A stretch of 64,000 bases of DNA, taken from the NCBI GenBank assembly GCA_000990005.1, contig LBPF01000003.1:71479-135478 (forward strand). Reading direction: 5' to 3'. A program made the translations under genes and the position numbers. This document shows positions 1 through 64,000 of this stretch, piece after piece. The notes below the pieces were generated by a model. The model made no database searches, was not told the DNA's origin, and saw only the letters and a program-made list of their open reading frames with translations. The number at the start of each line of letters is the position of its first letter. Positions within the stretch are counted from its first letter, which is position 1. The DNA is from Candidatus Woesebacteria bacterium GW2011_GWB1_33_38 (GTDB taxonomy: Bacteria; Patescibacteriota; Microgenomatia; UBA8517).

Positions 1-3000
1 GAGAAAATTTTCGGACCCACTAAAGATTGGGAGTGTTTCTGTGGTAAATATAAGAGAATTAGATACAAAGGGGTTATTTGTGATAAATGTGGAGTTGAGG
101 TAACACAATCTCGTGTAAGACGCGAAAGAATGGGCCATATCAGTCTTGCTTGCCCCGTTGCCCATATTTGGTTTTTCAAGGGGGCACCTTCAAAGATATC
201 AACAATTTTGGGTGTGGCGCCTCGTGCTATTGAACAGGTTATCTATTTTGCAAGGTATTTAGCTTTAAATGTTGACGAAGACAAGAAAAAGGATGCTATT
301 AAAATTTTAGAAAAAGAATTAGCTGATAATGAAGCTCAAATAATTTCTACTTTCAAAGAAAAAAGAGAAATATTGGCAGATGAAGCCAAAAAAGCAAGAG
401 AAAAAATAGAAGGAAAAATTAAAGATAAAGATCAAGCGAGTCTTGCAGTATCAGAAATTGAACTTGAAAATAGAAAGAAAGAAACCGCATTGTCTGAAGA
501 TGAAAAGGCAAATCTATCAGGGAACTCAAGATTGTTTGAAAATTTATTAGGTTTGGTTAGAAGCCTTAAAACTTTAAGTATTCTTTCTGAAGAAGAATAT
601 GATGAACTTTCGACCTTTGGTGCGGCTGAATTCTTTGATGCCAAGATGGGGGCAGAAGCTGTACTATCTGTTTTAAATGAAATTGATATTGAGAAAATTT
701 CAACAGAATTAAGAACCGAAGTTAATGAGACAAAACCAACAAGCACTAAATACATAAAACTTGTCAAAAGATTAAAGCTTGTGGAAGGATTGAAGAAAGC
801 CAAAATTGATCCAGCCTGGATGGTTCTTAGAGTTTTGCCTGTGTTACCTCCAGACCTAAGACCTATGGTCCAACTTTCTGGCGGACGTTTTGCTACATCT
901 GATTTGAACGACTTATATAGAAGAGTAATTAATAGAAACAATAGACTCAAACACTTAATTGGTCTTGGTGCACCTGAAATAATCCTTCGAAATGAAAAAA
1001 GAATGTTGCAAGAAGCAGTTGATTCTTTAATAGATGCATCTCAAAGAAAAGCTACACGTAGAGCAAGAGGCAGACAACCTTTAAGGTCACTCTCTGATAT
1101 GCTTAAAGGAAAACAGGGAAGATTTAGACAGAATCTATTAGGTAAAAGAGTAGACTATTCTGGAAGAAGCGTTATTATTGTAGGGCCCGACCTTAAACTC
1201 AATCAATGTGGGTTACCTAAAGAGATGGCTCTTGAGATGTTTAAACCTTTTGTGCTTCGTGAAATGATTTCAAGAGGTATTGCACCTAATGTAAAGTCTG
1301 CTAAAAACATGTTGGATAGGAGACCTCCTGAGGTTTTTGATATTTTGGAAGAGATTACTAAAGATCATCCTGTACTTCTAAATCGTGCACCGTCTTTACA
1401 CAAACTTTCAATTCAAGCCTTTTACCCTATTTTAATTGAAGGAAGTGCTATCAGACTTCATCCTGCAATTTGTTCAGGATTTAATGCCGACTTTGATGGA
1501 GATCAAATGGCTGTTCATGTACCATTATCGAAACAAGCAATTGAGGAAGCCAAGACCTTGATGCTTCCTGAACATAATTTATTAAGGCCGTCTGACGGTT
1601 CGCCTGTTTCAACTCCTGCTTCAAAAGAAATGGCTTTGGGAGTTTATTATTTGACCTCTATTGACACCAAACTAGAAAAAATAAAAACAATCTTTTCTGA
1701 TAAAGATGAAGCAATTTTGGCACATCAGACAGAAAGAATTGAACTTCGACAAATGATTGACGTTAGAATCGAAGGCAAAATTATTGAGACCACTGTTGGA
1801 AGAATCTACTTAAATGAGATATTACCCCCAGTTTTTGATTATGTAAACGAAGCTGGAACTTCATCATTAATTAAAAAATTATTTGCTATAGCATATGCTA
1901 AATGTGATAAAGCAACAGTTGTTAAAATGATCGACGATGTTAAAGCCTTAGGTTTTTCAGCAGGTACAGTTTCAGGCATTTCCTTTGGTATTTTTGACGC
2001 TGTTTTACTACCTGAAAAAGGGAAAATAATTAAAGAGGCTGAAAATAAAGTCTCTGAAATAGAAGGAAACTACAATTTAGGACTTATTACTCTTGAAGAG
2101 AAAAAGAGAATGACCAAAGAGGTTTGGCTTGAGGTTTCTGAAGATTTAGCAGATAAAACTTGGGCCTTAATGGAACCAACCAATCCAATTAGAGTTGTTA
2201 TCGACGCGAAGGTTGGTCGAGCAAGTCGAGATCAGGTTAAACAATTGTCAGCCATGAGAGGATTGGTTGTTGATCCCCTTGGGAAGATTGTCGAACTTCC
2301 AATTAAAAGCAATTTTAGAGAAGGTTTGTCAGTTTTTGAATATGTCACATCCTCAAGAGGATCTAGAAAAGGTCTAACAGATACTGCTATTAAGACAGCA
2401 GACGCTGGATATTTAACTAGAAGGCTTGTAGATGTATCTCACGACTTGATCATTAGATACAATGATTGTAATGCTAAAGAAGGATTAACCATTATTAAAT
2501 CAGAGAGACCAACATCCTTTATGCAAAGAATAATTGGTAGATATTTGATTGATGATGTTAAAGATGGTAAAGGTAAAGTCATAGCCGTAAAAGGTGATCT
2601 TGTTAATGAAGAAATTGCAGGTAAAATTGATGCTTCAGGTATTGATATCTTAGAGGTTAGGTCAGCTCTAACTTGTCAGTCAAGATATGGGCTTTGTGCT
2701 AAATGTTATGGATGGGACTTATCAACAAAGAATGAAGTTTTAATGGGCACGCCTGTTGGAGTTATTGCAGCCCAATCAATTGGGGAACCTGGAACCCAGC
2801 TTACTTTAAAAACTAAACATGCAGCTGGTGTTGTTGGTATAGACATCACACAAGGTTTACCAAGAGTTGAAGAATTAGTTGAAGCAAGAACTCCAAAAAT
2901 CGTTTCTTCTATCGCCGAGATTACTGGTAAAGCTATTGTTTCAGAAACTGAGGAAGGTTACAAAGTTACAATCAGAGGAACAGGCAAGATTAAAGAAGAA

Positions 3001-3555
3001 AGGGGATATGTTGTCCCTAAGACTTTAGAGCTTGCAGTTAAAGATAATCAAATGGTTGAGGCGGGAACAGCTCTTGCTTTTGGACCACTTGATCTTAAAG
3101 AAATATTAACAATTAAAGGTCTTCGCGCAGCTCAGGAATACTTAGTTGCAGAAATTCAAAAAGTTTACGAATCTCAAGGCATTGGTATTAATGATAAACA
3201 TTTTGAAGTAATAGCCAGAAAGATGAGCGATGAAGTTAGAATTATAAGTTCAGGTGACACCAACTTCTTGCCAGGAGAACTTACAAGTAAAGCTTCTTTT
3301 GAAGCGGCAAATGAAAAAGCTTTGGCTGAGGGTGGAGAACCAGCATCGGCATCACAGATTGTTTTAGGTATCACAAGAAGATCGCTTTACACTGAAAGCT
3401 GGTTATCGGCCGCATCATTTGAACAGACAACTGATGTTTTAACTGAAAGTTCACTTTTATCTAGGGAAGATACGTTAATGGGACTTAAGGAAAATGTTAT
3501 TATTGGAAGACTTATCCCAGTGACTGAGGAAAAAGCAAATTTAGAAAACAAATAA
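1..3555 (+). CDS. rpoC: DNA-directed RNA polymerase subunit beta' (5'-truncated by window edge)
   Basis: Frame 1 reads through from nt 1 with the beta' zinc-binding N-region (..CFCGKYKRIRYKGVICDKCGVEV..RRERMGHI) and continues with the NADFDGD catalytic motif. The six-frame ORF calls 130..3555; the upstream in-frame sequence shows the gene enters the window already in progress. Confidence 0.95.
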   Translation, partial: EKIFGPTKDWECFCGKYKRIRYKGVICDKCGVEVTQSRVRRERMGHISLACPVAHIWFFKGAPSKISTILGVAPRAIEQVIYFARYLALNVDEDKKKDAIKILEKELADNEAQIISTFKEKREILADEAKKAREKIEGKIKDKDQASLAVSEIELENRKKETALSEDEKANLSGNSRLFENLLGLVRSLKTLSILSEEEYDELSTFGAAEFFDAKMGAEAVLSVLNEIDIEKISTELRTEVNETKPTSTKYIKLVKRLKLVEGLKKAKIDPAWMVLRVLPVLPPDLRPMVQLSGGRFATSDLNDLYRRVINRNNRLKHLIGLGAPEIILRNEKRMLQEAVDSLIDASQRKATRRARGRQPLRSLSDMLKGKQGRFRQNLLGKRVDYSGRSVIIVGPDLKLNQCGLPKEMALEMFKPFVLREMISRGIAPNVKSAKNMLDRRPPEVFDILEEITKDHPVLLNRAPSLHKLSIQAFYPILIEGSAIRLHPAICSGFNADFDGDQMAVHVPLSKQAIEEAKTLMLPEHNLLRPSDGSPVSTPASKEMALGVYYLTSIDTKLEKIKTIFSDKDEAILAHQTERIELRQMIDVRIEGKIIETTVGRIYLNEILPPVFDYVNEAGTSSLIKKLFAIAYAKCDKATVVKMIDDVKALGFSAGTVSGISFGIFDAVLLPEKGKIIKEAENKVSEIEGNYNLGLITLEEKKRMTKEVWLEVSEDLADKTWALMEPTNPIRVVIDAKVGRASRDQVKQLSAMRGLVVDPLGKIVELPIKSNFREGLSVFEYVTSSRGSRKGLTDTAIKTADAGYLTRRLVDVSHDLIIRYNDCNAKEGLTIIKSERPTSFMQRIIGRYLIDDVKDGKGKVIAVKGDLVNEEIAGKIDASGIDILEVRSALTCQSRYGLCAKCYGWDLSTKNEVLMGTPVGVIAAQSIGEPGTQLTLKTKHAAGVVGIDITQGLPRVEELVEARTPKIVSSIAEITGKAIVSETEEGYKVTIRGTGKIKEERGYVVPKTLELAVKDNQMVEAGTALAFGPLDLKEILTIKGLRAAQEYLVAEIQKVYESQGIGINDKHFEVIARKMSDEVRIISSGDTNFLPGELTSKASFEAANEKALAEGGEPASASQIVLGITRRSLYTESWLSAASFEQTTDVLTESSLLSREDTLMGLKENVIIGRLIPVTEEKANLENK

Positions 3556-3558
3556 GTT

Positions 3559-3984
3559 ATGCCTACAGCAAACCAATTAGTAAAACACGGAAGGACTCCA
3601 AATAAAAAGAAAACCAAGACTACTTCTTTAAAAAAGTGGTTTAACTCTAAGGATAGACTTTTTGGTGAAACAGCATCCCCCTTTAAACGGGGTGTTGTTT
3701 TAACGGTTAGAACTCAAACACCCAGAAAACCTAACTCAGCACTTCGTAAAGTAGCTAGAGTTAGATTGTCAAATAAACAAGAAGTTACTGCATATATACC
3801 AGGTGAAGGTCACGAACTTGCAGAACATTCTGTTATATTAGTTAGGGGCGGTAAAGTTAAAGACCTTTCAGGTGTAAAATACACAATTGTTAGAGGAAAA
3901 CTTGATACAACTGGGGTTAGTGGAAGACAAACATCAAGAAGTAGATATGGAACAAAGAGAAACCAAGGAGGTAAAAAGCAATGA
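3559..3984 (+). CDS. rpsL: 30S ribosomal protein S12 (with ~17-aa N-proximal insertion)
   Basis: [40 protein letters not shown] matches the S12 consensus; it starts 4 nt after rpoC. Confidence 0.95.
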
Positions 3985-4448
3985 GTAGACGTGGGCAATC
4001 AAGAAAAAGAAAAGTTGAAGTAGATTCTGTTTATAACAGTAACTTAATTGCAAAACTTATAAACAGAAGTATGCACGATGGTAAAAAAAGTGTTGCTGAG
4101 AAGCAAATTTATTCTGCATTTACAATAATTGGAAAAGGTGCAGTTTCTGTCTTTGAAAAGGCTATAAACAACATCAAACCAGAAATGGAAGTTAGAGCAA
4201 AGCGTGTTGGTGGTGCAGCCTATCAGGTTCCAAGTCAGGTCAGAGGAGAAAGAAAAGAATCACTTGCTATCAGATGGTTAGTCAATGCTGCAAGAGCAAG
4301 AAGTAATTCAGAATTTCACGCCTTTGGAGAGAAATTGGCTCAAGAACTTATAGATGCTTCAAAAGGCGAAGGTGGAGCAGTAAAGAAAAGAACTGATATG
4401 GAACGTGTTGCCGAAGCCAACAAAGCCTTTAGTCACTTCAAGTGGTAA
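3981..4448 (+). CDS. rpsG: 30S ribosomal protein S7
   Basis: S7 consensus (..[14 protein letters not shown]..); overlaps the rpsL stop. Confidence 0.93.
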
Positions 4449-4487
4449 CTTCTACCCAATCTTCAATATTTTATTTCCTGTTTTGCA

Positions 4488-4530
4488 AGGTCAGACCTTA
4501 AAAATCTGGCCATAAAAAGGTCTGACCTTA
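4488..4530. repeat. Perfect 13-bp inverted repeat (AAGGTCAGACCTT / AAGGTCTGACCTT) with 17-nt spacer, downstream of rpsG
   Basis: Read directly from the sequence. No T-run follows on either strand, so it is not a canonical intrinsic terminator. Confidence 0.6.
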
Positions 4531-4720
4531 ATATTGCAGTTAAGTTTTGCATAACTTCAATTCTTCTTTGCTTGTCCAAAGTAAGAATTGGAAGAAGAAA
4601 AGGCACACCTGCCAAAATTATGATAGCAATTTACTTCGTTCATACTTTGTTTGCTAATTAAATTCACTCCATAAATTGAAATCAAATTTTAGAAGGTGGA
4701 GAGAAAGATTTATTTACTTA

Positions 4721-4747
4721 TTGAATTTCGCAGAGAGAGAGTAATAT
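4721..4747 (+). promoter_or_regulatory. Conserved promoter-like element copy 1: TTGAAT-ttcgcagagagagag-TAATAT (15-nt GA-repeat spacer), 10 nt upstream of ATG 4758
   Basis: Motif TTGNAT..CGCAGAGAGAGAG..TAAT recurs at 5752 and 46611. Confidence 0.5.
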
Positions 4748-4757
4748 CAGCCCTATT

Positions 4758-4949
4758 ATGACTTTTGGATTTATTCCAGCTAAAAAAACAGCAAAAGGAG
4801 TTGTCTATGCAGTTTTAGAAAATGGTAGGCCAGTCGATACTTCTCTAGGCGCTAATCCTACTGTTCCTCGCACATTCGTTGATCCTAAAATACATACATA
4901 TCTTCATGGGGAAGAAGGAAAATTAGCTAGTATCAAGAGAAGAGTTTAA
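4758..4949 (+). CDS. Hypothetical small protein (63 aa)
   Basis: ORF immediately downstream of conserved promoter motif copy 1; no recognisable family. Confidence 0.35.
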   Translation: MTFGFIPAKKTAKGVVYAVLENGRPVDTSLGANPTVPRTFVDPKIHTYLHGEEGKLASIKRRV

Positions 4950-4951
4950 AT

Positions 4952-5707
4952 TTATCTTGTAGGAATATTAATAAAAGGAACCCCGTTTGTGGCATTTGGA
5001 AGTTTACCATCCCACTTTTGAACTGCTAAAAATTGTAAATATTCAGCCGATAAACTTCCAGTATTTCTCAAAATCTGTTGAGATTGAGCTTGCCCGTTTG
5101 CTTGAGTTTTTGCGGTTTCAGCCTCAATTTTTGCTCTCTCTAAGTTTTGTTGTGCAACCTGTTTTTGTTCAATCGCATCGTTAAAATCTTTTGAAAAGTC
5201 AAAATTAACAATATTTAAATCATCAACAAATACATTATATTTTTCGAGTCTATTTTTAAGTTCTATTAGTGTAATTTCTCTGACCTTTTCTCTTTTAACT
5301 ATTAAATCTTCAGCAGTAAACTGGGCAGTTGTTGCTTTAAAAGCTTCCTGCATGGCAGGATCAACAACTCTTTCTCTATAATTTATTCCAATGTTTTGAT
5401 AAACATCAACTGCTTTATTGCCATTTAAATGATAATTTAAGGCGATAGTGGACTTTACTTCTTGAAGGTCACTTGAAGCAGCAGTTGCTTCAACCTGTTC
5501 TTTTTGGGTCCTAGTTTCCATAGAAACAACTGATTCAACTAATGGAATTTTTAATGTAAAACCAGGATTAGCTACTCTATTTACAGCACCTAATCTTGTA
5601 ACTACTCCAACATGTCCTGCCCCGACTATAGCCCAAGCGCCAGTAAAAGGAAGGATAAAAAGTATAAGTACAGCAACCAAAATAATTCTAGAGTTTATTT
5701 TTATCAT
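4952..5707 (-). CDS. Band-7 / SPFH (stomatin-prohibitin-HflK/C-like) membrane protein
   Basis: N-terminal TM helix followed by an SPFH-like domain and a C-terminal coiled-coil (..LERAKIEAETAKTQANGQA..). Confidence 0.75.
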   Translation of the reverse strand: MIKINSRIILVAVLILFILPFTGAWAIVGAGHVGVVTRLGAVNRVANPGFTLKIPLVESVVSMETRTQKEQVEATAASSDLQEVKSTIALNYHLNGNKAVDVYQNIGINYRERVVDPAMQEAFKATTAQFTAEDLIVKREKVREITLIELKNRLEKYNVFVDDLNIVNFDFSKDFNDAIEQKQVAQQNLERAKIEAETAKTQANGQAQSQQILRNTGSLSAEYLQFLAVQKWDGKLPNATNGVPFINIPTR

Positions 5708-5751
5708 TTAAACAATCTTAACACGCATGTCAAATATTAGCTTCTTGCTAC

Positions 5752-5780
5752 TTGAATTTCGCAGAGAGAGAGAGTAGTCT
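5752..5780 (+). promoter_or_regulatory. Conserved promoter-like element copy 2: TTGAAT-ttcgcagagagagagag-TAGTCT (17-nt spacer), upstream of ATG 5790
   Basis: Same TTGAATTTCGCAGAGAGAGAG core as copies at 4721 and 46611. Confidence 0.5.
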
Positions 5781-5789
5781 CATCTCTAT

Positions 5790-6005
5790 ATGTCAGAAGA
5801 CGAAAGGCCTTTGAGTGAGACATTGACCGATGCACAAATTGCTGAAGTTTTAAAGGAACATAATCTAGAAGGTACCGCTGAAAACATAGATTTTGTTCGA
5901 AGTACGAGAAAAATCGTGGAAAAATATTTAAAACAACTTGATAGAGGTAGACCTTTTGCAGAAATTTTAACAGAAGTTCGAATAAATTCTTTACATAAAA
6001 ATTAG
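5790..6005 (+). CDS. Hypothetical small acidic protein (71 aa)
   Basis: ORF downstream of motif copy 2; no recognisable family. Confidence 0.4.
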   Translation: MSEDERPLSETLTDAQIAEVLKEHNLEGTAENIDFVRSTRKIVEKYLKQLDRGRPFAEILTEVRINSLHKN

Positions 6006-6109
6006 ACCTGTAAAATTATCCAATCATTTGCTACAATCACTGTTGCTCCATTATGGAGTTTTGTTTTGACTGATCACTTTATATCTGATCACTAATCACT
6101 TGTTATAAA

Positions 6110-8278
6110 ATGGCTGAGGAAAAAGCAAAAAAATCTGCAATTGTAATGACGGCTACTAAAGATCGTAATGTTTCACTGGAAAAAATTAGAAACATTGGAA
6201 TTATTGCCCACATTGATGCAGGTAAAACTACAACTACTGAAAGACTTCTTTTTGAGACGGGCCGTACGTACAAGCAAGGCTCTGTTGATGATGGAACTAC
6301 AGTTACTGATTGGATGGCACAGGAAAGAGAGCGTGGAATTACCATTGTTTCAGCGGCAATTACCGCTTTCTGGGACTTAAAAAAGGACTCTTCCGTTTCC
6401 GCTGGTCATTATAGAATTAATTTGATTGATACTCCAGGACATATTGATTTCACTGCAGAAGTTGAGAGATCCTTAAGAGTTTTGGATGGTGCTTTAATGG
6501 TTTTTGACGGTAGAACTGGAGTTGAATCACAATCTGAAACAGTTTGGAGACAGGCCGATAAATATAATGTTCCAAGAATTTGCGTTTTAAACAAACTTAA
6601 TCTTATAGGATCTGATTTTGATGGATCAATCAAATCAATTAGAGAAAGGCTCGGCGCAAATGCCTCACCTGTTATTTACCCAATTGGCCAGGAACACCAG
6701 CATCGTGGTGTCATTGATCTTATTACCATGAAAGCTCTTACTTATAAAGCAGTTGAAGATGCAAAGCTTGTAGACGAAGAAATACCTAATGATTTTTTGG
6801 AAACCGCTAAAAAATACAGGCAGGAATTAATTGAAAAAGTTTCAGAGTTTGATGACGAAGCCTTGACATTATTCTTGGAAGGCATGGAACCTGACGAAAT
6901 CATTATAAAACGTGCTATTAGGAAAGGTGTTATAGCTGGTAAATTTTTCCCAATTTTTGGGGGGGACAACAGAACTGCAGAAAGCCAACTACTATTGAAT
7001 GGGGTTGTTGAGTATCTACCATCTCCAATTGATTTGCCTGCAATTTCTGGAACAAACCCTAAAACAGGGGAAATTGAAACAAGGGAAAGAAAAAATGAGG
7101 CTGCATTTTCTGGCCTTGCCTTTAAAGTTGTAACAGATCCTCATGTGGGTAGACTTGTCTATGTTAGAGTTTATTCAGGAACCCTAAAAGCAGGACAACA
7201 GGTTTATAACTCAAGTAAACAACTAACAGAAAGAATTGGAAAATTGGTACTTCTTCATGCCGATCAAAGAGAATTAATTGAAGAAGCCTATGCCGGAGAA
7301 ATTGTTGCTGTGGTGGGTGTTAAAGATACAACCACAGGTCACACCATTTGTGATCCAGCTCATCCAATTCATCTTGAATCAATTACATTCCCAGAACCAG
7401 TAATTTCCTTGGCAATTGAACCCGCAACCAAATCTGATCAAGAAAAAATGGGTTTGGCCTTAAATAAACTATCAGATGAAGATCCAACATTTAAAATTAA
7501 AAGTAATCCTGAAACTGGACAAACAATTATTGCTGGAATGGGTGAACTTCAACTTGAAGTCTTGGTCGACAGAATGAAGAGAGAATTTAACGTCGTGGCA
7601 ACCACAGGTGCTCCACAAGTAGCCTACAAAGAAACTATTAAAAAGTATGCAGAAGGTGAAGGAAAGTATATTAGACAAACTGGAGGCCGAGGACAGTATG
7701 GTCATTGTTTACTTAAAGTTGAGCCAAAAAGTAAGGGAGAAGGATTTGAATTTGTTAATCAAATTAAAGGTGGCTCAATTCCAGGAGAGTATATTCCAGC
7801 AATTGAAAAAGGTGCGCGCGAAAAATTAGAAAATGGAATTATGGCAGGGTACCCGATGGTTGATGTTAAAGTTACAGTTTTTGATGGAAGTTACCATGAT
7901 GTTGATTCTTCAGAAATGGCCTTTAAGATAGCAGGTTCTTTAGGTGTTGAAGATGCAGTAAGAAAAGCAGATATGGTTCTTTTAGAGCCTATTATGAAAG
8001 TTGAGGTTTTTACCCCAGCAGAATATATGGGAGATGTTATGGGAGACCTTTCAAGTAAAAGGGCTCAAATTTCAGGATCAGAGGAAAAAGGTGGAGAAAC
8101 TGTTATCTATGCAACAGCGCCTTTGGCAGAACTATCTGGATATGCAACAAAACTCCGTTCCCTTACTCAAGGAAGAGCAAGGGCATATGTAGAGCCTTCT
8201 CATTATGAAGAAGTTCCATCCCACATCGCAGCCCAAATAGTTGCCAAGGCTGGTAAAGTTGAAATGGCAAGAGGATAA
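6110..8278 (+). CDS. fusA: Elongation factor G
   Basis: AHIDAGKTT G1 motif and DTPGHIDF, 722 aa, at the canonical position in the str operon. Confidence 0.95.
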   Translation: MAEEKAKKSAIVMTATKDRNVSLEKIRNIGIIAHIDAGKTTTTERLLFETGRTYKQGSVDDGTTVTDWMAQERERGITIVSAAITAFWDLKKDSSVSAGHYRINLIDTPGHIDFTAEVERSLRVLDGALMVFDGRTGVESQSETVWRQADKYNVPRICVLNKLNLIGSDFDGSIKSIRERLGANASPVIYPIGQEHQHRGVIDLITMKALTYKAVEDAKLVDEEIPNDFLETAKKYRQELIEKVSEFDDEALTLFLEGMEPDEIIIKRAIRKGVIAGKFFPIFGGDNRTAESQLLLNGVVEYLPSPIDLPAISGTNPKTGEIETRERKNEAAFSGLAFKVVTDPHVGRLVYVRVYSGTLKAGQQVYNSSKQLTERIGKLVLLHADQRELIEEAYAGEIVAVVGVKDTTTGHTICDPAHPIHLESITFPEPVISLAIEPATKSDQEKMGLALNKLSDEDPTFKIKSNPETGQTIIAGMGELQLEVLVDRMKREFNVVATTGAPQVAYKETIKKYAEGEGKYIRQTGGRGQYGHCLLKVEPKSKGEGFEFVNQIKGGSIPGEYIPAIEKGAREKLENGIMAGYPMVDVKVTVFDGSYHDVDSSEMAFKIAGSLGVEDAVRKADMVLLEPIMKVEVFTPAEYMGDVMGDLSSKRAQISGSEEKGGETVIYATAPLAELSGYATKLRSLTQGRARAYVEPSHYEEVPSHIAAQIVAKAGKVEMARG

Positions 8279-8286
8279 AACACTGC

Positions 8287-8315
8287 TTGACAACTGTTAT
8301 ATTTAAGTTTAATCT
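8287..8315 (+). promoter_or_regulatory. Putative promoter TTGACA-N17-TAATCT for the abiE pair
   Basis: Consensus -35 and acceptable -10 with 17-nt spacing, read directly. Confidence 0.45.
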
Positions 8316-8323
8316 ATATATGT

Positions 8324-8347
8324 TAAGTCACTTATACTGATGACTTA
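8324..8347. promoter_or_regulatory. Inverted repeat TAAGTCA-N10-TGACTTA between promoter and abiEi ATG (candidate AbiEi autoregulatory operator)
   Basis: Read directly; AbiEi antitoxins are known to autorepress by binding inverted repeats in their own promoter. Confidence 0.4.
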
Positions 8348-8353
8348 GAGTAT

Positions 8354-9130
8354 ATGAATCATACAATACTTTCAAGTAAACAAGACGAACTTCTGGAGAA
8401 TTTAATTGTTAAATATAACAAAATAGTTACTTTTGAACAAATTCTTCTTGAATCTAAAAAATTTTGGGATTACAAACAAACAAAAAACCTTATCACGAAG
8501 TTGGTTAAAAACGGATGGTTAATACGAATTAAAAAGAGTTTATATGTTATTAGTGATTTAAGTACTCGAGGATTTTTATCAATTTCACCCTATAAAGTTG
8601 CAAATTTATTAGTTCCCGAATCATACGTTTCGTTCGAATCGGCTTTGCAAAAATATGGAATGTTTGATCAATTGACCAGTAAAACGATCTCGGTTTCATT
8701 AAAAGCATATAAAAAAGTTATTTTAAATTCAAATGAATATTCATTTGTTAAAACAAAGCCTGAATTTTATTTTGGCTGGCAGGATATTGAAATTGATAAC
8801 AGTATTGTGCACATCGCCACAGCTGAAAAAGCATTAATTGATATTGTTAATTTTCGAAAGAGTCAATATTCTCTAGATTTAGTGTTTGAAAAACTTATAG
8901 AAAATCGTCAAAACTTAGATTTTGACAAATTCGACGATTATCTAGCAAGATTATCTTTGGCCACAATAAAAATTTTTGGTCTTGTTTTTGACATTATTGG
9001 TATAAAGTCAAATAAACTTTTGATAAAAGTTATTGCTAGTCGTAGTACTCATAAAATGCTTCCCGATGATAATAAATTTAATTCTAAATGGCGACTTTAT
9101 TACGATCCCTATTTTGACAAATATCGTTAA
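8354..9130 (+). CDS. abiEi: AbiEi-like antitoxin / transcriptional regulator (type IV TA, abortive infection)
   Basis: 258 aa; N-terminal wHTH-like region plus an AbiEi C-terminal-like region (..LYVISDL..VPESYVSFESALQKYGM..); immediately followed by a DUF1814 nucleotidyltransferase. Confidence 0.7.
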   Translation: MNHTILSSKQDELLENLIVKYNKIVTFEQILLESKKFWDYKQTKNLITKLVKNGWLIRIKKSLYVISDLSTRGFLSISPYKVANLLVPESYVSFESALQKYGMFDQLTSKTISVSLKAYKKVILNSNEYSFVKTKPEFYFGWQDIEIDNSIVHIATAEKALIDIVNFRKSQYSLDLVFEKLIENRQNLDFDKFDDYLARLSLATIKIFGLVFDIIGIKSNKLLIKVIASRSTHKMLPDDNKFNSKWRLYYDPYFDKYR

Positions 9131-9132
9131 GT

Positions 9133-9912
9133 ATGAATATTAAATTTCTTACTCGTCAACAACTAGAAATAATTAATAGAAAAACTTTGCGATATCCACT
9201 GCAAATTGCCGAGAAGGACTATTTCTTAGCATTAGTAATGCAAATTATTTCAGAATCTCCGATGAAAAATATTTTGATATTTAAGGGAGGAACAGCGCTT
9301 CATCATTGTTATTTAAAGCAGTTTCGATTTTCTGAAGATTTAGATTTTTCTTCCAATCAAAGATCTTTATCACTCAACAAAATAAGAGAGATATTTAATA
9401 AATTAGATTTTCTTGAAATCAAAAAAGATTATATTTCAAAGGCAACTATAAAAATCGAAAAATTACAATACCTTGGACCCTTAATGCAACCAAATTCATT
9501 AAAAGTTGAGATTGATTTCCTTCAAAATGTTTATTTACCTCCGCAAAAAGAAAAATATGAAAATGTTTGGGGTTTAGCTTTTTTTGTAAATGTTATGGAT
9601 ATCAAAGAGATTTGTGCTGAAAAAATTAGGGCAATGAATGACAGAATTAGATATCGAGATTTTTACGATTTTTCTATGATTATCAAAAAACATTCATTAA
9701 ATTTAGTTGAAATAATTAATATAGTTAGGAAGAAAGAAATCAGAAAATCTATAAGTTCTAAAAATATTAAAGATAATTGGAAAATAGCAAGAGGAGATAA
9801 ACAAAACGACTATCAGTCAATCTATTTTTCAGAAATTTTAGAAGAAAAAGAAATTAGTAATTATTTATCAATGTTAAAATTTGAAGAAATTAAGAAAAGT
9901 CGAAATGGCTAG
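9133..9912 (+). CDS. abiEii: AbiEii/AbiGii-family nucleotidyltransferase toxin (DUF1814)
   Basis: Hallmark FKGGTAL...RFSEDLDF motif; 259 aa; starts 3 nt after abiEi. Confidence 0.75.
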   Translation: MNIKFLTRQQLEIINRKTLRYPLQIAEKDYFLALVMQIISESPMKNILIFKGGTALHHCYLKQFRFSEDLDFSSNQRSLSLNKIREIFNKLDFLEIKKDYISKATIKIEKLQYLGPLMQPNSLKVEIDFLQNVYLPPQKEKYENVWGLAFFVNVMDIKEICAEKIRAMNDRIRYRDFYDFSMIIKKHSLNLVEIINIVRKKEIRKSISSKNIKDNWKIARGDKQNDYQSIYFSEILEEKEISNYLSMLKFEEIKKSRNG

Positions 9913-9980
9913 GGGGTAAACTTCAGTGTTATAATTGATTTATATGAAGAAATTGTTTTCCAATTTAAATAATTTGGGTG

Positions 9981-10010
9981 TTGACACTTTTTGGTAGGCT
10001 CGGTTATAAT
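9981..10010 (+). promoter_or_regulatory. Consensus sigma70-type promoter TTGACA-N18-TATAAT, 7 nt upstream of tuf ATG (leaderless-type)
   Basis: Exact consensus hexamers read directly; ATG at 10018. Confidence 0.6.
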
Positions 10011-10017
10011 ACACAAT

Positions 10018-11217
10018 ATGGCAGATACAAAGGTAAAATTTGATAGAAGTAAACCACACGTAAACATTGGTACTATTGGTCACGTCGATCATGGTAAGAC
10101 AACTTTAACTGCAGCTATTACCACCGTTTTAGCAAAGAATTTTCCAGGTGGAGTAAATAAAGCTTATGCCTTTGATCAGATTGATTCAGCTCCAGAAGAG
10201 AAACAAAGAGGAGTTACAATTAATATTTCTCACGTTGAGTACGAAACAGACAAAAGACATTATGCTCACATTGATGCTCCAGGTCATGCAGACTACATTA
10301 AGAACATGATTACTGGTGCCGCACAAATGGACGGAGCAATCTTAGTTGTCTCAGCTCCAGATGGCCCAATGCCTCAAACCAGAGAACATGTAATTTTAGC
10401 AAGACAAGTTAATGTCCCTTCATTGATAGTTGCGCTTAATAAATGTGATGCAATGGATGATCCAGAACTTCTTGAGCTTGTAGAAGCAGATATTAGAGAT
10501 TTACTTAAAAAATATCAATTTCCAGGAGACACCACTCCAATTGTTAGAGTTTCAGCCCTAAAAGCTTTGGAAGGTGATGCAGAAGCAGAAAAAGGAATTT
10601 TGGAATTAATGAAACAAGCTGATGAGTTTATTCCAGATCCAGTTAGAGATACAGAGAAACCATTCTTAATGCCTGTTGAGGACGTATTCTCAATCTCAGG
10701 CCGTGGAACAGTTGTTACAGGAAGAGTTGAAAGAGGAGAAATTAAAGTTAACGAAGAAATTGAAATAGTTGGTCTTAAAGACACTATGAAATCAGTAGTA
10801 ACTGGACTTGAAATGTTCAGAAAATTACTAGATTCTGCAATGGCAGGTGATAATGTTGGAGTTTTACTTAGAGGAGTTGAAAAGACGCAGGTTGAAAGAG
10901 GACAAGTTCTTGCAAAAACTGGAACAGTTACACCTCATACTGAGTTTGAGGCAGAAGTTTATATTCTTTCTAAGGATGAAGGAGGAAGACATACCCCATT
11001 CTTTACAGGTTACAAACCACAGTTCTTTATAAGAACAGCAGACGTTACAGGAGATGTTATCTTACCTGAAGGGGTTGAAATGGTCATGCCAGGAGACTCC
11101 GCAAAAATGAAAGTAAAATTGATAGTACCTGTGGCTATGGAAGATGGTTTAAGATTTGCAATTCGTGAAGGTGGTCACACAGTAGGCGCAGGTGTGATTA
11201 CTAAGATAATAGCCTAA
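10018..11217 (+). CDS. tuf: Elongation factor Tu
   Basis: [33 protein letters not shown]..; the listed ORF starts at an upstream TTG, but the ATG at 10018 matches the EF-Tu N-terminus. Confidence 0.95.
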
Positions 11218-11230
11218 GCACATTTTAAAT

Positions 11231-11533
11231 ATGCAAAGATTAAGAGTTAAGCTTAAAGCTTACGATCATAGAGTACTAGATGAAGCCGCCACAAAGATAA
11301 TTGACGCGGCACTTTCAACAGGCGCTAAAATCTCCGGTCCAATCCCACTTCCTACAGATAGATCTGTCATGGCTGTCAAGGAATCCCCATTTACAGATAA
11401 AGATGCACAAGAACATTACGAGGTTTTGACCCACAAAAGACTGGTAGACATTATTGACCCAACTCCAAAAACAGTTGATGCCTTGGGTAACTTAGATCTT
11501 CCCGCAGGAGTCTCAATCGAGATCAAGATGTAA
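11231..11533 (+). CDS. rpsJ: 30S ribosomal protein S10
   Basis: [17 protein letters not shown].. S10 consensus. Confidence 0.93.
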
Positions 11534-11575
11534 GTTTCATGTATCGCTGTACTAGTACGATGATACAAATCCAAA

Positions 11576-11869
11576 TTAAGAATTGATTTTTGGCAAAATT
11601 GGTTTGGTTGGAGCTTTACTTGCTCGAGATTTTTTCTCTTTCAAATACGCTTGCATATCATTTTCTGGAACTTGAAGAACTGGTCTGTTTTTATCATCCA
11701 CTACAATATGAATTGTTTGGGGTTCTTGGTATCCCATCTTGTGCCTAGTGTAACACAAAAGCCTCGCTTGATACAAGTTACTTAGTTTGATATAATTCAC
11801 TCTTAGAATCATGAAAATGAATTCTTTGTTTTTTTTGGCTTTCAAAAATGAATATATTATTTGGTACAA
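11576..11869 (-). CDS. Antisense hypothetical ORF in the unusual 314-nt rpsJ-rplC gap (possibly only the C-terminal ~53 aa from the internal ATG at 11737 is real)
   Basis: Six-frame ORF; TTG start overlapping the rplC start; the C-terminal half looks protein-like but has no family match. Confidence 0.2.
   Translation of the reverse strand: MYQIIYSFLKAKKNKEFIFMILRVNYIKLSNLYQARLLCYTRHKMGYQEPQTIHIVVDDKNRPVLQVPENDMQAYLKEKKSRASKAPTKPILPKINS
11768..11796 (+). promoter_or_regulatory. Putative S10-operon promoter TTGATA-N17-TATAAT
   Basis: Read directly, about 50 nt upstream of rplC. Confidence 0.5.
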
Positions 11870-12588
11870 AAGGAGTAATGACGCAAACTTTTATAGAAGG
11901 TTTTAGGATTCCTGTTACAAAAGTTAATCTTGGTCCTTGTACAGTCATTCAAATCAAGAATCTTGGAAAAGATGGTTATTGGTCAGTCCAGTTAGGATTC
12001 GGGGAAAAAAAACTTAAAAACACCACAAAACAACTTCAAGGACACTTCAAGAAAATTAAGAATTCAAAATTAAAAGTTAATAATTATCCAAGGTATGTAA
12101 AAGAAGTACGATTGACAGAGGAACCAACTTTTAAAATAGGAGATGTTGTTAAAGCTTCAGATGTAGTTAAAGCTGGAGATGTGGTTTTTGCTACAGGAAA
12201 TACAAAAGGTAAGGGATTTGCTGGTGGTGTTAGACGTTATGGTTTCCACGGAGGCCCAAAAACTCATGGACAATCAGATCGTCACAGAGCTCCAGGTTCC
12301 ATTGGACAGACAACAACTCCAGGTAGAGTTTATAGAGGTAAGAGAATGGCAGGTAGGATGGGAAATACTCAGATAACTATTAAAAATCTTCATGTTGTAA
12401 GTGTTGATTCAGAGAAAAACGAAGTTTTAATTTCAGGTGCAATTCCAGGTAGAATTGGATCTTTCCTAACAATCAAGAAAGTTAAGTCAGGGTCTTTGAA
12501 AGATTTAGAGCATGAAGTGGTTGCTCAAGTTGTTGAAGTTGAGGCTCCAGTTAAAGAAATAAAGGAGGAAGTAAAGAATGAAAGCTAA
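11848..12588 (+). CDS. rplC: 50S ribosomal protein L3
   Basis: ..GTKGVMTQTF.. L3 N-terminus; alternative start at 11878 preceded by AAAGGAG. Confidence 0.9.
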   Translation: MNILFGTKGVMTQTFIEGFRIPVTKVNLGPCTVIQIKNLGKDGYWSVQLGFGEKKLKNTTKQLQGHFKKIKNSKLKVNNYPRYVKEVRLTEEPTFKIGDVVKASDVVKAGDVVFATGNTKGKGFAGGVRRYGFHGGPKTHGQSDRHRAPGSIGQTTTPGRVYRGKRMAGRMGNTQITIKNLHVVSVDSEKNEVLISGAIPGRIGSFLTIKKVKSGSLKDLEHEVVAQVVEVEAPVKEIKEEVKNES

Positions 12589-13105
12589 AGTTAATACATC
12601 ACTTTTAAAACAAGTAGTCAGAATATTTGAAGACAGAACCCATTTTGGGTTGAACAAAGTCCAAACTAGAGCTACTGTCAATAGAACTAAGAAAAAGTTA
12701 TACAAACAAAAAGGAACAGGTGGTGCAAGGCATGGTGCAAGGTCAGCTCCAATTTTTGTCGGTGGAGGTAAAGCTCATGGACCAAAAGGAGTAAAAAGAG
12801 AGCTTAAAATGCCTTTAAAAATGAAGAAAAAAGCACTTGATTTAGCAATTTCTTTTAAAAAGGACAAAAAAGAGTTAATTAACTTTGAAAATGTAGGAAA
12901 GATAAAAAGTACAAAAGACGCTGTCAAGAAAATTAAAGAAACAAAACTTAAGGGTAAAATTTTAATAATTTTAACTTCAAAAAATCAAAAGGCCTCAATA
13001 TTTTTTAGAAATATAGAGGGTGTTAAAGTTTTGACTATGAATAACGTTGGTGCTTACGAAATCATGAAATACAAAAACATATTATTAGAAAAAGAAACAA
13101 AATAA
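12578..13105 (+). CDS. rplD: 50S ribosomal protein L4
   Basis: L4-like; synteny. Confidence 0.85.
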   Translation: MKAKVNTSLLKQVVRIFEDRTHFGLNKVQTRATVNRTKKKLYKQKGTGGARHGARSAPIFVGGGKAHGPKGVKRELKMPLKMKKKALDLAISFKKDKKELINFENVGKIKSTKDAVKKIKETKLKGKILIILTSKNQKASIFFRNIEGVKVLTMNNVGAYEIMKYKNILLEKETK

Positions 13106-13108
13106 AAA

Positions 13109-13387
13109 ATGAAAATTAAACCAATTTTTACAGAGAAAAGTATGAACCAAGCTAAGGGTGGTAGTTATTCATTTTGGGTTTTGCCAACTTTAACAAAAAA
13201 TCAAATAAAAGATCTGTTTGAAAAAGCCTATGATGTCAAAGTTAAATTAGTTAAAACGATTAATTATAAAAAGAGCTCGAACAAAAATGCTAGAGGTAAG
13301 GTTGTTACAAAAAAGGCCATGAAGAAAGCAATAATTTCACTTAAATCAGGTAAAATAGAAATTTTTGAGGAACCAAAGAAAAAATGA
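13109..13387 (+). CDS. rplW: 50S ribosomal protein L23
   Basis: Size and synteny. Confidence 0.85.
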   Translation: MKIKPIFTEKSMNQAKGGSYSFWVLPTLTKNQIKDLFEKAYDVKVKLVKTINYKKSSNKNARGKVVTKKAMKKAIISLKSGKIEIFEEPKKK

Positions 13388-14127
13388 AACTTAGAATATT
13401 ACTTAAAAAACATGCAGGACGAAGTGGGGGTACGATTACCTCTAGACACGATGGTGGAAGAAGTAAAAGATTTTTAAGACTAATTGATTTTAAGAGAAAT
13501 TTAAAGGATGTTTGGGCAAAAGTTGAAGCTATTGAATATGATCCAAATAGAAATGCAAGAATTGCAAGATTGCTTTATGAAAATGGAGTCAGGTCATATA
13601 TAATAGCCCCAGATAAGCTTTCGGAGGGGATGAAAGTGATTTCATCTAGTGATGCGCCTCTTGAAGTTGGTAACTTTTTGCCACTAGCTAAAATTCCAGT
13701 AGGTTTTGAAGTAAGTAATATTGAAATTAAACCTGGGTTTGGTGGACAAATAGCAAGAGGGGCAGGAATTGTTGCTTTTGTTTTTGGTAAAGGTGAGACA
13801 CATGTTTTAGTTAAGATGCCATCAGGTGAGGTACGAAAATTTGATCCAAACGCCTGGGCTATGATTGGTCAGATTGGTAATGTTGAAGATAAAAACAAAA
13901 GAAGAACAAAAGCTGGTGCATCACGATGGAGAGGTATAAGGCCTCACGTTAGAGGTGTTGCAATGCATCCTGATGCTCATCCACATGGAGGTGGAGAAGG
14001 TAGAAGCAGAGTTGGGCTTAAGTATCCAAAGACACCGTGGGGTAAAAAAGCTGTTGGAAAGACCAGATTTAAGAGGAAATATTCAAACAATATGATAGTT
14101 GAAGGAAGACAAAGAGGTAAAAAATGA
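13384..14127 (+). CDS. rplB: 50S ribosomal protein L2
   Basis: ..[24 protein letters not shown]2 motifs. Confidence 0.95.
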
Positions 14128-14405
14128 GCAGAAGCAGTAAAAAGGGACCATTTGTAGATGAAAGGCTTGTTAAAAAGCTAGAGTCTGGTATGGGTTTGAA
14201 AGAAAAACCAATCAAAACATGGTCTAGGGGCTGTCAAATTTCACCAGATTTTGTGAATAAATATTTTCAAGTTCATAACGGAAGAGTATTTATCGATGTT
14301 TTTATAACCGAAGACATGATTGGTCATACTTTGGGTGAATTTTCACCGACCAGAACATTTAAAGGACATGGAGAAATAGTAAAACGTACAATGGATAAGA
14401 CCTAA
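14124..14405 (+). CDS. rpsS: 30S ribosomal protein S19
   Basis: [17 protein letters not shown].. S19 consensus. Confidence 0.93.
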
Positions 14406-14437
14406 CGGTCTTGGCCAATATGAATTGGTAAAACATA

Positions 14438-14785
14438 ATGGAAATTAAATCAGAACAAAAACATTTAATAATTAGTCCCAGGAAACTAAGGCCAATTGTT
14501 GATGTTATTAAAAAACTAAGTGTTCAAAAAGCAATTGACTCCTTACCATTTATTAAAAAAAGAGGGTCTGATTTACTATTAAAAGTTATTAAATCAGCTG
14601 TTGCCAATGCTTTACAAAAGGGAGTAAGTATAACTGAGCTTAAGTTTAAAGAGATACAAATTGGAGAGGGTCCAAGGTTAAAACGAGGTCAACCAGTATC
14701 TCGTGGTAGATGGCATCCAATTAAAAAAAGAATGAGCCATATTAAAATTATATTAGAAAGTAAAAAAAATGGGACAAAAAGTTAA
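14438..14785 (+). CDS. rplV: 50S ribosomal protein L22
   Basis: Synteny and L22-like sequence. Confidence 0.88.
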   Translation: MEIKSEQKHLIISPRKLRPIVDVIKKLSVQKAIDSLPFIKKRGSDLLLKVIKSAVANALQKGVSITELKFKEIQIGEGPRLKRGQPVSRGRWHPIKKRMSHIKIILESKKNGTKS

Positions 14786-15419
14786 CCCAATAGGGTTTAG
14801 AACAGGAAGAACGATTGGCTGGAAATCCAGATGGTTTTCTGATTCTGCAAGTTACAAAGATTTCTTAATTGAAGACATTAAAATTAGAGAAACCCTATTT
14901 AAGAAGTTGGCACTTGCCGGAATTAATAATATTGAAATAGAAAGATTACCAAAATCAATTGTCATAATTGTTTCAGTCTCAAGACCAGGAGTTGTTATAG
15001 GTAGAGGTGGATCAGGTATTGAGGACTTGAAAAAAGAAATTGTTAAAATTATTAAACTTAACAAAAATTCATTGGTTGCCAGTTTAAAGATTGATTTGAA
15101 AGTTAATGAGATCAAAAGTCCAGAACTTTCAGCCTATCTTGTTGCTGGTAGAATTGCTTCTGATTTGGAAAGAAGGATTCCACATAGACGTTCAATAACT
15201 AAAGCTATGGATAGAGTAATGATGGCGGGTGCGGGTGGTATAAAAGTTGTTTTGGGTGGACGTATTAATGGTGCTGAAATCTCAAGGGTAGAAAAGTTTC
15301 ACTTAGGATCAGTGCCAACACAGACTTTAAGAGAAGATATTGATTATGGGGAAATCCCCGCCTTAACCAGAAGAGGTTATGTTGGTGTTAAAGTTTGGAT
15401 ACATAGAAAGGAAAGTTAA
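14769..15419 (+). CDS. rpsC: 30S ribosomal protein S3
   Basis: MGQKVNPIGFR.. KH domain. Confidence 0.95.
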   Translation: MGQKVNPIGFRTGRTIGWKSRWFSDSASYKDFLIEDIKIRETLFKKLALAGINNIEIERLPKSIVIIVSVSRPGVVIGRGGSGIEDLKKEIVKIIKLNKNSLVASLKIDLKVNEIKSPELSAYLVAGRIASDLERRIPHRRSITKAMDRVMMAGAGGIKVVLGGRINGAEISRVEKFHLGSVPTQTLREDIDYGEIPALTRRGYVGVKVWIHRKES

Positions 15420-15421
15420 GG

Positions 15422-15826
15422 ATGTTGCAACCAAAAAAAGAAAAATTTATTAAAAACTTTAGGGGTAGAAGAAGAGGAACAGCGCTTCGAGGAAGTGATA
15501 TCTCATTTGGAGATTTTGGATTAAAAGCGATGGAAGTAGCTTGGATTAGTGCACAACAGATTGAGGCTTGTAGAAAAGCAATTTCTCATCATCTTAAACG
15601 AGGTGGAAAAATGTGGATTAGAATTTTTCCAGATAAGCCAATTAGTGGACGTGCGGCTGGTAAAAGAATGGGTGGGGGAAAGGGTGAAGTAGTTAAACAT
15701 GTGGCGGTAGTTAAACCCGGTAGAATAATGTTTGAGGTCGCAGGTGCGCCAAAGGAAATTGTAAAGGAAGCTTTTATTAGAGCCTCAGCAAAATTACCGA
15801 TTGCTGTTAGAATGGTGGAAAAATAA
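15422..15826 (+). CDS. rplP: 50S ribosomal protein L16
   Basis: MLQPKKEKFIKNFRGR.. L16 consensus. Confidence 0.93.
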   Translation: MLQPKKEKFIKNFRGRRRGTALRGSDISFGDFGLKAMEVAWISAQQIEACRKAISHHLKRGGKMWIRIFPDKPISGRAAGKRMGGGKGEVVKHVAVVKPGRIMFEVAGAPKEIVKEAFIRASAKLPIAVRMVEK

Positions 15827-15827
15827 T

Positions 15828-16025
15828 ATGAAAATTAAAGATCTAAAAGAGTTAAGAAACAAAGATATAAAAAATCTTTTATCTCTAGTGGCTCAAAAAA
15901 AGATTGAAGTTATTAAAAATGCAGTTAAAACTGCGGGGACTAAGGAAAAAAATGTTAAACTAGGCAAAATCTTAAAGAAAGAAATTGCCCAAGTTTTAAC
16001 ATTAGTTAGGGAGGTTAAAAAATGA
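15828..16025 (+). CDS. rpmC: 50S ribosomal protein L29
   Basis: [13 protein letters not shown]..; ATG 2 nt after the rplP stop (the listed ORF extends upstream in-frame). Confidence 0.85.
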
Positions 16026-16246
16026 AGATATTCCAAGGAAAAATAATATCTAACAAAAATAAAAAGACATTAGTTATAGAAGTTGAAAGACTTCTTGCTC
16101 ATCCTGTTTATAAAAAGAGATTTACCAGAAGTAAAAAATATCAGGTACATTCTGAAAGCGAACATAAAGTCGGTGAGACTGTTAAATTTGTTGAGACAAG
16201 ACCAATAAGTAAAATGAAGAGGTGGAAAGTGTTAGAAGGTAAATAA
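16022..16246 (+). CDS. rpsQ: 30S ribosomal protein S17
   Basis: Synteny and S17-like sequence. Confidence 0.88.
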
Positions 16247-16247
16247 T

Positions 16248-16613
16248 ATGGTACAACTAAGGTCATTTCTAAATCCAGCTGATAATTCAGGCGCAAAACG
16301 CTTAATGATTATTGGTGTCCCCGGTAGAATCGGGAAAATTGCAACCTTAGGAGATGTGGTGTTGTGTGTTGTTAAGGGATCTGACCCAAGTGGTACAGTC
16401 AAAGATCATGAAAAAGTAAAAGTTTTAATAGTTAGAACCAAAAAAGAAGTTCGAAGGTTTGATGGAACATATATCAGATTCGATGATAATGCCGGAGTTG
16501 TTATTGACAAACAAGGTATGCCGTTGGGTACTAGAGTATTGGGCCCAATTGCAAGAGAAGTAAAAGAGGTGGGATTTAATAAAATAGCATCATTAGCAAG
16601 GGAGGTTGTATGA
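16248..16613 (+). CDS. rplN: 50S ribosomal protein L14
   Basis: MVQLRSFLNPADNSGAK.. L14 consensus. Confidence 0.95.
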   Translation: MVQLRSFLNPADNSGAKRLMIIGVPGRIGKIATLGDVVLCVVKGSDPSGTVKDHEKVKVLIVRTKKEVRRFDGTYIRFDDNAGVVIDKQGMPLGTRVLGPIAREVKEVGFNKIASLAREVV

Positions 16614-16915
16614 AGTTACGAGTCGGAGATAATATAAAAGTAGTTTTAGGTAAAGACAAAGGTAGGGAAGGCAAAGTTGAAAAACTTTACCCTAAGGAAA
16701 GTTCTGTTCTTGTATCAGGAGTTAATCTTTATAAAAAACACGTCAAAGGCAATCAGGGTGGAGTAAAAGCTGGAATATATGATATACCACGAGCCTTAAA
16801 TGTTGCAAAAGTAGCTTTAATTTGCCCAAGTTGTAAAAAGATTACTAGGATAAAAATTAAAAAAGAAAAGAATGAAATAAACAGATTTTGTAAAAAATGT
16901 AACAAAAAAATATGA
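16610..16915 (+). CDS. rplX: 50S ribosomal protein L24 (with C-terminal CxxC..CxxC extension)
   Basis: KOW-like N-terminus; synteny. Confidence 0.85.
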   Translation: MKLRVGDNIKVVLGKDKGREGKVEKLYPKESSVLVSGVNLYKKHVKGNQGGVKAGIYDIPRALNVAKVALICPSCKKITRIKIKKEKNEINRFCKKCNKKI

Positions 16916-17463
16916 ATCGTTTAATAGAAAAATATCAAAAAGAGATAGCCAAAGAATTAGCTAAAGAATTTGGAATTAAAAATTCCATGGCCATCCCTAG
17001 ACTGACTAAAATTAGTATGAATGTCGGTATTGGTGATTTAGTTAAAAACAAAGAGGCAAAAGAACAATTAATTAAGGATATTGCCCTGATTGCAGGTCAG
17101 AAGCCTTCGGAAAGAAAATCTAAGATCTCGGTTGCTACTTTTGCAATTAGAGAAGGAATGGTTGTGGGACTTGGACTTACCTTAAGGGGAATTAGAATGT
17201 ATGATTTTTTTGATAAATTTGTTAACATAGTTCTTCCTCGGTTTCGTGATTTTAGAGGAGTGAAAAGAACAAGTTTTGATAAAGGTGGGAGTTATACAAT
17301 TGGACTTGTGGATCACACAGTATTTCCTGAAATTGATATAACAAAGGCAACACCTGCTCATGGAATGGAAATTACATTTACAACTAATGCAGGAAATAGG
17401 GAAAAGGGAGAAAAATTACTTGAATTATTAGGAATGCCGTTTGTAAAAGAAGTTAAAAATTAA
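16912..17463 (+). CDS. rplE: 50S ribosomal protein L5
   Basis: L5 consensus. Confidence 0.93.
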   Translation: MNRLIEKYQKEIAKELAKEFGIKNSMAIPRLTKISMNVGIGDLVKNKEAKEQLIKDIALIAGQKPSERKSKISVATFAIREGMVVGLGLTLRGIRMYDFFDKFVNIVLPRFRDFRGVKRTSFDKGGSYTIGLVDHTVFPEIDITKATPAHGMEITFTTNAGNREKGEKLLELLGMPFVKEVKN

Positions 17464-17466
17464 TAT

Positions 17467-17652
17467 ATGGCAAAAAAATCAAAAGAAGTTAGAGAAACAA
17501 AAAAATTAAAATATAAAAACAGATATAGAAACAGATGTAAGCTTTGTGGAAGACCAAGAGGATATATGAGAAAATATGGTCTTTGTAGACTTTGTTTTAG
17601 GGAGTATGCATTAAAAGGTGAACTTCCAGGTGTAAGAAAGGCTAGCTGGTAA
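17467..17652 (+). CDS. rpsN: 30S ribosomal protein S14 type Z (zinc-binding)
   Basis: 61 aa, [16 protein letters not shown]. Confidence 0.93.
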
Positions 17653-18029
17653 TGACAAACTATCAAATTGGAGATTTTTTAATACGACTTAAAAATGCCG
17701 GCATGGCAGGAATTAAAGAAATACCCTTCTTTAATTCTAATATGGTTCTAGGAGTTGCTAAGACATTAAAATCTGAAGGTTTTATTGAATCAATAGAAGA
17801 AGGTAAGAAAACTATTACAGTTAAGCTTTCTATTTTTAACAAAAAACCAGTATTATCTAATGTCAGAATAGTCTCCCGACCAGGACTCAGGATTTACATG
17901 AGTGTTGATGAAATAGAAAGTTATAATAAGCCTGATGTTTTAATTTTAACTACACCTAAAGGAATAATGTCAGGATCTATGGCTAAAAAAGAAAGAGTCG
18001 GCGGAGAATTAATAGCTAAAGTAATTTAA
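17652..18029 (+). CDS. rpsH: 30S ribosomal protein S8
   Basis: Synteny and S8-like sequence. Confidence 0.9.
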   Translation: MTNYQIGDFLIRLKNAGMAGIKEIPFFNSNMVLGVAKTLKSEGFIESIEEGKKTITVKLSIFNKKPVLSNVRIVSRPGLRIYMSVDEIESYNKPDVLILTTPKGIMSGSMAKKERVGGELIAKVI

Positions 18030-18044
18030 TAATAGAATAAAACA

Positions 18045-18611
18045 ATGAGCAAAATCGGACAACTACCAATACAAATATTAGACGGAGTAACAGTAGACAT
18101 TAATAACCTGCCTGCCGGCAAGGCAGGTAAATTAATATCTATCAATGGTCCCAAAGGTAAATTAGCAATTATTGTTGATGAATTGGTAACAGTAAAACAA
18201 GAAGAGACAAATTTATTGGTATCTGTGTCTAAAACCACTAAATTTGCAAAATCAATTTGGGGAACAACTAGAAAACTTATAGACAATATGGTTAAAGGTG
18301 TCAGCACTGGTTGGTCAAAAAAACTAGAATTAGTAGGAACTGGATACCGTGCCGAAGTACAAGGTAACACTTTAGTTTTAACGGTTGGATATTCTCATCC
18401 TATTAAAATTGAGGCCCCAGAGGGGATTAATTTTAAGGTTGAAAAAGGTATTATAACAGTTGATGGGGTGGATAGAGCAGTTGTAGGTCAGATATCAGCA
18501 AACATTAGAGGCTCAAGACCACCTGAACCATATAAAGGTAAGGGCGTGAAGTATATAGATGAAGTGATTAGGAGAAAAGCAGGAAAAGCAGCTAAAGCTG
18601 CAACTGCGTAA
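18045..18611 (+). CDS. rplF: 50S ribosomal protein L6
   Basis: Synteny and L6-like sequence. Confidence 0.9.
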   Translation: MSKIGQLPIQILDGVTVDINNLPAGKAGKLISINGPKGKLAIIVDELVTVKQEETNLLVSVSKTTKFAKSIWGTTRKLIDNMVKGVSTGWSKKLELVGTGYRAEVQGNTLVLTVGYSHPIKIEAPEGINFKVEKGIITVDGVDRAVVGQISANIRGSRPPEPYKGKGVKYIDEVIRRKAGKAAKAATA

Positions 18612-18617
18612 CGTATT

Positions 18618-18917
18618 ATGAAAACTAAATTTAAGAAAAGACAATTAAGAACAAGGTCAAAACTTTTAAAGTTAAGACCTAGATTAACTGTATATAAATC
18701 GAATAAAGCAATTTATGTGCAAATTATAGATGATAAAAAAGGATGCACATTAGCATCGGAGAGAGGTAAAGATGCTAAAGAAGTTGGAATTAAAATAGCT
18801 GAAAAAGCTAAATTAAAGAAAATAAAGTTAGTTGTGTTTGACAAGGGTGGTTATCAGTATCATGGAAAAATTAAAGCTGTTGCCGAAGGTGCCAGAGAAG
18901 GGGGATTAGAATTTTGA
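18618..18917 (+). CDS. rplR: 50S ribosomal protein L18
   Basis: Synteny and L18-like sequence. Confidence 0.88.
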
Positions 18918-18927
18918 CGACGAAGTC

Positions 18928-19452
18928 GTGAAGCATATGAATTATTACCAACAACCAGAAAGAGAATTTAACGAGACAGTAGTTCAAATTAACAGGATTT
19001 CTAAAAAGACCAAAGGTGGAAATCAGATTAGATTTGGAGCGGTAATTGTCTTGGGAGATAAAAAAGGTAAAGTTGGCATGGGAATTTCAAAAGCCACAGA
19101 CGTCCGAAATGCTATTCGAAAAGCAATTGAAGATGCAAAGAAAAACATGATTACTATTACAATGAAAGGAACAACAATTCCCTATTCAGTGATATCGAAA
19201 ATGGGAGCTTCAAAGGTATTACTTAAACCAGCACCCCCAGGCTCAGGTATTATTGCAGGAGGACCTATGAGAGTAGTTCTTGAATCATCTGGTCTTCGAG
19301 ATGTTGTAGGTAAGACATTAGGTGGAAGCAGTAAAATTGGAAGTGTTAGAGCAACTATTCAAGCTTTACAAATGACATCGAAGTTAAAGGACAAAAAGGA
19401 TTACCAAAGAGATCAAAAGAGTAATAAAAAGGAGGAAAAAAAGAATGTCTAA
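18928..19452 (+). CDS. rpsE: 30S ribosomal protein S5 (lysine-rich C-terminal extension)
   Basis: S5 dsRBD-like sequence; synteny. Confidence 0.92.
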   Translation: MKHMNYYQQPEREFNETVVQINRISKKTKGGNQIRFGAVIVLGDKKGKVGMGISKATDVRNAIRKAIEDAKKNMITITMKGTTIPYSVISKMGASKVLLKPAPPGSGIIAGGPMRVVLESSGLRDVVGKTLGGSSKIGSVRATIQALQMTSKLKDKKDYQRDQKSNKKEEKKNV

Positions 19453-19810
19453 GAGATTGGGACGTGGATATGGTAGTGGAAAAGGGGGACACACAAGTGG
19501 TCGAGGTCAAAAGGGTCAAAAATCAAGAACCGATATACATATTCTTTTTCAAGGCTTGAAGGTTAAAAAGTCAACCTTAAAAAGATTACCTCTTCTTCGG
19601 GGTAGGGGTAAATTTTCAGCAAAATCTAAACCTGTTGAAATAGACATTCATAAGTTAAAAGATTTAAAAAAAGGAGAAAAAGTAAATGTCGAACTTTTAA
19701 TCAAAAAAAGTCTCGTAACCAAGAAAGATGCTATTTCCTACGGAGTTAAGATCTTAGGTACAAGTGATTTCAAGAAAGATCTTGTTTTTGAAGTACCTGT
19801 GTCAAAATAA
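19445..19810 (+). CDS. rplO: 50S ribosomal protein L15 (directly follows S5; no L30 gene)
   Basis: ..GRGYGSGKGGHTSGRGQKGQKSR.. L15. Confidence 0.92.
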   Translation: MSKRLGRGYGSGKGGHTSGRGQKGQKSRTDIHILFQGLKVKKSTLKRLPLLRGRGKFSAKSKPVEIDIHKLKDLKKGEKVNVELLIKKSLVTKKDAISYGVKILGTSDFKKDLVFEVPVSK

Positions 19811-19821
19811 TATAATATTTA

Positions 19822-21102
19822 ATGTTTTTATACATTGCCCAATTTTTTAAGAAAACAGTAACCGATAAGAGGCTTAGAAAAAAAATTCTTGTAGTAGCCC
19901 TAGCCCTGTTGGTATTTAGAATAGCAGCTCACATTCCAGCGGCTGGTATTGATAAGGAAAGCTTATCAGCTTTGTTTTTGGGTAGTCCTCTTCTTTCACT
20001 TTTGGATGTATTTTCAGGTGGAACTTTAGCTAATTTCTCTATAATGGCATTGGGTCTTAATCCATACATTAATGCATCAATTATTTTACAACTTTTAGGT
20101 TATGTCGTTCCCGCTCTTGAAGAACTACAAAAGGAAGGTGAATATGGACAAGAAAAAATAAATCAATACACAAGATTTTTAACTGTTCCACTGGCAATTT
20201 TACAATCGTTTGGTATGTATGCTCTTTTGAAATCTCAGAACATCATAGGCAACCTAAGTCTTATGCAACTTATTTTCCTTTGTTTAACAATGACAGCTGG
20301 TACCATGCTTGCTGTTTGGCTTGGAGATTTAATCACAGAATATGCATTTAAAAGTGGAGTGTCATTTTTGATTTTTGTTGGTATTATTTCAAGACTTCCA
20401 ATTGTTTTAGGACAGACAATTGCAACATTTAAAGCAGAAGATACTTTAAAGCTTATAATCTTTGCAGGGGTTGCGCTAATAGTTATGGGTCTTATCATTT
20501 TTGTTAATGAAGCGATCCGTCAGATTCCAATCAGTTATGCCAAAGCATCACGTGGTTTTCAGCAACAAAAATCATATTTACCACTAAGGTTAAATCAGGC
20601 TGGAGTTATACCTATTATTTTTGCTGTGTCACTGGTTTTAATGCCCTCAATGGTTACTCAGTTTTTGGGAGCTTCAGGAAACCAAACAGTTGTAAATGTT
20701 GCAACCAACGTACAAAAGTATTTTAATCCTCAGTCTTTGATTTATAATATAATTTACTTTTTATTAGTTGTTGGATTTACTTATTTTTACACATCAGTTG
20801 TCTTTAATCCTCAAAAAATTTCAGAAAATTTGCAAAAATCTGGGGGATTCATTCCTGGAATTAGGCCTGGGTCAGCAACAATTACCTATCTTTCATATGT
20901 TTTAAATAGACTTACATTGGTTGGTGCGTCATTTTTAGGCCTTGTTGCAGTCCTACCCTCACTTTTCCAAAATTCAATTGGAATATCTAACCTTGCAATT
21001 GGTGGAACAGGAGTTTTAATTGCGATTTCAGTAGTCCTCGAAATCATTCGTGAAATTGAAGGCGATCTTTTAATGAGTAAATATGGGGATTATACTAGAT
21101 AA
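19822..21102 (+). CDS. secY: Preprotein translocase subunit SecY
   Basis: 10-TM protein at the canonical position. Confidence 0.93.
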   Translation: MFLYIAQFFKKTVTDKRLRKKILVVALALLVFRIAAHIPAAGIDKESLSALFLGSPLLSLLDVFSGGTLANFSIMALGLNPYINASIILQLLGYVVPALEELQKEGEYGQEKINQYTRFLTVPLAILQSFGMYALLKSQNIIGNLSLMQLIFLCLTMTAGTMLAVWLGDLITEYAFKSGVSFLIFVGIISRLPIVLGQTIATFKAEDTLKLIIFAGVALIVMGLIIFVNEAIRQIPISYAKASRGFQQQKSYLPLRLNQAGVIPIIFAVSLVLMPSMVTQFLGASGNQTVVNVATNVQKYFNPQSLIYNIIYFLLVVGFTYFYTSVVFNPQKISENLQKSGGFIPGIRPGSATITYLSYVLNRLTLVGASFLGLVAVLPSLFQNSIGISNLAIGGTGVLIAISVVLEIIREIEGDLLMSKYGDYTR

Positions 21103-21103
21103 G

Positions 21104-21856
21104 ATGAAAAATAATCCAAAACAAAACAATTCTCTAATTATTTTATTATCTGTTCTTTTATTAATCTCTTGTATAATTGCAGGCATTTTTGCATATCAAG
21201 TTCAAAACTTAACTAAAGAAATAAAGAAATTGAAAACTGAACAATTATTAACTCAAACTCCAGCTCCAACTCTTGACCTAACAGCCAATTGGAAAACATA
21301 TACTAATGAAGATCTTTCTTTTAAATATCCTTCAGACTGGTTAAGATCAGGGGATGTAATATCACCAGATATGCCTGGAAGTCCACATAACAATCTTTAT
21401 CCTTATGGTTTATTTTTGAATGTTTTTGACAAAAACGCTACCCTGAAAACAAATGCGTACACATATAGTGGATGTATGAAAGAAACATCAACCCAAACCG
21501 TTAATGGAGTTTTTATTAAGAGATTTATTGAAATAAATACAGGGCAATGTAAAGATCGTGATCAAAAACAAAGAATAATTTGGATTGTACCGTCTGCATC
21601 AAGCTATGGTCCTAGCGTGGCAGTATTCTATCAGGTAGACGACTCTGAACAAGTTGAACAAATTGTTACACAAATTCTTTCCACATTTAAATTTCTAGAT
21701 AATGAAATTACCTCTATAATAACTTCTGATGAATTGAATAATGGTTGGTATTGGGGATTTAAAGATCAAAAGAAGTTAAATACTCCATCAGATTGGGTGT
21801 ATCAAGAAGTTGGTAGGAGTTCCTGTTGGCATAAAGTGGGAGTTTTGTGTCAATGA
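21104..21856 (+). CDS. Hypothetical single-pass membrane/secreted Cys-containing protein inserted between secY and adk
   Basis: N-terminal TM helix then a soluble domain; the listed ORF begins at 21083 inside the secY end, but the ATG at 21104 is more plausible; overlaps the adk start. Confidence 0.55.
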   Translation: MKNNPKQNNSLIILLSVLLLISCIIAGIFAYQVQNLTKEIKKLKTEQLLTQTPAPTLDLTANWKTYTNEDLSFKYPSDWLRSGDVISPDMPGSPHNNLYPYGLFLNVFDKNATLKTNAYTYSGCMKETSTQTVNGVFIKRFIEINTGQCKDRDQKQRIIWIVPSASSYGPSVAVFYQVDDSEQVEQIVTQILSTFKFLDNEITSIITSDELNNGWYWGFKDQKKLNTPSDWVYQEVGRSSCWHKVGVLCQ

Positions 21857-22401
21857 ACATAATACTTTTTGGGCCACAAGGATCAGGGAAGGGAACACAA
21901 GCAAGGCTTTTATGCGAAAAATTCGGATTTTTTTACTTTGAATCAGGAGCTTATCTTAGAAAATTAGCCAAAGACCATCCAGAGATGAAAACTGTTATGG
22001 ATTCTGGCAAACTTGTTCCTGACGAGGAATTTACATCATATCTAACTGCTTATTTAGACCAAGAAAATTTATATGACGACATTTTATTTGATGGTTTTCC
22101 AAGAACCTTAGACCAATATAATTTTTTAAAAAATTGGTTAGTACAAAAACAAGTCAAAATCGACCTAGGGATTGTTTTAGAAATAAGCGAAAAAGAAACT
22201 TTAAAGAGGTTACTACTTAGAAAAAGAGAAGACGATACACCTGAAGCAATTGTTAAAAGGCTGTCACTTTATAAAAGTAGAACAGAGGTTTTAATTAATG
22301 AGATAAGAAAAGATGCTGAGGTGATAGAAGTTGATGGAGAAAGATCAATTGAGGCAATTCAAAAAGATTTAGTACAAATTATAGAAAAACTTTATAAATA
22401 A
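21847..22401 (+). CDS. adk: Adenylate kinase (short form)
   Basis: GPQGSGKGTQ P-loop. Confidence 0.92.
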   Translation: MSMNIILFGPQGSGKGTQARLLCEKFGFFYFESGAYLRKLAKDHPEMKTVMDSGKLVPDEEFTSYLTAYLDQENLYDDILFDGFPRTLDQYNFLKNWLVQKQVKIDLGIVLEISEKETLKRLLLRKREDDTPEAIVKRLSLYKSRTEVLINEIRKDAEVIEVDGERSIEAIQKDLVQIIEKLYK

Positions 22402-22436
22402 ATGGATAAGCATAGCTTGTCAATAAAATAAATTTT

Positions 22437-23192
22437 ATGGATAAATTTTCACTTAAAACCTCAGAAGAATTGGAAATCATGAAAGAAGGAGGTAAAAAAC
22501 TTTCTTTAATTAAAAATGAATTAGTTAAAGCTTCTAAAGTTGGTGTTTCTGCAGCCACAATTGATGATTTGGCTGAAAAGTTAATATTAGAATCAGGTGG
22601 AAAACCATCTTTTAAAATGATTAAAGGATATTCTTGGAGTACATGCATTAATGTGAATAGTGGTGTAGTTCATGGTATACCACACAAAAATTTAATTTTT
22701 AAAGAAGGTGATCTTGTCAGTATTGACTTAGGGCTATATTACAAAGGCTTTCATACAGACACATCAATCTCTTTCGATTTAAACGGATCGAAAGTAGTAA
22801 AAAAATTTTTAAATGCAGGAAAACTTGCATTTGACAATGCAGTTTCTTCAATTGATCCTAATAATTCTTATGTTTATGATATATCTAAGGCCATTGAAGA
22901 TACTGTCAAAAAGTATGGATTTAGTCCAATTTTAGATTTGACTGGACATGGAATAGGAAGAAATTTACATGAAAACCCATATATTCCTTGTTTTATGGAA
23001 GGAATTAGAATTGAAACTCCTAAAATTGTCCACGGAATGGCCTTAGCAATTGAAGTAATGTATGTTGAAGGAAGTCCTTCTTTGGTCAAAGAAAATGACG
23101 GGTGGACAATAGCAACTCAGGATGGTAAAATAGCAGGACTTTTCGAAGATACAATTATTGTTACTGAGAAAGGATATGAAATAATCACCTAG
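22437..23192 (+). CDS. map: Methionine aminopeptidase type I
   Basis: Pita-bread fold motifs; synteny. Confidence 0.9.
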   Translation: MDKFSLKTSEELEIMKEGGKKLSLIKNELVKASKVGVSAATIDDLAEKLILESGGKPSFKMIKGYSWSTCINVNSGVVHGIPHKNLIFKEGDLVSIDLGLYYKGFHTDTSISFDLNGSKVVKKFLNAGKLAFDNAVSSIDPNNSYVYDISKAIEDTVKKYGFSPILDLTGHGIGRNLHENPYIPCFMEGIRIETPKIVHGMALAIEVMYVEGSPSLVKENDGWTIATQDGKIAGLFEDTIIVTEKGYEIIT

Positions 23193-23208
23193 GTGATTAT
23201 TTTTTGCC

Positions 23209-23424
23209 ATGAAAACAGATGGAAGTTACATACTTGAGGGAACAGTTACAGAACTCTTGCCAAATACGATGTTTAGAGTGGTTACTGTAGATGGAAAAAG
23301 CTTACTTACTACACTTAAAGGTAAGATGCGTAAAGCGTATGTTAGAGTTTTTCCTGGAGACAAAGTTAGAGTAGAAATGACAAAATATGATGAGGAAAGA
23401 GGAAGGATAGTATATAAATATTAA
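23209..23424 (+). CDS. infA: Translation initiation factor IF-1
   Basis: 71 aa S1-like domain; synteny. Confidence 0.92.
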   Translation: MKTDGSYILEGTVTELLPNTMFRVVTVDGKSLLTTLKGKMRKAYVRVFPGDKVRVEMTKYDEERGRIVYKY

Positions 23425-23430
23425 AATTAT

Positions 23431-23544
23431 ATGCAAGTATTAGCGTCAATTAAAAAAAGGTGTAAAGATTGTAAAATTATTAAAAGGGCTGGAGTTTTAC
23501 GTGTAATTTGTAAAAATCCAAGACACAAATCAAGACAAGGGTAA
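23431..23544 (+). CDS. rpmJ: 50S ribosomal protein L36
   Basis: Translated manually as [37 protein letters not shown]; below the length cutoff of the ORF track. Confidence 0.9.
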
Positions 23545-23556
23545 TTGAAAAAAAAT

Positions 23557-23958
23557 ATGGCAAGAATAACAGGAATAGAATTAAACGACAATTGGAAGAT
23601 AGATTATGCTTTAACTAGAATTAAAGGGATTGGTTGGCCTACCTCTAAAAAGATATTAGCACTGCTTAAATTTGATTTAACAAAAAGAATCAAAGATTTA
23701 TCAGCTGAAGAATTAAATACAATTACAACTAAACTCGAGGAATTTCCAACAGAGGGAGATTTAGCCAGAAGAGTGAAAGGAAATATCACTAGACTTCAAG
23801 CTATTGGTTCATATAGAGGCTTAAGACACTCTAAAGGCTTACCAGCCAGAGGCCAAAGAACAAAGACAAATGCTAGAACTAAAAGAGGTAAAAGAAAGAC
23901 AGTTGGGGCATTTAAGAAGGAAGCTTTAACTAAACAAGCAAGTGCATCGGCAAAATAA
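23557..23958 (+). CDS. rpsM: 30S ribosomal protein S13
   Basis: MARITGIELN.. S13 consensus (the listed ORF starts at 23545). Confidence 0.93.
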   Translation: MARITGIELNDNWKIDYALTRIKGIGWPTSKKILALLKFDLTKRIKDLSAEELNTITTKLEEFPTEGDLARRVKGNITRLQAIGSYRGLRHSKGLPARGQRTKTNARTKRGKRKTVGAFKKEALTKQASASAK

Positions 23959-23964
23959 AAATAT

Positions 23965-24342
23965 ATGGCAATCAAAAAAACAACAATAACTAAAAAGGAA
24001 GGACCAGCAAAAATATATATATCTGCGTCTTTTAATAATACTTTAGTTTCTGTTTGTGATGAAACTGGAGCAACACTTGCTTGGTGCTCGTCTGGAGCAT
24101 CTGGTTTTAAGGGAACAAGAAAATCAACACCCTTTGCAGCAACAACTGCGGTTGAGACTGTTATTAAAAAAGCTAAAGAAAAAGGTGTTGAAGAAATCGA
24201 AATTTATGTCAAGGGTCCAGGACCGGGTAGGGATGCTGCTCTTCGTGCAGTTAAAGCATCTGGCATTAAGATTTCGTTAATCGCTGATGTTACACCTATC
24301 CCGCATAACGGACCAAGACCAAAAAAGAAAAGGAGAGTATAA
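23965..24342 (+). CDS. rpsK: 30S ribosomal protein S11
   Basis: S11 consensus. Confidence 0.93.
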   Translation: MAIKKTTITKKEGPAKIYISASFNNTLVSVCDETGATLAWCSSGASGFKGTRKSTPFAATTAVETVIKKAKEKGVEEIEIYVKGPGPGRDAALRAVKASGIKISLIADVTPIPHNGPRPKKKRRV

Positions 24343-24354
24343 CTTTAAACTAAA

Positions 24355-24957
24355 ATGGCTAAATATAACGGACCTAAAGATAGATTAAGTAGAAGAGAAG
24401 GAGTTGACCTTTTCAATAAAGGGGCAAAACTAACCCGTCTTAATATTTTGCCAGGTGTTCATGGACCAAAAGGTCAAAAAAGGGCCCCTTCACAATATGG
24501 TAAACAACTCCGAGAGAAACAAAAAGTTAAAAGAATTTATGGTATTTTAGAAAAACAATTTAGAATTTATGTAGAAAAGGCCTTAAAATCAAAAGGTAAC
24601 ACGGGGGAGGCTTTGCTAGTATTGCTTGAAAAACGACTAGATAATGTTGTCTATAAATTGGGATTTGCCACCACCCGTCCAATGGCCAGACAACTTGTAT
24701 CCCACAGGCATGTTTTAGTTAATGGTAAGAAAGTAAATATTCCATCATTTCAAGTTAAAGCGGGTGATGTTGTTTCATTAACCCCCGCAATAATTGAGAT
24801 GTCGCTTGTTAAAAAACTTGTTAGTGACACTGAATATGAAGCACCTTCTTGGTTAGAACGAAAAGTAAGTTTAGGAAAAGTAACAAGAGATCCAATTAGA
24901 TCAGACATTATCGAATTAGTTTCTGAACAAGACATTGTAGAATTTTACTCACGATAA
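24355..24957 (+). CDS. rpsD: 30S ribosomal protein S4
   Basis: S4 consensus, S4 RNA-binding domain. Confidence 0.93.
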   Translation: MAKYNGPKDRLSRREGVDLFNKGAKLTRLNILPGVHGPKGQKRAPSQYGKQLREKQKVKRIYGILEKQFRIYVEKALKSKGNTGEALLVLLEKRLDNVVYKLGFATTRPMARQLVSHRHVLVNGKKVNIPSFQVKAGDVVSLTPAIIEMSLVKKLVSDTEYEAPSWLERKVSLGKVTRDPIRSDIIELVSEQDIVEFYSR

Positions 24958-24987
24958 TGGTACAATCCATTTTCGTGTTTTAAGGAG

Positions 24988-25845
24988 GTGATATTTTATG
25001 TCACTCCTTTAGAACAGGGTTACGGCTTTACACTGGGTAATTCATTAAGAAGAGTTTTATTGACCTCGTTGGAGGGTGCAGCAATTATCTCTGTTAAAAT
25101 CGCTGGAGTCAAACATCAATTTTCAGGCCTAACTGGCATGAAAGAGGATATTGTTAAGTTCTGTTTGAATTTAAAGAAAGTTAGAATTGCATACAGTGGA
25201 GATAAACCAGTTAACGCATCTTTAAAAGTTACAACTGCTGGTGAAGTTAAAGCATCAGATATCAAACTTCCAACTGGTGCTGAAGTTACAAATCCGGATT
25301 TAATCTTGGCAGTTCTTAATAAGGGTGCAAAACTAGATGCAGATTTAGTAATTGAATCAGGTACAGGATATGTTTCAGCTGATACAAAAAGTTCTACCGA
25401 AATCGGAATGATTCCACTTGATGCGTCATTTTCACCTATATTACGTGTTAATTATAAAGTTGAAGAGACTCGTGTGGGAAGACTTACAAACTTTGATAAA
25501 CTAACACTTGAAGTTTGGACAGATGGAACAATTGCCCCTAAAGATGCTGTAATTAAGGCGTCACTTGTTTTAGTTTCATACTTCAACCAAATTGTTAACC
25601 CAGTTAAGGTAGAAGTGAAAGCAACAGAAAAAGTTACTAACGACTTAGGGCTTGTGGGAAGACTTTCTGTGGAAGAAATAGGACTCCCAACAAGAGTTGC
25701 CAATGCACTGGCTAAAGCCGGTTTTGAGACAGTTGAAAGCTTAGTTAATGCAGATAAATCAGAACTTGTAAAAGTAAGAAATTTAGGAGAGAAATCTCTA
25801 AAAATTATCTCAGCAGCACTTGGTGAGAAAGGAGTGAGTTTTTAA
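24988..25845 (+). CDS. rpoA: DNA-directed RNA polymerase subunit alpha (N-terminus ~20 aa shorter than usual, GTG start)
   Basis: ..PLEQGYGFTLGNSLRRVLL.. and C-terminal domain (CTD). Confidence 0.88.
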   Translation: MIFYVTPLEQGYGFTLGNSLRRVLLTSLEGAAIISVKIAGVKHQFSGLTGMKEDIVKFCLNLKKVRIAYSGDKPVNASLKVTTAGEVKASDIKLPTGAEVTNPDLILAVLNKGAKLDADLVIESGTGYVSADTKSSTEIGMIPLDASFSPILRVNYKVEETRVGRLTNFDKLTLEVWTDGTIAPKDAVIKASLVLVSYFNQIVNPVKVEVKATEKVTNDLGLVGRLSVEEIGLPTRVANALAKAGFETVESLVNADKSELVKVRNLGEKSLKIISAALGEKGVSF

Positions 25846-25846
25846 G

Positions 25847-26233
25847 GTGAGAAAAAGAGTTTTTGGTAAAAAACTTTCTCGAGAGAGAGCAACTAGAGGA
25901 GCTTTATTTGTTTCTTTAGTGGAGTCTTTGGTGTTAAATAAAAAAATCAAGACAACCAAAGCTAAAGCTAAGGCTATCTCTGGAATGATTGATAAATTAG
26001 TAACTTTAGCTAAAAAAGATACATTAGCAAGTAAAAGACAGATCCTGAAGAATTTAAGAGGTAATAAAGCGGTTGCAACAATTCTTTGGACTGAAATTGC
26101 TAAATCTTTTGAAAATAAAAATAGTGGATTTACTAGGGCCATTCCTCTTGTGTCTAGAAAAGGTGACATGGCAGAAATGGTTAGAATAGAGTGGACATAT
26201 GAAAACTTATCAACCAAAACAAAAAGAGATTAA
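25847..26233 (+). CDS. rplQ: 50S ribosomal protein L17
   Basis: Synteny and L17-like sequence. Confidence 0.9.
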   Translation: MRKRVFGKKLSRERATRGALFVSLVESLVLNKKIKTTKAKAKAISGMIDKLVTLAKKDTLASKRQILKNLRGNKAVATILWTEIAKSFENKNSGFTRAIPLVSRKGDMAEMVRIEWTYENLSTKTKRD

Positions 26234-26612
26234 AAGAGACTGGCATCTAGTTGATGCTAAAGATCAAGTCTTGGGAAGGCTATCTACAAAAGTAGCTATT
26301 CTTTTGATGGGTAAACAAAAAACTACCTATTCAGCCCATATGGACTCTGGAGATATTGTAGTTATTGTTAACGCCGAGAAAGTTGTAACAACTGGCAAAA
26401 AATCTTTAAATAAAGTTTACAGAAGCCATTCAGGTTATCCTGGAGGTTTTAAAGAGGTAACTTTTGAAAAAATGGCTAAAGAGCATCCAAATCGTATAAT
26501 AGAGTTTGCAGTTAATGGGATGTTACCAGATAATAGATTAAAAGCGGATCGGATGGCGAGACTTTTTGTTTTTAAAGGAGAAAAACATAAATATGAAAGC
26601 AAGTTCAAGTAA
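26199..26612 (+). CDS. rplM: 50S ribosomal protein L13
   Basis: MKTYQPKQKEIKRDWHLVDA.. L13. Confidence 0.92.
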   Translation: MKTYQPKQKEIKRDWHLVDAKDQVLGRLSTKVAILLMGKQKTTYSAHMDSGDIVVIVNAEKVVTTGKKSLNKVYRSHSGYPGGFKEVTFEKMAKEHPNRIIEFAVNGMLPDNRLKADRMARLFVFKGEKHKYESKFK

Positions 26613-26979
26613 AAAATATATTTTTGCTGTAGGTAGAAGAAAAACATCAACAGCTAGGGTTCGTTTGTTTAAAGGTACTGGTGAAAATTTGATTAATGGT
26701 AAAAAAGTTTTAGGATCATTAATCGAAAAAACATTTAAGGTTGTAGGTTCACTTGGAAAGTTTTATTTTACTTCTAAAGTTTCAGGCGGTGGAGTTAAGA
26801 GTCAAGTTGAGGCTACAATTCATGGAATTTCAAGATCCTTGGTTAAGTTAGATCCAGAAAAATTCAGAAGTTTATTAAAAAAGGAAGGTCTTTTGACGAG
26901 GGACTCAAGAGAAAGACAGAGACGTATGGTGGGAACAGGTGGAAAAGCAAGACATAAAAAACAGTCTCCAAAGAGATGA
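26593..26979 (+). CDS. rpsI: 30S ribosomal protein S9
   Basis: ..GRRKTSTARV..; ATG at 26593 preceded by AAAGGAG (the listed ORF starts at TTG 26566). Confidence 0.9.
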   Translation: MKASSSKKYIFAVGRRKTSTARVRLFKGTGENLINGKKVLGSLIEKTFKVVGSLGKFYFTSKVSGGGVKSQVEATIHGISRSLVKLDPEKFRSLLKKEGLLTRDSRERQRRMVGTGGKARHKKQSPKR

Positions 26980-27977
26980 TGAAACTTATTAAGAAAAAGT
27001 GGAAACTTCTGTCTGTTTTATTGATTATTGCTATTATAATTACATTTTTAATATCCAAAAAAAATAATTTTAGTTTAAAAACAGCAACTATTCAAAAAGG
27101 TAATATTTCAGAAGAATTAATTTTATCAGGCGATATTTCAGCTTCTAATTATGCAAAACTAGCTTATGAAACTTCAGGCAAAGTGAGCTATATTGGTGTT
27201 AAGGAAGGCGAAACTGTTAAAAAAGGTAAACTTTTAAGTAAACTTGATACCACAGTTTTAAATTCAAGTTATCAAATAGCATTATCTAATTTAAGAATCT
27301 ACGATGCTACAGCTCAAAATATTTTAGATCAGGTAAAAAACCATTCTAGTGATGAAACATACTCCCAGAAAGATTCAAGGACTACGGCGGAAGCAAATAA
27401 AGATAAAGCTTACGAAGCGGTGATTTCGGCAAAAAGAAATCTTGATGGGGCCTCCATTTATGCTCCATTTAATGGAATTGTTACTTTTGTTGCCCACCCT
27501 TTTTCTGGAGTTTTTGTAAGTTTTGGTGCAACTGAAATCGAAATCATTGATCCTACTACAATGTATTTTTCTGTTTTAGCGGATCAGACTGAGGTAACAA
27601 AACTTATAAATGGACAAAAGGTACAAATAGTTTTAGATTCCTTTGAAGATAAAACTTATGAAGGCAAAGTTTATAATATTTCATTTGTACCAAAGATAGG
27701 AGAATCCGGTTCAGTTTATTCAGTTAAAGTTTTGTTTAGTGGGGTTAACCTTCTTGATTCAAAGTTTAAGATTGCCATGACGGGAGATGCTAAGTTTGTA
27801 ACTTCTGAAAAAGAAAACGCATTTTATGTACCAAGTAATTTTGTTAAGCAGGATAAAAATGGAAACTTTGTAAAACTTAATCAAAAAGATAAACTTTACA
27901 TAAAAATAGGAATTGAGTCTTCAGATTTTACTGAAATAGTTGGGGATATTGAGGAAGGTTTAGTCGTATATGATTAA
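26976..27977 (+). CDS. HlyD/MacA-family periplasmic efflux adaptor
   Basis: N-terminal TM anchor, biotinyl-lipoyl-like and beta-barrel regions; tandem with the MacB-like ATPase and permease. Confidence 0.7.
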   Translation: MMKLIKKKWKLLSVLLIIAIIITFLISKKNNFSLKTATIQKGNISEELILSGDISASNYAKLAYETSGKVSYIGVKEGETVKKGKLLSKLDTTVLNSSYQIALSNLRIYDATAQNILDQVKNHSSDETYSQKDSRTTAEANKDKAYEAVISAKRNLDGASIYAPFNGIVTFVAHPFSGVFVSFGATEIEIIDPTTMYFSVLADQTEVTKLINGQKVQIVLDSFEDKTYEGKVYNISFVPKIGESGSVYSVKVLFSGVNLLDSKFKIAMTGDAKFVTSEKENAFYVPSNFVKQDKNGNFVKLNQKDKLYIKIGIESSDFTEIVGDIEEGLVVYD

Positions 27978-28647
27978 ACTTATAAATATAAGTAAGACCT
28001 ATCTTTTAGGCGAAGATGAAGTTAGAGCAGTGGACAATGCTTCAGTAAATATTAAAAAGGGTGAATATGTTGCAATACTAGGTTCTTCAGGCTCTGGAAA
28101 ATCAACTTTAATGCACATTATTGGCTTACTCGATAGGCCCACTAGCGGTAAAGTCTTAATTAATGGCAAGGACATTTCAAAAATAACAGACGATGAATTA
28201 TCTATTATTAGAAATACTTATGTGGGTTTTGTGTTTCAGCAATTTAACTTAATAAATAAACTAACAGTTTTAGAAAATGTGGCTCTTCCCGCAATTTATT
28301 TTAAAGACAAATTAAACTTCGACCCAGTTAAAAAAGCTAAAGAATTATTAAAACAATTTGGTATGGGAGAAAGACTTAACTTCTATCCAAATAAAATATC
28401 AGGAGGGCAACAACAAAGGGTTGCAATTGCTAGAAGCCTAATTATGAACCCAGACCTTATTTTAGCTGATGAACCAACAGGAAACTTAGACAGTAAAACA
28501 GGTAATGAGATTTTAGGTATTTTGGAGGATTTAAACAAAAAACTTAAAGTGACTGTTGTTCTAGTAACACACGAAAAAGATGTTGCAGACAGAACTGATC
28601 GAAAAATTTATATTAAAGATGGAAAAATTGTAAATAAATATTTATAA
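27970..28647 (+). CDS. ABC transporter ATP-binding protein (MacB/LolD-like)
   Basis: Walker A GSSGSGKST, signature LSGGQQQRV, Walker B ILADEPT. Confidence 0.9.
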   Translation: MIKLINISKTYLLGEDEVRAVDNASVNIKKGEYVAILGSSGSGKSTLMHIIGLLDRPTSGKVLINGKDISKITDDELSIIRNTYVGFVFQQFNLINKLTVLENVALPAIYFKDKLNFDPVKKAKELLKQFGMGERLNFYPNKISGGQQQRVAIARSLIMNPDLILADEPTGNLDSKTGNEILGILEDLNKKLKVTVVLVTHEKDVADRTDRKIYIKDGKIVNKYL

Positions 28648-28653
28648 AAAATT

Positions 28654-29859
28654 ATGAAGCAATTTAGAAATTTACTTAAGTCATCATTCGACGATTTTAA
28701 AAGAAATAAAGTTAGAACATTTTTAACTTCCTTAGGTATTATGGTAGGTGTGATGTCAGTTGTTTTATTGATTGCATTAGGCTTAGGACTTAAAAATTAC
28801 ATTGAGGAACAGTTTGAAAGTTTAGGGGCAAATCTTTTAATTATTTTTCCAGGAAGCGTTTTTTCAGAAGATAGCGGAGCGGGTGGAAATTTTGGAGCAG
28901 GTTTTGCAGGAGGGGCTAGTTTTGATGAAAAAGATGTAAAAACTTTAAGAAAAGTTCCAGATGTTTCATATGTGGTTCCACTTTTTACCAAGAGTTTGGC
29001 GTTATCTTCAGGTAAAGAAAAAAAGTTAGGTTATGTATTAGGTACAACTGATGAAGCTTTCGAGGTTATGAATATTGAAATAGAAGAAGGTCGAGAATTC
29101 ACCAAAGCAGACGTTTTAGGTAAGACAAAAAAAGGAGTCTTGGGTTTTTCAATGGCGGAAAAATTATTTATAGATCCAACATTTGCTGTTGGAAAAACAG
29201 TTAAAGCAAATGATGTTAGGTTTAACATAATTGGAGTTGCCAAGAAAAAAGGGGATAGACAGATGGATGACGGATTATTTGTTCCATATAGTGCCACTTT
29301 TGGAAGTTTAAATCCAGATAAAACATTTTTTACAATTTATATAGGAGCTTCTAATGAAGATACAATTGCTACAGTTAAAGTATCAGTTAAGGAAGCACTT
29401 CTTAAAAGATATGAAGAAGATGATTTTTCAGTTACAGAACAGTCACAAATACTGTCTTCAGTTAATCAAATTTTTGGAATTATAAATTCCATTTTAGTGG
29501 CAATTGGTTCCATTTCTCTTTTTGTTGGAGGTATTGGAATCATGAACATTATGTATGCAACAGTAACGGAACGAACAAAAGAAATAGGAATTAGACGTGC
29601 AATTGGAGCAACAGAAAAAGATATCTTAACTCAGTTTTTAACTGAATCAATCGTACTGTCTCTTTTGGGTGGTATCGCTGGACTTTTAATTTCAGCAGTA
29701 ATTGTTTGGATTATTAGGTTTTTCTTTCCTGCAAGTTTAAATTTAGTTGCGGTTTTGGTTGCCTTGGGGGTTTCATCTGCCATAGGAATAATCTTTGGAG
29801 TTTTCCCAGCCCGCCGCGCAGCTAAACTTTCCCCAATTGATGCTATTAGATATGAGTAA
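28654..29859 (+). CDS. ABC transporter permease, FtsX/MacB-type
   Basis: TM1, a large periplasmic domain and 3 C-terminal TM helices. Confidence 0.85.
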   Translation: MKQFRNLLKSSFDDFKRNKVRTFLTSLGIMVGVMSVVLLIALGLGLKNYIEEQFESLGANLLIIFPGSVFSEDSGAGGNFGAGFAGGASFDEKDVKTLRKVPDVSYVVPLFTKSLALSSGKEKKLGYVLGTTDEAFEVMNIEIEEGREFTKADVLGKTKKGVLGFSMAEKLFIDPTFAVGKTVKANDVRFNIIGVAKKKGDRQMDDGLFVPYSATFGSLNPDKTFFTIYIGASNEDTIATVKVSVKEALLKRYEEDDFSVTEQSQILSSVNQIFGIINSILVAIGSISLFVGGIGIMNIMYATVTERTKEIGIRRAIGATEKDILTQFLTESIVLSLLGGIAGLLISAVIVWIIRFFFPASLNLVAVLVALGVSSAIGIIFGVFPARRAAKLSPIDAIRYE

Positions 29860-29881
29860 ATTTGTTTGATAAAATTAAAAT

Positions 29882-30415
29882 ATGAATATTTCTTGGACGA
29901 AAATAAAGGAAGAAAGATACAAAGCTAGAGCTGGTTATAGAAAATTAATTACTAAAACTTTCGATTATCCAAATGGACATAAAGCTGAATATGACATACT
30001 AGACGATAATGGTGCTGTCTGCGTTCTAGTTTTAACACCAAAAAGTGATGTGATCATGGTAAAAGTTTACCGTCCAGGACCCGAAAAAGTTTTAATGGAA
30101 ATGCCCGGAGGTTTTATTGATATACACGAAGATCCTCAAACAGCAGTAGAAAGGGAGTTGATTGAAGAAACCGGATATGAAGGGGAAATAGAGTTTGTGG
30201 GTAAAACTTATGATGACGCATATTCAAATATGGTTAGGTACTGTTATATTTCAAGAAATAGTAAAAAAATTAAAGAACCTAATTGGGATGATGACGAAGG
30301 TAGCATGGAAATTGTTAAAATTTCACTTTCTGAATTTAGAAAACATTTAAAGACAGGTGAAATGACAGATGTTGAAGTTGGCTATTTATGTTTAGATTAT
30401 CTAAATCTTCTTTGA
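29882..30415 (+). CDS. NUDIX hydrolase
   Basis: Nudix box GGFIDIHEDPQTAVERELIEETGY. Confidence 0.85.
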   Translation: MNISWTKIKEERYKARAGYRKLITKTFDYPNGHKAEYDILDDNGAVCVLVLTPKSDVIMVKVYRPGPEKVLMEMPGGFIDIHEDPQTAVERELIEETGYEGEIEFVGKTYDDAYSNMVRYCYISRNSKKIKEPNWDDDEGSMEIVKISLSEFRKHLKTGEMTDVEVGYLCLDYLNLL

Positions 30416-30430
30416 TAAAATATTGTAAAA

Positions 30431-30503
30431 CAGAGCGTGGCGCAGTTGGTAGCGCGCTGCTATGGGGTAGCAGAGGTCGCTGGTTCAAATCCAGTCGCTC
30501 TGA
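30431..30503 (+). tRNA. tRNA-Pro (anticodon GGG)
   Basis: Cloverleaf folded by hand: 7-bp acceptor CAGAGCG/CGCTCTG, D-stem GCGC, anticodon stem CTGCT/AGCAG with loop AUGGGGU, T-loop GCTGG TTCAAAT CCAGT; CCA not encoded. Confidence 0.85.
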
Positions 30504-30558
30504 CAAGTGTATGAATCAGTGTATTGACTTCGGTTAACTTTCGGTATTTAATTAAATT

Positions 30559-31404
30559 ATGATCCACACTGCCATATGCAATTTTTGTAAAAAGGATGTT
30601 CATAAAAGTGTTGGTAGACTCAATGAAGAAAAGAAACTTGGCTGGAAAAGTTATTGTTCAAGAGAATGTTTGGGAATGTCTCGAAGAAATAGAAAAGATC
30701 TTACGTGTTCAAGGGCTGGTTGTAAAAACAAATTTTTTCGTGTTTTTAATCAATATCGACGATTTAAAAATCACTACTGCTCTCATAGATGCTTAGCCAT
30801 TGTTGTTAATTCAAGAAGAATTTTAAAATCTAAGCAAAAATGTAAACTATGTAACAATTTTTTAAAATATGGAAAGACTTATTGTTCACCTAAGTGCAAA
30901 CAATTAGGAATGACACAGAGTGGGGAGTTTTTATTAAGTTGGATAAGACAGTTTTACAAAGATCATTCAAGAATTCCATTGAAACGTGAATGTATTCATT
31001 ATCATGCTGTCAGAATAAGATTTAAAGGTTGGAACAATGCAATACTTGTAGCTGGTTTTGATCCAAATCCTGTAATGTTTGCTAAGAAATATTTAGCTAA
31101 TGACGGTCATAAATGCGATTCTTTATCAGAACGAATAATTGACGATTGGTTGTCAAGAAGAAATATAAATCATCAAAGAAGTGTTCCTTATCCAAACAAT
31201 GAACAGTTCACTGCTGATTTTGTCGTAGATAAATATTGGATTGAATTTTTTGGCTTAAGCGGAGAACTAAAAAGATATGATTATTTAAAAAGAAAGAAAT
31301 TAAGACTTGCGAAAAAACTAGATTTAAACTTAATCAAGTTGTACCCAAAAGACCTTTTTCCAAAAGGTAACTTAAATAATGTTTTAAAAATATTGATAAG
31401 TTAA
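30559..31404 (+). CDS. Three FCS-type zinc fingers (..YCSxxC) + HEAR (homing-endonuclease-associated repeat)-like region + C-terminal putative PD-(D/E)xK-like nuclease domain
   Basis: SYCSRECL / HYCSHRCL / TYCSPKCK repeats; ..RFKGWNNAILVAGF..; C-terminal ..ADFVVDKYWIEFFG..; directly downstream of tRNA-Pro. Confidence 0.5.
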   Translation: MIHTAICNFCKKDVHKSVGRLNEEKKLGWKSYCSRECLGMSRRNRKDLTCSRAGCKNKFFRVFNQYRRFKNHYCSHRCLAIVVNSRRILKSKQKCKLCNNFLKYGKTYCSPKCKQLGMTQSGEFLLSWIRQFYKDHSRIPLKRECIHYHAVRIRFKGWNNAILVAGFDPNPVMFAKKYLANDGHKCDSLSERIIDDWLSRRNINHQRSVPYPNNEQFTADFVVDKYWIEFFGLSGELKRYDYLKRKKLRLAKKLDLNLIKLYPKDLFPKGNLNNVLKILIS

Positions 31405-31471
31405 AATATTTATCGTATTCCTCAACAAAAAAGACTCTTGAAGATTTTTTGCGTTGTGATATATATGTTAT

Positions 31472-31717
31472 ATGTCTAGTGAACACAATTTACATATTTC
31501 TAAGGAAGGCGTAAGGTTCGCCGTTACTTCTGGTGTTCTGATTGGAGCAGGTGTGTTTTTCCCTCCAGCTTTTGTTTTGGGAGTTGCAACTGGAGCTGTT
31601 GGATTTTTAAGAGAAAGAGGTAGGTTAAATGATATTAAAGTTAAAAATTTTATTTCTAAACTCCAAGATCCTGTTGAAGGACGCGAAGAACGAAAATTTC
31701 TAGGTTTGGAAGAGTAG
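31472..31717 (+). CDS. Hypothetical small membrane protein (81 aa)
   Basis: ORF with a glycine-rich TM segment. Confidence 0.35.
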   Translation: MSSEHNLHISKEGVRFAVTSGVLIGAGVFFPPAFVLGVATGAVGFLRERGRLNDIKVKNFISKLQDPVEGREERKFLGLEE

Positions 31718-31747
31718 GATTATTATTTAGTTTTCAATTTTTCCTTC

Positions 31748-31776
31748 TTGCATTTGGGGAAAGTTCGTATTAATCT
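31748..31776 (+). promoter_or_regulatory. Putative recA promoter TTGCAT-N17-TAATCT, 10 nt upstream of ATG
   Basis: Read directly. Confidence 0.5.
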
Positions 31777-31786
31777 GTAACAGCAA

Positions 31787-32872
31787 ATGGCAAAGAAAAA
31801 GTCAGAACCAATTGAGGCTCCAGTAAAACAAGAAGGAAATATAGCCAAACTTCAGGCAATTAAAATTGCTATGGAACAGATTGATAAAGCATATGGCAAA
31901 GGTTCCATTATGAGACTTGGGGAAAGTAGCAAAAATGTTGCCATGGATGTTATTCCAACAGGTTCCATTGCTCTTGATTTAGCTCTTGGTGTTGGTGGTT
32001 TACCAAAAGGCAGGATTGTAGAAATATATGGTCCAGAAGCATCAGGTAAAACTACCCTTGCCCTAGCAGTTGTAGCCGAAGCACAAAAATTGGGTGGACA
32101 GTGTGCTTTTGTTGATGCGGAGCATGCCTTAGATCCTCAGAGAGCTGAGATAATGGGAGTTAACCTTGATGATCTCTTGCTTTCTCAACCCGATACAGGT
32201 GAACAAGCTTTAGAAATTACAGAGACTCTTATTCGTTCTGGAGCAATTGATGTAATAGTTGTTGATTCAGTTGCCGCTCTTGTTCCACGAGCAGAACTTG
32301 AGGGTCAAATGGGAGACGCTGTAATGGGTCTTCAGGCCCGTTTAATGTCTCAAGCTTTGAGAAAATTAACTGGAGCAATTAGTAAATCTAAAACAATTTT
32401 AATATTTACAAACCAATTAAGACAAAAGATTGGAGTGATGTTTGGAAATCCTGAAACAACAACTGGAGGTTTGGCTTTAAAGTTTTACGCTTCAGTAAGG
32501 CTTGATATAAGACGTGTTGAGTCAATTAAAGATGGAGATAATGTGATAGGAACAAGATCTCGAGTACGAGTTGTTAAAAACAAAGTTGCACCTCCTTTAA
32601 AAGTTGCTGAGTTTGATATTATGAATGATGAAGGAATAAGTAAATCAGGCAATCTTTTAGATGTCGCGGTTGATTTGGGAATAATCACAAAGTCTGGGTC
32701 ATTTTTCAATTATGATGGTAAAGTTTTAGCTCAAGGGAGAGAAGGGGCAAAAGCACATATTAAAGAAAATGAAAAGTTTGCTCACGAAATAGAAAAAAAG
32801 ATTAGGGATTTGGCCACCTCAGGTAAAAAGCTTCCTAAAGAAATTGGCGAAGAAGAAAAAGACGAAGAGTAA
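31787..32872 (+). CDS. recA: Recombinase RecA
   Basis: GPEASGKTT Walker A, L1/L2 regions. Confidence 0.95.
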
Positions 32873-32887
32873 TATAATTGGTTTACC

Positions 32888-33514
32888 ATGCCAATTATAA
32901 CTTCGATAAAACCACAGAAAAACAACAAGCGCGTAAATATATATTTGGACAATGAGTTTGGCTTTGGTTTAGACCTTGAAAATTTTGTTAAGTTTCATTT
33001 AAAAGTTGATCAGGAGTTAACAGATGAACAAATAACAAAAATAGTTAAAGATGCTGAGTTTCAAAAAATATTGGACAAGCTTTTAAGATTTGCAATGCTT
33101 AGGCCAAGAAGCAAAAAAGAAATAAATGATTATCTCAAAAGAAAAAAAGTTCACGAAAACATAAAAGAAGAACTTTTTAGTAGATTAGAAAGTTTCGAGT
33201 TAATAAATGATGAACAGTTTGCAAAATGGTGGGTGGAACAAAGACAGTCATTTTCTCCAAAATCAAAAAGAGTTTTGAGTTCAGAACTTTTAATAAAAGG
33301 AATAGATAGGGAAATAATTAAAAATATTTTAGAAGAAACAAAAATAGATGAAGTAAAACTAGCTAAAGATTTGATAGAACAAAAAAGTTATAAGTGGGAG
33401 AAATTAGATGACAAAATAAAGCGACAAAAAATCAATCAATATCTTGCTGGAAAAGGCTTTAGTTGGGAAATTACCAGTAATGTATTAGAATTGAACGATT
33501 ATGGTAGAAAATAG
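32888..33514 (+). CDS. recX: Regulatory protein RecX
   Basis: Three-helix repeat architecture immediately after recA. Confidence 0.75.
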   Translation: MPIITSIKPQKNNKRVNIYLDNEFGFGLDLENFVKFHLKVDQELTDEQITKIVKDAEFQKILDKLLRFAMLRPRSKKEINDYLKRKKVHENIKEELFSRLESFELINDEQFAKWWVEQRQSFSPKSKRVLSSELLIKGIDREIIKNILEETKIDEVKLAKDLIEQKSYKWEKLDDKIKRQKINQYLAGKGFSWEITSNVLELNDYGRK

Positions 33515-33737
33515 TGGTGGAAGAAAAATCCCATTTGTTAGGATACCTGGTAGGCATATTACTGCTGATGAGGCCACAAAAGCCGTTATCGCCGGAGTTT
33601 GCCATGGTATAGCTTTTTATTCAGGTACTCCAGAAATTCCAGCCTTGATTTTAAATGGATTTGGGATGGCTATTAGTTTTACGACAAATGATTTAATGGT
33701 ATTTGAAGCTATGGATAAAAATGAAGAAAATTTATGA
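33501..33737 (+). CDS. Hypothetical small protein (78 aa)
   Basis: Six-frame ORF with coding-like codon usage between recX and rny. Confidence 0.25.
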   Translation: MVENSGGRKIPFVRIPGRHITADEATKAVIAGVCHGIAFYSGTPEIPALILNGFGMAISFTTNDLMVFEAMDKNEENL

Positions 33738-33781
33738 TATAATCCTCATTAGGAGAATGGATATGGGTAAATTAATTACAT

Positions 33782-34972
33782 TTGCTTCTCAAAGCCACTC
33801 CGCTATATATGGCTACACAGAATGATTACATTAAAAAGTTAGAACAGGTTTCTAAGATGACTGCTGACGAGGCAAAAAAGGCTCTTTTGGATGAAGTGCA
33901 ACGTGATTTAACTTCAGAAATTGCCAAAAAAATAAGGGCTGCTGAAGAAAGAATAAAACTTGATGCTCACGAAAAAGCAAATGAAATATTAGCCGACGCT
34001 CTAAAACATGGAGTTACCACATTTGTTGCTGAATATACTGTTTCCTCAATCATTGTTCCCAATGAAGAAGTAAAAGGAAGAATTATAGGAGCTGAGGGAA
34101 GAAATATTAGAGCTTTCGAAAAAGATGCTGGAGTTGAAATTTTAATTGATGAAACTAATGAAATTAGAATTTCTTCTTTTGACTCTGTTCGACGCGAAGT
34201 GGCAAAGAGGGCTTTGGAGATTCTCATTAAAGATTCAAGAATCCAACCTAGTAGGATTGAAGAAGTAATGAAATTAACTAGGGCTAACATGAAAGACGTT
34301 CTTCTTGAAGAAGGTAAGAAAATTGCTGAAGAATGTGGCGTTTATAATCTTCCAGTTGACCTCCTTCGCTTAATTGGAAAATTTAAGTTTAGAACTTCAT
34401 ATGGACAGAATTTAGGTCATCACACAATTGAGGAAACCAAAATGGGTATCGCTCTTGCAGAAGAACTTAGCGTCAAAGTTGACGTTGTTCGTTTAGGTTG
34501 TCTACTCCACGATATTGGTAAGGTTGTTACAGACGAAGAAGGAAATCATATCGATGTTGGTGTAACAACAGCTAAAAAGTTTGGTATTCCAAAAGAGGTT
34601 GTTAATTGTATTGCTGAGCATCATGAAGATAAGCCATTTTCGTCAATTGAAAGTTATCTTGTTTGGGTAGCTGATGCCGCTTCTGGATCTCGTCCTGGAG
34701 CTAGGTATGAACCCCATGAAGGATATGTTAAAAGAATGGACAAAATTGAAGAATTGGTTAAAGGTTTTGAAGGTGTTGAAACGGCTTATGCATTTCAAGC
34801 AGGTAGGGATGTTAGGGTGTTTGTAGACCCAAATGAAGTGGATGATGACAGGTTAACAGTCTTAGTCCACGAAATTACCCAAAAGCTTGAAAAAGAGGCA
34901 GAATATGCAGGTCAAATTAAAGTGACAGCAGTTAGAGAAACAAGAGCAGTTGACACCACATCGGCTAAATAG
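33782..34972 (+). CDS. rny: Ribonuclease Y (KH + HD domains; N-terminal TM anchor apparently absent)
   Basis: KH ..GRIIGAEGRNIRAFE.. and HD ..LLHDIGK..; the listed ORF starts at a TTG, an ATG at 33809 is the alternative. Confidence 0.85.
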   Translation: MLLKATPLYMATQNDYIKKLEQVSKMTADEAKKALLDEVQRDLTSEIAKKIRAAEERIKLDAHEKANEILADALKHGVTTFVAEYTVSSIIVPNEEVKGRIIGAEGRNIRAFEKDAGVEILIDETNEIRISSFDSVRREVAKRALEILIKDSRIQPSRIEEVMKLTRANMKDVLLEEGKKIAEECGVYNLPVDLLRLIGKFKFRTSYGQNLGHHTIEETKMGIALAEELSVKVDVVRLGCLLHDIGKVVTDEEGNHIDVGVTTAKKFGIPKEVVNCIAEHHEDKPFSSIESYLVWVADAASGSRPGARYEPHEGYVKRMDKIEELVKGFEGVETAYAFQAGRDVRVFVDPNEVDDDRLTVLVHEITQKLEKEAEYAGQIKVTAVRETRAVDTTSAK

Positions 34973-34986
34973 TATATTAACGATTA

Positions 34987-35262
34987 ATGACAAAAAGAGA
35001 AATTGTTGAGTTGGTATCAAGAAAAGCCCATTTAACTAAAAAAGCTGGGGAGGAAGCTGTTGATGTTTTTTTGGCAGAAGTTGGTAGAGTTTTAGCTAAA
35101 GGGGAAAAAGTTGTACTTTCAGGTTTTGGAACATTTAGGGTTATTTCCATGAAAGGTAAAACTGTAAAAATTCCAAATACTGAGAAACTTGTAACAATTA
35201 AAACACATAGGTCTCCACGTTTTACTCCAGGAAAAACTCTCAAAAGACAAGTAGCTCGTTAA
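34987..35262 (+). CDS. hup: DNA-binding protein HU
   Basis: 91 aa, ..SGFGTFRV..HRSPRFTPGKTL.. arm. Confidence 0.9.
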   Translation: MTKREIVELVSRKAHLTKKAGEEAVDVFLAEVGRVLAKGEKVVLSGFGTFRVISMKGKTVKIPNTEKLVTIKTHRSPRFTPGKTLKRQVAR

Positions 35263-35281
35263 TGATATAATTCTTTCTAGA

Positions 35282-36268
35282 ATGAAGAAAGCAATCGTTG
35301 TAAGTCATTTGATCAAAAATTTTGAAATTCTTGAAAAAGGAACAGGATTTAAAAATTCATTTGCCTCACTACTTCATCCTAAAAAAAGAATTATAACGGC
35401 TGTCAATGACTTGTCCTTTACTATTCAAGAAGGTGAACTTGTGGGGTTTATTGGTCCAAACGGAGCAGGTAAAACTACAACCTTAAAAACCCTATCAGGA
35501 CTTCTTTATCCCACTTCTGGTTTTGTATCAGTAATGGACTTTAATCCTTGGGAAAAGTCCCCCGATTTTTTAAAGCAAATCTCTCTTGTAATGGGACAGA
35601 AGAATCAACTTTGGTGGGATTTACCTGCCATGGAATCATTTGAGTTAAATAAAGAGATTTATGAAATTTCAAATAAAGAATTTGAAAAAAACTTGAATGA
35701 GTTAGTGTCACTCCTTGGTGTTTCTCAATTTCTTCAAACTCAGGTAAGAAAATTGTCACTTGGTCAAAGAATGAAAATGGAATTAATTGCAGCCTTAATT
35801 TACAAGCCCAAAGTACTTTTTTTGGATGAACCAACAATTGGACTTGATTTAATCGCCCAACAAAATTTGAGAGATTTTATTTATCAATATAATAAAAAAT
35901 ACAATGCTACAATAATTTTAACCTCACATAATATGAAAGACTTAATTGACCTGACAAGAAGGGTAATTGTTATAAATGATGGTCGACTTATTTTTGACGG
36001 TGCCCTTGAAGATTTGACTCTAAAGTTTGCTCAAGACAAATTAATCAAAGCAAAACTCTCAGATGAAATAGATATTAAGCGTTTGGAAGAAATAGGGATG
36101 GTAAAAAAATTCGAATATCCCGAGCTTATAATTTCTGTACCCAGAAGTACTGTAGCCATTGCAGCTTCTGAACTTTTGCAAAATTATCCAATTTCTGATC
36201 TGACAATTGAGGAATTACCCATCGAAGAAGTAATCAGTACAGTTTTCAAACAATCGAAAGGCTTTTAG
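35282..36268 (+). CDS. ABC transporter ATP-binding protein
   Basis: GPNGAGKTT, LSLGQRMK, LFLDEPT. Confidence 0.9.
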   Translation: MKKAIVVSHLIKNFEILEKGTGFKNSFASLLHPKKRIITAVNDLSFTIQEGELVGFIGPNGAGKTTTLKTLSGLLYPTSGFVSVMDFNPWEKSPDFLKQISLVMGQKNQLWWDLPAMESFELNKEIYEISNKEFEKNLNELVSLLGVSQFLQTQVRKLSLGQRMKMELIAALIYKPKVLFLDEPTIGLDLIAQQNLRDFIYQYNKKYNATIILTSHNMKDLIDLTRRVIVINDGRLIFDGALEDLTLKFAQDKLIKAKLSDEIDIKRLEEIGMVKKFEYPELIISVPRSTVAIAASELLQNYPISDLTIEELPIEEVISTVFKQSKGF

Positions 36269-36270
36269 TA

Positions 36271-37074
36271 ATGGGTAAATACTTAAAGGTTTTAGGAATT
36301 TCATTTCAGCAAGAGTTTGCTTATAAATTGAATTTTATAATGTGGAGAGTTAGAAATGTGATGCAAGTTTTAGTCTTTTTTTTTCTCTGGAGTTCTGTTT
36401 TCCAAAATCCTGATGCAAATTATTTTGGTTACAATAAAGAAAAGATCATAGCTTATGCCTTTTTATTAATTTTTGTTCGTGCAATTACCATGTCATCCAG
36501 ATCAGTTGATGTCGCTGGAATTATTTCAAATGGTGAACTTTCTAATTTACTTCTAAAACCTATTAATTTCTTTAAATATTGGATAACAAGGGATATATCG
36601 TCTAAGTTTTTAAATATTATATTTTCTTTCGTTGAAATTACATTTTTGTTTTTAATATTAAAACCAGAAATATTTATTCAAACTAACTTTATAAACATAA
36701 TGCTTTTTGTCGCATCACTTTTAATTGCCTCATTAATTTTTTTCTCAATTGCCATGTTAACTAGTTTTGTACCATTTTGGATACCTGAAATATCTTGGGG
36801 AGCTCAATTTTTAGTAATTGTTATATTTGTAGAATTCCTGTCGGGTGCATTCTTTCCTTTAGATGTTTTCCCCACTCTTGTTCAAAACATATTGAAATTT
36901 ACTCCATTCCCTTATCTTGTTTTTGTTCCCATTCAAACATATTTAGGAAGTCAAAACATTCATTTAAATTTGTTAAGTTTGGGAATTGGTGCCATGTGGG
37001 CAGTAATTTTGTTGTTTATAACAAAGATGGTTTGGCAAAAAGGATTAAAAGTATATGAAGCAGTCGGAAGATAA
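36271..37074 (+). CDS. ABC-2 family transporter permease
   Basis: 6-TM protein immediately downstream of the ATPase. Confidence 0.7.
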   Translation: MGKYLKVLGISFQQEFAYKLNFIMWRVRNVMQVLVFFFLWSSVFQNPDANYFGYNKEKIIAYAFLLIFVRAITMSSRSVDVAGIISNGELSNLLLKPINFFKYWITRDISSKFLNIIFSFVEITFLFLILKPEIFIQTNFINIMLFVASLLIASLIFFSIAMLTSFVPFWIPEISWGAQFLVIVIFVEFLSGAFFPLDVFPTLVQNILKFTPFPYLVFVPIQTYLGSQNIHLNLLSLGIGAMWAVILLFITKMVWQKGLKVYEAVGR

Positions 37075-37864
37075 TTTTAAAATTTTAAAAAGATACCTAA
37101 GAGTTTATATTAAAATGGCTACAAATTCTTTCGTTGTCTGGCTTGCCCGAAGAAGTGCTTTTATAATCTTTTTAATTGGTAAAATTGTTAGGTATTCATT
37201 TTATTTTGGATTTTTAATTTTTCTTGTTAAAAGTACAAATGGTTTTGCAGGTTACACAGGTAATCAAATACTTTTTTTTACTGCAACATATGTGTTGATT
37301 GATACTTTAGCTCAATTTCTATTTAGGTCAGTTTATTCGTTTAGACAACTTGTAGTAAGCGGAGATTTGGATTTAGTTTTGGTTAAGCCAATTAACCCTC
37401 TTTTTAGAAGCTTATTTGGTGGTGCTGACCCCGTTGATTTAATTACACTTCCTGCAATCATCTTCGTGGTTGTTTATATTGGTTCTTTGCTCTCACCTAC
37501 CTTACTACATACTACATACTACATACTACTTGTCATCAACGGTTTAGTTATTTCAGCCTCTTTTCATATTGCAGTCTTATCACTGGGCATAATAACTATG
37601 GAAATTGATCATACCGTAATGATCTATAGAGATCTTGTTTCGATGGGCAGGTTACCAATTGATATTTACAAAGAACCTTTCAAAAGTCTTTTAACTTTCA
37701 TTGTTCCTGTTGGAGTAATGGTTACAATTCCAGCAAAAGCTCTAATTGGTTTAGTTGGCCCTGTTGGTGTAGTTTCCTCACTTATTTTCGGCTTAGCACT
37801 TTTATTTTTTTCAATTAAATTTTGGCATTATGCACTTAAAAAATACACCAGCGCCAGTAGCTAA
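37055..37864 (+). CDS. ABC-2 family transporter permease (second subunit)
   Basis: Paralogous multi-TM protein. Confidence 0.7.
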   Translation: MKQSEDNFKILKRYLRVYIKMATNSFVVWLARRSAFIIFLIGKIVRYSFYFGFLIFLVKSTNGFAGYTGNQILFFTATYVLIDTLAQFLFRSVYSFRQLVVSGDLDLVLVKPINPLFRSLFGGADPVDLITLPAIIFVVVYIGSLLSPTLLHTTYYILLVINGLVISASFHIAVLSLGIITMEIDHTVMIYRDLVSMGRLPIDIYKEPFKSLLTFIVPVGVMVTIPAKALIGLVGPVGVVSSLIFGLALLFFSIKFWHYALKKYTSASS

Positions 37865-38792
37865 GCTGTTGATTATTTGTGGACCAACTGCTACAGGGAA
37901 AACAAAACTTGGCATATTTTTGGCCCAAAAATTCAATGGCGAAATAATTTCTGCTGATTCAAGACAGGTTTATAAATTCATGGATATTGGAACAGGCAAG
38001 GAGTGGGGCGACCTGCCTGCCGGCAGGCAGGACGTGCCAATACATGGCTATGACTTAGTTGATCCTTGGAAAAGTTTTTCTGTTTTTGAATATTCAATGT
38101 TTGTGAGAAAGACTCTGGATGATATTTGGAAAAGAGGCAAACTGCCAATTCTGGTTGGTGGCACCGGTCTTTACATAAAAGCAATTGTAGAGGGGATTGA
38201 CACTTTAAATATTCCAAAAAACGCTGATTTAAGAGAAAGTTTAGAAGAAAAAAATACTTTCGAGTTATATGAAAAGCTGGCAACCTTGGATAGCAGTAAG
38301 GCTGCAAGTTTAAATATTTCAGACAAAAATAATCCCAGAAGATTAATTAGGGCAATTGAAATTGCAATTTGGAAAATATCTAACGAACAGGAAGTAAACA
38401 AAGCCAAAAGTAATCAAGGTGTAATGGACACTTTGTTTATCGGTTTGAATTATCCAGTAGACCAAATATCCAATTTAATTACGAGTAGGGTCGAGAAAAG
38501 AATAGAGCAAGGTTTTATAGATGAAGTTGAGGATTTACTTAAAATGGGAGTATCTTGGAAAATGCAATCAATGAATGCTTTGGGCTATAGCGGAGCCGAA
38601 GGCTTTTTTAAAAACGGATTAACGTATGAAGAATTTGTCGAAAAATGGATAGAAAGCGAAATAAATTATGTTAAAAGACAATTAACTTGGTTTAAAAAGA
38701 ATAAAAAAATTAACTGGTTTGACTTAACTAAACCAAAGCAGTTGGAAAAACTAGAAAAATTAGTAGAAAAATGGGATAATACTAAACTATGA
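37830..38792 (+). CDS. miaA: tRNA dimethylallyltransferase
   Basis: GPTATGKT P-loop, ..ISADSRQVY.. Confidence 0.9.
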   Translation: MHLKNTPAPVAKLLIICGPTATGKTKLGIFLAQKFNGEIISADSRQVYKFMDIGTGKEWGDLPAGRQDVPIHGYDLVDPWKSFSVFEYSMFVRKTLDDIWKRGKLPILVGGTGLYIKAIVEGIDTLNIPKNADLRESLEEKNTFELYEKLATLDSSKAASLNISDKNNPRRLIRAIEIAIWKISNEQEVNKAKSNQGVMDTLFIGLNYPVDQISNLITSRVEKRIEQGFIDEVEDLLKMGVSWKMQSMNALGYSGAEGFFKNGLTYEEFVEKWIESEINYVKRQLTWFKKNKKINWFDLTKPKQLEKLEKLVEKWDNTKL

Positions 38793-39763
38793 TACGAAAA
38801 GTTGAGATATCTTACAAAACCATTGTTTTTACTGCAGTTTTTGTTGCATCTTTATGGTTTATTTATTCAATACGAGATATAGTACTTCAACTTTTTGCAT
38901 CTCTTTTGTTAATGACGATTTTGAACCCAATTGTTAAGAAACTTTCAAAGATAAAAATTCCAAGAAGTTTATCAATTCTGGTTTCTTATGTGGTAATATT
39001 TGGTTTGTTTGGATTCGCGATTGGTATACTTCTTCCCCCACTTGTTGAACAAACAACTAATTTAGCAAATAATTTACCTAAATATTTGAGTGATTCTGGA
39101 ATTACAAAATATGCCAACGGTGATATTTTAAAGGAGATTGTTTCTCAATTAGGTACAGTACCTAGCCAAGTTATTAAAGCTGGATTTTCATTCTTTGCAA
39201 ATATTTTAAATATTTTAACAGTCTTGATTTTTGCTTTTTACCTACTTCTAATTAGAGATAAATTTGATAAAAATCTAGAAAGCATTTTTGGTAAAGAAAA
39301 AAGCCTCGATGTTTCAAAAATAATAGATGAACTTGAATTAAGACTTGGTGGATGGGCAAGGGGACAGTTATTATTAATGCTTTTGGTAGGAATTTCAAGT
39401 TATATTGGTTTTGTTATTCTAGGAATTCCTTTTGCTCTTCCACTGGCTTTACTTGCTGGAATTTTTGAGATAGTACCCTATTTAGGGCCTATTGTTGCCT
39501 CAATTCCTGCGATTATATTAGGATTTAGTATTTCACCTTTTGTTGGTGGAGCTTCAATTGGGTTAGCGGTTTTAATTCAACAACTTGAAAATTATGTCTT
39601 TGTTCCTAAAATAATGGAAAAATCAACAGGTGTCTCCCCAATTATTATTCTTTTGGCTTTAGCCATTGGCGCAAAGCTTGCAGGAATTACTGGAATGGTT
39701 ATGTCAATACCAATAGTTATTATAATCCAAGTTTTACTTCAAAACCGTTTCCAAGAAAAATAA
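38789..39763 (+). CDS. AI-2E family (UPF0118/PerM-like) transporter
   Basis: 8-TM topology and family-typical length. Confidence 0.7.
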   Translation: MIRKVEISYKTIVFTAVFVASLWFIYSIRDIVLQLFASLLLMTILNPIVKKLSKIKIPRSLSILVSYVVIFGLFGFAIGILLPPLVEQTTNLANNLPKYLSDSGITKYANGDILKEIVSQLGTVPSQVIKAGFSFFANILNILTVLIFAFYLLLIRDKFDKNLESIFGKEKSLDVSKIIDELELRLGGWARGQLLLMLLVGISSYIGFVILGIPFALPLALLAGIFEIVPYLGPIVASIPAIILGFSISPFVGGASIGLAVLIQQLENYVFVPKIMEKSTGVSPIIILLALAIGAKLAGITGMVMSIPIVIIIQVLLQNRFQEK

Positions 39764-39788
39764 GCCTTAAATTTGATATAATACCCTT

Positions 39789-40063
39789 GCTTTAAAGAGG
39801 TGGAACAATTGCCAGGTGCCGTACGGTATCTGGAGGAAAGTCCAGACAGCAGAAGACAGGGTGTCTAGCGTAAGCTAGAGATGCATTTAGTAATAAATGT
39901 AGCCAGTTAGAGCAACAGAGACGAGAAATATGAAACGGGCAATCCTCCCCGCTGCAACCTCCGAATTGGCCGTTTGAGGATGTCTTCCCAAGGCCTAAAG
40001 TATGAGGGCATAGATAGATAATTGTTTTTAAAACAGAATCTGGCTTACTAGCCTCTTTAAAGC
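39789..40063 (+). ncRNA. rnpB: RNase P RNA (bacterial type, reduced ~275 nt)
   Basis: Conserved CR-I GGAGGAAAGTCCAGAC and CR-V ACAGAATCTGGCTTA with compensatory P4 pairing (CCAGA/TCTGG); 12-bp P1 (GCTTTAAAGAGG/CCTCTTTAAAGC); GCAACAGAGA element; P8-like hairpin TCTAGC-GTAA-GCTAGA. Confidence 0.8.
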
Positions 40064-40072
40064 ACAAAAAGC

Positions 40073-40543
40073 ATGAAATTAGTTATACAACGAGTATTAA
40101 AAGCAAAAGTTACCAAAAAAGAAAATAATAATGTGGTTGGAGAAATAAATAAAGGGCTTTTTACCGGTAACACCGGCCAAGCTTTGCTTATTCTTTTGGG
40201 AATCAAAAAGGGGGATACTAAAAAACAAGTTGATGAATTAGTAAGTAAATTAATTAAACTTCGGATAATGTCAGATCAAAATTCCAAAATGAATCTTTCA
40301 GTTATAGACACAAAATCTGAAGTCTTGGTAGTTTCTCAGTTTACTTTATATGCAAATACTAAAGATGGTAATAGACCAAGCTTTATTGAGGCAGAGGAAC
40401 CAAAAAAAGCAAAAGTATTGTATGAATACATGATAACTAAACTAAAAGAGACTGGATTAAATATACAAACTGGTAGCTTTGGAGATTACATGGAAATAAA
40501 CGCCGTCCTCGACGGTCCCGTGACAATTGTTTTAGAAAATTAA
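40073..40543 (+). CDS. dtd: D-aminoacyl-tRNA deacylase
   Basis: MKLVIQRV.., SQFTLYANTKDGNRPSF. Confidence 0.9.
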   Translation: MKLVIQRVLKAKVTKKENNNVVGEINKGLFTGNTGQALLILLGIKKGDTKKQVDELVSKLIKLRIMSDQNSKMNLSVIDTKSEVLVVSQFTLYANTKDGNRPSFIEAEEPKKAKVLYEYMITKLKETGLNIQTGSFGDYMEINAVLDGPVTIVLEN

Positions 40544-40561
40544 ATTTTGTAAGATATAAAC

Positions 40562-40786
40562 ATGACTAACTATTTAGTTACATTGATTTTGCATAGCCAG
40601 AAATTAACAAGTTCTCAACTCAAAACTCTTGTCGACATTTGTGTCAATATTGGATCAATTGGGTTGGCTTCAATCGTTATCCCTTTATATCTGCAAAGAG
40701 CGTCAATTAATTTGTTATTGCCAAGCATTGCACTAAGTTTCGTATTTTGGTATATTGGAATTACATTATCTAAAAAATATGAATAA
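40562..40786 (+). CDS. Hypothetical 2-TM small protein (74 aa)
   Basis: ORF, hydrophobic. Confidence 0.35.
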   Translation: MTNYLVTLILHSQKLTSSQLKTLVDICVNIGSIGLASIVIPLYLQRASINLLLPSIALSFVFWYIGITLSKKYE

Positions 40787-40902
40787 CGGAATGGGGATCT
40801 TTTATTTAACTTTGGCTATTATTGCATTGACAATTGCTATAATAACACTGCCAACAATGCTTCAAGATTCACTTAAAAAAATGAAATTGAATAAATCCTG
40901 AT

Positions 40903-41454
40903 ATGAAAAATGCGTTGATACTTCGTGGAACTGGGAACAACCACAAAGGCAACTGGTTTCCTTGGCTCAAAAAAGAACTTGAAAAGAATGGATATAAAGT
41001 TTGGGTGCCCGATTTACCAAATTCTGAATTAGCTAACATTAAAAGATATAATAAGTTCATTTTTGAAAACAAAAATTTCAAATTTAGCAAAGATACATTA
41101 ATTGTCGGCCACTCTTCGGGCGCAGTTGCTATTTTGGGATTACTTCAAAAATTACCAGATAAAATAGCGGTTAGAAAATCTATTTTGGTGGCTTCATTTA
41201 TGAATGATTTTGGCAATCCAGATTTTGCTGGTTTATTTGAAGAACCATTTGATTTTGAAAAGATTAAAACAAAATCAGACAAAATAGTGTTTGTTCATTC
41301 AGACGACGATCCTTATTGTCCATTATCGCATGCAGAGTATCTGTCTGAAAAACTTGATGCTAAATTGGTAGTCATTAACGGTCAGGGACATTTTAATCTT
41401 GAAAAAGGTCCAGAATTTAGAAAATTTCCAGCAATCCTTAAATTAATTGATTAA
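40903..41454 (+). CDS. YdeN/RBBP9-like alpha/beta serine hydrolase
   Basis: ..IVGHSSGA.. nucleophile elbow, ~180 aa. Confidence 0.7.
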   Translation: MKNALILRGTGNNHKGNWFPWLKKELEKNGYKVWVPDLPNSELANIKRYNKFIFENKNFKFSKDTLIVGHSSGAVAILGLLQKLPDKIAVRKSILVASFMNDFGNPDFAGLFEEPFDFEKIKTKSDKIVFVHSDDDPYCPLSHAEYLSEKLDAKLVVINGQGHFNLEKGPEFRKFPAILKLID

Positions 41455-42114
41455 CTTTTCTTTTTTCAAAAAAATCTCTAACTTTTTGTTTGTTGGGTAT
41501 TGGCGGCCGATGGAGACAAACAGACGATTCAGTTCTGGCCAATATTTTTTGGGAATCACTTTTAATAACTCTTTTTCTGTTTGTTCTGGAGTTTTTGTTT
41601 TAACAATTCCTAAAAAATTACTAATTCTATGAACATGTGTATCAACTGCAATTGTGGGGATTCCAAAAGCTCTGTTTAAAACCAGATTTGCAGTTTTTCT
41701 GCCAACACCGGGAAGTTTCATTAATTCCTCTCGTGTTCTTGGAACAATTACGGGTTCCGAACCTGTAAGATTGATTGCAAGCTGTTTTAAATGCTTTGCC
41801 TTTGTTTTATAGAAGCCTACTGGATAAATTGTTTTTTCTATTAACTTTATATCTATTTCACTTAATATCTTTAAGTTTGAAGCGATAGCGAACAAGCGTT
41901 TGGAAGCCTCAAATGTTACTTCATCCTTGGTTCTTGCGGAGAGGATTGTGGAGACTAGGGTTTTGTAGGGGTTTTTACCAAACACTTCAAGAGGTACTAG
42001 TATGTAGTTCCTCTTGAAGGCTTTAAACAACCGAGCAAGATTATTTGTTTCCACCAATCTTGAACATTGTTGTTCCACAAACTTCACAAACTGCTTTTGT
42101 TGCTTGCTTTCCAT
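41443..42114 (-). CDS. nth: Endonuclease III-like HhH-GPD DNA glycosylase (no Fe-S cluster cysteines)
   Basis: ..LPGVGRKTANLVL..VDTHVHRI.. Confidence 0.85.
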   Translation of the reverse strand: MESKQQKQFVKFVEQQCSRLVETNNLARLFKAFKRNYILVPLEVFGKNPYKTLVSTILSARTKDEVTFEASKRLFAIASNLKILSEIDIKLIEKTIYPVGFYKTKAKHLKQLAINLTGSEPVIVPRTREELMKLPGVGRKTANLVLNRAFGIPTIAVDTHVHRISNFLGIVKTKTPEQTEKELLKVIPKKYWPELNRLFVSIGRQYPTNKKLEIFLKKEKLIN

Positions 42115-42123
42115 TCTTCATTG

Positions 42124-42348
42124 TTACAGCTTGTGCACTATGAGTGAAATTAAGATCATTGTAGCCACACCTAGGCTCTTATATAACTCTTTTCTGACTG
42201 AGCCTAAATCTTTCTTTCTAGCCGATAGATTGGCCATTTCGTTTTTAGCCTCAAAATTATAGGATCCACTGAACTTGTAGCCTAATTGGGTATTGACACG
42301 TGTAATCTGTGCGTGCTCTTTCTGTTTTCTAGTTCTTTTTTTTGACAT
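42124..42348 (-). CDS. Hypothetical basic protein with C-terminal TM helix (74 aa)
   Basis: ORF only. Confidence 0.3.
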   Translation of the reverse strand: MSKKRTRKQKEHAQITRVNTQLGYKFSGSYNFEAKNEMANLSARKKDLGSVRKELYKSLGVATMILISLIVHKL

Positions 42349-42370
42349 AAATTTAAGATATTCTTACATA

Positions 42371-42787
42371 ATGAATATTAGCTTAACACTGGTGATAATT
42401 GCAATTGTCTGGTTAGTAATTTTGACAAGTTTTGCTGTTTGGACCTTTTTAATATTTAAGGATTTAATTAAAATATCTAAAAATAAGGAATTTTCTGATA
42501 ACACAAAAGAAATAAAAAATATTTGGACCGATCTAAAACAGTTCAAAGAAAATTCTAAATTAAATATTTCTCGGGTAGGCCTTGCAAAATACAATCCTTT
42601 TAAAGAAACAGGCGGGAATAATAGTTTTTCTTTGGTACTGTTAGACGCAAATAAAAATGGTATTATTATTACTAGCCTTCATACAAGAGAAAGGACACGG
42701 CTTTACTTAAAAGAGGTAAAACTCGGGAAAGCTTTGATAGAACTCTCAGAAGATGAAGCAAAAGCATTAAAAGAAGCTGTGAAATGA
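42371..42787 (+). CDS. Hypothetical membrane-anchored protein (possibly DUF4446-like)
   Basis: N-terminal TM then ..KYNPFKETGGNNSFSLVLLD..; the listed ORF starts at 42293. Confidence 0.45.
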   Translation: MNISLTLVIIAIVWLVILTSFAVWTFLIFKDLIKISKNKEFSDNTKEIKNIWTDLKQFKENSKLNISRVGLAKYNPFKETGGNNSFSLVLLDANKNGIIITSLHTRERTRLYLKEVKLGKALIELSEDEAKALKEAVK

Positions 42788-43995
42788 ACATCAAAAAAAT
42801 ACCATATCAATTAATCTTTGGATTTCTAGGACTTTTTTTGCTTTCTGCTGGTGTTTCCATGGCTGGTTTTACTTTTTTGACCAAAGATTCACCTCTTTCC
42901 CCATCAACTTCTAAAACTGGAGGTAAGGTTTCCAGGGTTGATCTAACCAAACCTAAGACAGAAAGCTGTCCAATAAACGGAGCCATGTTTACAAAAGAAG
43001 AAAAAGAAATTTGGTCTAAGAAAAGACCCATGTTGGCTGTTGTTGAAAATCATTTAGATTCCCGTCCCCAGTCTGGTTTATCTCGAGCGGATGTAGTTTA
43101 TGAAATTGTTGCCGAAGGTGGAATAACAAGATTTTTATCAGTATTTTATTGTGGCATTGCAGATAACGATTATATTATTGGGCAAATTAGAAGTGCTAGG
43201 GTTTACTTTATTAACTATGCATTGGAGTATGGTGATAGACCATTATTTGTTCATTGGGGAGGGGCAAACAATATAGATAACAACATGCCAAGTGGAGTGA
43301 AAATTAAAGGTCAACTCGATCCTAGGGCTGATGCCTATAAATTATTGGAGAAAGTTGGTTGGGTTAACGGTAGGTATGGTAATGACATGAATGGTGCAAC
43401 CAACACGGGTTATCCTGCGCTTTTTACTGACGACAGGAGGATGAATCTTGCCACAGAACATCAAAAGGTTGGGTCAACTGACAAAATCTATGAGGAAGCT
43501 GTCAAAAGAGGTTTTGAATACGAGGATGCTGATGGTAAAGCTTGGGATACTAAGTTTAAATCTTGGAAATTTATAGACGATAAGGCAATTGATGCTCCAA
43601 TGTATGCAAGTATTAAATTTAATTTTTGGGATAGTATGGCAGGCTACGATGTTGAATGGAAATATGATAAAGCAACAAATAAATACTTTAGATTTAATGG
43701 TGGGGTAGAACATAAGGATTTAGAAAATAATGAACAATTAACAGCTAAAAATGTGGCCATAGTTTATGCTAAGGAAGAAGGACCAGTTGATAAAGAGAGT
43801 CATATGTTATATACAGTAACTGGCAAAGGTAAGGCTGTGGTTTTTCAGAATGGTAGTGTGATTGAAAGTACCTGGGAGAAAGCGGTAGCAACTGACAGAT
43901 TAAAGTTTTTTGATGAAAATGGATCTGAAATTGCATTTGTTAGGGGTCAAATTTGGATAGAAGTCTTACCTGCCGGAAATGATATTAGTTATTAA
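42784..43995 (+). CDS. DUF3048 (YerB-like) secreted protein
   Basis: ..AVVENHLDSRPQSGLSRADVVYEIVAEGGITRF.. matches the DUF3048 core. Confidence 0.65.
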   Translation: MNIKKIPYQLIFGFLGLFLLSAGVSMAGFTFLTKDSPLSPSTSKTGGKVSRVDLTKPKTESCPINGAMFTKEEKEIWSKKRPMLAVVENHLDSRPQSGLSRADVVYEIVAEGGITRFLSVFYCGIADNDYIIGQIRSARVYFINYALEYGDRPLFVHWGGANNIDNNMPSGVKIKGQLDPRADAYKLLEKVGWVNGRYGNDMNGATNTGYPALFTDDRRMNLATEHQKVGSTDKIYEEAVKRGFEYEDADGKAWDTKFKSWKFIDDKAIDAPMYASIKFNFWDSMAGYDVEWKYDKATNKYFRFNGGVEHKDLENNEQLTAKNVAIVYAKEEGPVDKESHMLYTVTGKGKAVVFQNGSVIESTWEKAVATDRLKFFDENGSEIAFVRGQIWIEVLPAGNDISY

Positions 43996-44000
43996 TTTCA

Positions 44001-44585
44001 ATGGCAAATTTAGAAGACATTATCACTTCAAAAGTAAGGGTAAAAATATTAGAATTATTTTTTTCTAATCTAACTGAAATGTATCATGTTAGAGGTATCG
44101 TTCGCGAAATAAACGAGGAAATAAACGCTGTCAGGCGTGAACTTGAAAAGATGGAAACTTCGGGGATTTTGAAGAAAGAACCAAGGGGTAATAGGGTTTA
44201 CTATTTTCTTCGAGCTGACTATTCAATGTTTGGAGATCTCTTGTCAATTGTTGCTAAATCAACTGGCCTTGGAAAGGCAATCCTTGATTCAAGATCAAAA
44301 CTTGGAAAAATTAACCTTGTGATGTTTTCTGGAAAATTCGCTAGAAGTAAACCTAGAAAAAAAGAAGATGAGGTGGATCTTTTAGTTGTAGGAGAAGTTG
44401 TACTACCTGAACTGGCATCTGTTGTTCGTAATTTTGAGTCGAAATTAGGTAGAGAAATAAATTATACTGTTATGGCCAAAGAAGAACTAGAATATAGAAA
44501 GAAAAGACGTGATCCATTTTTACAAGGAATATTTTTAAATAGCAGAGTTATGATAATTGGAGATGAAGAAGAACTTACTGGTTAA
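44001..44585 (+). CDS. Winged-helix transcriptional regulator fused to a minimal nucleotidyltransferase domain
   Basis: N-terminal wHTH (..VRVKILELF..); C-terminal ..FSGKFARSKPRKKEDEVDLLVVG.. (GS-x-n-DxD NTase motif). Confidence 0.5.
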   Translation: MANLEDIITSKVRVKILELFFSNLTEMYHVRGIVREINEEINAVRRELEKMETSGILKKEPRGNRVYYFLRADYSMFGDLLSIVAKSTGLGKAILDSRSKLGKINLVMFSGKFARSKPRKKEDEVDLLVVGEVVLPELASVVRNFESKLGREINYTVMAKEELEYRKKRRDPFLQGIFLNSRVMIIGDEEELTG

Positions 44586-45792
44586 GACAATTTTAATACT
44601 TCTTTTGGTTTTAGCTTGCGGTTACATAAGCTTAGGCTATCCTATTTTTGGAAAAAAATTTGAATTACAATTAGGCCTTGACCTTTCAGGTGGTAGTCAT
44701 TTGGTTTTTGAGGCTGATACAGAGAATTTAGAATCTAGCAAAAAAGAGAAAGCACTATCTTCTTTAAGAAACGTAATTGAAAAGAGAGTTAATCTATTTG
44801 GCGTATCTGAAAGTAATGTGACTACATCCTCATTTGAAGGCAAAGATAGAATAATAGTTGAGCTTCCAGGAATAAATGATCCAAAAGAAGCAACTAATTT
44901 AATAGGTCAAACGGCGCAGTTATTGTTTGCTGAAATTGTCGGAGAGAATCAAATAGTTCCGACAAATTTAACAGGTGCAGATTTAAAGTCTGCAGATACT
45001 ACTTTTGATCAAAATTCTGGTAAGCCTTCAGTTTCAATTGAGTTTAATGAAGAAGGCTCCAAAAAATTTGAGGAAATAACAGGAAAGACAATTGGTAAAC
45101 CATTAGCTATTATTTTGGATAATAATATTATTTCAGCTCCCGTAGTCAATGAAAAAATTATTGGGGGTAAAGCTCAGATTTCAGGAAATTTCACTGTTGA
45201 TGAAGCTAAGAAATTAGAAGTGCAACTTAACGCTGGTGCACTTCCTATTCCTGTTAAATTGGTCGAAGAAAAAACAATTGGTGCAACTTTAGGTGCCGAC
45301 TCTGTTAATAAAAGTATAAAAGCAGGCGTAATTGGACTTGTTATGGTATCTCTTTTTATGATATTAATTTATGGCAGGTACGGACTGGTTGCGGATTTCG
45401 CATTACTTACATTTGGGGTTATAACTTTTGCTTTGTATAAATTAATTCCTGTTACTTTAACACTTCCTGGAATTGCAGGATTTCTTCTTTCTGTTGGTAT
45501 GGCTGTTGATAGTAACATATTGATATTTGAAAGATTAAAAGAAGAGATAAAATTAAGACCTTTTGCATCGGCACTTGAGATTTCATTTGGTAGAGCTTGG
45601 GATTCGATAAGAGACGCAAACGTTGCTACTCTTGTTACTGCCTTTATCCTTGCAAACCCCCTTGATTGGTCATTCTTACATGTCTCAGGGCCTGTCAGAG
45701 GCTTTGCAATTACTCTAGCTTTAGGTATTGCGATATCTTTATTTACTGGAATTGTTGTAAGTCGTAATTTACTTAGATTGTTTGTTAAATAA
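44557..45792 (+). CDS. secD: Protein translocase subunit SecD
   Basis: Large periplasmic domain plus 6 C-terminal TM helices; followed by secF. Confidence 0.85.
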   Translation: MEMKKNLLVKTILILLLVLACGYISLGYPIFGKKFELQLGLDLSGGSHLVFEADTENLESSKKEKALSSLRNVIEKRVNLFGVSESNVTTSSFEGKDRIIVELPGINDPKEATNLIGQTAQLLFAEIVGENQIVPTNLTGADLKSADTTFDQNSGKPSVSIEFNEEGSKKFEEITGKTIGKPLAIILDNNIISAPVVNEKIIGGKAQISGNFTVDEAKKLEVQLNAGALPIPVKLVEEKTIGATLGADSVNKSIKAGVIGLVMVSLFMILIYGRYGLVADFALLTFGVITFALYKLIPVTLTLPGIAGFLLSVGMAVDSNILIFERLKEEIKLRPFASALEISFGRAWDSIRDANVATLVTAFILANPLDWSFLHVSGPVRGFAITLALGIAISLFTGIVVSRNLLRLFVK

Positions 45793-46594
45793 TATGCAGT
45801 GGATGAAATACAGATTAATTTATTTGATAATATCAGGAGTTTTTTTGACCGCAGGAATATTTAGTTTATTTAAATGGGGATTAAATCTTGGAATTGATTT
45901 TACTGGTGGGGTAGTTACTGAGTACAAATTATCAAGCGGAGAAATTGAAACAAAAAAATTTGGTATAAAGACAGACGAAGAGATAACAAAAATAAGAGAA
46001 GATTATAAAAATCAAAAGGCTACTGAACTGCGATTTGAAACCGTTGGACCTTCAATTGGGCCAGAGTTAATTAAAAAAACTTTTTATGCGCTAGCCATGT
46101 CTGCAATACTTATACTTGTTTGGGTAGCAATACAATTTAAAAGTATTAAATTTGGAGTTTCTGCAATTTTAGCCATGATTCATGATTCACTTGTTTTGGT
46201 TGGTGGATTTTCACTTTTGGGTCATTTTGCGGGAGTTGAAGTTGATTTTTTGTTTGTAACAGCAGTTTTGACGATCCTTTCATTTTCAGTTCATGACACA
46301 ATTGTTGTATACGATAGGATACGTGAGAAACAGAAAAAATATGATCCTACTTTAGGATCTGATATTAAAGCAATTGCTAATTCTGCATTAACTGAAACAA
46401 TGGTTAGAAGCTTAAATAATTCTTTTACTATTATATTTATGTTACTATCATTGGTTTTATTGGGTGGAGATACTGTCAAATGGTTTGCTGTAGCACTTCT
46501 GATTGGAACTATTTCAGGAACCTATTCTTCTCCCTTCGTTGCCGTCCCCATTCTTGTTACTTGGGAAGAATGGGAAAAAAGACTTAAAAAATAA
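45782..46594 (+). CDS. secF: Protein translocase subunit SecF
   Basis: SecF topology and motifs. Confidence 0.85.
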   Translation: MLNNMQWMKYRLIYLIISGVFLTAGIFSLFKWGLNLGIDFTGGVVTEYKLSSGEIETKKFGIKTDEEITKIREDYKNQKATELRFETVGPSIGPELIKKTFYALAMSAILILVWVAIQFKSIKFGVSAILAMIHDSLVLVGGFSLLGHFAGVEVDFLFVTAVLTILSFSVHDTIVVYDRIREKQKKYDPTLGSDIKAIANSALTETMVRSLNNSFTIIFMLLSLVLLGGDTVKWFAVALLIGTISGTYSSPFVAVPILVTWEEWEKRLKK

Positions 46595-46610
46595 AATCTT
46601 CACAAAAAAC

Positions 46611-46639
46611 TTGCATTTCGCAGAGAGAGAGAGTAATAT
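46611..46639 (+). promoter_or_regulatory. Conserved promoter-like element copy 3: TTGCAT-ttcgcagagagagagag-TAATAT upstream of ATG 46650
   Basis: Same core as the copies at 4721 and 5752. Confidence 0.5.
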
Positions 46640-46649
46640 ATGACCTATA

Positions 46650-46907
46650 ATGCAAAAAGATTTTTTTGATGGACGAGAAAAGGTTGGAAAATTTGAGAAT
46701 GAAGAAGAAGCAACAAAGCTCTTGTCAAGTGGTGCTACTATCTTAAAAGGGGTTGAAATGGTATTGGGTAGAAGAGTTGATGCAAAAGAATTTAAATCTG
46801 ACGAAACACTCAGAGATATAATGAATCCCACATTGGATGGAGAAACAAGATATGCTCTACTTTTTATGAAAAAAAGTTTAGATCCAAAAGAATCGAATCT
46901 TCAATGA
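46650..46907 (+). CDS. Hypothetical small protein (85 aa)
   Basis: ORF downstream of motif copy 3. Confidence 0.4.
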   Translation: MQKDFFDGREKVGKFENEEEATKLLSSGATILKGVEMVLGRRVDAKEFKSDETLRDIMNPTLDGETRYALLFMKKSLDPKESNLQ

Positions 46908-46912
46908 TAAAA

Positions 46913-47203
46913 TTATTCAAACTTCAAAATTAGTTTTGTATTAAAAACTTCTGCAATTCTTTTCAAAAAAGACAATGATGGGTTTCCTGACATGGTTTCA
47001 ATTCTAGAAATTGCGGCTTGAGATGTCCTGAGTCTATTAGCTAAAGTTCTTTGAGAAATATTTTTTTTAATTCTTTTCTCGATAATTTGTTTTGCTAATA
47101 AATATTCAGGTTCAGATTTTTTCCATTCAGCTACAAACTCATGATCATTCATAAGCTCTTTGAAGTGATCATCCAGACTGTAAAGTTTTTGTTTATTGCT
47201 CAT
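46913..47203 (-). CDS. XRE-family HTH antitoxin (HigA-like)
   Basis: ..NISQRTLANRLRTSQAAISRIE.. HTH; downstream of the RelE/HigB-like gene. Confidence 0.7.
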   Translation of the reverse strand: MSNKQKLYSLDDHFKELMNDHEFVAEWKKSEPEYLLAKQIIEKRIKKNISQRTLANRLRTSQAAISRIETMSGNPSLSFLKRIAEVFNTKLILKFE

Positions 47204-47236
47204 ACAAATATGATGATATCATATATGATATCATTG

Positions 47237-47584
47237 TCAATGTCCAAATCTGTTGATCCAGTCATGGTGTCGATCAATAGAAATTTCTAAGTCTTTCTTT
47301 GGAGTTTTTTGCTTTTTCTTGAAAAAACCATGTAATAGTAAAACATCTTGGTTATAAATTATTGCATGAATTATCCTGATATTATCTCTACCTAGAATTC
47401 GTATTTCCCATAAATTGGTTCCTGATAGCTTTTTAGTATAAGGTGATGAAAACTTTAGACCATACTCTTCAATTATTCGTAGTATACGAACAACTTTTGG
47501 TTTTTGTTGTTTGTTCAGAGACATAATAAACTCTTTGATGGGGATGTTATTTAAGATTGTGGTGTAGTAATATATCTTACTCAT
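47237..47584 (-). CDS. RelE/ParE-superfamily toxin, HigB/Gp49-like
   Basis: 115 aa; toxin-first operon order with an XRE antitoxin; ..WEIRILGRDNIRIIHAI.. Confidence 0.6.
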   Translation of the reverse strand: MSKIYYYTTILNNIPIKEFIMSLNKQQKPKVVRILRIIEEYGLKFSSPYTKKLSGTNLWEIRILGRDNIRIIHAIIYNQDVLLLHGFFKKKQKTPKKDLEISIDRHHDWINRFGH

Positions 47585-47690
47585 CTTTTATGCCCTCAAG
47601 TCTTTCAAGTAAAATTTTGCGTTCATTGGGTAGGTTATTTTCAACAACTTCATTAAATAATTTTTCTAAAATTTTATTCGTTTAATTAAT
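47585..47690 (-). pseudogene. Degenerate duplicate of the 3' end of cca (~30 codons: ..TNKILEKLFNEVVENNLPNERKILLERLEGIKDE*), no start codon
   Basis: Manual reverse-complement translation; compare the intact cca C-terminus ..ILEKLFNEVVENKFLNERGVLLKQIKELK*; shared 23-nt identical core ACTTCATTAAATAATTTTTCTAA at 47648-47670 and 48643-48665. Confidence 0.7.
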
Positions 47691-47702
47691 TTAATTTGGA
47701 CT

Positions 47703-48575
47703 CTAAGTAGATTTCTTAATAAGTACGACTCCGACATCTTGAAACCTTTCGCCATTCTCTCGGGGAATTAAATCTAATTCTGCTTTTTCAACAGGACCGT
47801 CGAAAAGTATTTCCTGCTTGAATATTGTAAATCCCATGTTTTTTGCTTCCATTTGCCATTTATCAATAACATCAAAAGAATTGGGTTTATCATTTTGTGT
47901 TTGCAACCAGTCAAAACTTGGCGAATTTTGATCCATCAATGAAAATGAGAAAATTAATTTTCCTTCAGGTTTTAATATTCGCCATATTTCGATCAATGCT
48001 TCCCTCGTTTTTCTTACATTATTGATTCCAAAACATACAACTATTGGAATAGAATTATTATTAAATGGTAAGTGGGTCGCACTAGAAGTTATCGGTACAA
48101 TGGTATTTTTCCCATGGAGAGTTTGAATGAGTTTGTTGGTTCCCACTAAAACATCGGTATCAAGATCTGTTAAATATATAACTGAGTTTTCTGTTGCTGG
48201 TAACAAATTTCTAATCAGAAGACCTCTACCTGTAGCTATGTCTAGAATAGTTGTATTATTTTTAGTGAGATTATTAACAATAAAACTGATCATTTTTTCC
48301 ATTCTTAATTTTGATTTTGGTTTAGCTAAAGTGCTTTGTGTTTCATCTAGCAGGAGGTTTTCCTTTGGATTACGTAATTTTTTACCCCATACAAATTTTT
48401 TAGGTAGTTTTATTTTTGTTTCTAAGATAAGTACTTCCTCATCGATAGAAAATTCATGCGAATTTTGACAAATAATTTTATTCGAAGAAACAAATCGAAA
48501 CTGTTTATTACAGTATAAACAATGAAGAACTCTATGTATTTTATTAGTTTTAGTATTTTTAATATTTATTGTCAT
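47703..48575 (-). CDS. RlmA/RrmA-like class I SAM-dependent rRNA (guanine-N1) methyltransferase with N-terminal Zn-ribbon
   Basis: CxxC..CxxxH zinc motif (HCLYCN..ICQNSH) as in RlmA; SAM motif I ILDIATGRGLL; ..LKPEGKL.. Confidence 0.6.
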   Translation of the reverse strand: MTINIKNTKTNKIHRVLHCLYCNKQFRFVSSNKIICQNSHEFSIDEEVLILETKIKLPKKFVWGKKLRNPKENLLLDETQSTLAKPKSKLRMEKMISFIVNNLTKNNTTILDIATGRGLLIRNLLPATENSVIYLTDLDTDVLVGTNKLIQTLHGKNTIVPITSSATHLPFNNNSIPIVVCFGINNVRKTREALIEIWRILKPEGKLIFSFSLMDQNSPSFDWLQTQNDKPNSFDVIDKWQMEAKNMGFTIFKQEILFDGPVEKAELDLIPRENGERFQDVGVVLIKKST

Positions 48576-48578
48576 AAA

Positions 48579-49934
48579 TTATTTTAATTCTTTTATCTGT
48601 TTTAGTAAAACGCCTCTTTCATTCAGGAACTTATTTTCTACTACTTCATTAAATAATTTTTCTAATATTTCTCCAACTTTTGGACCTGATGGAATTTTTA
48701 AAATTTCCATGACATCTTTGCCATTTACTTTGAGGTCTTTTATAGAAAAAGGCTGTTTTTGTACCTGCACTAGTCTTGTTTTAAACTCTTCAAGTCTCCA
48801 ACTTGTTTCTCTTGCACCCCCACCAAGTCTGTCCGCAACCCTTAGGGCTAACATATCCTCTACATTTTCAAGACCGATATTTCTTAAAAATCTTCTAATT
48901 GCAGAATCTGTTTGATGTTCATCAACAGTAAATTGATGGAATCTGACAAGTTTTACAAACTTTTCTTTTTCTTTTGCTGAAAACCTAAGTCTATCTGCAA
49001 TATTAATTGCAATTTTGGTAGAAACCATTTCGTGGTTATAAAAAGTTATGATCCCTGAATCTAATTTTTTATATGTTTGGGGTTTGCCGATATCATGAAT
49101 TAATGTTGCAAATCTTGTGACTGGATCTTCTGATTTACATTCCTTTAAACTCATTAAAAGGTGATTTCCCACATCATAAATGTGATGTCTTTGAGGTGAT
49201 TTTTGTTCAACCCCAAAACATTTCATAAGTTCGGGGAGAATTTCTTGCATTAACCCCGTGTCTTTAAGAAGAACTATCCCATTATAGGGATTAATACTTT
49301 TTAAAATTTTGAAGAGTTCATCCTTTATTCTTTCTTTGGCAATTTTATTGATCAAAGTTGAGTTTGTCTTTATTGCCTCTAGTGTATTTTTTTCTATTTC
49401 AAAATTTAATTCTCCCCCAATTCTCACAGCGCGCATCATACGAAGAGCGTCCTCATTAAAACGTTCAGAAGGATCTCCAACAGCCCTGATTAATTTATTC
49501 TTTAGGTCATCTAGTCCGCTGTATTTATCGATAATTTGGCATTTATCATTTGTCATTTGGCATTGAAGCGCAAGAGCATTTACAGTGAAATCTCTGCGCG
49601 CCAGGTCTTCTTCTAAAGTCTTACCCCAGATGACCTTGTCCGGCCTTCTGTTATCTGAATAACCGTGCTCAGTTCTAAATGTTGTAATTTCAAAAGGTCT
49701 GTCGAGGTTCTCAAATGAAATACCTACAGTACCAAAAGAATTGTCGTAAAAACCATCGGGATATATTGTTAAAATTTCGGAAGGCTGTGCATTTGTTGTG
49801 AAGTCCCAGTCATATACAATATGACCCATAAGAGCATCTCGAACAGCACCCCCTACAACATAAATTTCAAAATTTGCTTTAGCAAATTTTGCCATAAATT
49901 GTTTTACTTCATCTGGAAGTTTGAAATTAGTCAT
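48579..49934 (-). CDS. cca: CCA-adding tRNA nucleotidyltransferase with HD domain
   Basis: Pol-beta NTase head ..GGAVRD..DWDF.., HD ..HHIYDVGNH.. Confidence 0.88.
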   Translation of the reverse strand: MTNFKLPDEVKQFMAKFAKANFEIYVVGGAVRDALMGHIVYDWDFTTNAQPSEILTIYPDGFYDNSFGTVGISFENLDRPFEITTFRTEHGYSDNRRPDKVIWGKTLEEDLARRDFTVNALALQCQMTNDKCQIIDKYSGLDDLKNKLIRAVGDPSERFNEDALRMMRAVRIGGELNFEIEKNTLEAIKTNSTLINKIAKERIKDELFKILKSINPYNGIVLLKDTGLMQEILPELMKCFGVEQKSPQRHHIYDVGNHLLMSLKECKSEDPVTRFATLIHDIGKPQTYKKLDSGIITFYNHEMVSTKIAINIADRLRFSAKEKEKFVKLVRFHQFTVDEHQTDSAIRRFLRNIGLENVEDMLALRVADRLGGGARETSWRLEEFKTRLVQVQKQPFSIKDLKVNGKDVMEILKIPSGPKVGEILEKLFNEVVENKFLNERGVLLKQIKELK

Positions 49935-49936
49935 TT

Positions 49937-51601
49937 ATGATATTATATCAGAGTATGAAATGGCAGATTTTAAGTAAAGGAAAAGATATCATAAAAGAGC
50001 TTCTTAAGAATAGGAACATAAAAACAAAAAAAGAAATTGATGAATTTTTACAGCCGAAGAATCCTGCAGAAATTAATATACAGGAATTAGGAATAGGAAA
50101 AGAGGAATTAGAAAAAGTAATAAAAAAACTTCAGACAGCAAAAGATAAGAAGGAAAAAATTGTTGTTTTTGGAGATTATGATTGCGATGGAGTATGTGCT
50201 ACAGCCATACTTTGGGAAACATTATATAAATTAGGTTTTGACGCCATGCCTTATATTCCCGATAGATTTGAAGAAGGATACGGGTTCAAAACAGGGAGTC
50301 TTGAAAAACTCCAAAATTTCAATCCGCCAGCTGGAGGACTAAATCCTAAATTAATAATTACTGTAGATAATGGAATAGTTGCTTACGATGCAATTGACGA
50401 AGCTCAAAAAAGAGAGATAGATGTAATAGTTGTAGACCATCACACAAAAGGAGACAAAAAACTTTCTACGTCCTACATTCTACATTCTACTGCTGTGTGT
50501 GGAAGTGCACTAGCTTGGTTTTTATCCCGTGAGCTGTCTTACAGGTTCGGAACCCGTAAAGCAGGTTCCGAACCTAACAGAATAGAGCCTGTCATGGGTT
50601 TGGATTTTGTTGCATTAGGCACAGTTGCAGATCAAATGCAGCTTTTGGGAATTAATAGGTCATTGGTTAAATATGGCTTGGAAGATTTACAAAAAACAAA
50701 AAGAGTAGGGCTAAAAGCTTTAATCAAAAGTGCAGGTTTAGATAAAGTCGGAGTATATGAAGCAGGCTATATATTAGCTCCCAGGATTAATGCTATGGGT
50801 AGACTTTCCCATGCTCTAGATTCTTTAAGGCTTCTTTGTACAAGAGATACAAAAAAAGCTGAGACGCTAGCCAAAGTTCTGAGTGAGACGAATATAGAAA
50901 GGCAAAAAATTGTAGATGATGTTTTGGTTAAAGCAATTCAGTTGGTAACTGAAGAAAAGGTAGTAGTTATAGAAGGTGATTATCATGAAGGTGTAATAGG
51001 TCTTGCATCGGGAAAAATCACAGAAAAGTTATATAGACCATCGATTGTTTTGTCGCACGGCGAGAAGGTATCAAAAGCATCTGCTAGATCAATTTCGGGA
51101 TTTAATATTATTGAAGCGATCAAAGAAACAGGATTAATCTTGGAAGGTGGAGGGCATCCAATGGCTGCTGGTTTTTCAATTGAAACCTCTAAAATTTCAG
51201 AGTTCAGAACAAAGATAAATAAATTAAGTCAAGACAAGTTAACAGATGAGATTTTAGAAAAAAAATTAAAAATTGATTTAGAACTGGATTTTGAAAATAT
51301 AGATAATGATTTAGTCAAAGCACTAGAGAGTTTTGAACCAACAGGTTATGGTAACTTTTCTCCAGTATTTATGACAGAAGGTGTAAAAGTTGTTGAAATT
51401 AAACCAGTAGGGAGTGATGGAAAACATTTAAAATTAAAACTTTCCCAAAACGGAATTGTTTTCGATGCAATCTGGTTCAGTTTTTCTAAGTCCTTAGCCC
51501 TCATTCCTAATTCCTCAGTAAACGTTGCATACACCATTGAAACTAACACCTGGAACAACCATTCCCAAACACAGCTAAAGGTTAAAGATATCAAGACTTA
51601 G
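49937..51601 (+). CDS. recJ: Single-stranded-DNA-specific exonuclease RecJ
   Basis: DHH (..VVDHH..) and DHHA1 (GGGH) motifs. Confidence 0.88.
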   Translation: MILYQSMKWQILSKGKDIIKELLKNRNIKTKKEIDEFLQPKNPAEINIQELGIGKEELEKVIKKLQTAKDKKEKIVVFGDYDCDGVCATAILWETLYKLGFDAMPYIPDRFEEGYGFKTGSLEKLQNFNPPAGGLNPKLIITVDNGIVAYDAIDEAQKREIDVIVVDHHTKGDKKLSTSYILHSTAVCGSALAWFLSRELSYRFGTRKAGSEPNRIEPVMGLDFVALGTVADQMQLLGINRSLVKYGLEDLQKTKRVGLKALIKSAGLDKVGVYEAGYILAPRINAMGRLSHALDSLRLLCTRDTKKAETLAKVLSETNIERQKIVDDVLVKAIQLVTEEKVVVIEGDYHEGVIGLASGKITEKLYRPSIVLSHGEKVSKASARSISGFNIIEAIKETGLILEGGGHPMAAGFSIETSKISEFRTKINKLSQDKLTDEILEKKLKIDLELDFENIDNDLVKALESFEPTGYGNFSPVFMTEGVKVVEIKPVGSDGKHLKLKLSQNGIVFDAIWFSFSKSLALIPNSSVNVAYTIETNTWNNHSQTQLKVKDIKT

Positions 51602-51809
51602 AATTTAATACAGTCAATACTTTTTCCTCTGCAGCTTTCAGGCCCAATTTAGCCATTTCTAATGGACTTAATCCTGAAGGAGGTTTTTGCCCTAACTCTG
51701 GTGCCACCTCTAATACTTTTTCTGTCGCGCTCCTAAATCCAATCATAGCTTGTTCTGCTATTGAAATCCCTGCAGTTGGTCGTTGAGTTAATTTATATCT
51801 GTCTTGCAT
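51591..51809 (-). CDS. Hypothetical small protein with two internal ~26-aa repeats (72 aa from ATG 51809)
   Basis: Strong SD AAGAAGGTGAG 5 nt before ATG; repeats RPTAGISIAEQAMIGFRSATEKVLEV / KPPSGLSPLEMAKLGLKAAEEKVLTV. Confidence 0.5.
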   Translation of the reverse strand: MQDRYKLTQRPTAGISIAEQAMIGFRSATEKVLEVAPELGQKPPSGLSPLEMAKLGLKAAEEKVLTVLNSKS

Positions 51810-51834
51810 AAATCTCACCTTCTTTCAATAAAAA

Positions 51835-51868
51835 AACCTCTTATTTTTTAAGAGGTTTGGCTTTTTTT
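51835..51868. terminator. Bidirectional intrinsic-terminator-like hairpin (AACCTCTTA-TTTTT-TAAGAGGTT) flanked by T-runs on both strands
   Basis: Read directly. Confidence 0.45.
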
Positions 51869-51989
51869 CTAAAATTCCAAAAAGACAAACCCCTCTTATA
51901 TAAAGAGGTTAATAATTGTCTTGTAGGAACAAAATATATTCATATTATTTTTTTGAGAACAATTTTATATTATAAAGGTGAATAGCTTC

Positions 51990-52018
51990 TTGTCAATCCC
52001 CAAGTTTAAAACTAAAAT
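51990..52018 (+). promoter_or_regulatory. Putative aspS promoter TTGTCA-N17-TAAAAT, 7 nt upstream of ATG 52026
   Basis: Read directly. Confidence 0.5.
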
Positions 52019-52025
52019 ACATTAT

Positions 52026-53366
52026 ATGCAAAGAACTTTAGTTGCTGAAACTTTAAAAAAAGTCGGAGAAACAGTAACTCTAAAAGGTTGGGTGGATACT
52101 GTCAGGGATCATGGGAAAATAACCTTTTTAGATTTAAGGGATAGAACTGGAATTATTCAGTGTGTAGGAAATGGCTTAGAGGCAGTATCACTCGAAAGTG
52201 TAATTGAGCTTAGCGGTAAAGTTGTCGAAAGGCCTGAAAAACTTATTAATCCAAATATTGTAACAGGCAAAGTCGAATTACAAATTGAAGGAATGAAAGT
52301 TGTTTCAAAGGCTGAAGAAATGCCTTTTGATATGAACAAAGAAGATTTAAATTTGGAACTTCCAACCTTACTTGATTATAGATCCTTAACCTTAAGGCAT
52401 CCTAAGATTAAAGCAATTTTTAAAGTTCAAGAAGTTGTGATAGATGCGTTTAGAAGAGCCTTGCAGGCAAAAGATTTCACAGAGTTTCAAGCCCCAAGTA
52501 TTATTTCATCGGCTCCTGAGGGTGGTGCAGAGATTTTCGAAGTCAAATATTTTGATCATACAGCTTACCTTGCACAAAGTCCCCAACTGTATAAATCATT
52601 GTTAGTTAGTATTTTTGAAAGAGTTTTTTCGGTTAACAAGGTATTTAGAGCTGAACCTTCTGTGACCACGAGACATTTAACAGAAATTGTAAGTTTGGAT
52701 GCAGAATTTGGTTTTATTGAGGATTATCTGGAAGTTAAAGAGATGGCAGAATATGTAATCAAGTTTATATTAGATGAGGTATCAAGAAAATGTGCTAAAG
52801 AGCTTGAAATGTGGGGAGCAACAATTCCTGCAGTTTCTAAAAGTATTCCTATTATTAAGTTAAGAGAAGCGCAGGAAATTATATTTAAAAGAACAGGAAG
52901 AGATTGTCGAAAAGAAAAAGATTTTTCTCCTGAAGACGAGAGGGAAATTTGTAAGTGGTCAAAAGAAGAGCATGGATCAGATCTTGTTTTTGTGAGTCAT
53001 TATCCAACAAAATATAGACCATTTTATACATATCCAGATCCTGACGAGCCCGAATTTAATCAAGGATTTGATTTGATAGGTAGGGGAACAGAATGGATGA
53101 CAGGTGGACGAAGGATACATGATTACAAAACATTATTAGCCCATGCTAAAGAATGGGGTATAACTCCAAAAAATATTGAGCTGTACCTTCAAGCGTTTAG
53201 ATATGGCATGCCCTCACTTGGTGGTTTTGCTTTTGGAGCTGAAAGAATAACAATGCATATCTTAGGCCTTAAGAATGTTCGTGAAGCATCACTATTTCCT
53301 AGAGACATGGAAAGGGTTGATATAAGGTTGTCTACTATTGAAGAAATATCTGCGAATGAAAAATAA
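52026..53366 (+). CDS. aspS: Aspartyl-tRNA synthetase, archaeal/short type (possibly non-discriminating)
   Basis: N-terminal OB fold; motif 2 FRAEPSVTTRHLTEIVSLDAE; ~447 aa; the listed ORF starts at 51978. Confidence 0.85.
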   Translation: MQRTLVAETLKKVGETVTLKGWVDTVRDHGKITFLDLRDRTGIIQCVGNGLEAVSLESVIELSGKVVERPEKLINPNIVTGKVELQIEGMKVVSKAEEMPFDMNKEDLNLELPTLLDYRSLTLRHPKIKAIFKVQEVVIDAFRRALQAKDFTEFQAPSIISSAPEGGAEIFEVKYFDHTAYLAQSPQLYKSLLVSIFERVFSVNKVFRAEPSVTTRHLTEIVSLDAEFGFIEDYLEVKEMAEYVIKFILDEVSRKCAKELEMWGATIPAVSKSIPIIKLREAQEIIFKRTGRDCRKEKDFSPEDEREICKWSKEEHGSDLVFVSHYPTKYRPFYTYPDPDEPEFNQGFDLIGRGTEWMTGGRRIHDYKTLLAHAKEWGITPKNIELYLQAFRYGMPSLGGFAFGAERITMHILGLKNVREASLFPRDMERVDIRLSTIEEISANEK

Positions 53367-54264
53367 TCTTCTCTACTTGGCACTTCTTGCGTTTTTGTTA
53401 ATCTCAACTTCTGCACTCTCACTTTCAAATAATTTAAGCAGTTTGGTTACGTATGTTTTTCCCGAAAAAAAAGTAAAAGCCTATTCTCCCTTACCCGTTT
53501 TAAAAGACCAAGCTAAATATCCCATACTTTCTGCTCAGTCTGTAATGGCAGTGGACCTTGATTCTGGAGTAACTCTCTATGAAAAAGATCCAAACAAAAC
53601 TCTTCTTCCTGCATCAACCACAAAAATAGTGACGGCACTTGTATCACTTGATAGTTACAATTTGGATCGAGTTTTAAAAGTTGGTAAAGCTAATGTGGTC
53701 GGTCAAAAAATGGGATTAGTCTCAGGTGAACAACTTTTATTTCCAGATTTACTAAATGGACTACTTATTTACTCAGCTAATGATGCTGCTGAAGTTTTAG
53801 CTTCAAGCCATCCAGGTGGACGAGAATTATTCATTGCTTTGATGAATAAGAAAGTAAAAGATTTAGGACTTAATAATACTCACTTTAGTAATCCTACAGG
53901 TCTTGATAATGGTGCGCAGTATGTTACTGCAAGGGACTTGATAGTGGTATCTAAATATGCAATGAAAAATCCAATTTTTGCCAAAATTGTCGGTATAAAG
54001 GAGATAACTGTCAAAAGTGTTGATGGAAAAATAACTCATAAATTAACTAATGTCAACAAACTTTTGGGTAGTGTAGAAGGTGTATTAGGTGTTAAAACAG
54101 GTTGGACAGAAAACGCAAGAGAAAACTTAGTTACTGAAGTTTCCAGAAATGGTAAAAGAGTTATGATTGTTGTATTGGGTAGTTCTGATAGATTTGGTGA
54201 AACTACAGAACTTATAGATTGGATATACAATAACTATTCTTGGGAAAATGTTATACCCAGTTAA
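53338..54264 (+). CDS. D-alanyl-D-alanine carboxypeptidase (PBP5/6 family)
   Basis: SxxK ASTTK, SxN YSANDAA, KTG VKTGWT. Confidence 0.85.
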   Translation: MKKYLRMKNNLLYLALLAFLLISTSALSLSNNLSSLVTYVFPEKKVKAYSPLPVLKDQAKYPILSAQSVMAVDLDSGVTLYEKDPNKTLLPASTTKIVTALVSLDSYNLDRVLKVGKANVVGQKMGLVSGEQLLFPDLLNGLLIYSANDAAEVLASSHPGGRELFIALMNKKVKDLGLNNTHFSNPTGLDNGAQYVTARDLIVVSKYAMKNPIFAKIVGIKEITVKSVDGKITHKLTNVNKLLGSVEGVLGVKTGWTENARENLVTEVSRNGKRVMIVVLGSSDRFGETTELIDWIYNNYSWENVIPS

Positions 54265-55311
54265 CTATTCTGCGTAATGTTCTAAAGTGACTGCTGGAAC
54301 ATAGCCTACAAGGTTTTGGTCACCTTCAAAGACATAAACTGGTTGGAAGAATTCCATATAGACTCCTGGGTCGTAATAGGCTAAATAAATTTTTCTTATT
54401 TTTATACTGTCTCCATCGTTTGTTGTTCCAAATGATGCGGGGTAATAACTGCCACTTATGAATTCTTGCCATGCTTCGTCACCAGTCTTAATTGGGTATG
54501 TTGCTAGTTTTGTTTCATCCACGGGGAAATAGTGATACTCTCCTGCAATAATATCCCTTCCTTTTTCTCTAATCCCTGAAACCATAAACCAGACATTGCT
54601 TTTATTAGGTTCATTTGTAGCAATTGGGAGCTCATTATAACTTTTTCTAAAAATATCGACTCTTGTGATGCTGGCATCAGAAAGTGATACGGCAAGTATA
54701 AAACTGCCAGCTTGGGTTTTTAAGAATTGATGTTTAACTTCACCTGTTAAATCTTCTGCTAAAAGATTGCTACTTCCTAAAAAAGATTTAACAGATGTGG
54801 TAGAAATTTCAGGCTGTAGTGGTCGTACTGAAATGGGTGATGAATCAGCGTTTAAGTCATAACTAATTGAAAATGCGCCTGTAATAATATCAGCTTCAAG
54901 TATGGCAAGAGATGATCTGTGGTTAAACTTATAAATCGAATCAGATACTTGTTGTGGATCGGATACGAAGCCTAATTTTTTGGCCGTATCCTTTGTATAA
55001 TCCAATGACAATAAGTTTGCAGATTTATTAGGCATAAAGTAAACATTTGCCTTAAGAGAAAATGTTGGAATTTCTCCATTTGCGGTTTCAAGAGTAAACT
55101 TTAAATCTTTTTTTGTTTTTTCAGGAAAAGGTAATTTTGATAATTTTCCAAAAGCAACTGTGGCTGGTTCTGGCGCTGGAGGAAAAACCTTTTTGTAAAG
55201 TGCTATGCCACCATTTATCATCATACGGCCAACTATTAAAAATATTATGAAATAGATAGTGTATCTAATTGATTTTCTTGCTGTGATTGAAGCGTAAGTT
55301 AACGTGACCAT
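54265..55311 (-). CDS. Hypothetical membrane-anchored extracytoplasmic protein
   Basis: N-terminal TM helix plus a ~300-aa soluble region; no confident family. Confidence 0.4.
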   Translation of the reverse strand: MVTLTYASITARKSIRYTIYFIIFLIVGRMMINGGIALYKKVFPPAPEPATVAFGKLSKLPFPEKTKKDLKFTLETANGEIPTFSLKANVYFMPNKSANLLSLDYTKDTAKKLGFVSDPQQVSDSIYKFNHRSSLAILEADIITGAFSISYDLNADSSPISVRPLQPEISTTSVKSFLGSSNLLAEDLTGEVKHQFLKTQAGSFILAVSLSDASITRVDIFRKSYNELPIATNEPNKSNVWFMVSGIREKGRDIIAGEYHYFPVDETKLATYPIKTGDEAWQEFISGSYYPASFGTTNDGDSIKIRKIYLAYYDPGVYMEFFQPVYVFEGDQNLVGYVPAVTLEHYAE

Positions 55312-55336
55312 GTTTAATGATATAATTCATCTTAGC

Positions 55337-56629
55337 ATGAGTAAAGTAAAAATATGTACCAGATTTGCACCTAGTCCAACGGGATCAATGCATATAGGGA
55401 ACTTAAGAACTGCATTTTATGCATATGCATTAGCCAAACATAGTAATGGAGATTTTATTTTAAGAATTGAGGATACAGATAAAAAAAGGGAGAAAGAGGG
55501 TGGTGTCGAGGATATCAAGCGACTACTGGGAATATTCAATATCAAATGGGATGAATTTTATGTGCAGTCTGAAAGACTAGATTTGTACAATAAAGCAGCG
55601 GAAAGATTAGTTAAAGAAGGTCGCGCTTTTTATTGTCAATGTGAGGCTAAAAATGCTAAAGAAGATGGATTTTCAAAAGACTTAAGAGATCCTTGTCGTG
55701 ACAAAAATTTAACATCTGGGGCTATAAAACTTAAAGTGCCAGACAATGAGGGTGTCGGTTTTACCGACTTTGTTATTAATAAAAAAGTTTCATGGAGTAC
55801 AAATATAGTAGGTGATGCAACTTTATTAAAGACTGACAAATTCCCCACATATCATTTAGCTGTTGTTGTAGATGATAATGATATGAAAATTAGCCATGTT
55901 TTAAGGGGTCATGATTGGATGCCTTCAACACCAATACATTTATTAGTTTATAAGTATCTTGGTTTTGATGTTCCCCAAATAGGACACTTAACAGATATTA
56001 TGGATCCAGATGGTGGAAAGTTATCGAAAAGAAAAGGTAGTACATCTGTTCAGGGTTTATTGGATGAAGGTTATCTACCCGACGCTTTGTTTAATTTTGT
56101 GATTTTACTAGGATGGGCACCTAAAAATAATCAGGAGCTTTTTAATTTAAATTCGTTTGTAAAAGATTTTGATCAATCTGGATTTCAAAAATCTAATCCA
56201 GTATTTAATCGAGACAAACTTGACTGGTTTAATGGACAGTATATTCGTAAATTGTCAATTGAAGAATTAATTAATAAATTAAATTTAGAAAATACATCCA
56301 AAAATAAATCAATTGTCAGTTTAATTCAGGATAGAATCAAAAAACTTTCTGATTTTAATTCTTTAACAAGTTTTTTCTTTGAAAAACCTGAAGTAGACAC
56401 AAAACTATTTGGAGAAAATTATAAAAAACATCTAAGAAAGGCTATTGAAGGGATTCAATCAGAAAGAGACTTGATGGAAGTTGTTAAGGAAAATGATTTT
56501 AAAACTGGAGATTTTTTTATGGACTTGAGAATTGCTATTACTGGGGTTAAGTTCACGCCACCAATTAACGAATCAATTGCTATTTTAGGGAAAGAAGAGG
56601 GACTTGCTAGGTTAAATAAATTTATATAA
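55337..56629 (+). CDS. gltX: Glutamyl-tRNA synthetase
   Basis: ..TRFAPSPTGSMHIGNLRTA.. HIGH region, KLSKR; the listed ORF starts at 55304. Confidence 0.9.
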   Translation: MSKVKICTRFAPSPTGSMHIGNLRTAFYAYALAKHSNGDFILRIEDTDKKREKEGGVEDIKRLLGIFNIKWDEFYVQSERLDLYNKAAERLVKEGRAFYCQCEAKNAKEDGFSKDLRDPCRDKNLTSGAIKLKVPDNEGVGFTDFVINKKVSWSTNIVGDATLLKTDKFPTYHLAVVVDDNDMKISHVLRGHDWMPSTPIHLLVYKYLGFDVPQIGHLTDIMDPDGGKLSKRKGSTSVQGLLDEGYLPDALFNFVILLGWAPKNNQELFNLNSFVKDFDQSGFQKSNPVFNRDKLDWFNGQYIRKLSIEELINKLNLENTSKNKSIVSLIQDRIKKLSDFNSLTSFFFEKPEVDTKLFGENYKKHLRKAIEGIQSERDLMEVVKENDFKTGDFFMDLRIAITGVKFTPPINESIAILGKEEGLARLNKFI

Positions 56630-56632
56630 CTA

Positions 56633-57385
56633 ATGATTCTCAAAATAAAAAACATATTTGGTGAAGTTCTTGATGTTTTGATTGAAGGCAATAAAGATTC
56701 AAAAAATGTTGTAATATTTGTTCACGGATTTGGTACAGATAAAAATGAAGGTTTTGCTACATTTTTAGATTTAGCTAACTTTTTAGAAGACAAATATCTA
56801 ACTATCCGATTTGATTTGTCGGGATATGGTGCTAGTGAAGGTGAGGATTCTGAATTTCAGTTTCAAAAAGCAGCTGGAGATTTAGATTCCATTATAAGAT
56901 ATTCTAGAAGGAAATATCCTGATAAAGATATCAATATTATTGCTCACTCTCTAGGCACGTTCATTACAAGTCTCTTGTCACCGCATGAAATAAAAAAGAC
57001 CGTGTTTACCTCAGTTCCAAACTCTAACTCGGAATTTGTAATAAAACAATTGCAAGACAGGATCATAAAGCATGGTGGTACAATTGACGAAAAAGGTATC
57101 ACTCTGTATCCAAGGTCAAGTGGCGCTGTTCAAAAAATGGGTAAGGATTTTTGGAGGACTTTTCGAAATTTTGACATTTTAGAATACATAGCCGATTTTG
57201 CTAAGAAAACAAAAATTGTTATATATAAACCAAAACAAGATGATGTTTTGGAGTATAAATATTTTGATGAATATAAATCTATACCGAAGGTAAGTTATAT
57301 TGAAGTTGATGGCGATCATAATTTCAGAAAAGAAGAAGACAGACAAAGACTTTTTGAGAAAATCAAAGAATTTTTAGATAATTAA
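56633..57385 (+). CDS. Alpha/beta hydrolase
   Basis: ..VHGFG.. and ..AHSLG.. nucleophile elbow. Confidence 0.7.
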   Translation: MILKIKNIFGEVLDVLIEGNKDSKNVVIFVHGFGTDKNEGFATFLDLANFLEDKYLTIRFDLSGYGASEGEDSEFQFQKAAGDLDSIIRYSRRKYPDKDINIIAHSLGTFITSLLSPHEIKKTVFTSVPNSNSEFVIKQLQDRIIKHGGTIDEKGITLYPRSSGAVQKMGKDFWRTFRNFDILEYIADFAKKTKIVIYKPKQDDVLEYKYFDEYKSIPKVSYIEVDGDHNFRKEEDRQRLFEKIKEFLDN

Positions 57386-57390
57386 TAAAT

Positions 57391-58311
57391 ATGCCAACAA
57401 CTGCCCAAAATACAAGCTTTCGTGATTTACTAAAGTTAAAAAGTTTAGAAACTCAAAAAAGTTTTAAGGAAACTTTCCCTGATGCTCACCAATTTTTATT
57501 AGGGAAAGGATTGGAGCTTAAAAATTTAAGGCAATATTCAGCAAAACTAATTTCAGCTGGTGCTTTGACCGGAACACTTCTTCTTTCTCCTCCAACTGGA
57601 GCGACCCAGTTACCTATACCACTTGATATTGTGCAAAATATAGACAATTCAAATGCTAATGTAGTTCCACAGGAAGAATTTATAAATACCTTGAAAAAAT
57701 TGTTACCCTCAGAGGTAAGACCACTTGCTCGCGATGAAGAAAAAAGATTAGAAGTAGTAATTAGTGATATTTTAAGAATCAATTCCAAGGCAACACTTGA
57801 AGGGGAACATCTTAATACTACCTATGGTTATATTGGAGCTGAACAACATTTAAAAAGATATCCAGGAGATATTTTAGAAAACCATGGACCATATTACAAA
57901 GAAGGAATTGCTCCAGGTCTTGGTGCTTGGGGCTATTTTGCAAAATCAAAAGCAAATCTAACTGCAAATTTGGAAGAAACTGAGAAATGGTATTCAGTTG
58001 CTCAAACGCTTTATCTCCCAGACTGGAACAGTAGACAGCCATATTTAAGGGATTGGTATAAATATAGAAAACTATTAATTGTTAATACGGTCAATGGTAA
58101 TGCTGTTGTAACAGCACTTGCAGATTCAGGTCCTGCTGTTTGGACTGGAAAACACTTTGGTGGAAGCCCTGAAGTAATGGAATATCTAGGTGGAGCGCGG
58201 TACAAAAAAGGTGCAGTTTTGGTTTTTTTTGTTGACGATCCAGAAAACAAAATAAAATTAGGACCAGTTGTATATAATGATTTAAGCGGAAAGGATTTGA
58301 TAAAAATATGA
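57391..58311 (+). CDS. Hypothetical protein with C-terminal RlpA/3D-like double-psi beta-barrel-like region
   Basis: ..IVNTVNGNAVVTALADSGP..GAVLVFFV.. resembles the RlpA DPBB core; weak. Confidence 0.35.
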   Translation: MPTTAQNTSFRDLLKLKSLETQKSFKETFPDAHQFLLGKGLELKNLRQYSAKLISAGALTGTLLLSPPTGATQLPIPLDIVQNIDNSNANVVPQEEFINTLKKLLPSEVRPLARDEEKRLEVVISDILRINSKATLEGEHLNTTYGYIGAEQHLKRYPGDILENHGPYYKEGIAPGLGAWGYFAKSKANLTANLEETEKWYSVAQTLYLPDWNSRQPYLRDWYKYRKLLIVNTVNGNAVVTALADSGPAVWTGKHFGGSPEVMEYLGGARYKKGAVLVFFVDDPENKIKLGPVVYNDLSGKDLIKI

Positions 58312-58634
58312 CAGTACTTTTCTACGATAAATTGGTAGTTCTTAAGGGAGTTGACAAAAAAATAGAGAAGTTGGTGCAAGCAAATGATGAAAGACAAGAG
58401 CTTTGGCAAATGGTAGAAGAGATTGTTCACCATAAAGTTTTAGGTTGTTGTCTAACCCATTTACCACATGAACATCATCATCAGTTTTTGGAAATGTTTC
58501 ATGCTAGACCTCACGATACTAAGCTACTTGAATATCTAGATATCAAATCTAAAAAAGATATGAAGAAAATTATTAAAGAAGAAATAAAAAATTTAACTAA
58601 GGATCTCCTCCTTCTTGACTCTCACAAAGTGTAA
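58308..58634 (+). CDS. Hypothetical His/Cys-rich small protein
   Basis: ORF; ..CCLTHLPHEHHHQF.. Confidence 0.3.
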   Translation: MTVLFYDKLVVLKGVDKKIEKLVQANDERQELWQMVEEIVHHKVLGCCLTHLPHEHHHQFLEMFHARPHDTKLLEYLDIKSKKDMKKIIKEEIKNLTKDLLLLDSHKV

Positions 58635-60122
58635 CCAATCCTCAAGAATTTCCAAGAAAGTTTTTAAAGGGGCTTCAATAATAAAGTCAAAAATAAAACT
58701 TAAGATATTAAATTTGCTTATTTGATTTGATAAAAATTGTCCAACTTTAATAATGGGTAAAAATAAATAATCTAGAAGTGTTTCTAAAAATGATTCATTA
58801 TAATTATCAGGTAGTTGATAATCCTTAGAAATTTCTCTAACACGAAAAGCAAAAAAAGAAACTACAGATAAAAAGAATAAAAATATGATTTGGCTTATTG
58901 AACTAAAACCTAAAAGATTCAAAAACCATAATAGTCCTAAAACAAGAAAAGTTGTTGTGGTTAAAAATAAATAGAAAAATATTCTATCAGTTTTACCTTC
59001 TTTATTGTTAATTTTAATATATTCTGGAGTTATTTTAGTTTCCTCGGTATAAAAATATTCTTTGACTTTTTCAACCATACTTTCGGTATTTTTCTTATCT
59101 GGAAGTTTTACAGATGAATTAAAAAGTATCATTAGAGAAGGTGGAAATAAGATATTTATGGTTAATACGACATAATTAATTTTACTAAACATTATTTCTA
59201 TAGGAATTTCAATTAAAATAGCAAGAACCATTTTAGTTAAAAAGATATAAACGATACTTCTTTTGGAAGCTCTAATTACTTTGTCCTTGGTTTCAATATA
59301 TTTTTCCTCTAATATTTTAATGGCAGTTTTTGTTAAAACTTCACTATTGCCTGAAAACACTTCTATATTATTTGTATTTTCAATAATTTCTCGGATTAAA
59401 TTAAAAGGAGGGATCATTTGGCCAATCTTTCTTTTTAGAATATCTTTCTTTGAATAATTTAGATGTTTGTCGATTAATTTAAGAGTTTCAGACAATTTAA
59501 TTGGATCTGACCACTTCGGTAATAATACTTTAAGTAGTTTATAGGTTATTATAGTTTCACTGTTTTTGGCAAACGACCTTTCAACTGCTATATATATTTG
59601 AATATTTTTTGTTGCTAAATCGTTTTCTTCAAATTCTATTCTGGGAGTAATTGATGCTGAAACGAAATTAATAAGTATTTGATTTAATGGATTAAAACTT
59701 AGCACTTCTTCTATTTCGCAGGAGCATAGACCAATGAGTTTTTCAGAATAATTTGGTTTAAGGTTATTAATTACTTCTCTATACTTACTAATAATTAATG
59801 ATAGTGCTGATATTTTTGACGAGGCTATAGTGTTATTAATAAAATATTTAGCCCAAGATAATTCTTTAATTAATAGATTAGCAATTTTATTACTCTCTTG
59901 ATTTAAAAATAGTCTTCGTTTTAATATTCTTTCAATTGCTGCAACACGAACAAGATGTTCGTCCCGAAATTCAACAGCATTTCTAGCCTTTTCATATAAA
60001 AAAGCAAGATTTGAAGCAGTTTTTGTAGTTTTAATTGTTTCTGTAGTTACTTTTTGCCCAAATTTTTCGGCACTCTTTAAATCCTGAATTAAGCTGAGCG
60101 TTGTTTTATTTAGTGTTGTCAT
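58593..60122 (-). CDS. Hypothetical polytopic membrane protein (509 aa)
   Basis: ~290-aa soluble N-region followed by multiple TM helices. Confidence 0.45.
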   Translation of the reverse strand: MTTLNKTTLSLIQDLKSAEKFGQKVTTETIKTTKTASNLAFLYEKARNAVEFRDEHLVRVAAIERILKRRLFLNQESNKIANLLIKELSWAKYFINNTIASSKISALSLIISKYREVINNLKPNYSEKLIGLCSCEIEEVLSFNPLNQILINFVSASITPRIEFEENDLATKNIQIYIAVERSFAKNSETIITYKLLKVLLPKWSDPIKLSETLKLIDKHLNYSKKDILKRKIGQMIPPFNLIREIIENTNNIEVFSGNSEVLTKTAIKILEEKYIETKDKVIRASKRSIVYIFLTKMVLAILIEIPIEIMFSKINYVVLTINILFPPSLMILFNSSVKLPDKKNTESMVEKVKEYFYTEETKITPEYIKINNKEGKTDRIFFYLFLTTTTFLVLGLLWFLNLLGFSSISQIIFLFFLSVVSFFAFRVREISKDYQLPDNYNESFLETLLDYLFLPIIKVGQFLSNQISKFNILSFIFDFIIEAPLKTFLEILEDWLHFVRVKKEEILS

Positions 60123-60154
60123 ATATTTTCAAATGACAGTATACTATTTTATGA

Positions 60155-60183
60155 TTGACAAAGTTATCAAAGTTGTTTAAAGT
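60155..60183 (+). promoter_or_regulatory. Putative promoter TTGACA-N17-TAAAGT 5 nt upstream of ATG 60189
   Basis: Read directly. Confidence 0.4.
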
Positions 60184-60188
60184 TAACA

Positions 60189-60896
60189 ATGCCCAAAAGT
60201 AAAAGTGACGGATTTATTCATTTAGTACCTCTCTTAGTGATTGCAATAGCTGTTCTTACTATTAGTTTTACTGACTTTTCCAAGATTAAATCAAATTCAA
60301 CTTCAAACCAATCAGTTTTGAGTGAATCTGCAGGCGAGGATAATAATGGAGAAGACAAAAAAGATGAGGAAGATCAAAAAGAAGAAGAATCTAAAAGAAT
60401 AGAAACTAGAATTAAGACAAAATCTCGTGAATCAGAAGATGAAGTCGACGCTGATGAAGAAAATGAGTCGGAAACTGAAGTTGAAGTTGAAGATGAGTTG
60501 AAGGTAAAAGTCAAAATTAAGTTAAACGGAAGCGAATTTGAATTCGAATCTGAAGGAATTAATGCTGAAAGCAATTTTCCACTTTCTATTAATCCTGATA
60601 CAAATGAGTTGGTTGTGACAACCACAAAGGGTGAGAAAGTTGTAAGTATACTCCCAGATCAGGCTGTTGAGAATATGCTTGATAGTGAAAAGATTACTAC
60701 TGTTTTATCAACAAACATTGATGAAGATGAAAACGGGGAATTGGAGTATCAAATTGAGGGACAAGACGAAGAAAAGTTATTGGGCTTATTTAATATTAAA
60801 ATTCACAAAAAGTTTGTAGTTTCTGCGACCACTGGTCAAGAAATATCTTCTCAGGTTGATTTTCTAAATCAACTTCTTGACCTATTATCCTTCTAA
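60189..60896 (+). CDS. Hypothetical secreted highly acidic protein
   Basis: N-terminal TM/signal helix; Asp/Glu-rich low-complexity region. Confidence 0.45.
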   Translation: MPKSKSDGFIHLVPLLVIAIAVLTISFTDFSKIKSNSTSNQSVLSESAGEDNNGEDKKDEEDQKEEESKRIETRIKTKSRESEDEVDADEENESETEVEVEDELKVKVKIKLNGSEFEFESEGINAESNFPLSINPDTNELVVTTTKGEKVVSILPDQAVENMLDSEKITTVLSTNIDEDENGELEYQIEGQDEEKLLGLFNIKIHKKFVVSATTGQEISSQVDFLNQLLDLLSF

Positions 60897-60927
60897 ATAG
60901 CTTATAATTTATTCTTATGAAGAAAAT

Positions 60928-61884
60928 ATGAAGAAACGATTTCAATCTGGATATGTTGACTTATTTATAACTATCTTGGCTTCAGCAGTTTTTATAGCTT
61001 CATTTGTAATAACATTTTTGAATGATAATGAGACCATCAAGGAAACTCAAATTCCACTCACCAGTATAATTTCTAATCCTACGACCACTCCATCATCGGC
61101 ACCAACAGTTACTCCTACGATAGTGGCAACTTTTATTCCAACTACAAAACCCACCATAAAGTCAACGGCTGTTCCGATTATTATTAATATTCCGCCAAAT
61201 GCTGGATATTCAAGACAAAGTGTAAAAACAGACGCAGGAATTTTTACTGTTAGTATAATTTCTGCAGATATATCCTCGACGAGAGTAATCGTTGATACAG
61301 CTTCAACTTCTGACTGCAATAGTAACTGCCCGGTGTTATCTTTATCTGATTATGTTTCTCGTAATAATGGATTTGCGGGTATAAACGGGACTTACTTTTG
61401 CCCAAAAGATTATCCAAGTTGTGTTGGTAAAGAAAATTCTTTTGATCTTTTGGTTATGAATAAAGATAAATATTATTTTAATTCTGGGAACAACGTATAC
61501 AGTACAAACCCAGTTGTTGGATTTAGAAGCGGGTCTGTTAATTTTGTAACAGCTGGTAGTCAATGGGGCAGGGATACTTCGCTAACAGGAGTACTTATGA
61601 ATTATCCACTTTTAGTTTTTAATGGGAATGTAACATTTGGAGGAGATGGTGACCCCAAAACGGGCAGTAAAGGGTCAAGAAGTTTTGTTGCAAATAGAGG
61701 AAATGTTGTTTATATTGGTGTTGTTCACTCTGCAACAGTTGCGGAATCTGCCAGAGTTATGAAAACATTAGGAATGGATAATGCCTTAAATTTGGACAAT
61801 GGTGGGTCAACGGCTCTTTGGTTTGGGGGCTATAAAGTCGGTCCAGGAAGACAAATCCCTAATGCAATAATTTTTGTTAGATAG
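60928..61884 (+). CDS. Phosphodiester glycosidase-family (DUF2233/NAGPA-like) secreted protein with Thr/Pro-rich linker
   Basis: ..AGINGTYF.. and C-terminal ..LNLDNGGSTALWFGG.. Confidence 0.55.
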   Translation: MKKRFQSGYVDLFITILASAVFIASFVITFLNDNETIKETQIPLTSIISNPTTTPSSAPTVTPTIVATFIPTTKPTIKSTAVPIIINIPPNAGYSRQSVKTDAGIFTVSIISADISSTRVIVDTASTSDCNSNCPVLSLSDYVSRNNGFAGINGTYFCPKDYPSCVGKENSFDLLVMNKDKYYFNSGNNVYSTNPVVGFRSGSVNFVTAGSQWGRDTSLTGVLMNYPLLVFNGNVTFGGDGDPKTGSKGSRSFVANRGNVVYIGVVHSATVAESARVMKTLGMDNALNLDNGGSTALWFGGYKVGPGRQIPNAIIFVR

Positions 61885-61886
61885 TC

Positions 61887-63095
61887 TTAACTTGTGAATG
61901 TTATAGCAATGCCTTTTTTATCTGCTCTGCCTGTTCTTCCAATTCTATGAATATAAGTATCATAGTCTTGAGGTTGATCATAATTTATAACATGACTGAC
62001 GTTTGGAATATCAAGTCCGCGGGAAGCCACGTCTGTTGCTATTAATATATTTATTCTATCAGCCTTAAACATTTCCAGTGTTTTTATTCTTTGATTTTGG
62101 CGTTTATTACCATGAATTGCATCTGCTTTGAATCCTTTAAATCTAAGTTCATTAGACAATTTTTGTACTCCATGTTTGGTTCTACCAAAAATAAGTACTT
62201 TTTCAAATCCCCTTTTACTTAAAAGTTCAAAAAGTTTGTTTATTTTTTGTCCTTGGTGCTCTATTTTTATGACTTCCTGAGCGACATTTTCTGCGGTATC
62301 CCCAGTTTTAACGGAAATTGTTACAGGATCGCTATTTACAAATTGTTTCAAAACTTCTTTGACTTTTCCATCAATTGTTGCCGAAAAAAACAGAGATTGC
62401 CTATTTCTTGGAAGTAAGGAAATTAATTTTTGAATGTCATGCAAAAAACCAATATCTACCATATGATCTGCTTCATCCAAAACTACATTAGTAAAATTAC
62501 TTAAATTTAAAGACCTTGTATTTACATGATCTAAAAGTCGTCCAGGAGTTCCAATTACAAAGTTAGGATTTCTGTTTAATTCCTGTCTTTGTCGGTTCAT
62601 GTTTTCTCCACCAATTGCCAGACTAGAGTAAAGTCCTAAGCCTCTTGAAATTGAAAAGAATTCATCTTGAATTTGTTTAGCAAGTTCTCTTGTTGGTGCA
62701 ACTATTAATACTTTTTCATTCCTGTCTTTTAACATTTTGTCTAAAAGTGGAATTAAAAATGCCAATGTTTTACCAGTTCCTGTATTTGCAATTCCAATTA
62801 GGTCCCTTCCTTTTAATATTTCAGGAACAGATTGGTCTTGAATAGGTGTGGGGTTTTTGTAATTTCTGTATGAAATATTTCTTTTTAATCTATCATCAAT
62901 TCTAAAGTTATCAAATGTATTCTGGCTAACATATTCGGTTCTAGCTACAGTTTCGGTTGTTTTTAAATTACTAATTGCGTGGGTTGGATCAAACATTTTA
63001 ATGTTACGCCTAAGTCCAGTAAAACTTCTTCCGCTGTTACCAAGAAAATTGCCACGACTTCCGCCACGAAATCCATATTTAGATCTGTTATACAT
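61887..63095 (-). CDS. DEAD-box ATP-dependent RNA helicase
   Basis: Q motif, ..ATGTGKT.., VLDEADHM, SAT, HRIGRTGR. Confidence 0.92.
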   Translation of the reverse strand: MYNRSKYGFRGGSRGNFLGNSGRSFTGLRRNIKMFDPTHAISNLKTTETVARTEYVSQNTFDNFRIDDRLKRNISYRNYKNPTPIQDQSVPEILKGRDLIGIANTGTGKTLAFLIPLLDKMLKDRNEKVLIVAPTRELAKQIQDEFFSISRGLGLYSSLAIGGENMNRQRQELNRNPNFVIGTPGRLLDHVNTRSLNLSNFTNVVLDEADHMVDIGFLHDIQKLISLLPRNRQSLFFSATIDGKVKEVLKQFVNSDPVTISVKTGDTAENVAQEVIKIEHQGQKINKLFELLSKRGFEKVLIFGRTKHGVQKLSNELRFKGFKADAIHGNKRQNQRIKTLEMFKADRINILIATDVASRGLDIPNVSHVINYDQPQDYDTYIHRIGRTGRADKKGIAITFTS

Positions 63096-63152
63096 AAATT
63101 AATTAATGGGGAAAAACCAAAGAAGTAAATTTAAATTACTACCAGTCTTTCA

Positions 63153-63172
63153 AGTATCAAAAACTTGATACT
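63153..63172. repeat. Inverted repeat AGTATCAA-AAAC-TTGATACT upstream of the DEAD-box helicase gene
   Basis: Read directly. Confidence 0.4.
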
Positions 63173-63206
63173 CTCACACCAATAAAAGTATATTAGCAGT
63201 TTTCAA

Positions 63207-64000
63207 TTACTTAAGCAAGTCAGAAGCCTCAGACACATTTTTTGTTGCCATAAGTTTAAATCTTAAAGCACTAGCTCCCTTAAAACTATTAATATACATC
63301 TTAAAAAACTTTTTAATGCTTTCGTAATTTTGATCAGGTCTTAAAAGACTTAAATGTTTCAAAAGTATTTCTTTATATTCTTGCTGAGAGTGCGTTTTAC
63401 TATTGTTTTTGTCAAATACCCAAGGGTTTGAAAATATACCTCTACCTATCATAACTCCATCAACTTTATACTTTTTGTGGTATTCAAGTATTTGATCGTA
63501 ACTTTTAACATCCCCGTTTCCAATTACTACTGTGTGGGGAGAAGTTGCATTTTTAATTTCAACCGCTTTGGCTATTTCTTCCCAGTTTGCTGGAACATCT
63601 GACATTTGTCTTGCTGTTCTCCCGTGTATTGTTAACGCATCAATATTTTGTTCGAGTAAAAAAGTGATCCAATCGTTGGTTACAGCTTCTTTAACCCCAA
63701 TTCGAGTTTTGACACTTACGGGTAAATTATTTGCGCCTTTTTGGGTAGCACTGATTATTTCTTTAACCAGAGGACGGTTATTAATTAAAGCCGAGCAAGC
63801 TCCGGTTTTAACAACAGCTCTAACAGGGCACCCCATGTTGATATCAACTCCATCAAAACCTAAATCTTTAATAATTTTGGCGGATTTAAAAAAGTTTTCA
63901 GGGTTTGTTCCCCAAATTTGGGCTACAATTGGTTTTTGTCTTAGGCTAAATTTAAGTTTACTTAACGCCATCTTAACACCTGCTGAATTTAGACTGTCAA
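63207..64000 (-). CDS. dus: tRNA-dihydrouridine synthase (5' end runs off the window)
   Basis: ..GFDGVDINMGCP.. FMN/TIM-barrel motifs; the reading frame stays open to the window edge. Confidence 0.85.
   Translation of the reverse strand, partial: DSLNSAGVKMALSKLKFSLRQKPIVAQIWGTNPENFFKSAKIIKDLGFDGVDINMGCPVRAVVKTGACSALINNRPLVKEIISATQKGANNLPVSVKTRIGVKEAVTNDWITFLLEQNIDALTIHGRTARQMSDVPANWEEIAKAVEIKNATSPHTVVIGNGDVKSYDQILEYHKKYKVDGVMIGRGIFSNPWVFDKNNSKTHSQQEYKEILLKHLSLLRPDQNYESIKKFFKMYINSFKGASALRFKLMATKNVSEASDLLK

What the first reader, a model, noticed from the sequence alone, without database searches (positions are those of the whole stretch)
4721..4760. Conserved TTGNAT-TTCGCAGAGAGAGAG-TAAT element recurs three times, each directly upstream of an unrelated small ORF
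The 25-27-nt core cTTG(A/C)ATTTCGCAGAGAGAGAG(AG)TA(A/G)T occurs at 4721, 5752 and 46611. All three copies are on the + strand, and each lies 10-11 nt upstream of the ATG of a small ORF (63, 71 and 85 aa) with no similarity to the other two. Its geometry fits a -35/-10 promoter whose spacer is a conserved (GA)5-6 tract. That tract could be a spacer-operator for a regulator, or a dinucleotide repeat that changes spacer length (15 versus 17 nt) in the manner of phase-variable promoters. Two of the three copies flank the SPFH (band-7) gene that interrupts rpsG-fusA. This looks like a small regulon of leaderless small-protein genes.
Basis: seen in the sequence. Interest (0 to 1): 0.66.

Follow-up and report, generated by a model that had tools for sequence, protein, structure and literature searches.

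The report
Small-gene promoters with a (GA)n spacer
Three short genes of unknown function in an uncultured groundwater bacterium (Candidatus Woesebacteria) sit behind near-identical promoter-like sequences whose middle section is a GA dinucleotide repeat; the repeat is conserved in related genomes but its length differs in 2-base steps, which may set how strongly each gene is transcribed.

Summary
TTG(A/C)AT-TTCGC-(AG)5-6-TA(A/G)T(A/C)T occurs exactly three times in the window (4721, 5752, 46611), all on the + strand. Each copy ends 9-10 nt before the ATG of an unrelated small ORF. A profile scores these three at 52-56 bits and the next best site at 6.7 bits.

The window is Candidatus Woesebacteria GW2011_GWA1_33_30. 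Orthologous loci from about ten other lineages carry the same element before the same ORFs. A fourth, unrelated ORF carries it in one relative.

Across 13 distinct instances the invariant positions are TTG, the AG tract, TA---T and the start codon. That is the signature of a sigma-70-type promoter sitting almost on the start codon. SD sequences are rare in this genome and many genes have a -10 box 5-10 nt before the ATG.

The AG tract stays pure while flanks diverge. Its unit number runs from 4 to 7, giving spacers of 13, 15, 17 or 19 nt with a mode of 17. Independent assemblies of one lineage never differ, so rapid phase variation is not shown.

Best reading: a lineage-specific promoter family for near-leaderless small-protein genes, with a selected but slippage-prone (AG)n spacer. 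Whether they share a regulator (a regulon) is untested. Moderately interesting; a new variant of a known kind.

The parts
4721..4747 (+). Promoter copy 1: -35 TTGAAT (4721-4726), spacer TTCGC+(AG)5 (4727-4741, 15 nt), -10 TAATAT (4742-4747)
   Evidence: 54.0 bits. The ortholog in L137/L138 has TTGAAA-TCTTC-(AG)6-TAATAT with an identical downstream CAGCCCTATT.
4748..4757 (+). Discriminator and predicted start element (CAGCCC-TAT-T). The predicted transcription start is A4755, leaving a 3-nt leader.
   Evidence: Inferred from -10 geometry. C/T-T-A-T is conserved before the ATG in most instances. The Y-R-Y 'start element' concept comes from PMC12641261. No transcription start data exist.
4758..4949 (+). 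ORF63, an orphan small basic protein (pI 10)
   Evidence: one homologue, P0014; C-terminal half conserved. Codon-position differences are 5/4/13. No Pfam, NCBIfam, PHROG or PADLOC hit.
4952..5707 (-). SPFH/Band-7 gene, convergent with ORF63 and divergent from copy 2. It belongs to the lineage-specific insert, not to the motif family.
   Evidence: PF01145, E=3e-31. Absent from L133-136 and L139, present in L137.
5752..5780 (+). Promoter copy 2: -35 TTGAAT (5752-5757), spacer TTCGC+(AG)6 (5758-5774, 17 nt), -10 TAGTCT (5775-5780)
   Evidence: 52.0 bits. It lies in an 82-nt divergent gap, so ORF71 needs its own promoter here. Orthologs: L133-136 (AG)6, L139 (AG)5, L142 (AG)4.
5790..6005 (+). ORF71, an orphan small acidic helical protein, conserved between rpsG and fusA in relatives
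   Evidence: homologues at 82-92% identity. (codon-position differences 6/6/17 and 10/6/22). The AF2 model has pLDDT 68 and no PDB fold match. A weak sub-threshold LEM-like hit appears.
6045..6069 (+). Terminator-like hairpin plus T-run, downstream of ORF71 and upstream of fusA
   Evidence: The hairpin is kept in L133, which has the same 5-bp stem core, a wider loop (TGAAT for TTA) and one change at the outermost stem position. It could end the ORF71 transcript or be a fusA leader element; its role is inferred.
46611..46639 (+). Promoter copy 3: -35 TTGCAT (46611-46616), spacer TTCGC+(AG)6 (46617-46633, 17 nt), -10 TAATAT (46634-46639)
   Evidence: 55.8 bits. Orthologs: L140 (AG)6; L128-130/L119 and L131 (AG)7; L141 TTTCAAA+(AG)5, still 17 nt; L132 has a decayed tract.
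46650..46907 (+). ORF85, an orphan small acidic helical protein
   Evidence: 7 homologues down to 58% identity. (33 invariant columns). (codon-position differences 10/9/29). The AF2 model has pLDDT 74 and no PDB fold match.

Best explanation
Each copy is a housekeeping-sigma (sigma-70-type) promoter placed almost on top of a start codon. Its parts are a -35 box TTGNNT, a spacer made of about 5 variable bases (T-Y-Y-N-C) plus a pure (AG)n tract, a -10 box TANNNT, a 6-nt discriminator and a pyrimidine-A-pyrimidine start site. Transcription would begin 1-3 nt before the ATG. The result is a nearly leaderless, SD-less mRNA for one small orphan protein (ORF63, ORF71, ORF85; ORF70 in a relative).

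The three copies are paralogous members of one promoter family, so far seen only in this Woesebacteria clade. Selection keeps the (AG)n tract homopurine, but the tract slips in 2-bp steps over evolutionary time. This sets the -35/-10 spacing at 13, 15, 17 or 19 nt, most often 17. I infer that the spacing sets promoter strength differently per gene and per lineage. The shared spacer could also let one factor control all members.

Shown: the element, its position, its conservation pattern, the repeat-number variation, and that the ORFs are coding. Inferred: that transcription starts there, that spacing tunes strength, and any common regulator.
For: 1. Non-random and discrete: 3 copies against 0.00-0.09 expected; profile scores of 52-56 bits against a next best of 6.7.

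2. Conservation follows the promoter pattern. In 13 distinct instances the invariant columns are TTG of the -35, the AG tract, T-A...T of the -10 and the TG of the start codon. The N5 block, the interior of the -10 and the discriminator all vary.

3. The motif is more conserved than neutral sites. Window versus L128 has 2 substitutions in about 46 motif positions, against 29 of 84 third codon positions in the adjacent ORF. The sequence upstream of the -35 has diverged with indels.

4. Position: the -10 ends 8-10 nt before the start codon in 12 of 13 instances (12 nt before the preferred ATG in L132). No SD is present.

5. Copy 2 and its L137 counterpart lie in short divergent gaps (82 and 70 nt), so the downstream ORF must have its own promoter there.

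6. Genome style: only 13 of 83 crude genes have an SD-like tetramer. 34 of 83 have a -10-like hexamer 4-12 nt before the start, against 20 in a control window. Clear TTGACA-N16-17-TATAAT-like promoters abut other ATGs. GeneMarkS-2 describes this geometry for leaderless bacterial genes (PMC6028130).

7. Spacer length behaves like a constrained quantity. The mode is 17 nt (7 of 14 lineage-instances). In L141 a shorter (AG)5 is offset by a 7-nt instead of 5-nt proximal block, which restores 17 nt.

8. No RNA structure (z-scores -0.7 to +0.55) and no Rfam family.

9. A terminator-like hairpin follows ORF71.
Against: - There is no transcription start or expression data.
- By the E. coli consensus the sites are mediocre, at 7-9 of 12 matches: only copy 3 reaches the 9-of-12 cut-off, so the generic scanner did not list copies 1 and 2, and copy 3 is also missing from its list.
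- Some -10 boxes are weak (TAGTCT, TAACGT).
- Spacers of 13 nt (L142) and 19 nt (L128, L131) would be poor or inactive for a canonical sigma-70 holoenzyme. Either those promoters are weak or off, or TTGNNT is not used as a -35 in the usual way.
- One ortholog (L137 ORF63') has a GTG start, which is unusual for a near-leaderless mRNA.
- Length tuning alone does not explain why the tract stays AG rather than drifting.
- Only about 72 kb of this genome could be examined, so the size of the family is unknown.
Confidence: 0.68

Rival explanations
1. Spacer-operator regulon. The promoters are as described, but the point of the conserved C-(AG)n tract is to bind one dedicated trans-acting factor. That factor could be a repressor sitting between -35 and -10, or an activator that compensates for non-optimal spacing. 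The small proteins would then be co-regulated. This refines the best explanation and does not exclude it.
For: The AG tract is sequence-conserved, not just length-conserved. It stays pure across three gene families and about 12 lineages while neighbouring promoter positions vary. A core CAGAGAGAG is present in 11 of 13 instances whatever the value of n. Four unrelated genes share the element.
Against: The tract has no dyad symmetry or spaced direct repeats of the kind most bacterial regulators use. No regulator gene is consistently adjacent; the neighbours differ at the three loci. The most diverged ortholog has lost tract purity (AGAGTGTGAG in L132) yet keeps the -35/-10. The three products share no functional theme.
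Confidence: 0.3
2. Contingency (phase-variable) promoters. Slipped-strand mispairing of the (AG)n tract switches individual cells between ON (17 nt) and OFF or low (15 or 19 nt) at high frequency, as the (TA)n tract does in the Haemophilus influenzae hifA/hifB promoter.
For: The repeat lies exactly between -35 and -10. The unit number differs between paralogous copies (5, 6, 6) and between orthologs (4, 5, 6, 7) in 2-bp steps. The known precedents are summarised in PMC3899988.
Against: Tracts are short (4-7 units), whereas classical switches use longer arrays. Independent assemblies from different samples of the same lineage always agree: 6 for the window lineage, 3 for L128-130, 4 for L133-136 and 2 for L137/138. 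The products look cytoplasmic, not surface-exposed (and direct reading). Consensus assemblies cannot exclude minority variants.
Confidence: 0.12
3. Recombination or cassette junction. The motif is a site at which small-gene cassettes are inserted or exchanged, so the copies are scars or att-like sites and not primarily promoters.
For: Relatives L133-136 and L139 have one motif at the 'empty' rpsG-fusA site. The window has two direct copies bracketing ORF63+SPFH. Window/L133 homology resumes exactly at copy 2 (window 5745). In L137 an unrelated ORF70 replaces ORF71 between the motif and the conserved fusA promoter block.
Against: Breakpoints at gene boundaries are expected anyway. 272 nt of unrelated sequence lie between rpsG and copy 1, so the left junction is not at a motif. 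No recombinase gene is near any copy; the nearest transposase and resolvase are more than 20 kb past copy 3. The copy 3 locus is syntenic in all relatives, and in L140 an SNase gene is inserted upstream without motif duplication. The conservation pattern TTG/TA...T is not explained by this model.
Confidence: 0.08
4. Transcribed 5'-UTR element. Transcription starts upstream, and the purine tract acts in the mRNA as a translation enhancer, ribosome standby site or protein-binding site.
For: Copy 3 begins only 16 nt after the secF stop, with no terminator between, so read-through transcripts would contain the tract. GA-rich sequence resembles a weak SD.
Against: The tract ends 15-16 nt before the ATG, too far for an SD. 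There is no conserved RNA fold and no Rfam match. In the divergent arrangement of copy 2 only 44 nt lie upstream of the element. This model does not explain invariance at TTG and TA...T.
Confidence: 0.05

Closest known systems
Haemophilus influenzae hifA/hifB fimbrial promoter with a (TA)n spacer repeat (van Ham et al. 1993, as summarised in PMC3899988)
   Same: A dinucleotide repeat forms the spacer between -35 and -10. Changes in unit number alter the spacing in 2-bp steps.
   Different: Here the unit is AG (homopurine), not TA. Arrays are shorter (4-7 units). The tract is not shared by two overlapping divergent promoters; my direct reading places a candidate SPFH -10 (TAAGAT, 7 nt before its ATG) outside the motif. 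Several unlinked promoters share the element. The products are small cytoplasmic orphans, not surface structures. Within-population switching is not shown.
Homopolymer-spacer promoters: Neisseria meningitidis porA poly-G and Mycoplasma hyorhinis vlp poly-A (PMC3899988)
   Same: A simple-sequence tract between -35 and -10 modulates transcription through spacer length.
   Different: Those tracts change in mononucleotide steps, belong to surface antigens of host-associated pathogens, and their phase variation is experimentally proven.
Leaderless or short-leader genes with a Pribnow box about 6-10 nt from the start codon (GeneMarkS-2 'group C' genomes, PMC6028130; mycobacterial leaderless small proteins, PMC4633059)
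   Same: The -10 box lies directly before the ATG, there is no SD, and the products are small proteins.
   Different: The lineage is Patescibacteria/CPR. The predicted leader is 1-3 nt rather than 0. The distinguishing feature is the shared repeat-containing spacer, which those systems lack.
MerR-type promoters (over-long 19-20-bp spacer occupied by the regulator); from general knowledge, not tested
   Same: A regulator site would lie inside the spacer. Some instances here have 19-nt spacers.
   Different: MerR operators are dyad-symmetric and the AG tract is not. No MerR-family gene is adjacent. Spacer length here is variable, not fixed at 19-20.

Membership tests
Sigma-70-type (-35/-10) promoter | -35 hexamer resembling TTGACA, with TTG most conserved | tested here: met
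   TTG is invariant in 13 of 13 distinct instances. The hexamers are TTGAAT, TTGCAT, TTGAAA and TTGACT.
Sigma-70-type (-35/-10) promoter | -10 hexamer resembling TATAAT, with T1, A2 and T6 most conserved | tested here: met
   T-A-N3-T is invariant in 13 of 13, with variable interior positions: TAATAT, TATTAT, TAGTCT, TAACGT, TAATGT, TACTAT. One further instance, inferred only from an over-called protein (P0003), would read TATTAC.
Sigma-70-type (-35/-10) promoter | Spacer of 17 +/- 1 bp | tested here: inconclusive
   The mode is 17 nt (7 lineage-instances), but 15 nt (4), 19 nt (2) and 13 nt (1) also occur.
Sigma-70-type (-35/-10) promoter | Transcription start about 7 nt downstream of the -10 | not testable with these tools
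   No transcriptome data are available. Only a conserved Y-A-Y triplet at the predicted position is seen.
Leaderless or near-leaderless mRNA gene | -10 box about 6-10 nt before the start codon, and no SD | tested here: met
   The -10 ends 8-10 nt before the start codon in 12 of 13 instances (12 nt before the second, preferred ATG in L132). No GGAG, GAGG or AGGA lies in the gap. This geometry is common in the genome.
Leaderless or near-leaderless mRNA gene | AUG start codon at or next to the 5' end | tested here: inconclusive
   ATG in 12 of 13 instances and GTG in L137 ORF63'. The 5' end is not mapped.
Phase-variable simple-sequence-repeat promoter (contingency locus) | Simple-sequence repeat located between -35 and -10 | tested here: met
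   (AG)4-7 fills most of the spacer.
Phase-variable simple-sequence-repeat promoter (contingency locus) | Repeat number polymorphic within a strain or population, with frequent reversible switching | tested here: not met
   15 independent assemblies of four lineages show no within-lineage difference. Variation appears only between lineages. Read-level minority variants could not be examined.
Phase-variable simple-sequence-repeat promoter (contingency locus) | Expression changes with repeat number | not testable with these tools
   This needs reporter assays or transcriptomes.
Structured cis-regulatory RNA or known Rfam family | Match to a curated covariance model, or a stable conserved fold | tested here: not met
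   There is no Rfam hit at gathering threshold, and only chance-level hits at E up to 10. Fold z-scores range from -0.7 to +0.55.
Site-specific recombination site or gene-cassette system | Recombinase nearby, and junctions of insertions at the site on both sides | tested here: not met
   No recombinase lies at any of the loci. The right junction of the rpsG-fusA insert coincides with copy 2, but the left junction does not coincide with a motif.

The most novel reading that the evidence does not exclude
The (AG)n promoter is a portable expression module of this Woesebacteria clade. It marks slots where orphan small-protein genes are inserted and swapped, as with ORF71 versus ORF70 and the ORF63+SPFH insert. 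Its slippage-prone spacer would act as a heritable, reversible expression dial. That would be a contingency or cassette system in a free-living candidate-phyla-radiation (CPR) bacterium, possibly read by a dedicated factor that binds GA tracts.
Probability: 0.12. Interest if true: 0.75.

Novelty: new variant of a known kind. Interest (0 to 1): 0.42.

Why it matters
Almost nothing is known about transcription signals or gene regulation in Patescibacteria/CPR, which are uncultured and have very small genomes. This element gives a concrete, testable cis-element. It is a promoter family with a conserved homopurine dinucleotide-repeat spacer, tied to orphan small proteins and to near-leaderless expression.

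If repeat length tunes or switches expression, repeat-mediated promoter variation would extend from host-associated pathogens to groundwater CPR bacteria. If a factor binds the tract, it would define one of the first CPR regulons.

The element also explains recurrent annotation errors. Gene callers start ORFs at the TTG of the -35 box and translate the motif as '..HFAERES..'.

Tried and rejected
All were seed-only chance matches in unrelated phyla, such as tRNA ends and longer GA microsatellites; none carried the TTG...TA...T context. They scored 20.5 bits or less with the profile, against 36-56 bits for true instances. So nothing can be said about other Woesebacteria species from that scan.

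2. The viral-contig scan gave 3 unrelated hits.

3. The metagenome scan with the 21-nt pattern gave only one locus, the copy 3 ortholog.

4. Rfam at gathering threshold and at E up to 10 found nothing at the motif.

5. RNA folding of five instances showed no structure beyond shuffles.

6. Pfam, NCBIfam, PHROG and PADLOC scans of the small ORFs gave no significant family; there was only a sub-threshold LEM-like hit for ORF71. AF2 models (pLDDT 74 and 68) with Foldseek against the PDB gave no match with E below 2. No functional theme for a 'regulon' emerged.

7. I tried to extend the genome beyond the window. One look-up failed because the start codon did not match the record. The other added about 8 kb to the right and found no further copy.

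8. The generic sigma-70 scanner lists none of the three copies. Copies 1 and 2 score 7-8 of 12, and copy 1 also has a 15-nt spacer; copy 3 counts 9 of 12 with a 17-nt spacer yet is still missing from the list. I did not take this as evidence against promoter function in this lineage.

9. An alternative -10 at the CTAT(A/T)ATG box was rejected. It would place the transcription start inside ORFs whose N-termini are conserved, and it has no -35 partner.

10. Concerted evolution of the N5 block within a genome was considered, because all three window copies have TTCGC. I dropped it: TTCGC is also found in L128, L131 and L140, so it is probably ancestral.

Full report
**What is in the sequence.** The window is a low-GC (about 34%) piece of Candidatus Woesebacteria bacterium GW2011_GWA1_33_30, contig UR39_C0003. 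Public records name the three small ORFs UR39_C0003G0089, G0091 and G0155.

- Copy 1: TTGAAT-TTCGC-(AG)5-TAATAT at 4721-4747.
- Copy 2: TTGAAT-TTCGC-(AG)6-TAGTCT at 5752-5780.
- Copy 3: TTGCAT-TTCGC-(AG)6-TAATAT at 46611-46639.

The 15-mer TTCGCAGAGAGAGAG has three exact matches. Allowing two mismatches adds none; 0.09 are expected, and 0 of 100 shuffles reach 3. The 23-mer with up to three mismatches has an expectation of 0.00. A 55-position profile built from all instances found later scores the three sites at 52-56 bits and the next best site in 64 kb at 6.7 bits, with filters off. So there are exactly three discrete copies and no decayed ones.

Each copy precedes an ATG: ORF63 at 4758, ORF71 at 5790 and ORF85 at 46650. 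The gap from the TANNNT hexamer is 10, 9 and 10 nt. The ORFs share no similarity; the best blastp E-value is 1.1.

**Comparative evidence.** Exact-protein look-ups and homologue searches recovered orthologous loci from other groundwater assemblies.

ORF85 family, downstream of secDF:

| Locus | Element | Spacer (nt) |
|---|---|---|
| window, L123-127 | TTGCAT-TTCGC-(AG)6-TAATAT | 17 |
| L140 | same | 17 |
| L119/L128-130 (86% protein identity) | (AG)7-TATTAT | 19 |
| L131 (64% identity) | (AG)7 | 19 |
| L141 | TTGACT-TTTCAAA-(AG)5-TATTAT | 17 |
| L132 (58% identity) | TTGACT-TTCAC-AGAGTGTGAG-TACTAT | 15 |

ORF71 family, between rpsG and fusA:

| Locus | Element | Spacer (nt) |
|---|---|---|
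| window | (AG)6 | 17 |
| L133-136 | TTTAC-(AG)6-TAACGT | 17 |
| L139 | (AG)5-TAATGT | 15 |
| L142 | TTTGC-(AG)4-TAATGT | 13 |

ORF63 family:

| Locus | Element | Spacer (nt) |
|---|---|---|
| window | (AG)5 | 15 |
| L137/L138 (Woesebacteria RIFOXYD1_FULL_33_11) | TTGAAA-TCTTC-(AG)6-TAATAT, then the identical CAGCCCTATT and a GTG start | 17 |

In L137 the slot of ORF71 is taken by an unrelated 70-aa ORF. It is preceded by TTGAAT-TCTGC-(AG)5-TAATAT, a 15-nt spacer. One more instance can be read from an over-called database protein, P0003 (..HFAERESITCPIM..), and implies (AG)6.

The full-length element was found only in these Woesebacteria loci. Unrelated genomes that happen to contain the 16-mer match only over that seed, at 20.5 bits or less.

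**Why it is a promoter.** In the alignment of 13 distinct instances the invariant columns are TTG, the AG tract, T-A-N3-T and the TG of the start codon. The five bases after the -35, the interior of the -10 and the discriminator vary. TTG... and TA...T are the positions that matter most in sigma-70 promoters (established knowledge).

The element evolves more slowly than neutral sites. Between the window and L128 it has 2 substitutions in about 46 positions plus one AG unit. By contrast, 29 of 84 third codon positions differ in the adjoining ORF, and the sequence just upstream of the -35 has diverged with indels.

Copy 2 and its L137 counterpart lie in divergent gaps of 82 and 70 nt next to the SPFH gene. 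The downstream ORF must therefore be transcribed from within that gap, and the element is the only conserved block there.

The geometry fits the genome's general style:
- Only 13 of 83 crudely called genes have an SD-like tetramer.
- 34 of 83 have a -10-like hexamer ending 4-12 nt before the start, against 20 in a control window.
- Several genes show textbook TTGACA-N16-17-TATAAT-like boxes 6-10 nt before the ATG.

GeneMarkS-2 describes this arrangement for bacterial leaderless genes (PMC6028130). The second conserved box, (C/T)TAT just before the ATG, sits where the transcription start should be. It has the Y-R-Y form of the 'start element' described in PMC12641261. This predicts starts at A4755, A5788 and A46647 and leaders of 2-3 nt.

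A terminator-like hairpin follows ORF71. There is no RNA structure (z-scores near 0) and no Rfam family.

The ORFs are genuine genes. Codon-position differences are 6/6/17 and 10/6/22 for ORF71, 10/9/29 for ORF85 and 5/4/13 for the conserved C-terminus of ORF63.

**The AG tract.** Two facts stand side by side.

First, the tract's composition is conserved. It is a pure AG array in 12 of 13 instances across three gene families, although the adjacent N5 block drifts (TTCGC, TTTGC, TTTAC, TCTGC, TCTTC, TTCAC). Only the most diverged ortholog (L132) has interruptions. So something selects for the sequence, not merely for a length.

Second, the unit number is not conserved. It runs 4, 5, 6 and 7, giving spacers of 13, 15, 17 and 19 nt. 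The mode is 17 (7 lineage-instances, against 4, 2 and 1 for 15, 19 and 13). In L141 a loss of one AG unit is offset by two extra bases in the proximal block, which restores 17 nt. This points to selection on total spacing as well.

Variation is seen only between lineages. Six assemblies of the window lineage, three of L128-130, four of L133-136 and two of L137/138, from different samples, each agree on one number.

I therefore read the tract as a selected homopurine spacer that slips occasionally and so re-sets promoter spacing over evolutionary time. Rapid phase variation, as in the H. influenzae hifA/B (TA)n promoter (PMC3899988), is not excluded at the read level. It is not supported by what could be tested, and the arrays are short. 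A shared spacer-binding regulator is plausible because the sequence is conserved. It remains untested; the tract has no dyad symmetry and no regulator gene is consistently nearby.

**History of the rpsG-fusA block.**
- In L133-136 and L139 the str operon reads rpsL-rpsG-[motif-ORF71]-fusA.
- In the window, 4449-5744 is extra sequence: 272 nt of unrelated DNA, then motif-ORF63 and the SPFH gene on the opposite strand. Homology to L133 resumes at 5745, just before copy 2.
- L137 has the same insert (91.6% identity over the ORF63 C-terminus plus SPFH), an additional ORF104 with its own canonical promoter, and ORF70 in place of ORF71. The swap is bounded by the motif on the left and a conserved TGCTACAAT block before fusA on the right.

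This makes the gap a variable slot for small genes and prompts the cassette-junction rival. I rate that rival low, because the left junction is not at a motif and no recombinase is near any copy.

**What the products are.** This is unknown. There is no significant Pfam, NCBIfam, PHROG or PADLOC family. AF2 models of ORF85 and ORF71 are small helical bundles (pLDDT 74 and 68) without PDB fold matches. ORF63 is basic (pI 10) and the others are acidic. None has an obvious signal peptide (direct reading). Nothing ties the products together functionally, so 'regulon' remains a hypothesis resting only on the shared cis-element.

**Verdict.** Repeat-number variation is real but occurs between lineages. 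Phase variation and a dedicated regulator are unproven.

The element is best filed as a new variant of a known kind: a promoter whose spacer is a simple-sequence repeat. Here the repeat is a homopurine dinucleotide, shared by several unlinked promoters of orphan small-protein genes in a CPR lineage.

Limits of this analysis:
- Only about 72 kb of the genome could be read.
- There are no expression data.

Noticed in passing
window 4487-4529: Two 13-bp palindromes, AAGGTCAGACCTT (4487-4499) and AAGGTCTGACCTT (4517-4529), lie 17 nt apart just after the rpsG stop. They are reverse complements of each other and sit inside the lineage-specific insert. They could be a hairpin or a pair of operator sites.
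   Followed up: no
window about 6031-6100 (fusA leader); L133 about 6230-6290; L137 about 7340-7400: A TGCTACAAT block (extended -10-like) is conserved in three genomes upstream of fusA. It is followed by a hairpin plus T-run (6045-6069), with the stem core kept and the loop changed in L133. In the window, direct repeats CTGATCACT follow at 6070-6078 and 6085-6093. This may be a fusA promoter with a leader or attenuator.
   Followed up: partly
window 4449-6109; L133 5864-6291; L137 5620-7446: The rpsG-fusA gap is a variable slot. Relatives carry only motif-ORF71. The window adds motif-ORF63 plus a reverse-strand SPFH gene. L137 further adds ORF104 (coiled-coil-like) and replaces ORF71 with an unrelated ORF70.
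   Followed up: yes
database proteins P0003, P0004, P0010, P0014 (loci L140, L139, L137): Public gene calls over-extend these small ORFs through the motif. They start at the TTG of the -35 box (giving N-termini such as MGLHFAERESNICPIM) or at an ATG inside the -10 box. This is an annotation artefact caused by the element.
   Followed up: yes
whole window: SD sequences are rare: 13 of 83 crudely called genes. Many genes have a TATAAT-like box 5-10 nt before the ATG, often with TTGACA 16-17 nt upstream. This suggests widespread leaderless or very-short-leader transcription in this Woesebacteria genome.
   Followed up: partly
window 46913-47584 (minus strand): A Gp49/HigB-like toxin gene (47237-47584) and an XRE-type HTH antitoxin gene (46913-47203) form a pair that converges on ORF85. 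The pair is kept in L128-type relatives but absent in L140 and L141.
   Followed up: no
window 39793-40063: The RNase P RNA (class A) match spans only 271 nt against a 367-position model, just above the gathering score (103 versus 100 bits). This is a reduced RNase P RNA, as often seen in CPR bacteria.
   Followed up: no
L140 4952-5509: In one relative a staphylococcal-nuclease-like (SNase) gene is inserted between secF and the motif-ORF85 unit, without any motif duplication.
   Followed up: no

What the first reader, a model, noticed from the sequence alone, without database searches (positions are those of the whole stretch)
8287..9912. AbiEi/AbiEii type IV TA / abortive-infection pair inserted inside the str operon between fusA and tuf
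fusA and tuf are normally adjacent and co-transcribed. Here a two-gene module sits between them: an AbiEi-like wHTH antitoxin and a DUF1814 nucleotidyltransferase carrying the GGTAL..SEDLDF motif. The module has its own consensus-like promoter (TTGACA-N17-TAATCT). An inverted repeat TAAGTCA-N10-TGACTTA lies between the promoter and the ATG, and may be the autoregulatory operator known for AbiEi. tuf in turn has acquired its own perfect TTGACA-N18-TATAAT promoter. A defence or addiction module embedded in the most highly expressed operon of a reduced genome is unusual.
Basis: partly seen in the sequence, partly recalled or inferred. Interest (0 to 1): 0.62.

Follow-up and report, generated by a model that had tools for sequence, protein, structure and literature searches.

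The report
AbiE toxin–antitoxin cassette between fusA and tuf
A two-gene AbiE toxin–antitoxin / phage-defence cassette with its own self-repressed promoter was inserted long ago between the genes for elongation factors G and Tu in a groundwater Woesebacterium; the module is an ordinary member of a very common family, and the only new lead is the duplicated gene tail that brackets it.

Summary
Window 8354-9130 encodes an AbiEi-type antitoxin/repressor and 9133-9912 an AbiEii (DUF1814) nucleotidyltransferase toxin with all catalytic motifs. They lie between fusA (6110-8278) and tuf (10018-11217) of a Candidatus Woesebacteria genome (GCA_000989845.1).

The four closest relatives have fusA and tuf 56-120 nt apart and no AbiE, so this is a lineage-specific insertion. 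One sister lineage (EF-G 95% identical) shares it. There dS matches the flanking genes and dN/dS is about 0.1, so the insertion is old, vertically inherited and under purifying selection.

The TTGACA-N17-TAATCT promoter and the palindrome before the ATG are conserved, with compensatory half-site changes, in 12 unrelated genomic contexts. They belong to the cassette.

The setting is also less unusual than claimed. AbiE is one of the commonest defence families in groundwater genomes. A third of sampled loci, mostly Patescibacteria, carry other genes between fusA and tuf.

New here: the cassette is bracketed by a 19-25 bp direct repeat of the fusA 3' tail. Context-specific flanking repeats recur around 10 of 47 AbiE contexts, against 1 of 200 controls.

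The parts
6110..8278 (+). fusA (EF-G, 722 aa), the upstream host gene. Its last 7 codons plus stop form the left copy of the direct repeat.
   Evidence: Pfam GTP_EFTU, EFG_III, EFG_IV and EFG_C; 79-88% identical to EF-G of the nearest Woesebacteria.
8255..8280 (+). DR-L: AAAGTTGAAATGGCAAGAGGATAAA(A), the fusA 3' tail (K V E M A R G stop) plus 2 nt.
   Evidence: the repeat finder D1; local alignment; identical over the last 8 codons in L086.
8287..8315 (+). Cassette promoter: -35 TTGACA (8287-8292), 17-nt spacer, -10 TAATCT (8310-8315). Homology with AbiE cassettes in other genomes begins at the -35.
   Evidence: Sequence. -35 TGAC invariant and -10 TA(A/T)T(A/C)T conserved in 12 contexts; upstream of the -35 the sequences are unrelated.
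8324..8347 (+). Palindrome TAAGTCA-N10-TGACTTA, the predicted AbiEi operator. It lies from about +9 of the predicted transcript to 6 nt before the ATG.
   Evidence: (I4). Across 12 contexts 77% of cells are paired against 66% in shuffles (1/500) and 21-43% in slid registers; 6 of 8 pairs change on both sides. Compensatory half-sites in L121 and L098. The RNA hairpin is not unusually stable (z=-0.74).
8354..9130 (+). abiEi: antitoxin and autorepressor (258 aa), with an N-terminal winged helix and a C-terminal AbiEi domain.
   Evidence: PADLOC AbiEi 3.7e-31, NCBIfam TAA_AbiEi 5e-9, Pfam below threshold. AF2 model pLDDT 73; the four top PDB fold hits are S. agalactiae AbiEi 6Y8Q and M. tuberculosis Rv2827c 1ZEL. 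dN/dS 0.10 against L086.
9133..9912 (+). abiEii: DUF1814 nucleotidyltransferase toxin (259 aa). Its last 4-5 codons and its TAG stop are read from DR-R.
   Evidence: PF08843 1.8e-29, PADLOC 2.6e-37. Motifs G52-G53, R65, S67, D69, D71, K164, R171 and R175-D176..D179 lie in blocks conserved in at least 90-98% of 121 sequences. Aligns to MenT4 6Y56, JHP933 4OK0 and AbiGII 9HLO. dN/dS 0.105.
9896..9921 (+). DR-R: AAAGTCGAAATGGCTAGGGGGTAAA(C), a second copy of the fusA tail. All 4 differences from DR-L within the 8 codons are synonymous in the fusA frame (still K V E M A R G stop).
   Evidence: (the only other match with 3 or fewer mismatches in 64 kb; 0.08 expected). It is a perfect 19-mer in L086.
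9922..9980 (+). 59-nt spacer between DR-R and the tuf promoter. It has no terminator-like site and contains an orphan extended -10-like TGTTATAAT (9927-9935). Its origin is unresolved; the closest relative has 10 nt here.
9981..10010 (+). Ancestral tuf promoter TTGACA-N18-TATAAT.
   Evidence: 12/12 match. Present at the same place in AbiE-free relatives L006-L009; the L009 spacer differs at 2 of 18 positions.
10018..11217 (+). tuf (EF-Tu, 399 aa), the downstream host gene.
   Evidence: Pfam GTP_EFTU, D2 and D3; 94% identical to L009 EF-Tu.

Best explanation
The region is a functional AbiE-family toxin-antitoxin / abortive-infection cassette about 1.62 kb long, running from its own -35 box to the end of abiEii. 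It was inserted once, in the common ancestor of this Woesebacterium and a sister lineage, immediately after fusA. The insertion left a 19-25 bp duplication of the fusA 3' tail on both sides.

Shown here: the family assignment of both proteins, intact catalytic motifs, a cassette-borne promoter and palindrome, the insertion and its age, purifying selection, and an ancestral tuf promoter.

Inferred by homology to S. agalactiae AbiE and M. tuberculosis MenAT:
- AbiEi binds the palindrome just downstream of the -10 through its winged helix and represses the bicistronic operon.
- Its C-terminal domain binds AbiEii and induces autophosphorylation at Ser67 (the position of T65 in S. agalactiae), which silences the toxin.
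- When released, for example on phage infection, AbiEii adds nucleotides to tRNA 3' ends and blocks aminoacylation and translation.

The insertion is tolerated because fusA keeps an intact tail and tuf keeps its own strong promoter directly upstream. No terminator separates the cassette from either neighbour.
For: Family:
- AbiEii hits PF08843 at 1.8e-29 and PADLOC at 2.6e-37. AbiEi hits PADLOC at 3.7e-31 and NCBIfam at 5e-9.
- The AbiEi model's best PDB fold matches are the two solved AbiEi antitoxins.
- abiEi lies directly upstream of abiEii in essentially every relative with enough sequence.

Motifs:
- hGG-x15-DhD with R65, S67, D69 and D71, K164/R171, and RDFYD map onto the residues whose mutation abolishes toxicity in S. 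agalactiae AbiEii (PMC3985639).
- S67 maps onto the phosphoacceptor T65 (bioRxiv 10.64898/2026.01.19.700257). The motif blocks are conserved in at least 90-98% of 121 sequences.

Insertion:
- L006-L009 (EF-G 79-88% identical) have fusA-tuf gaps of 56-120 nt and no AbiE.
- L086 (EF-G 95%) has fusA-abiEi-abiEii.
- About 70 other relatives of the cassette are in unrelated contexts.

Age and selection: dS of abiEi and abiEii is 0.83 and 1.00, against 1.09 for fusA and 1.15 for band7; dN/dS is 0.10. GC3 of the cassette (0.20-0.21) equals the genome's.

Regulation: the promoter and palindrome are conserved with covariation in 12 contexts.

tuf promoter ancestral. No terminator-like site between 8278 and 10018. 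Direct repeat.
Against: No experiment shows toxicity, antitoxicity, DNA binding or phage defence for this cassette.

AbiEi scores below the Pfam and NCBIfam cut-offs, and its sequence profile does not reach any solved AbiEi. The fold match rests on a medium-confidence model (pLDDT 73; residues 106-140 are poor).

The operator here lies downstream of the -10. In S. agalactiae the inverted repeats overlap the -35/-10 (PMC3985639).

The -10 hexamer is weak (3 of 6). Palindrome conservation with compensatory change is also what a 5'-UTR hairpin would show.

The toxin's substrate and nucleotide preference cannot be read from sequence. MenT4 uses GTP, MenT1 and MenT3 use CTP, and AbiEii uses UTP.
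Confidence: 0.85

Rival explanations
1. The cassette is the last surviving piece of a larger integrase-bearing island that integrated site-specifically into the fusA 3' end. On this reading the two repeats are attL and attR. Everything except the addictive toxin-antitoxin pair was later deleted, leaving a CIME-like remnant.
For: The direct repeat consists of the 3' tail of a conserved gene, as at classical att sites. All differences between the copies are synonymous in the fusA frame, as if one copy came from another host's fusA. L108 has 117-nt repeats ending in the 3' end of tRNA-Ile. EF-2, the archaeal EF-G orthologue, is a preferred integration target of thaumarchaeal casposons (PMC6563490).
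Against: No integrase or remnant lies between the repeats. The junctions are too tight for random decay: 6 nt from DR-L to the -35, and DR-R overlapping the abiEii stop. The same tight right junction, 6-14 nt before the abiEii end, recurs in three independent contexts: WIN/L086, L119 and L166. Repeat length varies from 19 to about 120 nt and the sequence is context-specific, unlike a fixed att core.
Confidence: 0.15
2. The pair acts mainly as a selfish addiction element in a safe harbour rather than as phage defence. Sitting between two essential genes makes deletion nearly impossible. The conserved flanks let it spread between related genomes by homologous recombination.
For: It has persisted over dS of about 1 with both genes intact. 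It lies between two essential genes. Other toxin-antitoxin genes occupy neighbouring gaps in relatives' ribosomal clusters (YafQ in L009) and operon junctions (MNT/HepT in L168). AbiE stabilises mobile elements (PMC3985639, PMC11062541).
Against: dN/dS of 0.1 on both genes fits either role. L. lactis AbiE does confer phage resistance (PMC3985639). CPR bacteria in aquifers carry a high defence-system density, which the authors attribute to heavy phage pressure (PMC12259885). The two roles are not exclusive.
Confidence: 0.3
3. The palindrome is a 5'-UTR RNA hairpin that controls translation or stability of the abiE mRNA. On this reading it is not a DNA operator.
For: It lies within the predicted transcript and ends 6 nt before the ATG. 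Pairing is conserved with changes on both sides.
Against: Predicted stability is ordinary (-8.2 kcal/mol, z=-0.74, 42 of 200 shuffles fold as well). G-U-type intermediates are rare: only 2 of 96 cells are G-U at one pair. Divergent AbiEi subfamilies carry different palindromes at the same position, so the palindrome sequence tracks the protein. AbiEi proteins are documented inverted-repeat binders (PMC3985639, PMC7319586).
Confidence: 0.1
4. The fusA-abiE-tuf arrangement is a misassembly or a chimeric contig.
For: The source is a metagenome-assembled genome. GC drops from about 38% in the flanks to 26-28% in the cassette.
Against: The five places displayed, from independent NCBI, ENA and JGI assemblies, show the identical arrangement, and 19 further places with mostly the same neighbours were not shown. 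A diverged sister contig shares it. GC3 of the cassette equals that of the rest of the genome, so the GC dip reflects amino-acid composition.
Confidence: 0.01

Closest known systems
AbiE (AbiEi/AbiEii) of Streptococcus agalactiae and Lactococcus lactis (PMC3985639; bioRxiv 10.64898/2026.01.19.700257)
   Same: A bicistronic abiEi-abiEii operon. The toxin is a DUF1814 pol-beta-type NTase with motifs I-IV, including the x15 spacing between GG and DhD, the motif II arginine, and a Ser/Thr two residues before the first Asp. The antitoxin has a winged helix plus a C-terminal domain. An inverted repeat lies in the promoter region.
   Different: Sequence identity to the solved proteins is very low (AbiEi 16-19% in the structural alignment). 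There is a single palindrome with 7-nt arms downstream of the -10, rather than two 23-bp inverted repeats overlapping the -35/-10. The host is a Patescibacterium and the location is a chromosomal ribosomal-gene cluster, not a plasmid or ICE.
MenAT systems of Mycobacterium tuberculosis (MenT1, MenT3, MenT4; PMC10435456, PMC11375011)
   Same: The same DUF1814 fold family. The best PDB sequence hit of the toxin is MenT4 (6Y56), aligned across the GG...RFS(T)DLDF active site. The AbiEi model matches Rv2827c (1ZEL), which lies next to MenT4/Rv2826c. The expected activity is addition of nucleotides to tRNA 3' ends.
   Different: Nucleotide and tRNA specificity are unknown here. MenA antitoxins differ in type between systems. 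No phosphatase partner was identified in the window.
Integrative elements and casposons that target the 3' ends of conserved translation genes (ef-2 in Thaumarchaeota, PMC6563490; tRNA genes generally)
   Same: The insertion sits exactly at the 3' end of the EF-G gene. The gene tail is duplicated as a flanking direct repeat and the host reading frame is preserved.
   Different: There is no integrase or casposase, no terminal inverted repeats, and only 1.6 kb of cargo. Repeat length varies between contexts. This is an analogy only.

Membership tests
AbiEii / DUF1814 nucleotidyltransferase toxins (PF08843, COG2253) | Significant match to the family profile above the curated threshold | tested here: met
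   PF08843 at E=1.8e-29, 103.8 bits against a cut-off of 22.5. PADLOC AbiEii at 2.6e-37.
AbiEii / DUF1814 nucleotidyltransferase toxins (PF08843, COG2253) | Motif I hG[GS], x15 spacing, and motif II DhD with an upstream Arg (PMC3985639) | tested here: met
   F50-K-G52-G53, then 15 residues, then D69-L-D71, with R65. This block is conserved in at least 98% of 121 sequences. It aligns to MenT4 and JHP933.
AbiEii / DUF1814 nucleotidyltransferase toxins (PF08843, COG2253) | Motif III (Lys, then Arg seven residues on) and motif IV (+DxxD) | tested here: met
   K164...R171 and R175-D176-F-Y-D179, conserved in the homologue alignment.
AbiEii / DUF1814 nucleotidyltransferase toxins (PF08843, COG2253) | Phosphoacceptor Ser/Thr two residues before the first catalytic Asp (T65 in S. 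agalactiae AbiEii) | tested here: met
   S67 in R65-F-S67-E-D69 has the same spacing as R63/T65/D67 (bioRxiv 10.64898/2026.01.19.700257). Phosphorylation itself is untested.
AbiEii / DUF1814 nucleotidyltransferase toxins (PF08843, COG2253) | Toxicity and NTase activity on tRNA | not testable with these tools
   Needs expression and nucleotide-transfer assays.
AbiEi antitoxin (COG5340; PF13338/PF09407/PF17194) | Profile match above the curated threshold | tested here: inconclusive
   Pfam AbiEi_4 19.6 bits (cut-off 25), AbiEi_1 14.2 (22.2) and AbiEi_3_N 13.5 (26). NCBIfam TAA_AbiEi 36 bits (cut-off 150). PADLOC AbiEi models reach 3.7e-31 over residues 6-248. Close homologues are annotated AbiEi by NCBI and carry precomputed PF13338 hits.
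AbiEi antitoxin (COG5340; PF13338/PF09407/PF17194) | Two-domain fold: N-terminal winged helix plus AbiEi C-terminal domain | tested here: met
   AF2 model with pLDDT 73 and pTM 0.60. Foldseek PDB ranks 1-4 are 6Y8Q (AbiEi) and 1ZEL (Rv2827c), probability 1.00, TM 0.53-0.59 for 1ZEL. The next hits are winged-helix domains only.
AbiEi antitoxin (COG5340; PF13338/PF09407/PF17194) | Encoded immediately upstream of, and co-oriented with, abiEii | tested here: met
   A 2-nt gap here, and a 4-nt overlap in L086, L087 and L089. The pairing is seen in nearly all 72 metagenomic loci with enough sequence.
AbiEi antitoxin (COG5340; PF13338/PF09407/PF17194) | Inverted repeats in the promoter bound by AbiEi (negative autoregulation) | tested here: inconclusive
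   A conserved, covarying palindrome is present between the -10 and the ATG. Its position and number differ from the S. agalactiae case. Binding was not testable.
Site-specific integrative element (att-flanked island) | Flanking direct repeats derived from the target gene's 3' end | tested here: met
   A 19-25 bp repeat of the fusA tail in the window, and a perfect 19-mer in L086.
Site-specific integrative element (att-flanked island) | Element-encoded integrase or recombinase | tested here: not met
   Only abiEi and abiEii lie between the repeats. There are no terminal inverted repeats.

The most novel reading that the evidence does not exclude
AbiE modules in Patescibacteria may travel as minimal, recombinase-less cassettes running from the promoter to the stop codon. 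On this reading they integrate next to the 3' ends of conserved genes (fusA, surE, tRNA-Ile) by a process that duplicates a variable 19-120 nt piece of the target.

One candidate process is Campbell-type recombination of a circular cassette that carries the gene tail of its previous host. The fusA-tuf site would then be one landing pad of a general, undescribed mobility route for toxin-antitoxin and defence cassettes in naturally competent, reduced genomes.
Probability: 0.25. Interest if true: 0.6.

Novelty: new member of a known kind. Interest (0 to 1): 0.33.

Why it matters
As an AbiE module it adds little. The family is well characterised and very common in groundwater bacteria, and UniRef already names both proteins.

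Three points have modest value:

1. It is a clean, datable example of a toxin-antitoxin cassette fixed between two essential translation genes. The empty ancestral site is preserved in relatives. It shows how a pre-existing gene-proximal tuf promoter makes the ribosomal cluster of Woesebacteria permissive to insertions.

2. The comparative set defines a compact promoter and operator architecture for a large Patescibacterial AbiE clade, with palindromes that co-vary with the antitoxin subtype. This gives ready-made probes for binding studies.

3. Direct repeats of local host sequence flank about a fifth of AbiE insertions, against 0.5% of controls. In several cases abiEii loses its own stop codon into the repeat. 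This is a testable lead on how such small defence cassettes move without their own recombinase.

Tried and rejected
- I looked for the fusA-tail 18-mer on viral contigs as a possible phage attP. The 3 hits have no EF-G homology and unrelated contexts, which fits the roughly 2 chance matches I estimated for a collection this size (my estimate, not a tool result).
- I tested whether similarity between the two flanks extends beyond the repeat, for example a duplicated promoter. It is not significant in the window or in L086 (p about 0.4-0.5).
- I looked for fusA-tail repeats in 16 other loci with occupied fusA-tuf gaps. None rose above chance: the best 19-mers matched at 11-15 positions.
- A sequence-profile search of AbiEi against PDB found nothing significant. 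The fold search was needed.
- An Rfam scan of the roughly 120-nt repeats in L166 and L170 gave no family. I considered that these repeats might be DGR template/variable repeats, because bAvd is adjacent and the differences are T-biased. I did not pursue it, because the strand is wrong for the avd orientation.
- The RNA hairpin reading of the palindrome shows no unusual stability.
- I checked for terminal inverted repeats at the cassette ends. There are none.
- Codon-phase periodicity of repeat differences is suggestive in WIN, L119 and L135 but absent in L139, L166 and L108. It does not settle whether a copy came from another host or arose by target duplication.
Full report
**What is there.** The window is part of contig LBPA01000003.1 of GCA_000989845.1. 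NCBI labels the two proteins 'hypothetical protein [Candidatus Woesebacteria bacterium ...]', and UniRef already names them as AbiEi-domain and AbiEii/AbiGii-family proteins. Between fusA (6110-8278) and tuf (10018-11217) lie two co-oriented ORFs, 8354-9130 (258 aa) and 9133-9912 (259 aa).
- TTGACA 8287-8292, N17, TAATCT 8310-8315
- TAAGTCA 8324-8330, N10, TGACTTA 8341-8347
- ATG at 8354
- FKGGTAL...RFSEDLDFS in the second ORF
- TTGACA-N18-TATAAT at 9981-10010 before tuf (12/12)

The arrangement was read on 24 contigs from independent NCBI, ENA and JGI assemblies. The five places displayed all show it, so it is not an assembly artefact.

**Family assignment.**
- The second ORF is a clear AbiEii/DUF1814 protein: PF08843 at 1.8e-29, well above threshold, and PADLOC at 2.6e-37.
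- Its best solved relatives by sequence are MenT4 (6Y56), JHP933 (4OK0) and AbiGII (9HLO), aligned through the active site.
- The residues that Dy et al. showed to be required for toxicity of S. agalactiae AbiEii are G49, R63, D67, D69, K173, R180 and D192 (PMC3985639). They have counterparts here: G52/G53, R65, D69, D71, K164, R171 and R175-D176..D179. The family-typical x15 spacing is kept.
- These motif blocks are conserved in at least 90-98% of an alignment of 121 sequences.
- S67 occupies the position of the phosphoacceptor T65 described in the 2026 preprint, which reclassifies AbiE as type VII (10.64898/2026.01.19.700257).
- The first ORF scores below the Pfam and NCBIfam cut-offs but hits PADLOC AbiEi models at 3.7e-31 over its full length.
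- A sequence profile of AbiEi did not reach any solved structure.
- An AlphaFold model built on 50 homologues (pLDDT 73) has as its four best PDB fold matches the two solved AbiEi-type antitoxins, 6Y8Q and 1ZEL. Generic winged-helix domains follow.
- abiEi sits directly upstream of abiEii in essentially every related locus.

**It is an insertion, and an old one.**
- A scan of species-representative genomes with EF-G returned four close Woesebacteria (EF-G 79-88% identical, L006-L009). In all four, fusA and tuf are 56-120 nt apart and AbiE is absent.
- One diverged sister contig, L086, has EF-G 95%, Band-7 92%, AbiEi 84% and AbiEii 81% identical. It has the same fusA-abiEi-abiEii order.
- Between the window and L086, dS of abiEi (0.83) and abiEii (1.00) matches fusA (1.09) and band7 (1.15). 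dN/dS is 0.10 for both abiE genes. This indicates one insertion before the split, vertical descent and purifying selection.
- The GC dip of the cassette (26-28% against 38%) is not a codon-usage signal. Its GC3 of 0.20-0.21 equals the rest of the genome.
- About 70 other relatives of the cassette, from metagenomes and exact-protein look-ups, lie in unrelated contexts and never next to fusA or tuf.

**Promoter and operator belong to the cassette.** The 83 nt upstream of abiEi were aligned from 12 different genomic contexts.
- Similarity begins at the -35 box. TGAC is invariant and the flanking T and A are at least 90% conserved.
- It continues through a TA(A/T)T(A/C)T -10 and a palindrome AGTCA(C)-N8-10-(G)TGACT that ends 6-8 nt before the ATG.
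- Upstream of the -35 the sequences are unrelated.
- The palindrome keeps its symmetry. 77% of cells are paired, against 66% in shuffles (1/500) and 21-43% in slid registers. Six of eight pairs change on both sides.
- L121 (GTAGT/ACTAC) and L098 (TCCC/GGGA) are clear compensatory cases.
- More distant AbiEi subfamilies carry different palindromes at the same position.
- As RNA the hairpin is unremarkable (z=-0.74).

I therefore favour a DNA operator for the AbiEi winged helix, as documented for AbiEi proteins (PMC3985639, PMC7319586). It differs from the S. agalactiae case in position (downstream of the -10) and in number.

**The tuf promoter is ancestral.** All four AbiE-free relatives have TTGACA-N18-TATAAT just upstream of tuf.
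- L009 reads TTGACACTTTTTAGTAGTCTCGGTTATAATACACACTATGGCAG.
- The window reads TTGACACTTTTTGGTAGGCTCGGTTATAATACACAATATGGCAG.

So tuf did not acquire a promoter after the insertion. It already had one, which probably explains why the insertion is tolerated. No terminator-like site lies between fusA and abiEi or between abiEii and tuf, so read-through in both directions of the chain is possible.

**How unusual is the location?** Less than claimed.
- Of 50 sampled loci holding both genes, mostly Patescibacteria, 16 have more than 300 nt between fusA and tuf. The contents are assorted: Maf, an MFS transporter, NUDIX, an epimerase, a beta-propeller protein and hypotheticals.
- In this window rpsG and fusA are already separated by a Band-7 gene on the opposite strand and two small ORFs.
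- rpsJ and rplC are separated by 315 nt holding an 11/12 promoter.
- In the closest relative, L009, the rpsG-fusA gap holds a DUF559/Vsr-like nuclease and an ORF6N protein. The rpsJ-rplC gap holds a YafQ toxin gene.
- AbiE is one of the five most prevalent defence families in groundwater MAGs, and CPR genomes have a high defence density (PMC12259885).

- The last codons of fusA (AAAGTTGAAATGGCAAGAGGATAAA, 8255-8279, K V E M A R G stop) recur at the right end of the cassette (AAAGTCGAAATGGCTAGGGGGTAAA, 9896-9920).
- This is the only other match with 3 or fewer mismatches to the 19-mer in 64 kb, where 0.08 are expected.
- In L086 the repeat is a perfect 19-mer.
- All four differences within the 8 codons in the window are synonymous in the fusA frame.
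- abiEii has lost its native stop. In the window it terminates at a TAG inside the repeat. In L086 a TAA overlaps the start of the repeat.
- Similarity does not extend beyond the repeat.

**Flanking repeats are recurrent.**
- A local-alignment test on 47 distinct AbiE contexts gave z>5 in 10. These represent 8 independent contexts.
- The same test on 200 same-geometry control placements gave z>5 in 1.
- Repeat length ranges from 19 to about 120 nt.
- The repeats are context-specific. Examples are the surE tail in L119 (FQALKGQVITL* against FQALKGQVINL*), a 117-nt segment ending in the 3' end of tRNA-Ile in L108, and about 91-122 nt in L166 and L170.
- In three independent 'tight' cases the right copy starts 6-14 nt before the end of abiEii.
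- No recombinase lies inside any of these units that I inspected, and there are no terminal inverted repeats.

I cannot decide between three origins for these repeats: Campbell-type recombination of a circular cassette carrying a previous host's gene tail, trans-acting site-specific integration, or a replication-based duplication. The variable repeat length argues against a fixed att core or a transposase stagger. EF-2 as a casposon target (PMC6563490) is only an analogy.

**Verdict.** This is a real, intact, selected AbiE module with cassette-borne regulation, inserted once at the fusA 3' end in a small Woesebacteria lineage. As a system it is a new member of a well-known kind. Its claim about the tuf promoter is wrong, and its sense of rarity is overstated. 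The direct-repeat bracketing of AbiE cassettes is the one lead that might repay further work.

Noticed in passing
L119:1200-1235 and 2805-2840; L166:1839-1960 and 3601-3722; L170:1249-1339 and 3006-3096; L108:448-564 and 2530-2646; also L139, L097, L135, L125: AbiE cassettes in unrelated genomes are flanked by context-specific direct repeats of 28-122 nt. Examples are the surE tail and a segment ending in the tRNA-Ile 3' end. 10 of 47 contexts score z>5, against 1 of 200 control placements. In the tight cases abiEii reads into the right copy.
   Followed up: partly
L087:3170-3243 (also L091, L152): In the 75%-identical cassette the abiEii ORF has no stop of its own and runs into an antisense tRNA-Trp gene, which lies next to rpmG. 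This is another junction at the 3' end of a translation-related gene. No flanking repeat was found there.
   Followed up: partly
L009:1830-5901 and 9973-11761: The closest AbiE-free relative carries a DUF559/Vsr-like nuclease and an ORF6N protein between rpsG and fusA. It carries a YafQ-family toxin, next to a 95-aa ORF with no Pfam hit, between rpsJ and rplC. The ribosomal cluster junctions of these Woesebacteria look like general landing sites for mobile and toxin-antitoxin genes.
   Followed up: partly
window 4463-6109: rpsG and fusA are separated by 1.66 kb. It holds a Band-7/SPFH gene on the minus strand (4952-5707) and two small plus-strand ORFs (4758-4949, 5790-6005). The str operon is therefore already split upstream of fusA. 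L006-L008 have rpsG and fusA adjacent.
   Followed up: partly
window 11534-11847: A 315-nt gap between rpsJ and rplC holds an 11/12 promoter with a TG extension (11768-11796) and a small antisense ORF (11576-11869; a 53-aa gene is called there in GenBank).
   Followed up: no
L168:2551-3358: An MNT/HepT (NTP_transf_2 plus HepT-like) toxin-antitoxin pair is inserted between the membrane and ATPase genes of an ABC transporter. An AbiE cassette lies directly after the ATPase gene, and abiEii overlaps the start of the next gene by 8 nt. L089 has AbiE after the ABC-transporter ATPase gene as well.
   Followed up: no
L101-L126 and others: AbiEii proteins 57-64% identical to the window's are paired with AbiEi proteins only 33-38% identical. 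Those AbiEi carry a different palindrome (for example AGTAAT..ATTACT) at the same promoter position. This suggests antitoxin and operator swapping against a conserved toxin.
   Followed up: no
L166:1369-1960 and 3601-3722: The roughly 120-nt repeats flanking AbiE lie next to a bAvd (DGR accessory) gene. Their differences are biased to T in the left copy: 9 of 14 in L166 and 6 of 8 in L170. A DGR template/variable-repeat relationship was considered, but the strand does not fit. There is no Rfam match.
   Followed up: partly
window 9927-9935: An orphan extended -10-like TGTTATAAT lies in the 59-nt spacer between DR-R and the tuf promoter. The spacer has no counterpart in L009, which has 10 nt there, and is barely alignable with L086.
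   Followed up: no
L007, L011-L015, L017, L020, L022, L026: Several loci whose EF-G is closest to Patescibacteria are titled 'uncultured Gammaproteobacteria/Pseudomonadales' or 'Vitreimonas' in their records. These are probably mislabelled MAG bins.
   Followed up: no

Follow-up and report, generated by a model that had tools for sequence, protein, structure and literature searches.

The window, a stretch of 64,000 nucleotides from Candidatus Woesebacteria bacterium GW2011_GWB1_33_38, contains a single tRNA gene detected by ARAGORN, which specifies tRNA-Pro(GGG). Directly downstream, as noted in a preliminary description of this DNA, lies an open reading frame for a basic protein of 281 amino acids (K+R 21%, D+E 8%) that starts with ATG, is termed ZHN here and has a Vsr-like nuclease domain behind three zinc fingers and a HEAR repeat. 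An identical sequence is found in Candidatus Woesebacteria GW2011_GWA1_33_30 (UR39_C0003G0133). GC and GC3 of the gene equal those of its neighbours. The tRNA forms a canonical cloverleaf with G18G19, U33, G37 and the T-loop TTCAAAT, and its CCA end is not encoded. The 81-codon reading frame in the spacer downstream of ZHN has no homologue in other loci, and the spacer probably belongs, judging by sequence, to the inserted or variable segment.

Table 1. Features at the tRNA-Pro(GGG)–recA locus of the window
Feature	Position	Strand	Basis or remarks
tRNA-Pro(GGG)	30431..30504	+	ARAGORN
Promoter-like block TTGACT (30524-30529)-N17-TTTAAT (30547-30552)	30524..30552	+	Sequence; ends 6 nt before the ZHN ATG
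ZHN	30559..31404	+	
Zinc finger 1	30577..30669	+	C7-x2-C10 ... C33-x3-C37, YCSREC
Zinc finger 2	30706..30792	+	C50-x4-C55 ... C74-x3-C78, YCSHRC
Zinc finger 3	30841..30897	+	C95-x2-C98 ... C109-x3-C113, YCSPKC
HEAR (PF18780), three-helix module, residues 123-168	30925..31062	+	Pfam and model
Vsr-like (PD-(D/E)xK superfamily) nuclease domain, residues 174-266	31078..31356	+	Foldseek, PADLOC, PHROG, alignment
Spacer ZHN-recA	31405..31786	+	Holds hydrophobic 81-aa ORF (31472-31717)
recA, then recX, rny	recA 31787..32872	+	Conserved right-hand flank in Microgenomates

Conservation was read from an alignment of 46 sequences with a mean column identity of 45%. The three C-x2-C..YCSxxC fingers that had been proposed are real by this measure: each closes with YCSxxC, giving three signatures of the C-x2-C ... 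(F/Y)CS-x2-C type. C33 and C37 of finger 1, all four cysteines of finger 2, and C95, C98 and C109 of finger 3 are invariant, with C7, C10 and C113 at least 90% conserved; the overall count of invariant finger cysteines was given as 10 of 12. No Pfam match to zf-FCS, TRASH or MYM-type fingers was found in ZHN, and the profile of finger 1 yielded only weak matches in the PDB (MYM-type 2das, E=0.14; L24e, E about 1). The HEAR assignment passed the HMM search suggested for it, with PF18780 matching a region that includes RFKGWNNAILVAGF (E=5.7e-6; 27 bits, with the gathering score set at 26). Short forms of ZHN from other lineages, in which HTH_23 stands in place of the zinc fingers, score higher on PF18780 (45–50 bits), and precomputed matches to this family are listed for nearly all ZHN homologues. 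In the AF2 model (pLDDT 86.9), the HEAR helices span residues 122-136, 148-155 and 158-164, and P140, K142, W158, N159 and G166 are invariant. HTH_23 is a DNA-binding fold, and HEAR is a DNA-binding module of homing endonucleases.

The C-terminal domain is modelled with an alpha-beta-beta-beta-alpha-beta topology. Its best Foldseek match in the PDB is the catalytic domain of I-Bth0305I (3r3p_A; probability 1.00, target TM 0.66, rmsd 3.7 over 98 columns), in agreement with the nuclease fold that had been suspected and for which structure prediction had been advised. Similarity to neither HEAR nor a nuclease fold would have refuted the preliminary description, and the matches to PF18780 and 3r3p show that this is not the case. 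The PADLOC model PDC-S69 matches residues 174-266 (E=1.7e-11) and PHROG 22655 matches residues 123-266 (E=3.4e-7). Sequence and profile searches with ZHN found no nuclease in the PDB, and no sequence-level relatives were found in GenBank phages or IMG/VR; many phage proteins share an architecture of a zinc-finger array followed by a DUF559/Vsr-like domain and are structural analogues. Comparison by hhalign with single Vsr and I-Bth0305I sequences gave weak or spurious results, and residue correspondences among the three were instead taken from a MAFFT alignment. The invariant residues of the domain are E191, H205, D220-F221, E229, G232, Y240 and K247. The D..(D/E)xK-like pattern reported earlier is thus only partly upheld: D220 on beta2 and E229 on beta3 are invariant, but the residues of its 'VDK' are not conserved, beta3 reads E-F-F without a lysine, and the invariant lysine, K247, sits on the following helix, so that the canonical PD-(D/E)xK pattern is not met. 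Nor is the EDxHD motif, of which the first Glu and the Asp are kept (E191, D220), whereas the His213/His69 column holds E, Q or K and the Asp222/Asp97 column is variable. Since the catalytic His and last Asp of this motif are not conserved, the domain may use another chemistry, or it could be a binding domain that does not cut. In overall design, the three Cys4 treble-clef-type fingers and the single HEAR make up a DNA-binding array joined to a Vsr-like metal-dependent nuclease domain. The ZHN of the window retains every family-invariant residue and is not a relic.

Homologous loci, 81 in all, come from Microgenomates, WWE3 and Parcubacteria. In 78 of them a gene of the tRNA-Pro(GGG) type lies within 700 nt upstream of ZHN, on the same strand in 59 and on the opposite strand in 19; the three loci without it hold truncated copies. 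In Microgenomates, ZHN is located between tRNA-Pro(GGG) and recA, whereas in Parcubacteria the link to recA is lost and that to the tRNA is kept. The home of ZHN is therefore the tRNA-Pro(GGG) locus, and the tRNA is a constant partner, not an incidental neighbour, presumably as its target or partner. Relatives were also sampled independently of ZHN through the neighbouring RecA, which gave 80 loci. In 49 of these, tRNA-Pro(GGG) lies upstream of recA: 30 sites are empty (gap below 300 nt), 15 contain ordinary genes or a gap of ~550 nt free of open reading frames, and four carry ZHN, which is present in four further loci where the tRNA is not in view. Thus, about 10% of the RecA-sampled relatives possess ZHN and most show an empty tRNA-Pro|recA site. 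The other genes found in this gap encode Nudix, GNAT and four-helix proteins, none of them a nuclease. Intact copies number 68. Decayed ones include a 62-aa relic beside recA (L139), a copy with a frameshift and without the catalytic core (L133), one split over three frames (L056), and three with internal stops (L044, L081 and L083).

Comparison of an occupied locus (L010) with two empty ones (L117 and L091) delimits the insertion. Homology extends through the tRNA and the promoter, is lost just past the -10 box and returns at recA, the occupied locus having ~1164 nt, up to the recA ATG, in place of 56 nt. The ancestral order in Microgenomates is tRNA-Pro(GGG)|recA-recX-rny, into which ZHN, as delimited by these alignments, was inserted as a segment of ~1.2 kb reaching from a few nucleotides past the -10 box to the start of recA. 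The promoter-like block, ATTGACTTCG...TTCGGTATTTAAT, is conserved in the window and in L001, L004, L005, L006, L008, L010, L013, L061, L086, L094 and L097, and occurs also in L165, L167, L169 and L170, although a strict consensus promoter scan did not call it. The preliminary description was correct that TTGACT-N17-TTTAAT stands 6 nt from the ATG, but had taken it for the gene's own promoter; its homology, traced by way of L010, is with the promoter-like block directly upstream of recA at sites without ZHN. On this evidence of homology, the putative promoter of ZHN is that of the empty sites, captured by the insertion. Because the insertion begins a few nucleotides past the -10 box, ZHN lies at the presumed transcription start of the block, and the short distance to the ATG implies a leaderless or near-leaderless mRNA; a leaderless ZHN transcript made from the captured promoter is inferred. 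In other clades the ATG follows the tRNA by only 0-14 nt, from which it is inferred that ZHN must there be co-transcribed with the tRNA.

The tRNAs adjoining ZHN differ from those at empty sites in the elbow. A non-canonical elbow is found in about 38–40 of 77 ZHN-adjacent tRNAs, as opposed to two of 41 at empty sites (Fisher p=1e-5 among loci with recA), and the mean pairwise difference of the T-loop is 0.49–0.53 compared with 0.12–0.16 (permutation p=0.0002), while the T-stems do not differ between the two sets. Occupied and empty sites were sampled by different searches, and phylogenetic independence holds for neither set. Tertiary pairs covary, G18/U55 changing to A18/G55 and T54/A58 to A54/T58: A18 is accompanied by G55 in 22 of 24 cases, and T54/A58 is replaced by A54/T58 (6 cases) or G54/G58 (13 cases). 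C56 is retained in 72 of the 77, and the cloverleaves are stable (-30 to -35 kcal/mol). The elbow is thus altered in sequence and preserved in structure. Among the other tRNAs in ZHN loci, 25 of 28 are canonical; the remaining odd T-loops belong to Ile-GAT (L059 and L075) and Ala-GGC (L077), none of which adjoins a nuclease-like gene. The nearly identical tRNAs of L010 (occupied) and L091 (empty) differ at positions that include U33C and U55C, the tRNA of the window cannot be aligned with that of L005 although the flanks are 85–88% identical, and the elbows are remodelled in all four closest relatives of the window ZHN. About half of the ZHN-adjacent tRNAs, that of the window included, nonetheless have a canonical elbow, so that its change is not needed for coexistence. 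The odd T-loop classes are scattered over the ZHN tree without clean co-segregation with a ZHN clade, which points to repeated origins. Gene finders are an imperfect guide to these tRNAs: ARAGORN missed 10 of the ZHN-adjacent genes, and Rfam fast filters missed several, canonical ones included; since canonical tRNAs at empty sites were among those missed, Rfam scores gave no usable contrast between odd and canonical tRNAs. Hypervariability of the anticodon stem was seen among close relatives only (p=0.004), was absent in the broader set and is no more than a lead.

The explanation that we hold to be probable, with considerable room for error, is that ZHN is a free-standing gene of the homing-endonuclease type, a one-gene selfish insertion aimed at the tRNA-Pro(GGG) locus; cleavage, target site and homing have not been demonstrated. 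It fulfils what is expected of a homing gene in its presence or absence at a fixed site, its residence beside a conserved gene and its decayed copies. On this reading, ZHN is neither a housekeeping gene nor part of an integrase island. Of the two origins offered in the preliminary description, an integrated selfish element or a homing-endonuclease relic, the selfish, homing-type character survives, whereas the integrated island (no att sites) and the relic (invariant residues kept) do not. The best reading, which leans on analogy with T4 SegB and lacks proof of cleavage, is that ZHN is directed at the tRNA-Pro(GGG) gene and that tRNA alleles linked to it are immune variants. In the mechanism that I-Bth0305I and T4 SegB suggest by analogy, ZHN would recognize an extended DNA site in or beside a tRNA-Pro(GGG) gene without the insertion, probably taking in the DNA that encodes the T-loop, and would cut it; RecA-dependent repair from the occupied allele would then copy ZHN together with the adjacent tRNA allele, and selection would act on that linked allele to avoid being cut. 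If the enzyme reads the most conserved positions of the tRNA, we propose, escape requires changes at exactly these positions, and the tertiary partners then compensate. A search with a tRNA profile for partial tRNA duplications, as footprints of such repair, found none.

A stronger version, which we consider possible but put forward only tentatively, treats ZHN and the adjacent tRNA as a two-part cassette of drive and immunity: the canonical tRNA-Pro(GGG) would be attacked (as gene or, less likely, as transcript), and the linked tRNA would be the antidote, rewritten at elbow positions that are otherwise universal (G18, U33, U54, U55 and A58) with compensated partners. Were this true, tRNAs that work although they lack the canonical G18-psi55 and T54-A58 elbow would owe their origin to selection by a selfish nuclease, and the elbow would have been lost repeatedly, by several solutions (A18/G55; A54/T58; G54/G58), across a bacterial superphylum.

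ZHN could also be a domesticated, host-beneficial nuclease of homing-endonuclease descent, acting in repair or recombination with RecA or against phages, with its position at the tRNA being inherited synteny; this we regard as rather unlikely, although it accounts for several features. Catalytic-type residues are invariant at a mean identity of 45%, 68 copies are intact, composition is native, ZHN points the same way as recA and probably shares a transcript with it that starts at the common promoter, and PDC-S69, which the C-terminal domain matches, is a defence candidate. The divergence of ZHN also follows that of RecA in part (Mantel r=0.36; nearest neighbour within the RecA top three in 23 of 35 loci), yet in some pairs RecA is 84–93% identical and ZHN just 37–62%. 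No pair was found in which ZHN identity exceeds that of RecA, and no recent horizontal transfer was seen. Since ZHN identity is never above that of RecA, RecA is partly tracked and GC is native, vertical descent with loss accounts for the distribution about as well as homing. A beneficial gene is harder to reconcile with its rarity among RecA-sampled relatives, where clean empty sites are the rule, with the decayed copies, and with the Parcubacteria, which lose the recA link and keep that to the tRNA; synteny alone leaves unexplained both the adjacency to the tRNA in either orientation and the specific remodelling of that tRNA. A housekeeping or regulatory role linked to recA was considered separately and is weakened by the mostly empty tRNA|recA sites and the parcubacterial copies without recA.

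Less plausible still is a system at the RNA level, in which ZHN binds or cleaves tRNA-Pro(GGG) itself, either as a tRNase with a resistant 'antidote' tRNA or as a partner that helps a tRNA with an aberrant elbow to work. Strict pairing with one tRNA species in either orientation and a remodelling that keeps RNA tertiary pairs would suit it. The elbow is read by many tRNA-binding factors, and fingers of the FCS, TRASH and L24e types, to which finger 1 has weak matches (MYM-type and L24e), are able to bind RNA. Weak fold matches of ZHN include Toxoplasma mitoribosomal proteins and a tRNA-splicing endonuclease, and Vsr-like folds of FASTK/RAP proteins are reported to act on RNA (PMC11879112). On the other hand, the nearest relative of known structure is a DNA endonuclease, as is every structural analogue that has a name, HEAR and the HTH_23 of the short forms are DNA-binding modules, half of the partner tRNAs, including that of the window, are fully canonical, and presence or absence together with decay suits a selfish DNA element.

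The idea that the locus is what remains of an integrative island directed at the tRNA, which would have supplied the att site while the island carried the nuclease along, is effectively refuted: although ZHN lies directly 3' of the tRNA gene, the classic island position, no integrase was found in the window neighbourhood (its absence there had been noted before) or in the related loci inspected, the suggested check for a duplicated tRNA 3' end (attL/attR) was negative, no tRNA repeat of 11–14 nt, or of at least 11 nt in general, being present at any place in the 64-kb window, only one gene makes up the indel between promoter and recA, 19 loci have ZHN 5' of a tRNA that points the other way, and the composition is native.

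Most free-standing homing endonucleases known so far come from phages and organelles. Under the favoured reading as a homing-type gene, ZHN represents a family that keeps to one tRNA gene throughout much of the Patescibacteria (Microgenomates, WWE3 and Parcubacteria) and sitting on the recA promoter. If the nuclease truly reads the tRNA-Pro(GGG) gene, these loci are a natural repeated experiment on how far the 'invariant' elbow can be rewritten with its tertiary pairs kept, which would bear on tRNA structure and function, on recognition by RNase P, TruB and TrmA, and on tRNA annotation. They would then also be a case in which a selfish element has shaped a core gene of translation in bacteria whose genomes are very small, and ZHN would be a compact modular nuclease (zinc fingers or HTH, HEAR, and a Vsr-like domain that lacks the usual catalytic His) whose target is long and predictable. 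For annotation, a 'hypothetical protein' beside tRNA-Pro in CPR genomes is to be suspected of being a mobile nuclease, not a core gene.

Among known systems, PDC-S69 and PHROG 22655 match only part of ZHN, neither has a known function, and no defence-island context is present here. The DUF559 phage proteins that carry zinc-finger arrays resemble ZHN structurally over its full length. Vsr shares the fold and a common active-site frame, E...DF...I-x-x-x-G, the ADFVVDKYW of the window resembling PDFVVDEYR of Vsr; unlike Vsr, ZHN has no zinc site of the Vsr kind, no equivalents of His64, His69 and Asp97, and no dcm partner, and carries an extra DNA-binding array. I-Bth0305I combines a modular N-terminus with a Vsr-like domain, and the EDxHD motif was defined for its family, which includes free-standing members (PMC3239194). 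It is the best structural match to ZHN, with N-terminal DNA-binding modules and a C-terminal Vsr-like nuclease, and the two align in the helix Glu (E191), Asp-Phe (D220-F221), the I-E-x-x-G of beta3 with E229 (E206 in I-Bth0305I) and G232, and the basic K247 (K223). However, H213 and the last Asp, D222, of I-Bth0305I are not conserved in ZHN, three Cys4 fingers and HEAR stand in place of NUMOD/HTH, and ZHN lies outside any intron or intein in cellular Patescibacteria genomes, whereas I-Bth0305I is found in phage; their sequence similarity is undetectable by HMM. Both are located at recA, whether by coincidence or not. To our knowledge, compensated rewriting of the tRNA elbow has not been reported for T4 SegB, which has an unrelated fold (GIY-YIG), is encoded by a phage and not a cellular genome, and is not tied to one tRNA species. 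SegB is, like ZHN, a free-standing nuclease gene at tRNA genes and is the closest functional parallel to the T-loop changes: a GIY-YIG homing endonuclease residing in a tRNA gene cluster, it has a 27-bp site of which the conserved 11 bp encode the T-psi-C stem-loop, and it drags neighbouring tRNA markers along (PMC2330249).

The 281-aa ORF that follows tRNA-Pro(GGG), the only tRNA of the window, encodes a protein that we named ZHN for zinc fingers, HEAR and nuclease. It is identical to the hypothetical protein UR39_C0003G0133 of Candidatus Woesebacteria GW2011_GWA1_33_30 (Patescibacteria/CPR). An ABC/MacB pair and a Nudix gene lie upstream of the tRNA, and an 81-aa ORF, then recA, recX and rny, lie downstream of ZHN. 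The closest relatives (L005 and L165) lack the Nudix gene, and the tRNA comes straight after macB there, so that this tRNA has a second indel beside it. Unrelated zinc-ribbon Nudix genes occur between tRNA and recA in other relatives (L108, L112, L115 and L123).

Coordinates of features in the window and in related loci (L-numbers)
Locus	Feature	Coordinates	Strand	Remark
Window	Nudix hydrolase gene	29882-30415	+	between macB and tRNA
Window	tRNA-Pro(GGG)	30431-30504	+	ARAGORN
Window	promoter-like block	TTGACT 30524-30529, TTTAAT 30547-30552		conserved in homologous loci
Window	ZHN ORF, 281 aa	30559-31404	+	54 nt downstream of tRNA
Window	81-aa ORF	31472-31717	+	between ZHN and recA; hydrophobic Gly/Ala-rich segment
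L004	tRNA	1600-1673
L091	empty-site tRNA-Pro(GGG)	5810-5881	+
L105	empty-site tRNA-Pro(GGG)	5738-5811	-
L117	empty-site tRNA-Pro(GGG)	1587-1658	+
L124	empty-site tRNA-Pro(GGG)	3834-3905	-
L124	second blastn match to tRNA 5' part, 38 nt	3944-3980
L059	tRNA-Ile GAT	1632-1706		T-loop TGCAAGT
L075	tRNA-Ile GAT	7982-8054		T-loop TCCGATT
L077	tRNA-Ala GGC	3542-3615		T-loop ATCGTAA
L094	Cys-rich protein gene	5402-5965	+	just upstream of recA
L102	Cys-rich protein gene	3510-4043	+	just upstream of recA
L032	RNase P RNA, bacterial class A	20187-20479	-	<10 kb from ZHN
L050	RNase P RNA, bacterial class A	9201-9543	-	<10 kb from ZHN

An alignment of 46 ZHN sequences (45% mean column identity) contains three Cys4 fingers (C-x2/4-C ... 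YCS-x2-C) with 10 invariant Cys, the other two being at least 90% conserved, a central module with conserved P140, K142, W158, N159 and G166, and a C-terminal block with invariant E191, H205, D220-F221, E229, G232, Y240 and K247. The central module corresponds to the Pfam HEAR/HNH_repeat (PF18780), scoring just above the gathering threshold in ZHN and far above it in short homologues. In the PDB the family profile matched MYM-type and L24e (TRASH-class) fingers, only weakly. HEAR-array proteins dominate the profile's 8483 weak matches, and three of them, P0121 (1313 aa), P0122 (1188 aa) and P0124 (964 aa), carry long arrays with 17–22 matched stretches each. Searches with ZHN returned no match in NCBIfam and no nuclease among PDB sequences. 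Its C-terminal part matches the PADLOC candidate PDC-S69 and PHROG 22655, neither with a known function. The AlphaFold2 model is confident (pLDDT 86.9), with an alpha-beta-beta-beta-alpha-beta C-terminal core, and within the PDB it is closest to the catalytic domain of I-Bth0305I, a homing endonuclease (3r3p; probability 1.00, target TM 0.66), followed at lower ranks by TnsA, BglII and a DUF559-like protein, among others. Dozens of phage proteins combining a zinc-finger array with a DUF559/Vsr-like endonuclease align full-length with ZHN in a comparison with viral models. The fingers, HEAR and nuclease fold proposed in the preliminary description were thus all recovered. In Parcubacteria and Gottesmanbacteria an HTH_23 helix-turn-helix replaces the three fingers. 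Modular homing endonucleases typically exchange modules in this way, and the swap suggests that ZHN acts on DNA.

ZHN loci were sampled from species-representative genomes (80 loci) and others. tRNA-Pro(GGG) lies directly upstream of ZHN in 78 of 81 loci, sharing its strand in 59 of them and lying on the other strand in 19; the remaining three are truncated copies. Loci without an ARAGORN call all hold a full-length tRNA-Pro(GGG)-like cloverleaf, rejected because of its odd D- and T-loops. recA-recX-rny is found within ~2.5 kb of ZHN in about half of the loci, either downstream of ZHN in the same direction or upstream of it and divergent. A second sample of 80 metagenome loci, collected with the window RecA (62–93% identity), removes ascertainment by ZHN. 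Here, 49 loci carry tRNA-Pro(GGG) upstream of recA in either orientation, separated by <300 nt in 30, by ordinary genes or a ~550-nt ORF-free gap in 15, and by ZHN in only four; four further loci have ZHN but no tRNA on the contig. Therefore, tRNA-Pro(GGG) beside recA is the ancestral Microgenomates arrangement, into which ZHN was sporadically inserted. The linkage to recA is a by-product and the tRNA is the constant partner; the ZHN-tRNA linkage persists in Parcubacteria, where recA sits elsewhere.

At empty sites, which lack ZHN (within L087–L163), the tRNA runs opposite to recA in ~31 loci and in the direction of recA in ~18. Close relatives (RecA 77–83% identical) carry near-identical tRNAs in either orientation, which shows that the 72-nt gene was repeatedly inverted in place, independently of ZHN. 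Homologous Cys-rich proteins of 177–187 aa are encoded in one ZHN-occupied and one ZHN-free locus (L094/L102), and the RNase P RNA genes near ZHN are probably just synteny. Several ZHN-bearing GTDB representative MAGs (including L008, L012, L020, L022, L023, L033 and L036) are titled 'uncultured Gammaproteobacteria', 'Pseudomonadales', 'archaeon' or 'Pacearchaeota'; ZHN is Patescibacteria-specific, several of these records (e.g., L008, L020, L022 and L036) also contain a CPR-type recA, and the titles look like placeholders or mislabels.

Comparison of the occupied locus L010 with the empty L117 and L091 showed that the three share the gene upstream, a tRNA of almost the same sequence and a promoter-like block (TTGACT-N16/17 and a -10 box). 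Homology stops just after the -10 box and picks up at the recA ATG, with ~1164 nt in place of 56 nt. This places ZHN at the presumed transcription start of a block found upstream of recA at empty sites, and its mRNA is probably leaderless. The promoter previously assigned to ZHN as its own is accordingly present and conserved, but the block is the one that precedes recA at empty sites, and a strict consensus scan did not call it in the window. In other clades the ZHN ATG follows the tRNA by 0–14 nt, which implies co-transcription. The 81-aa ORF, without a tblastn homologue among the first 83 related loci, could belong to the inserted segment or be no gene at all.

Besides 68 intact copies, we found decayed ones: a 62-aa relic beside recA, one without the catalytic core, and others with frameshifts or stops. 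ZHN evolves faster than RecA (62% versus 93% identity in the closest pair), its divergence partly tracks that of RecA (Mantel r=0.36, p=0.0005), and no pair in this comparison suggests recent transfer. Descent of ZHN thus appears to have been largely vertical, with loss being common; homing has not been demonstrated.

In many cases the tRNA beside ZHN is altered at the elbow. Approximately 38–40 of 77 distinct ZHN-adjacent tRNAs lack G18G19 and/or the TTCRA T-loop, versus 2 of 41 empty-site tRNAs, both with U55C only; the samples come from two different searches and are not phylogenetically independent. The T-loop is normally the most conserved part of a tRNA; beside ZHN it is as variable as the stems, with a mean pairwise difference of 0.49–0.53 versus 0.12–0.16 (permutation p=0.0002), and the T-stem does not differ between ZHN-adjacent and comparison tRNAs. 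The tertiary pairs covary: A18 occurs with G55 in 22 of 24 cases and G18 with U55 or C55 in 48 of 50, A54/T58 (6 cases) or G54/G58 (13) takes the place of T54/A58, and 72 of 77 tRNAs retain C56. Identical solutions recur across differing tRNA backbones and ZHN clades. Decay of the tRNA gene was rejected, as remodelled tRNAs form stable cloverleaves in which the Pro(GGG) anticodon loop is intact. About half of the ZHN-adjacent tRNAs are canonical, including that of the window. All four closest relatives of the window's ZHN (66–84% identity) adjoin a remodelled elbow, three on the window-type backbone. The near-identical tRNAs of L010 and L091 differ at positions including U33C and U55C, and those of the window and its closest genome (L005) cannot be aligned, with flanks 85–88% identical. 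Of 28 other tRNAs in ZHN loci, 25 are canonical; the remaining three (L059, L075 and L077) have no adjacent nuclease-like gene, indicating a low background of elbow variants in CPR genomes.

The window and L004 tRNAs share 64 identical nt and differ in all five anticodon-stem pairs (CTGCT/AGCAG versus CCTTC/GGAGG). Anticodon-stem diversity among close relatives is 0.60 beside ZHN versus 0.24 (p=0.004), an effect that is gone in a broader sample. ARAGORN missed 10 remodelled tRNA-Pro(GGG) genes, and Rfam cmscan (gathering threshold, default filters; L091, L117, L005, L010, L008, L032 and L050) missed several, canonical ones included; CPR tRNA counts may therefore be underestimates.

Its anatomy, fixed residence, empty sites and decayed copies fit ZHN to a free-standing homing-endonuclease-type gene, in support of the selfish-element reading offered earlier, although biochemical evidence is lacking. 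One rival is a domesticated repair or defence nuclease, with the PDC-S69 match in its favour and the decayed copies against it. Another is an RNA-level tRNA partner or toxin, with the constant tRNA linkage for it and the HTH_23 swap, which suggests action on DNA, against it. An island remnant is effectively excluded: GC and GC3 equal those of neighbouring genes, the absence of an integrase near ZHN was confirmed, and the duplication of the tRNA 3' end (attL/attR) considered previously did not materialize, no tRNA stretch of 11 nt or more being repeated in the window.

In a joint alignment of ZHN with true I-Bth0305I (gp29 of phage 0305phi8-36) and E. coli Vsr, all three share the helix Glu (E191), Asp-Phe (D220-F221) and beta3 I-x-x-x-G; E229 corresponds to E206 of I-Bth0305I, and K247 to its K223 and to R98 of Vsr. 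Of the EDxHD motif (PMC3239194), however, ZHN does not conserve the catalytic His (H213 in I-Bth0305I, H69 in Vsr) or the final Asp (D222 and D97, respectively). Hence ZHN is a Vsr-like nuclease near the EDxHD family, not a strict member, with the caveat that the catalytic His present in the closest solved relative is absent from the ZHN family. The elbow-encoding DNA, as inferred from sequence comparison, changes under selection while RNA structure is preserved, which is most simply explained by a factor that reads this stretch sequence-specifically. T4 SegB, encoded within a tRNA cluster as a free-standing endonuclease, offers a precedent for a nuclease reading T-loop-encoding DNA: the conserved core of the site it recognizes is the DNA of the T-psi-C stem-loop (PMC2330249). 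By this precedent and the preserved structure, we propose that ZHN may read the tRNA-Pro(GGG) gene, with the T-loop within its site, and that the linked tRNA alleles would be immune variants. The link to compensated elbow rewriting is unexpected and, as far as our searches show, undescribed in the literature. Pending biochemistry, the architecture and the inferred target of ZHN are new, and its kind, a Vsr-like free-standing homing endonuclease, is known.
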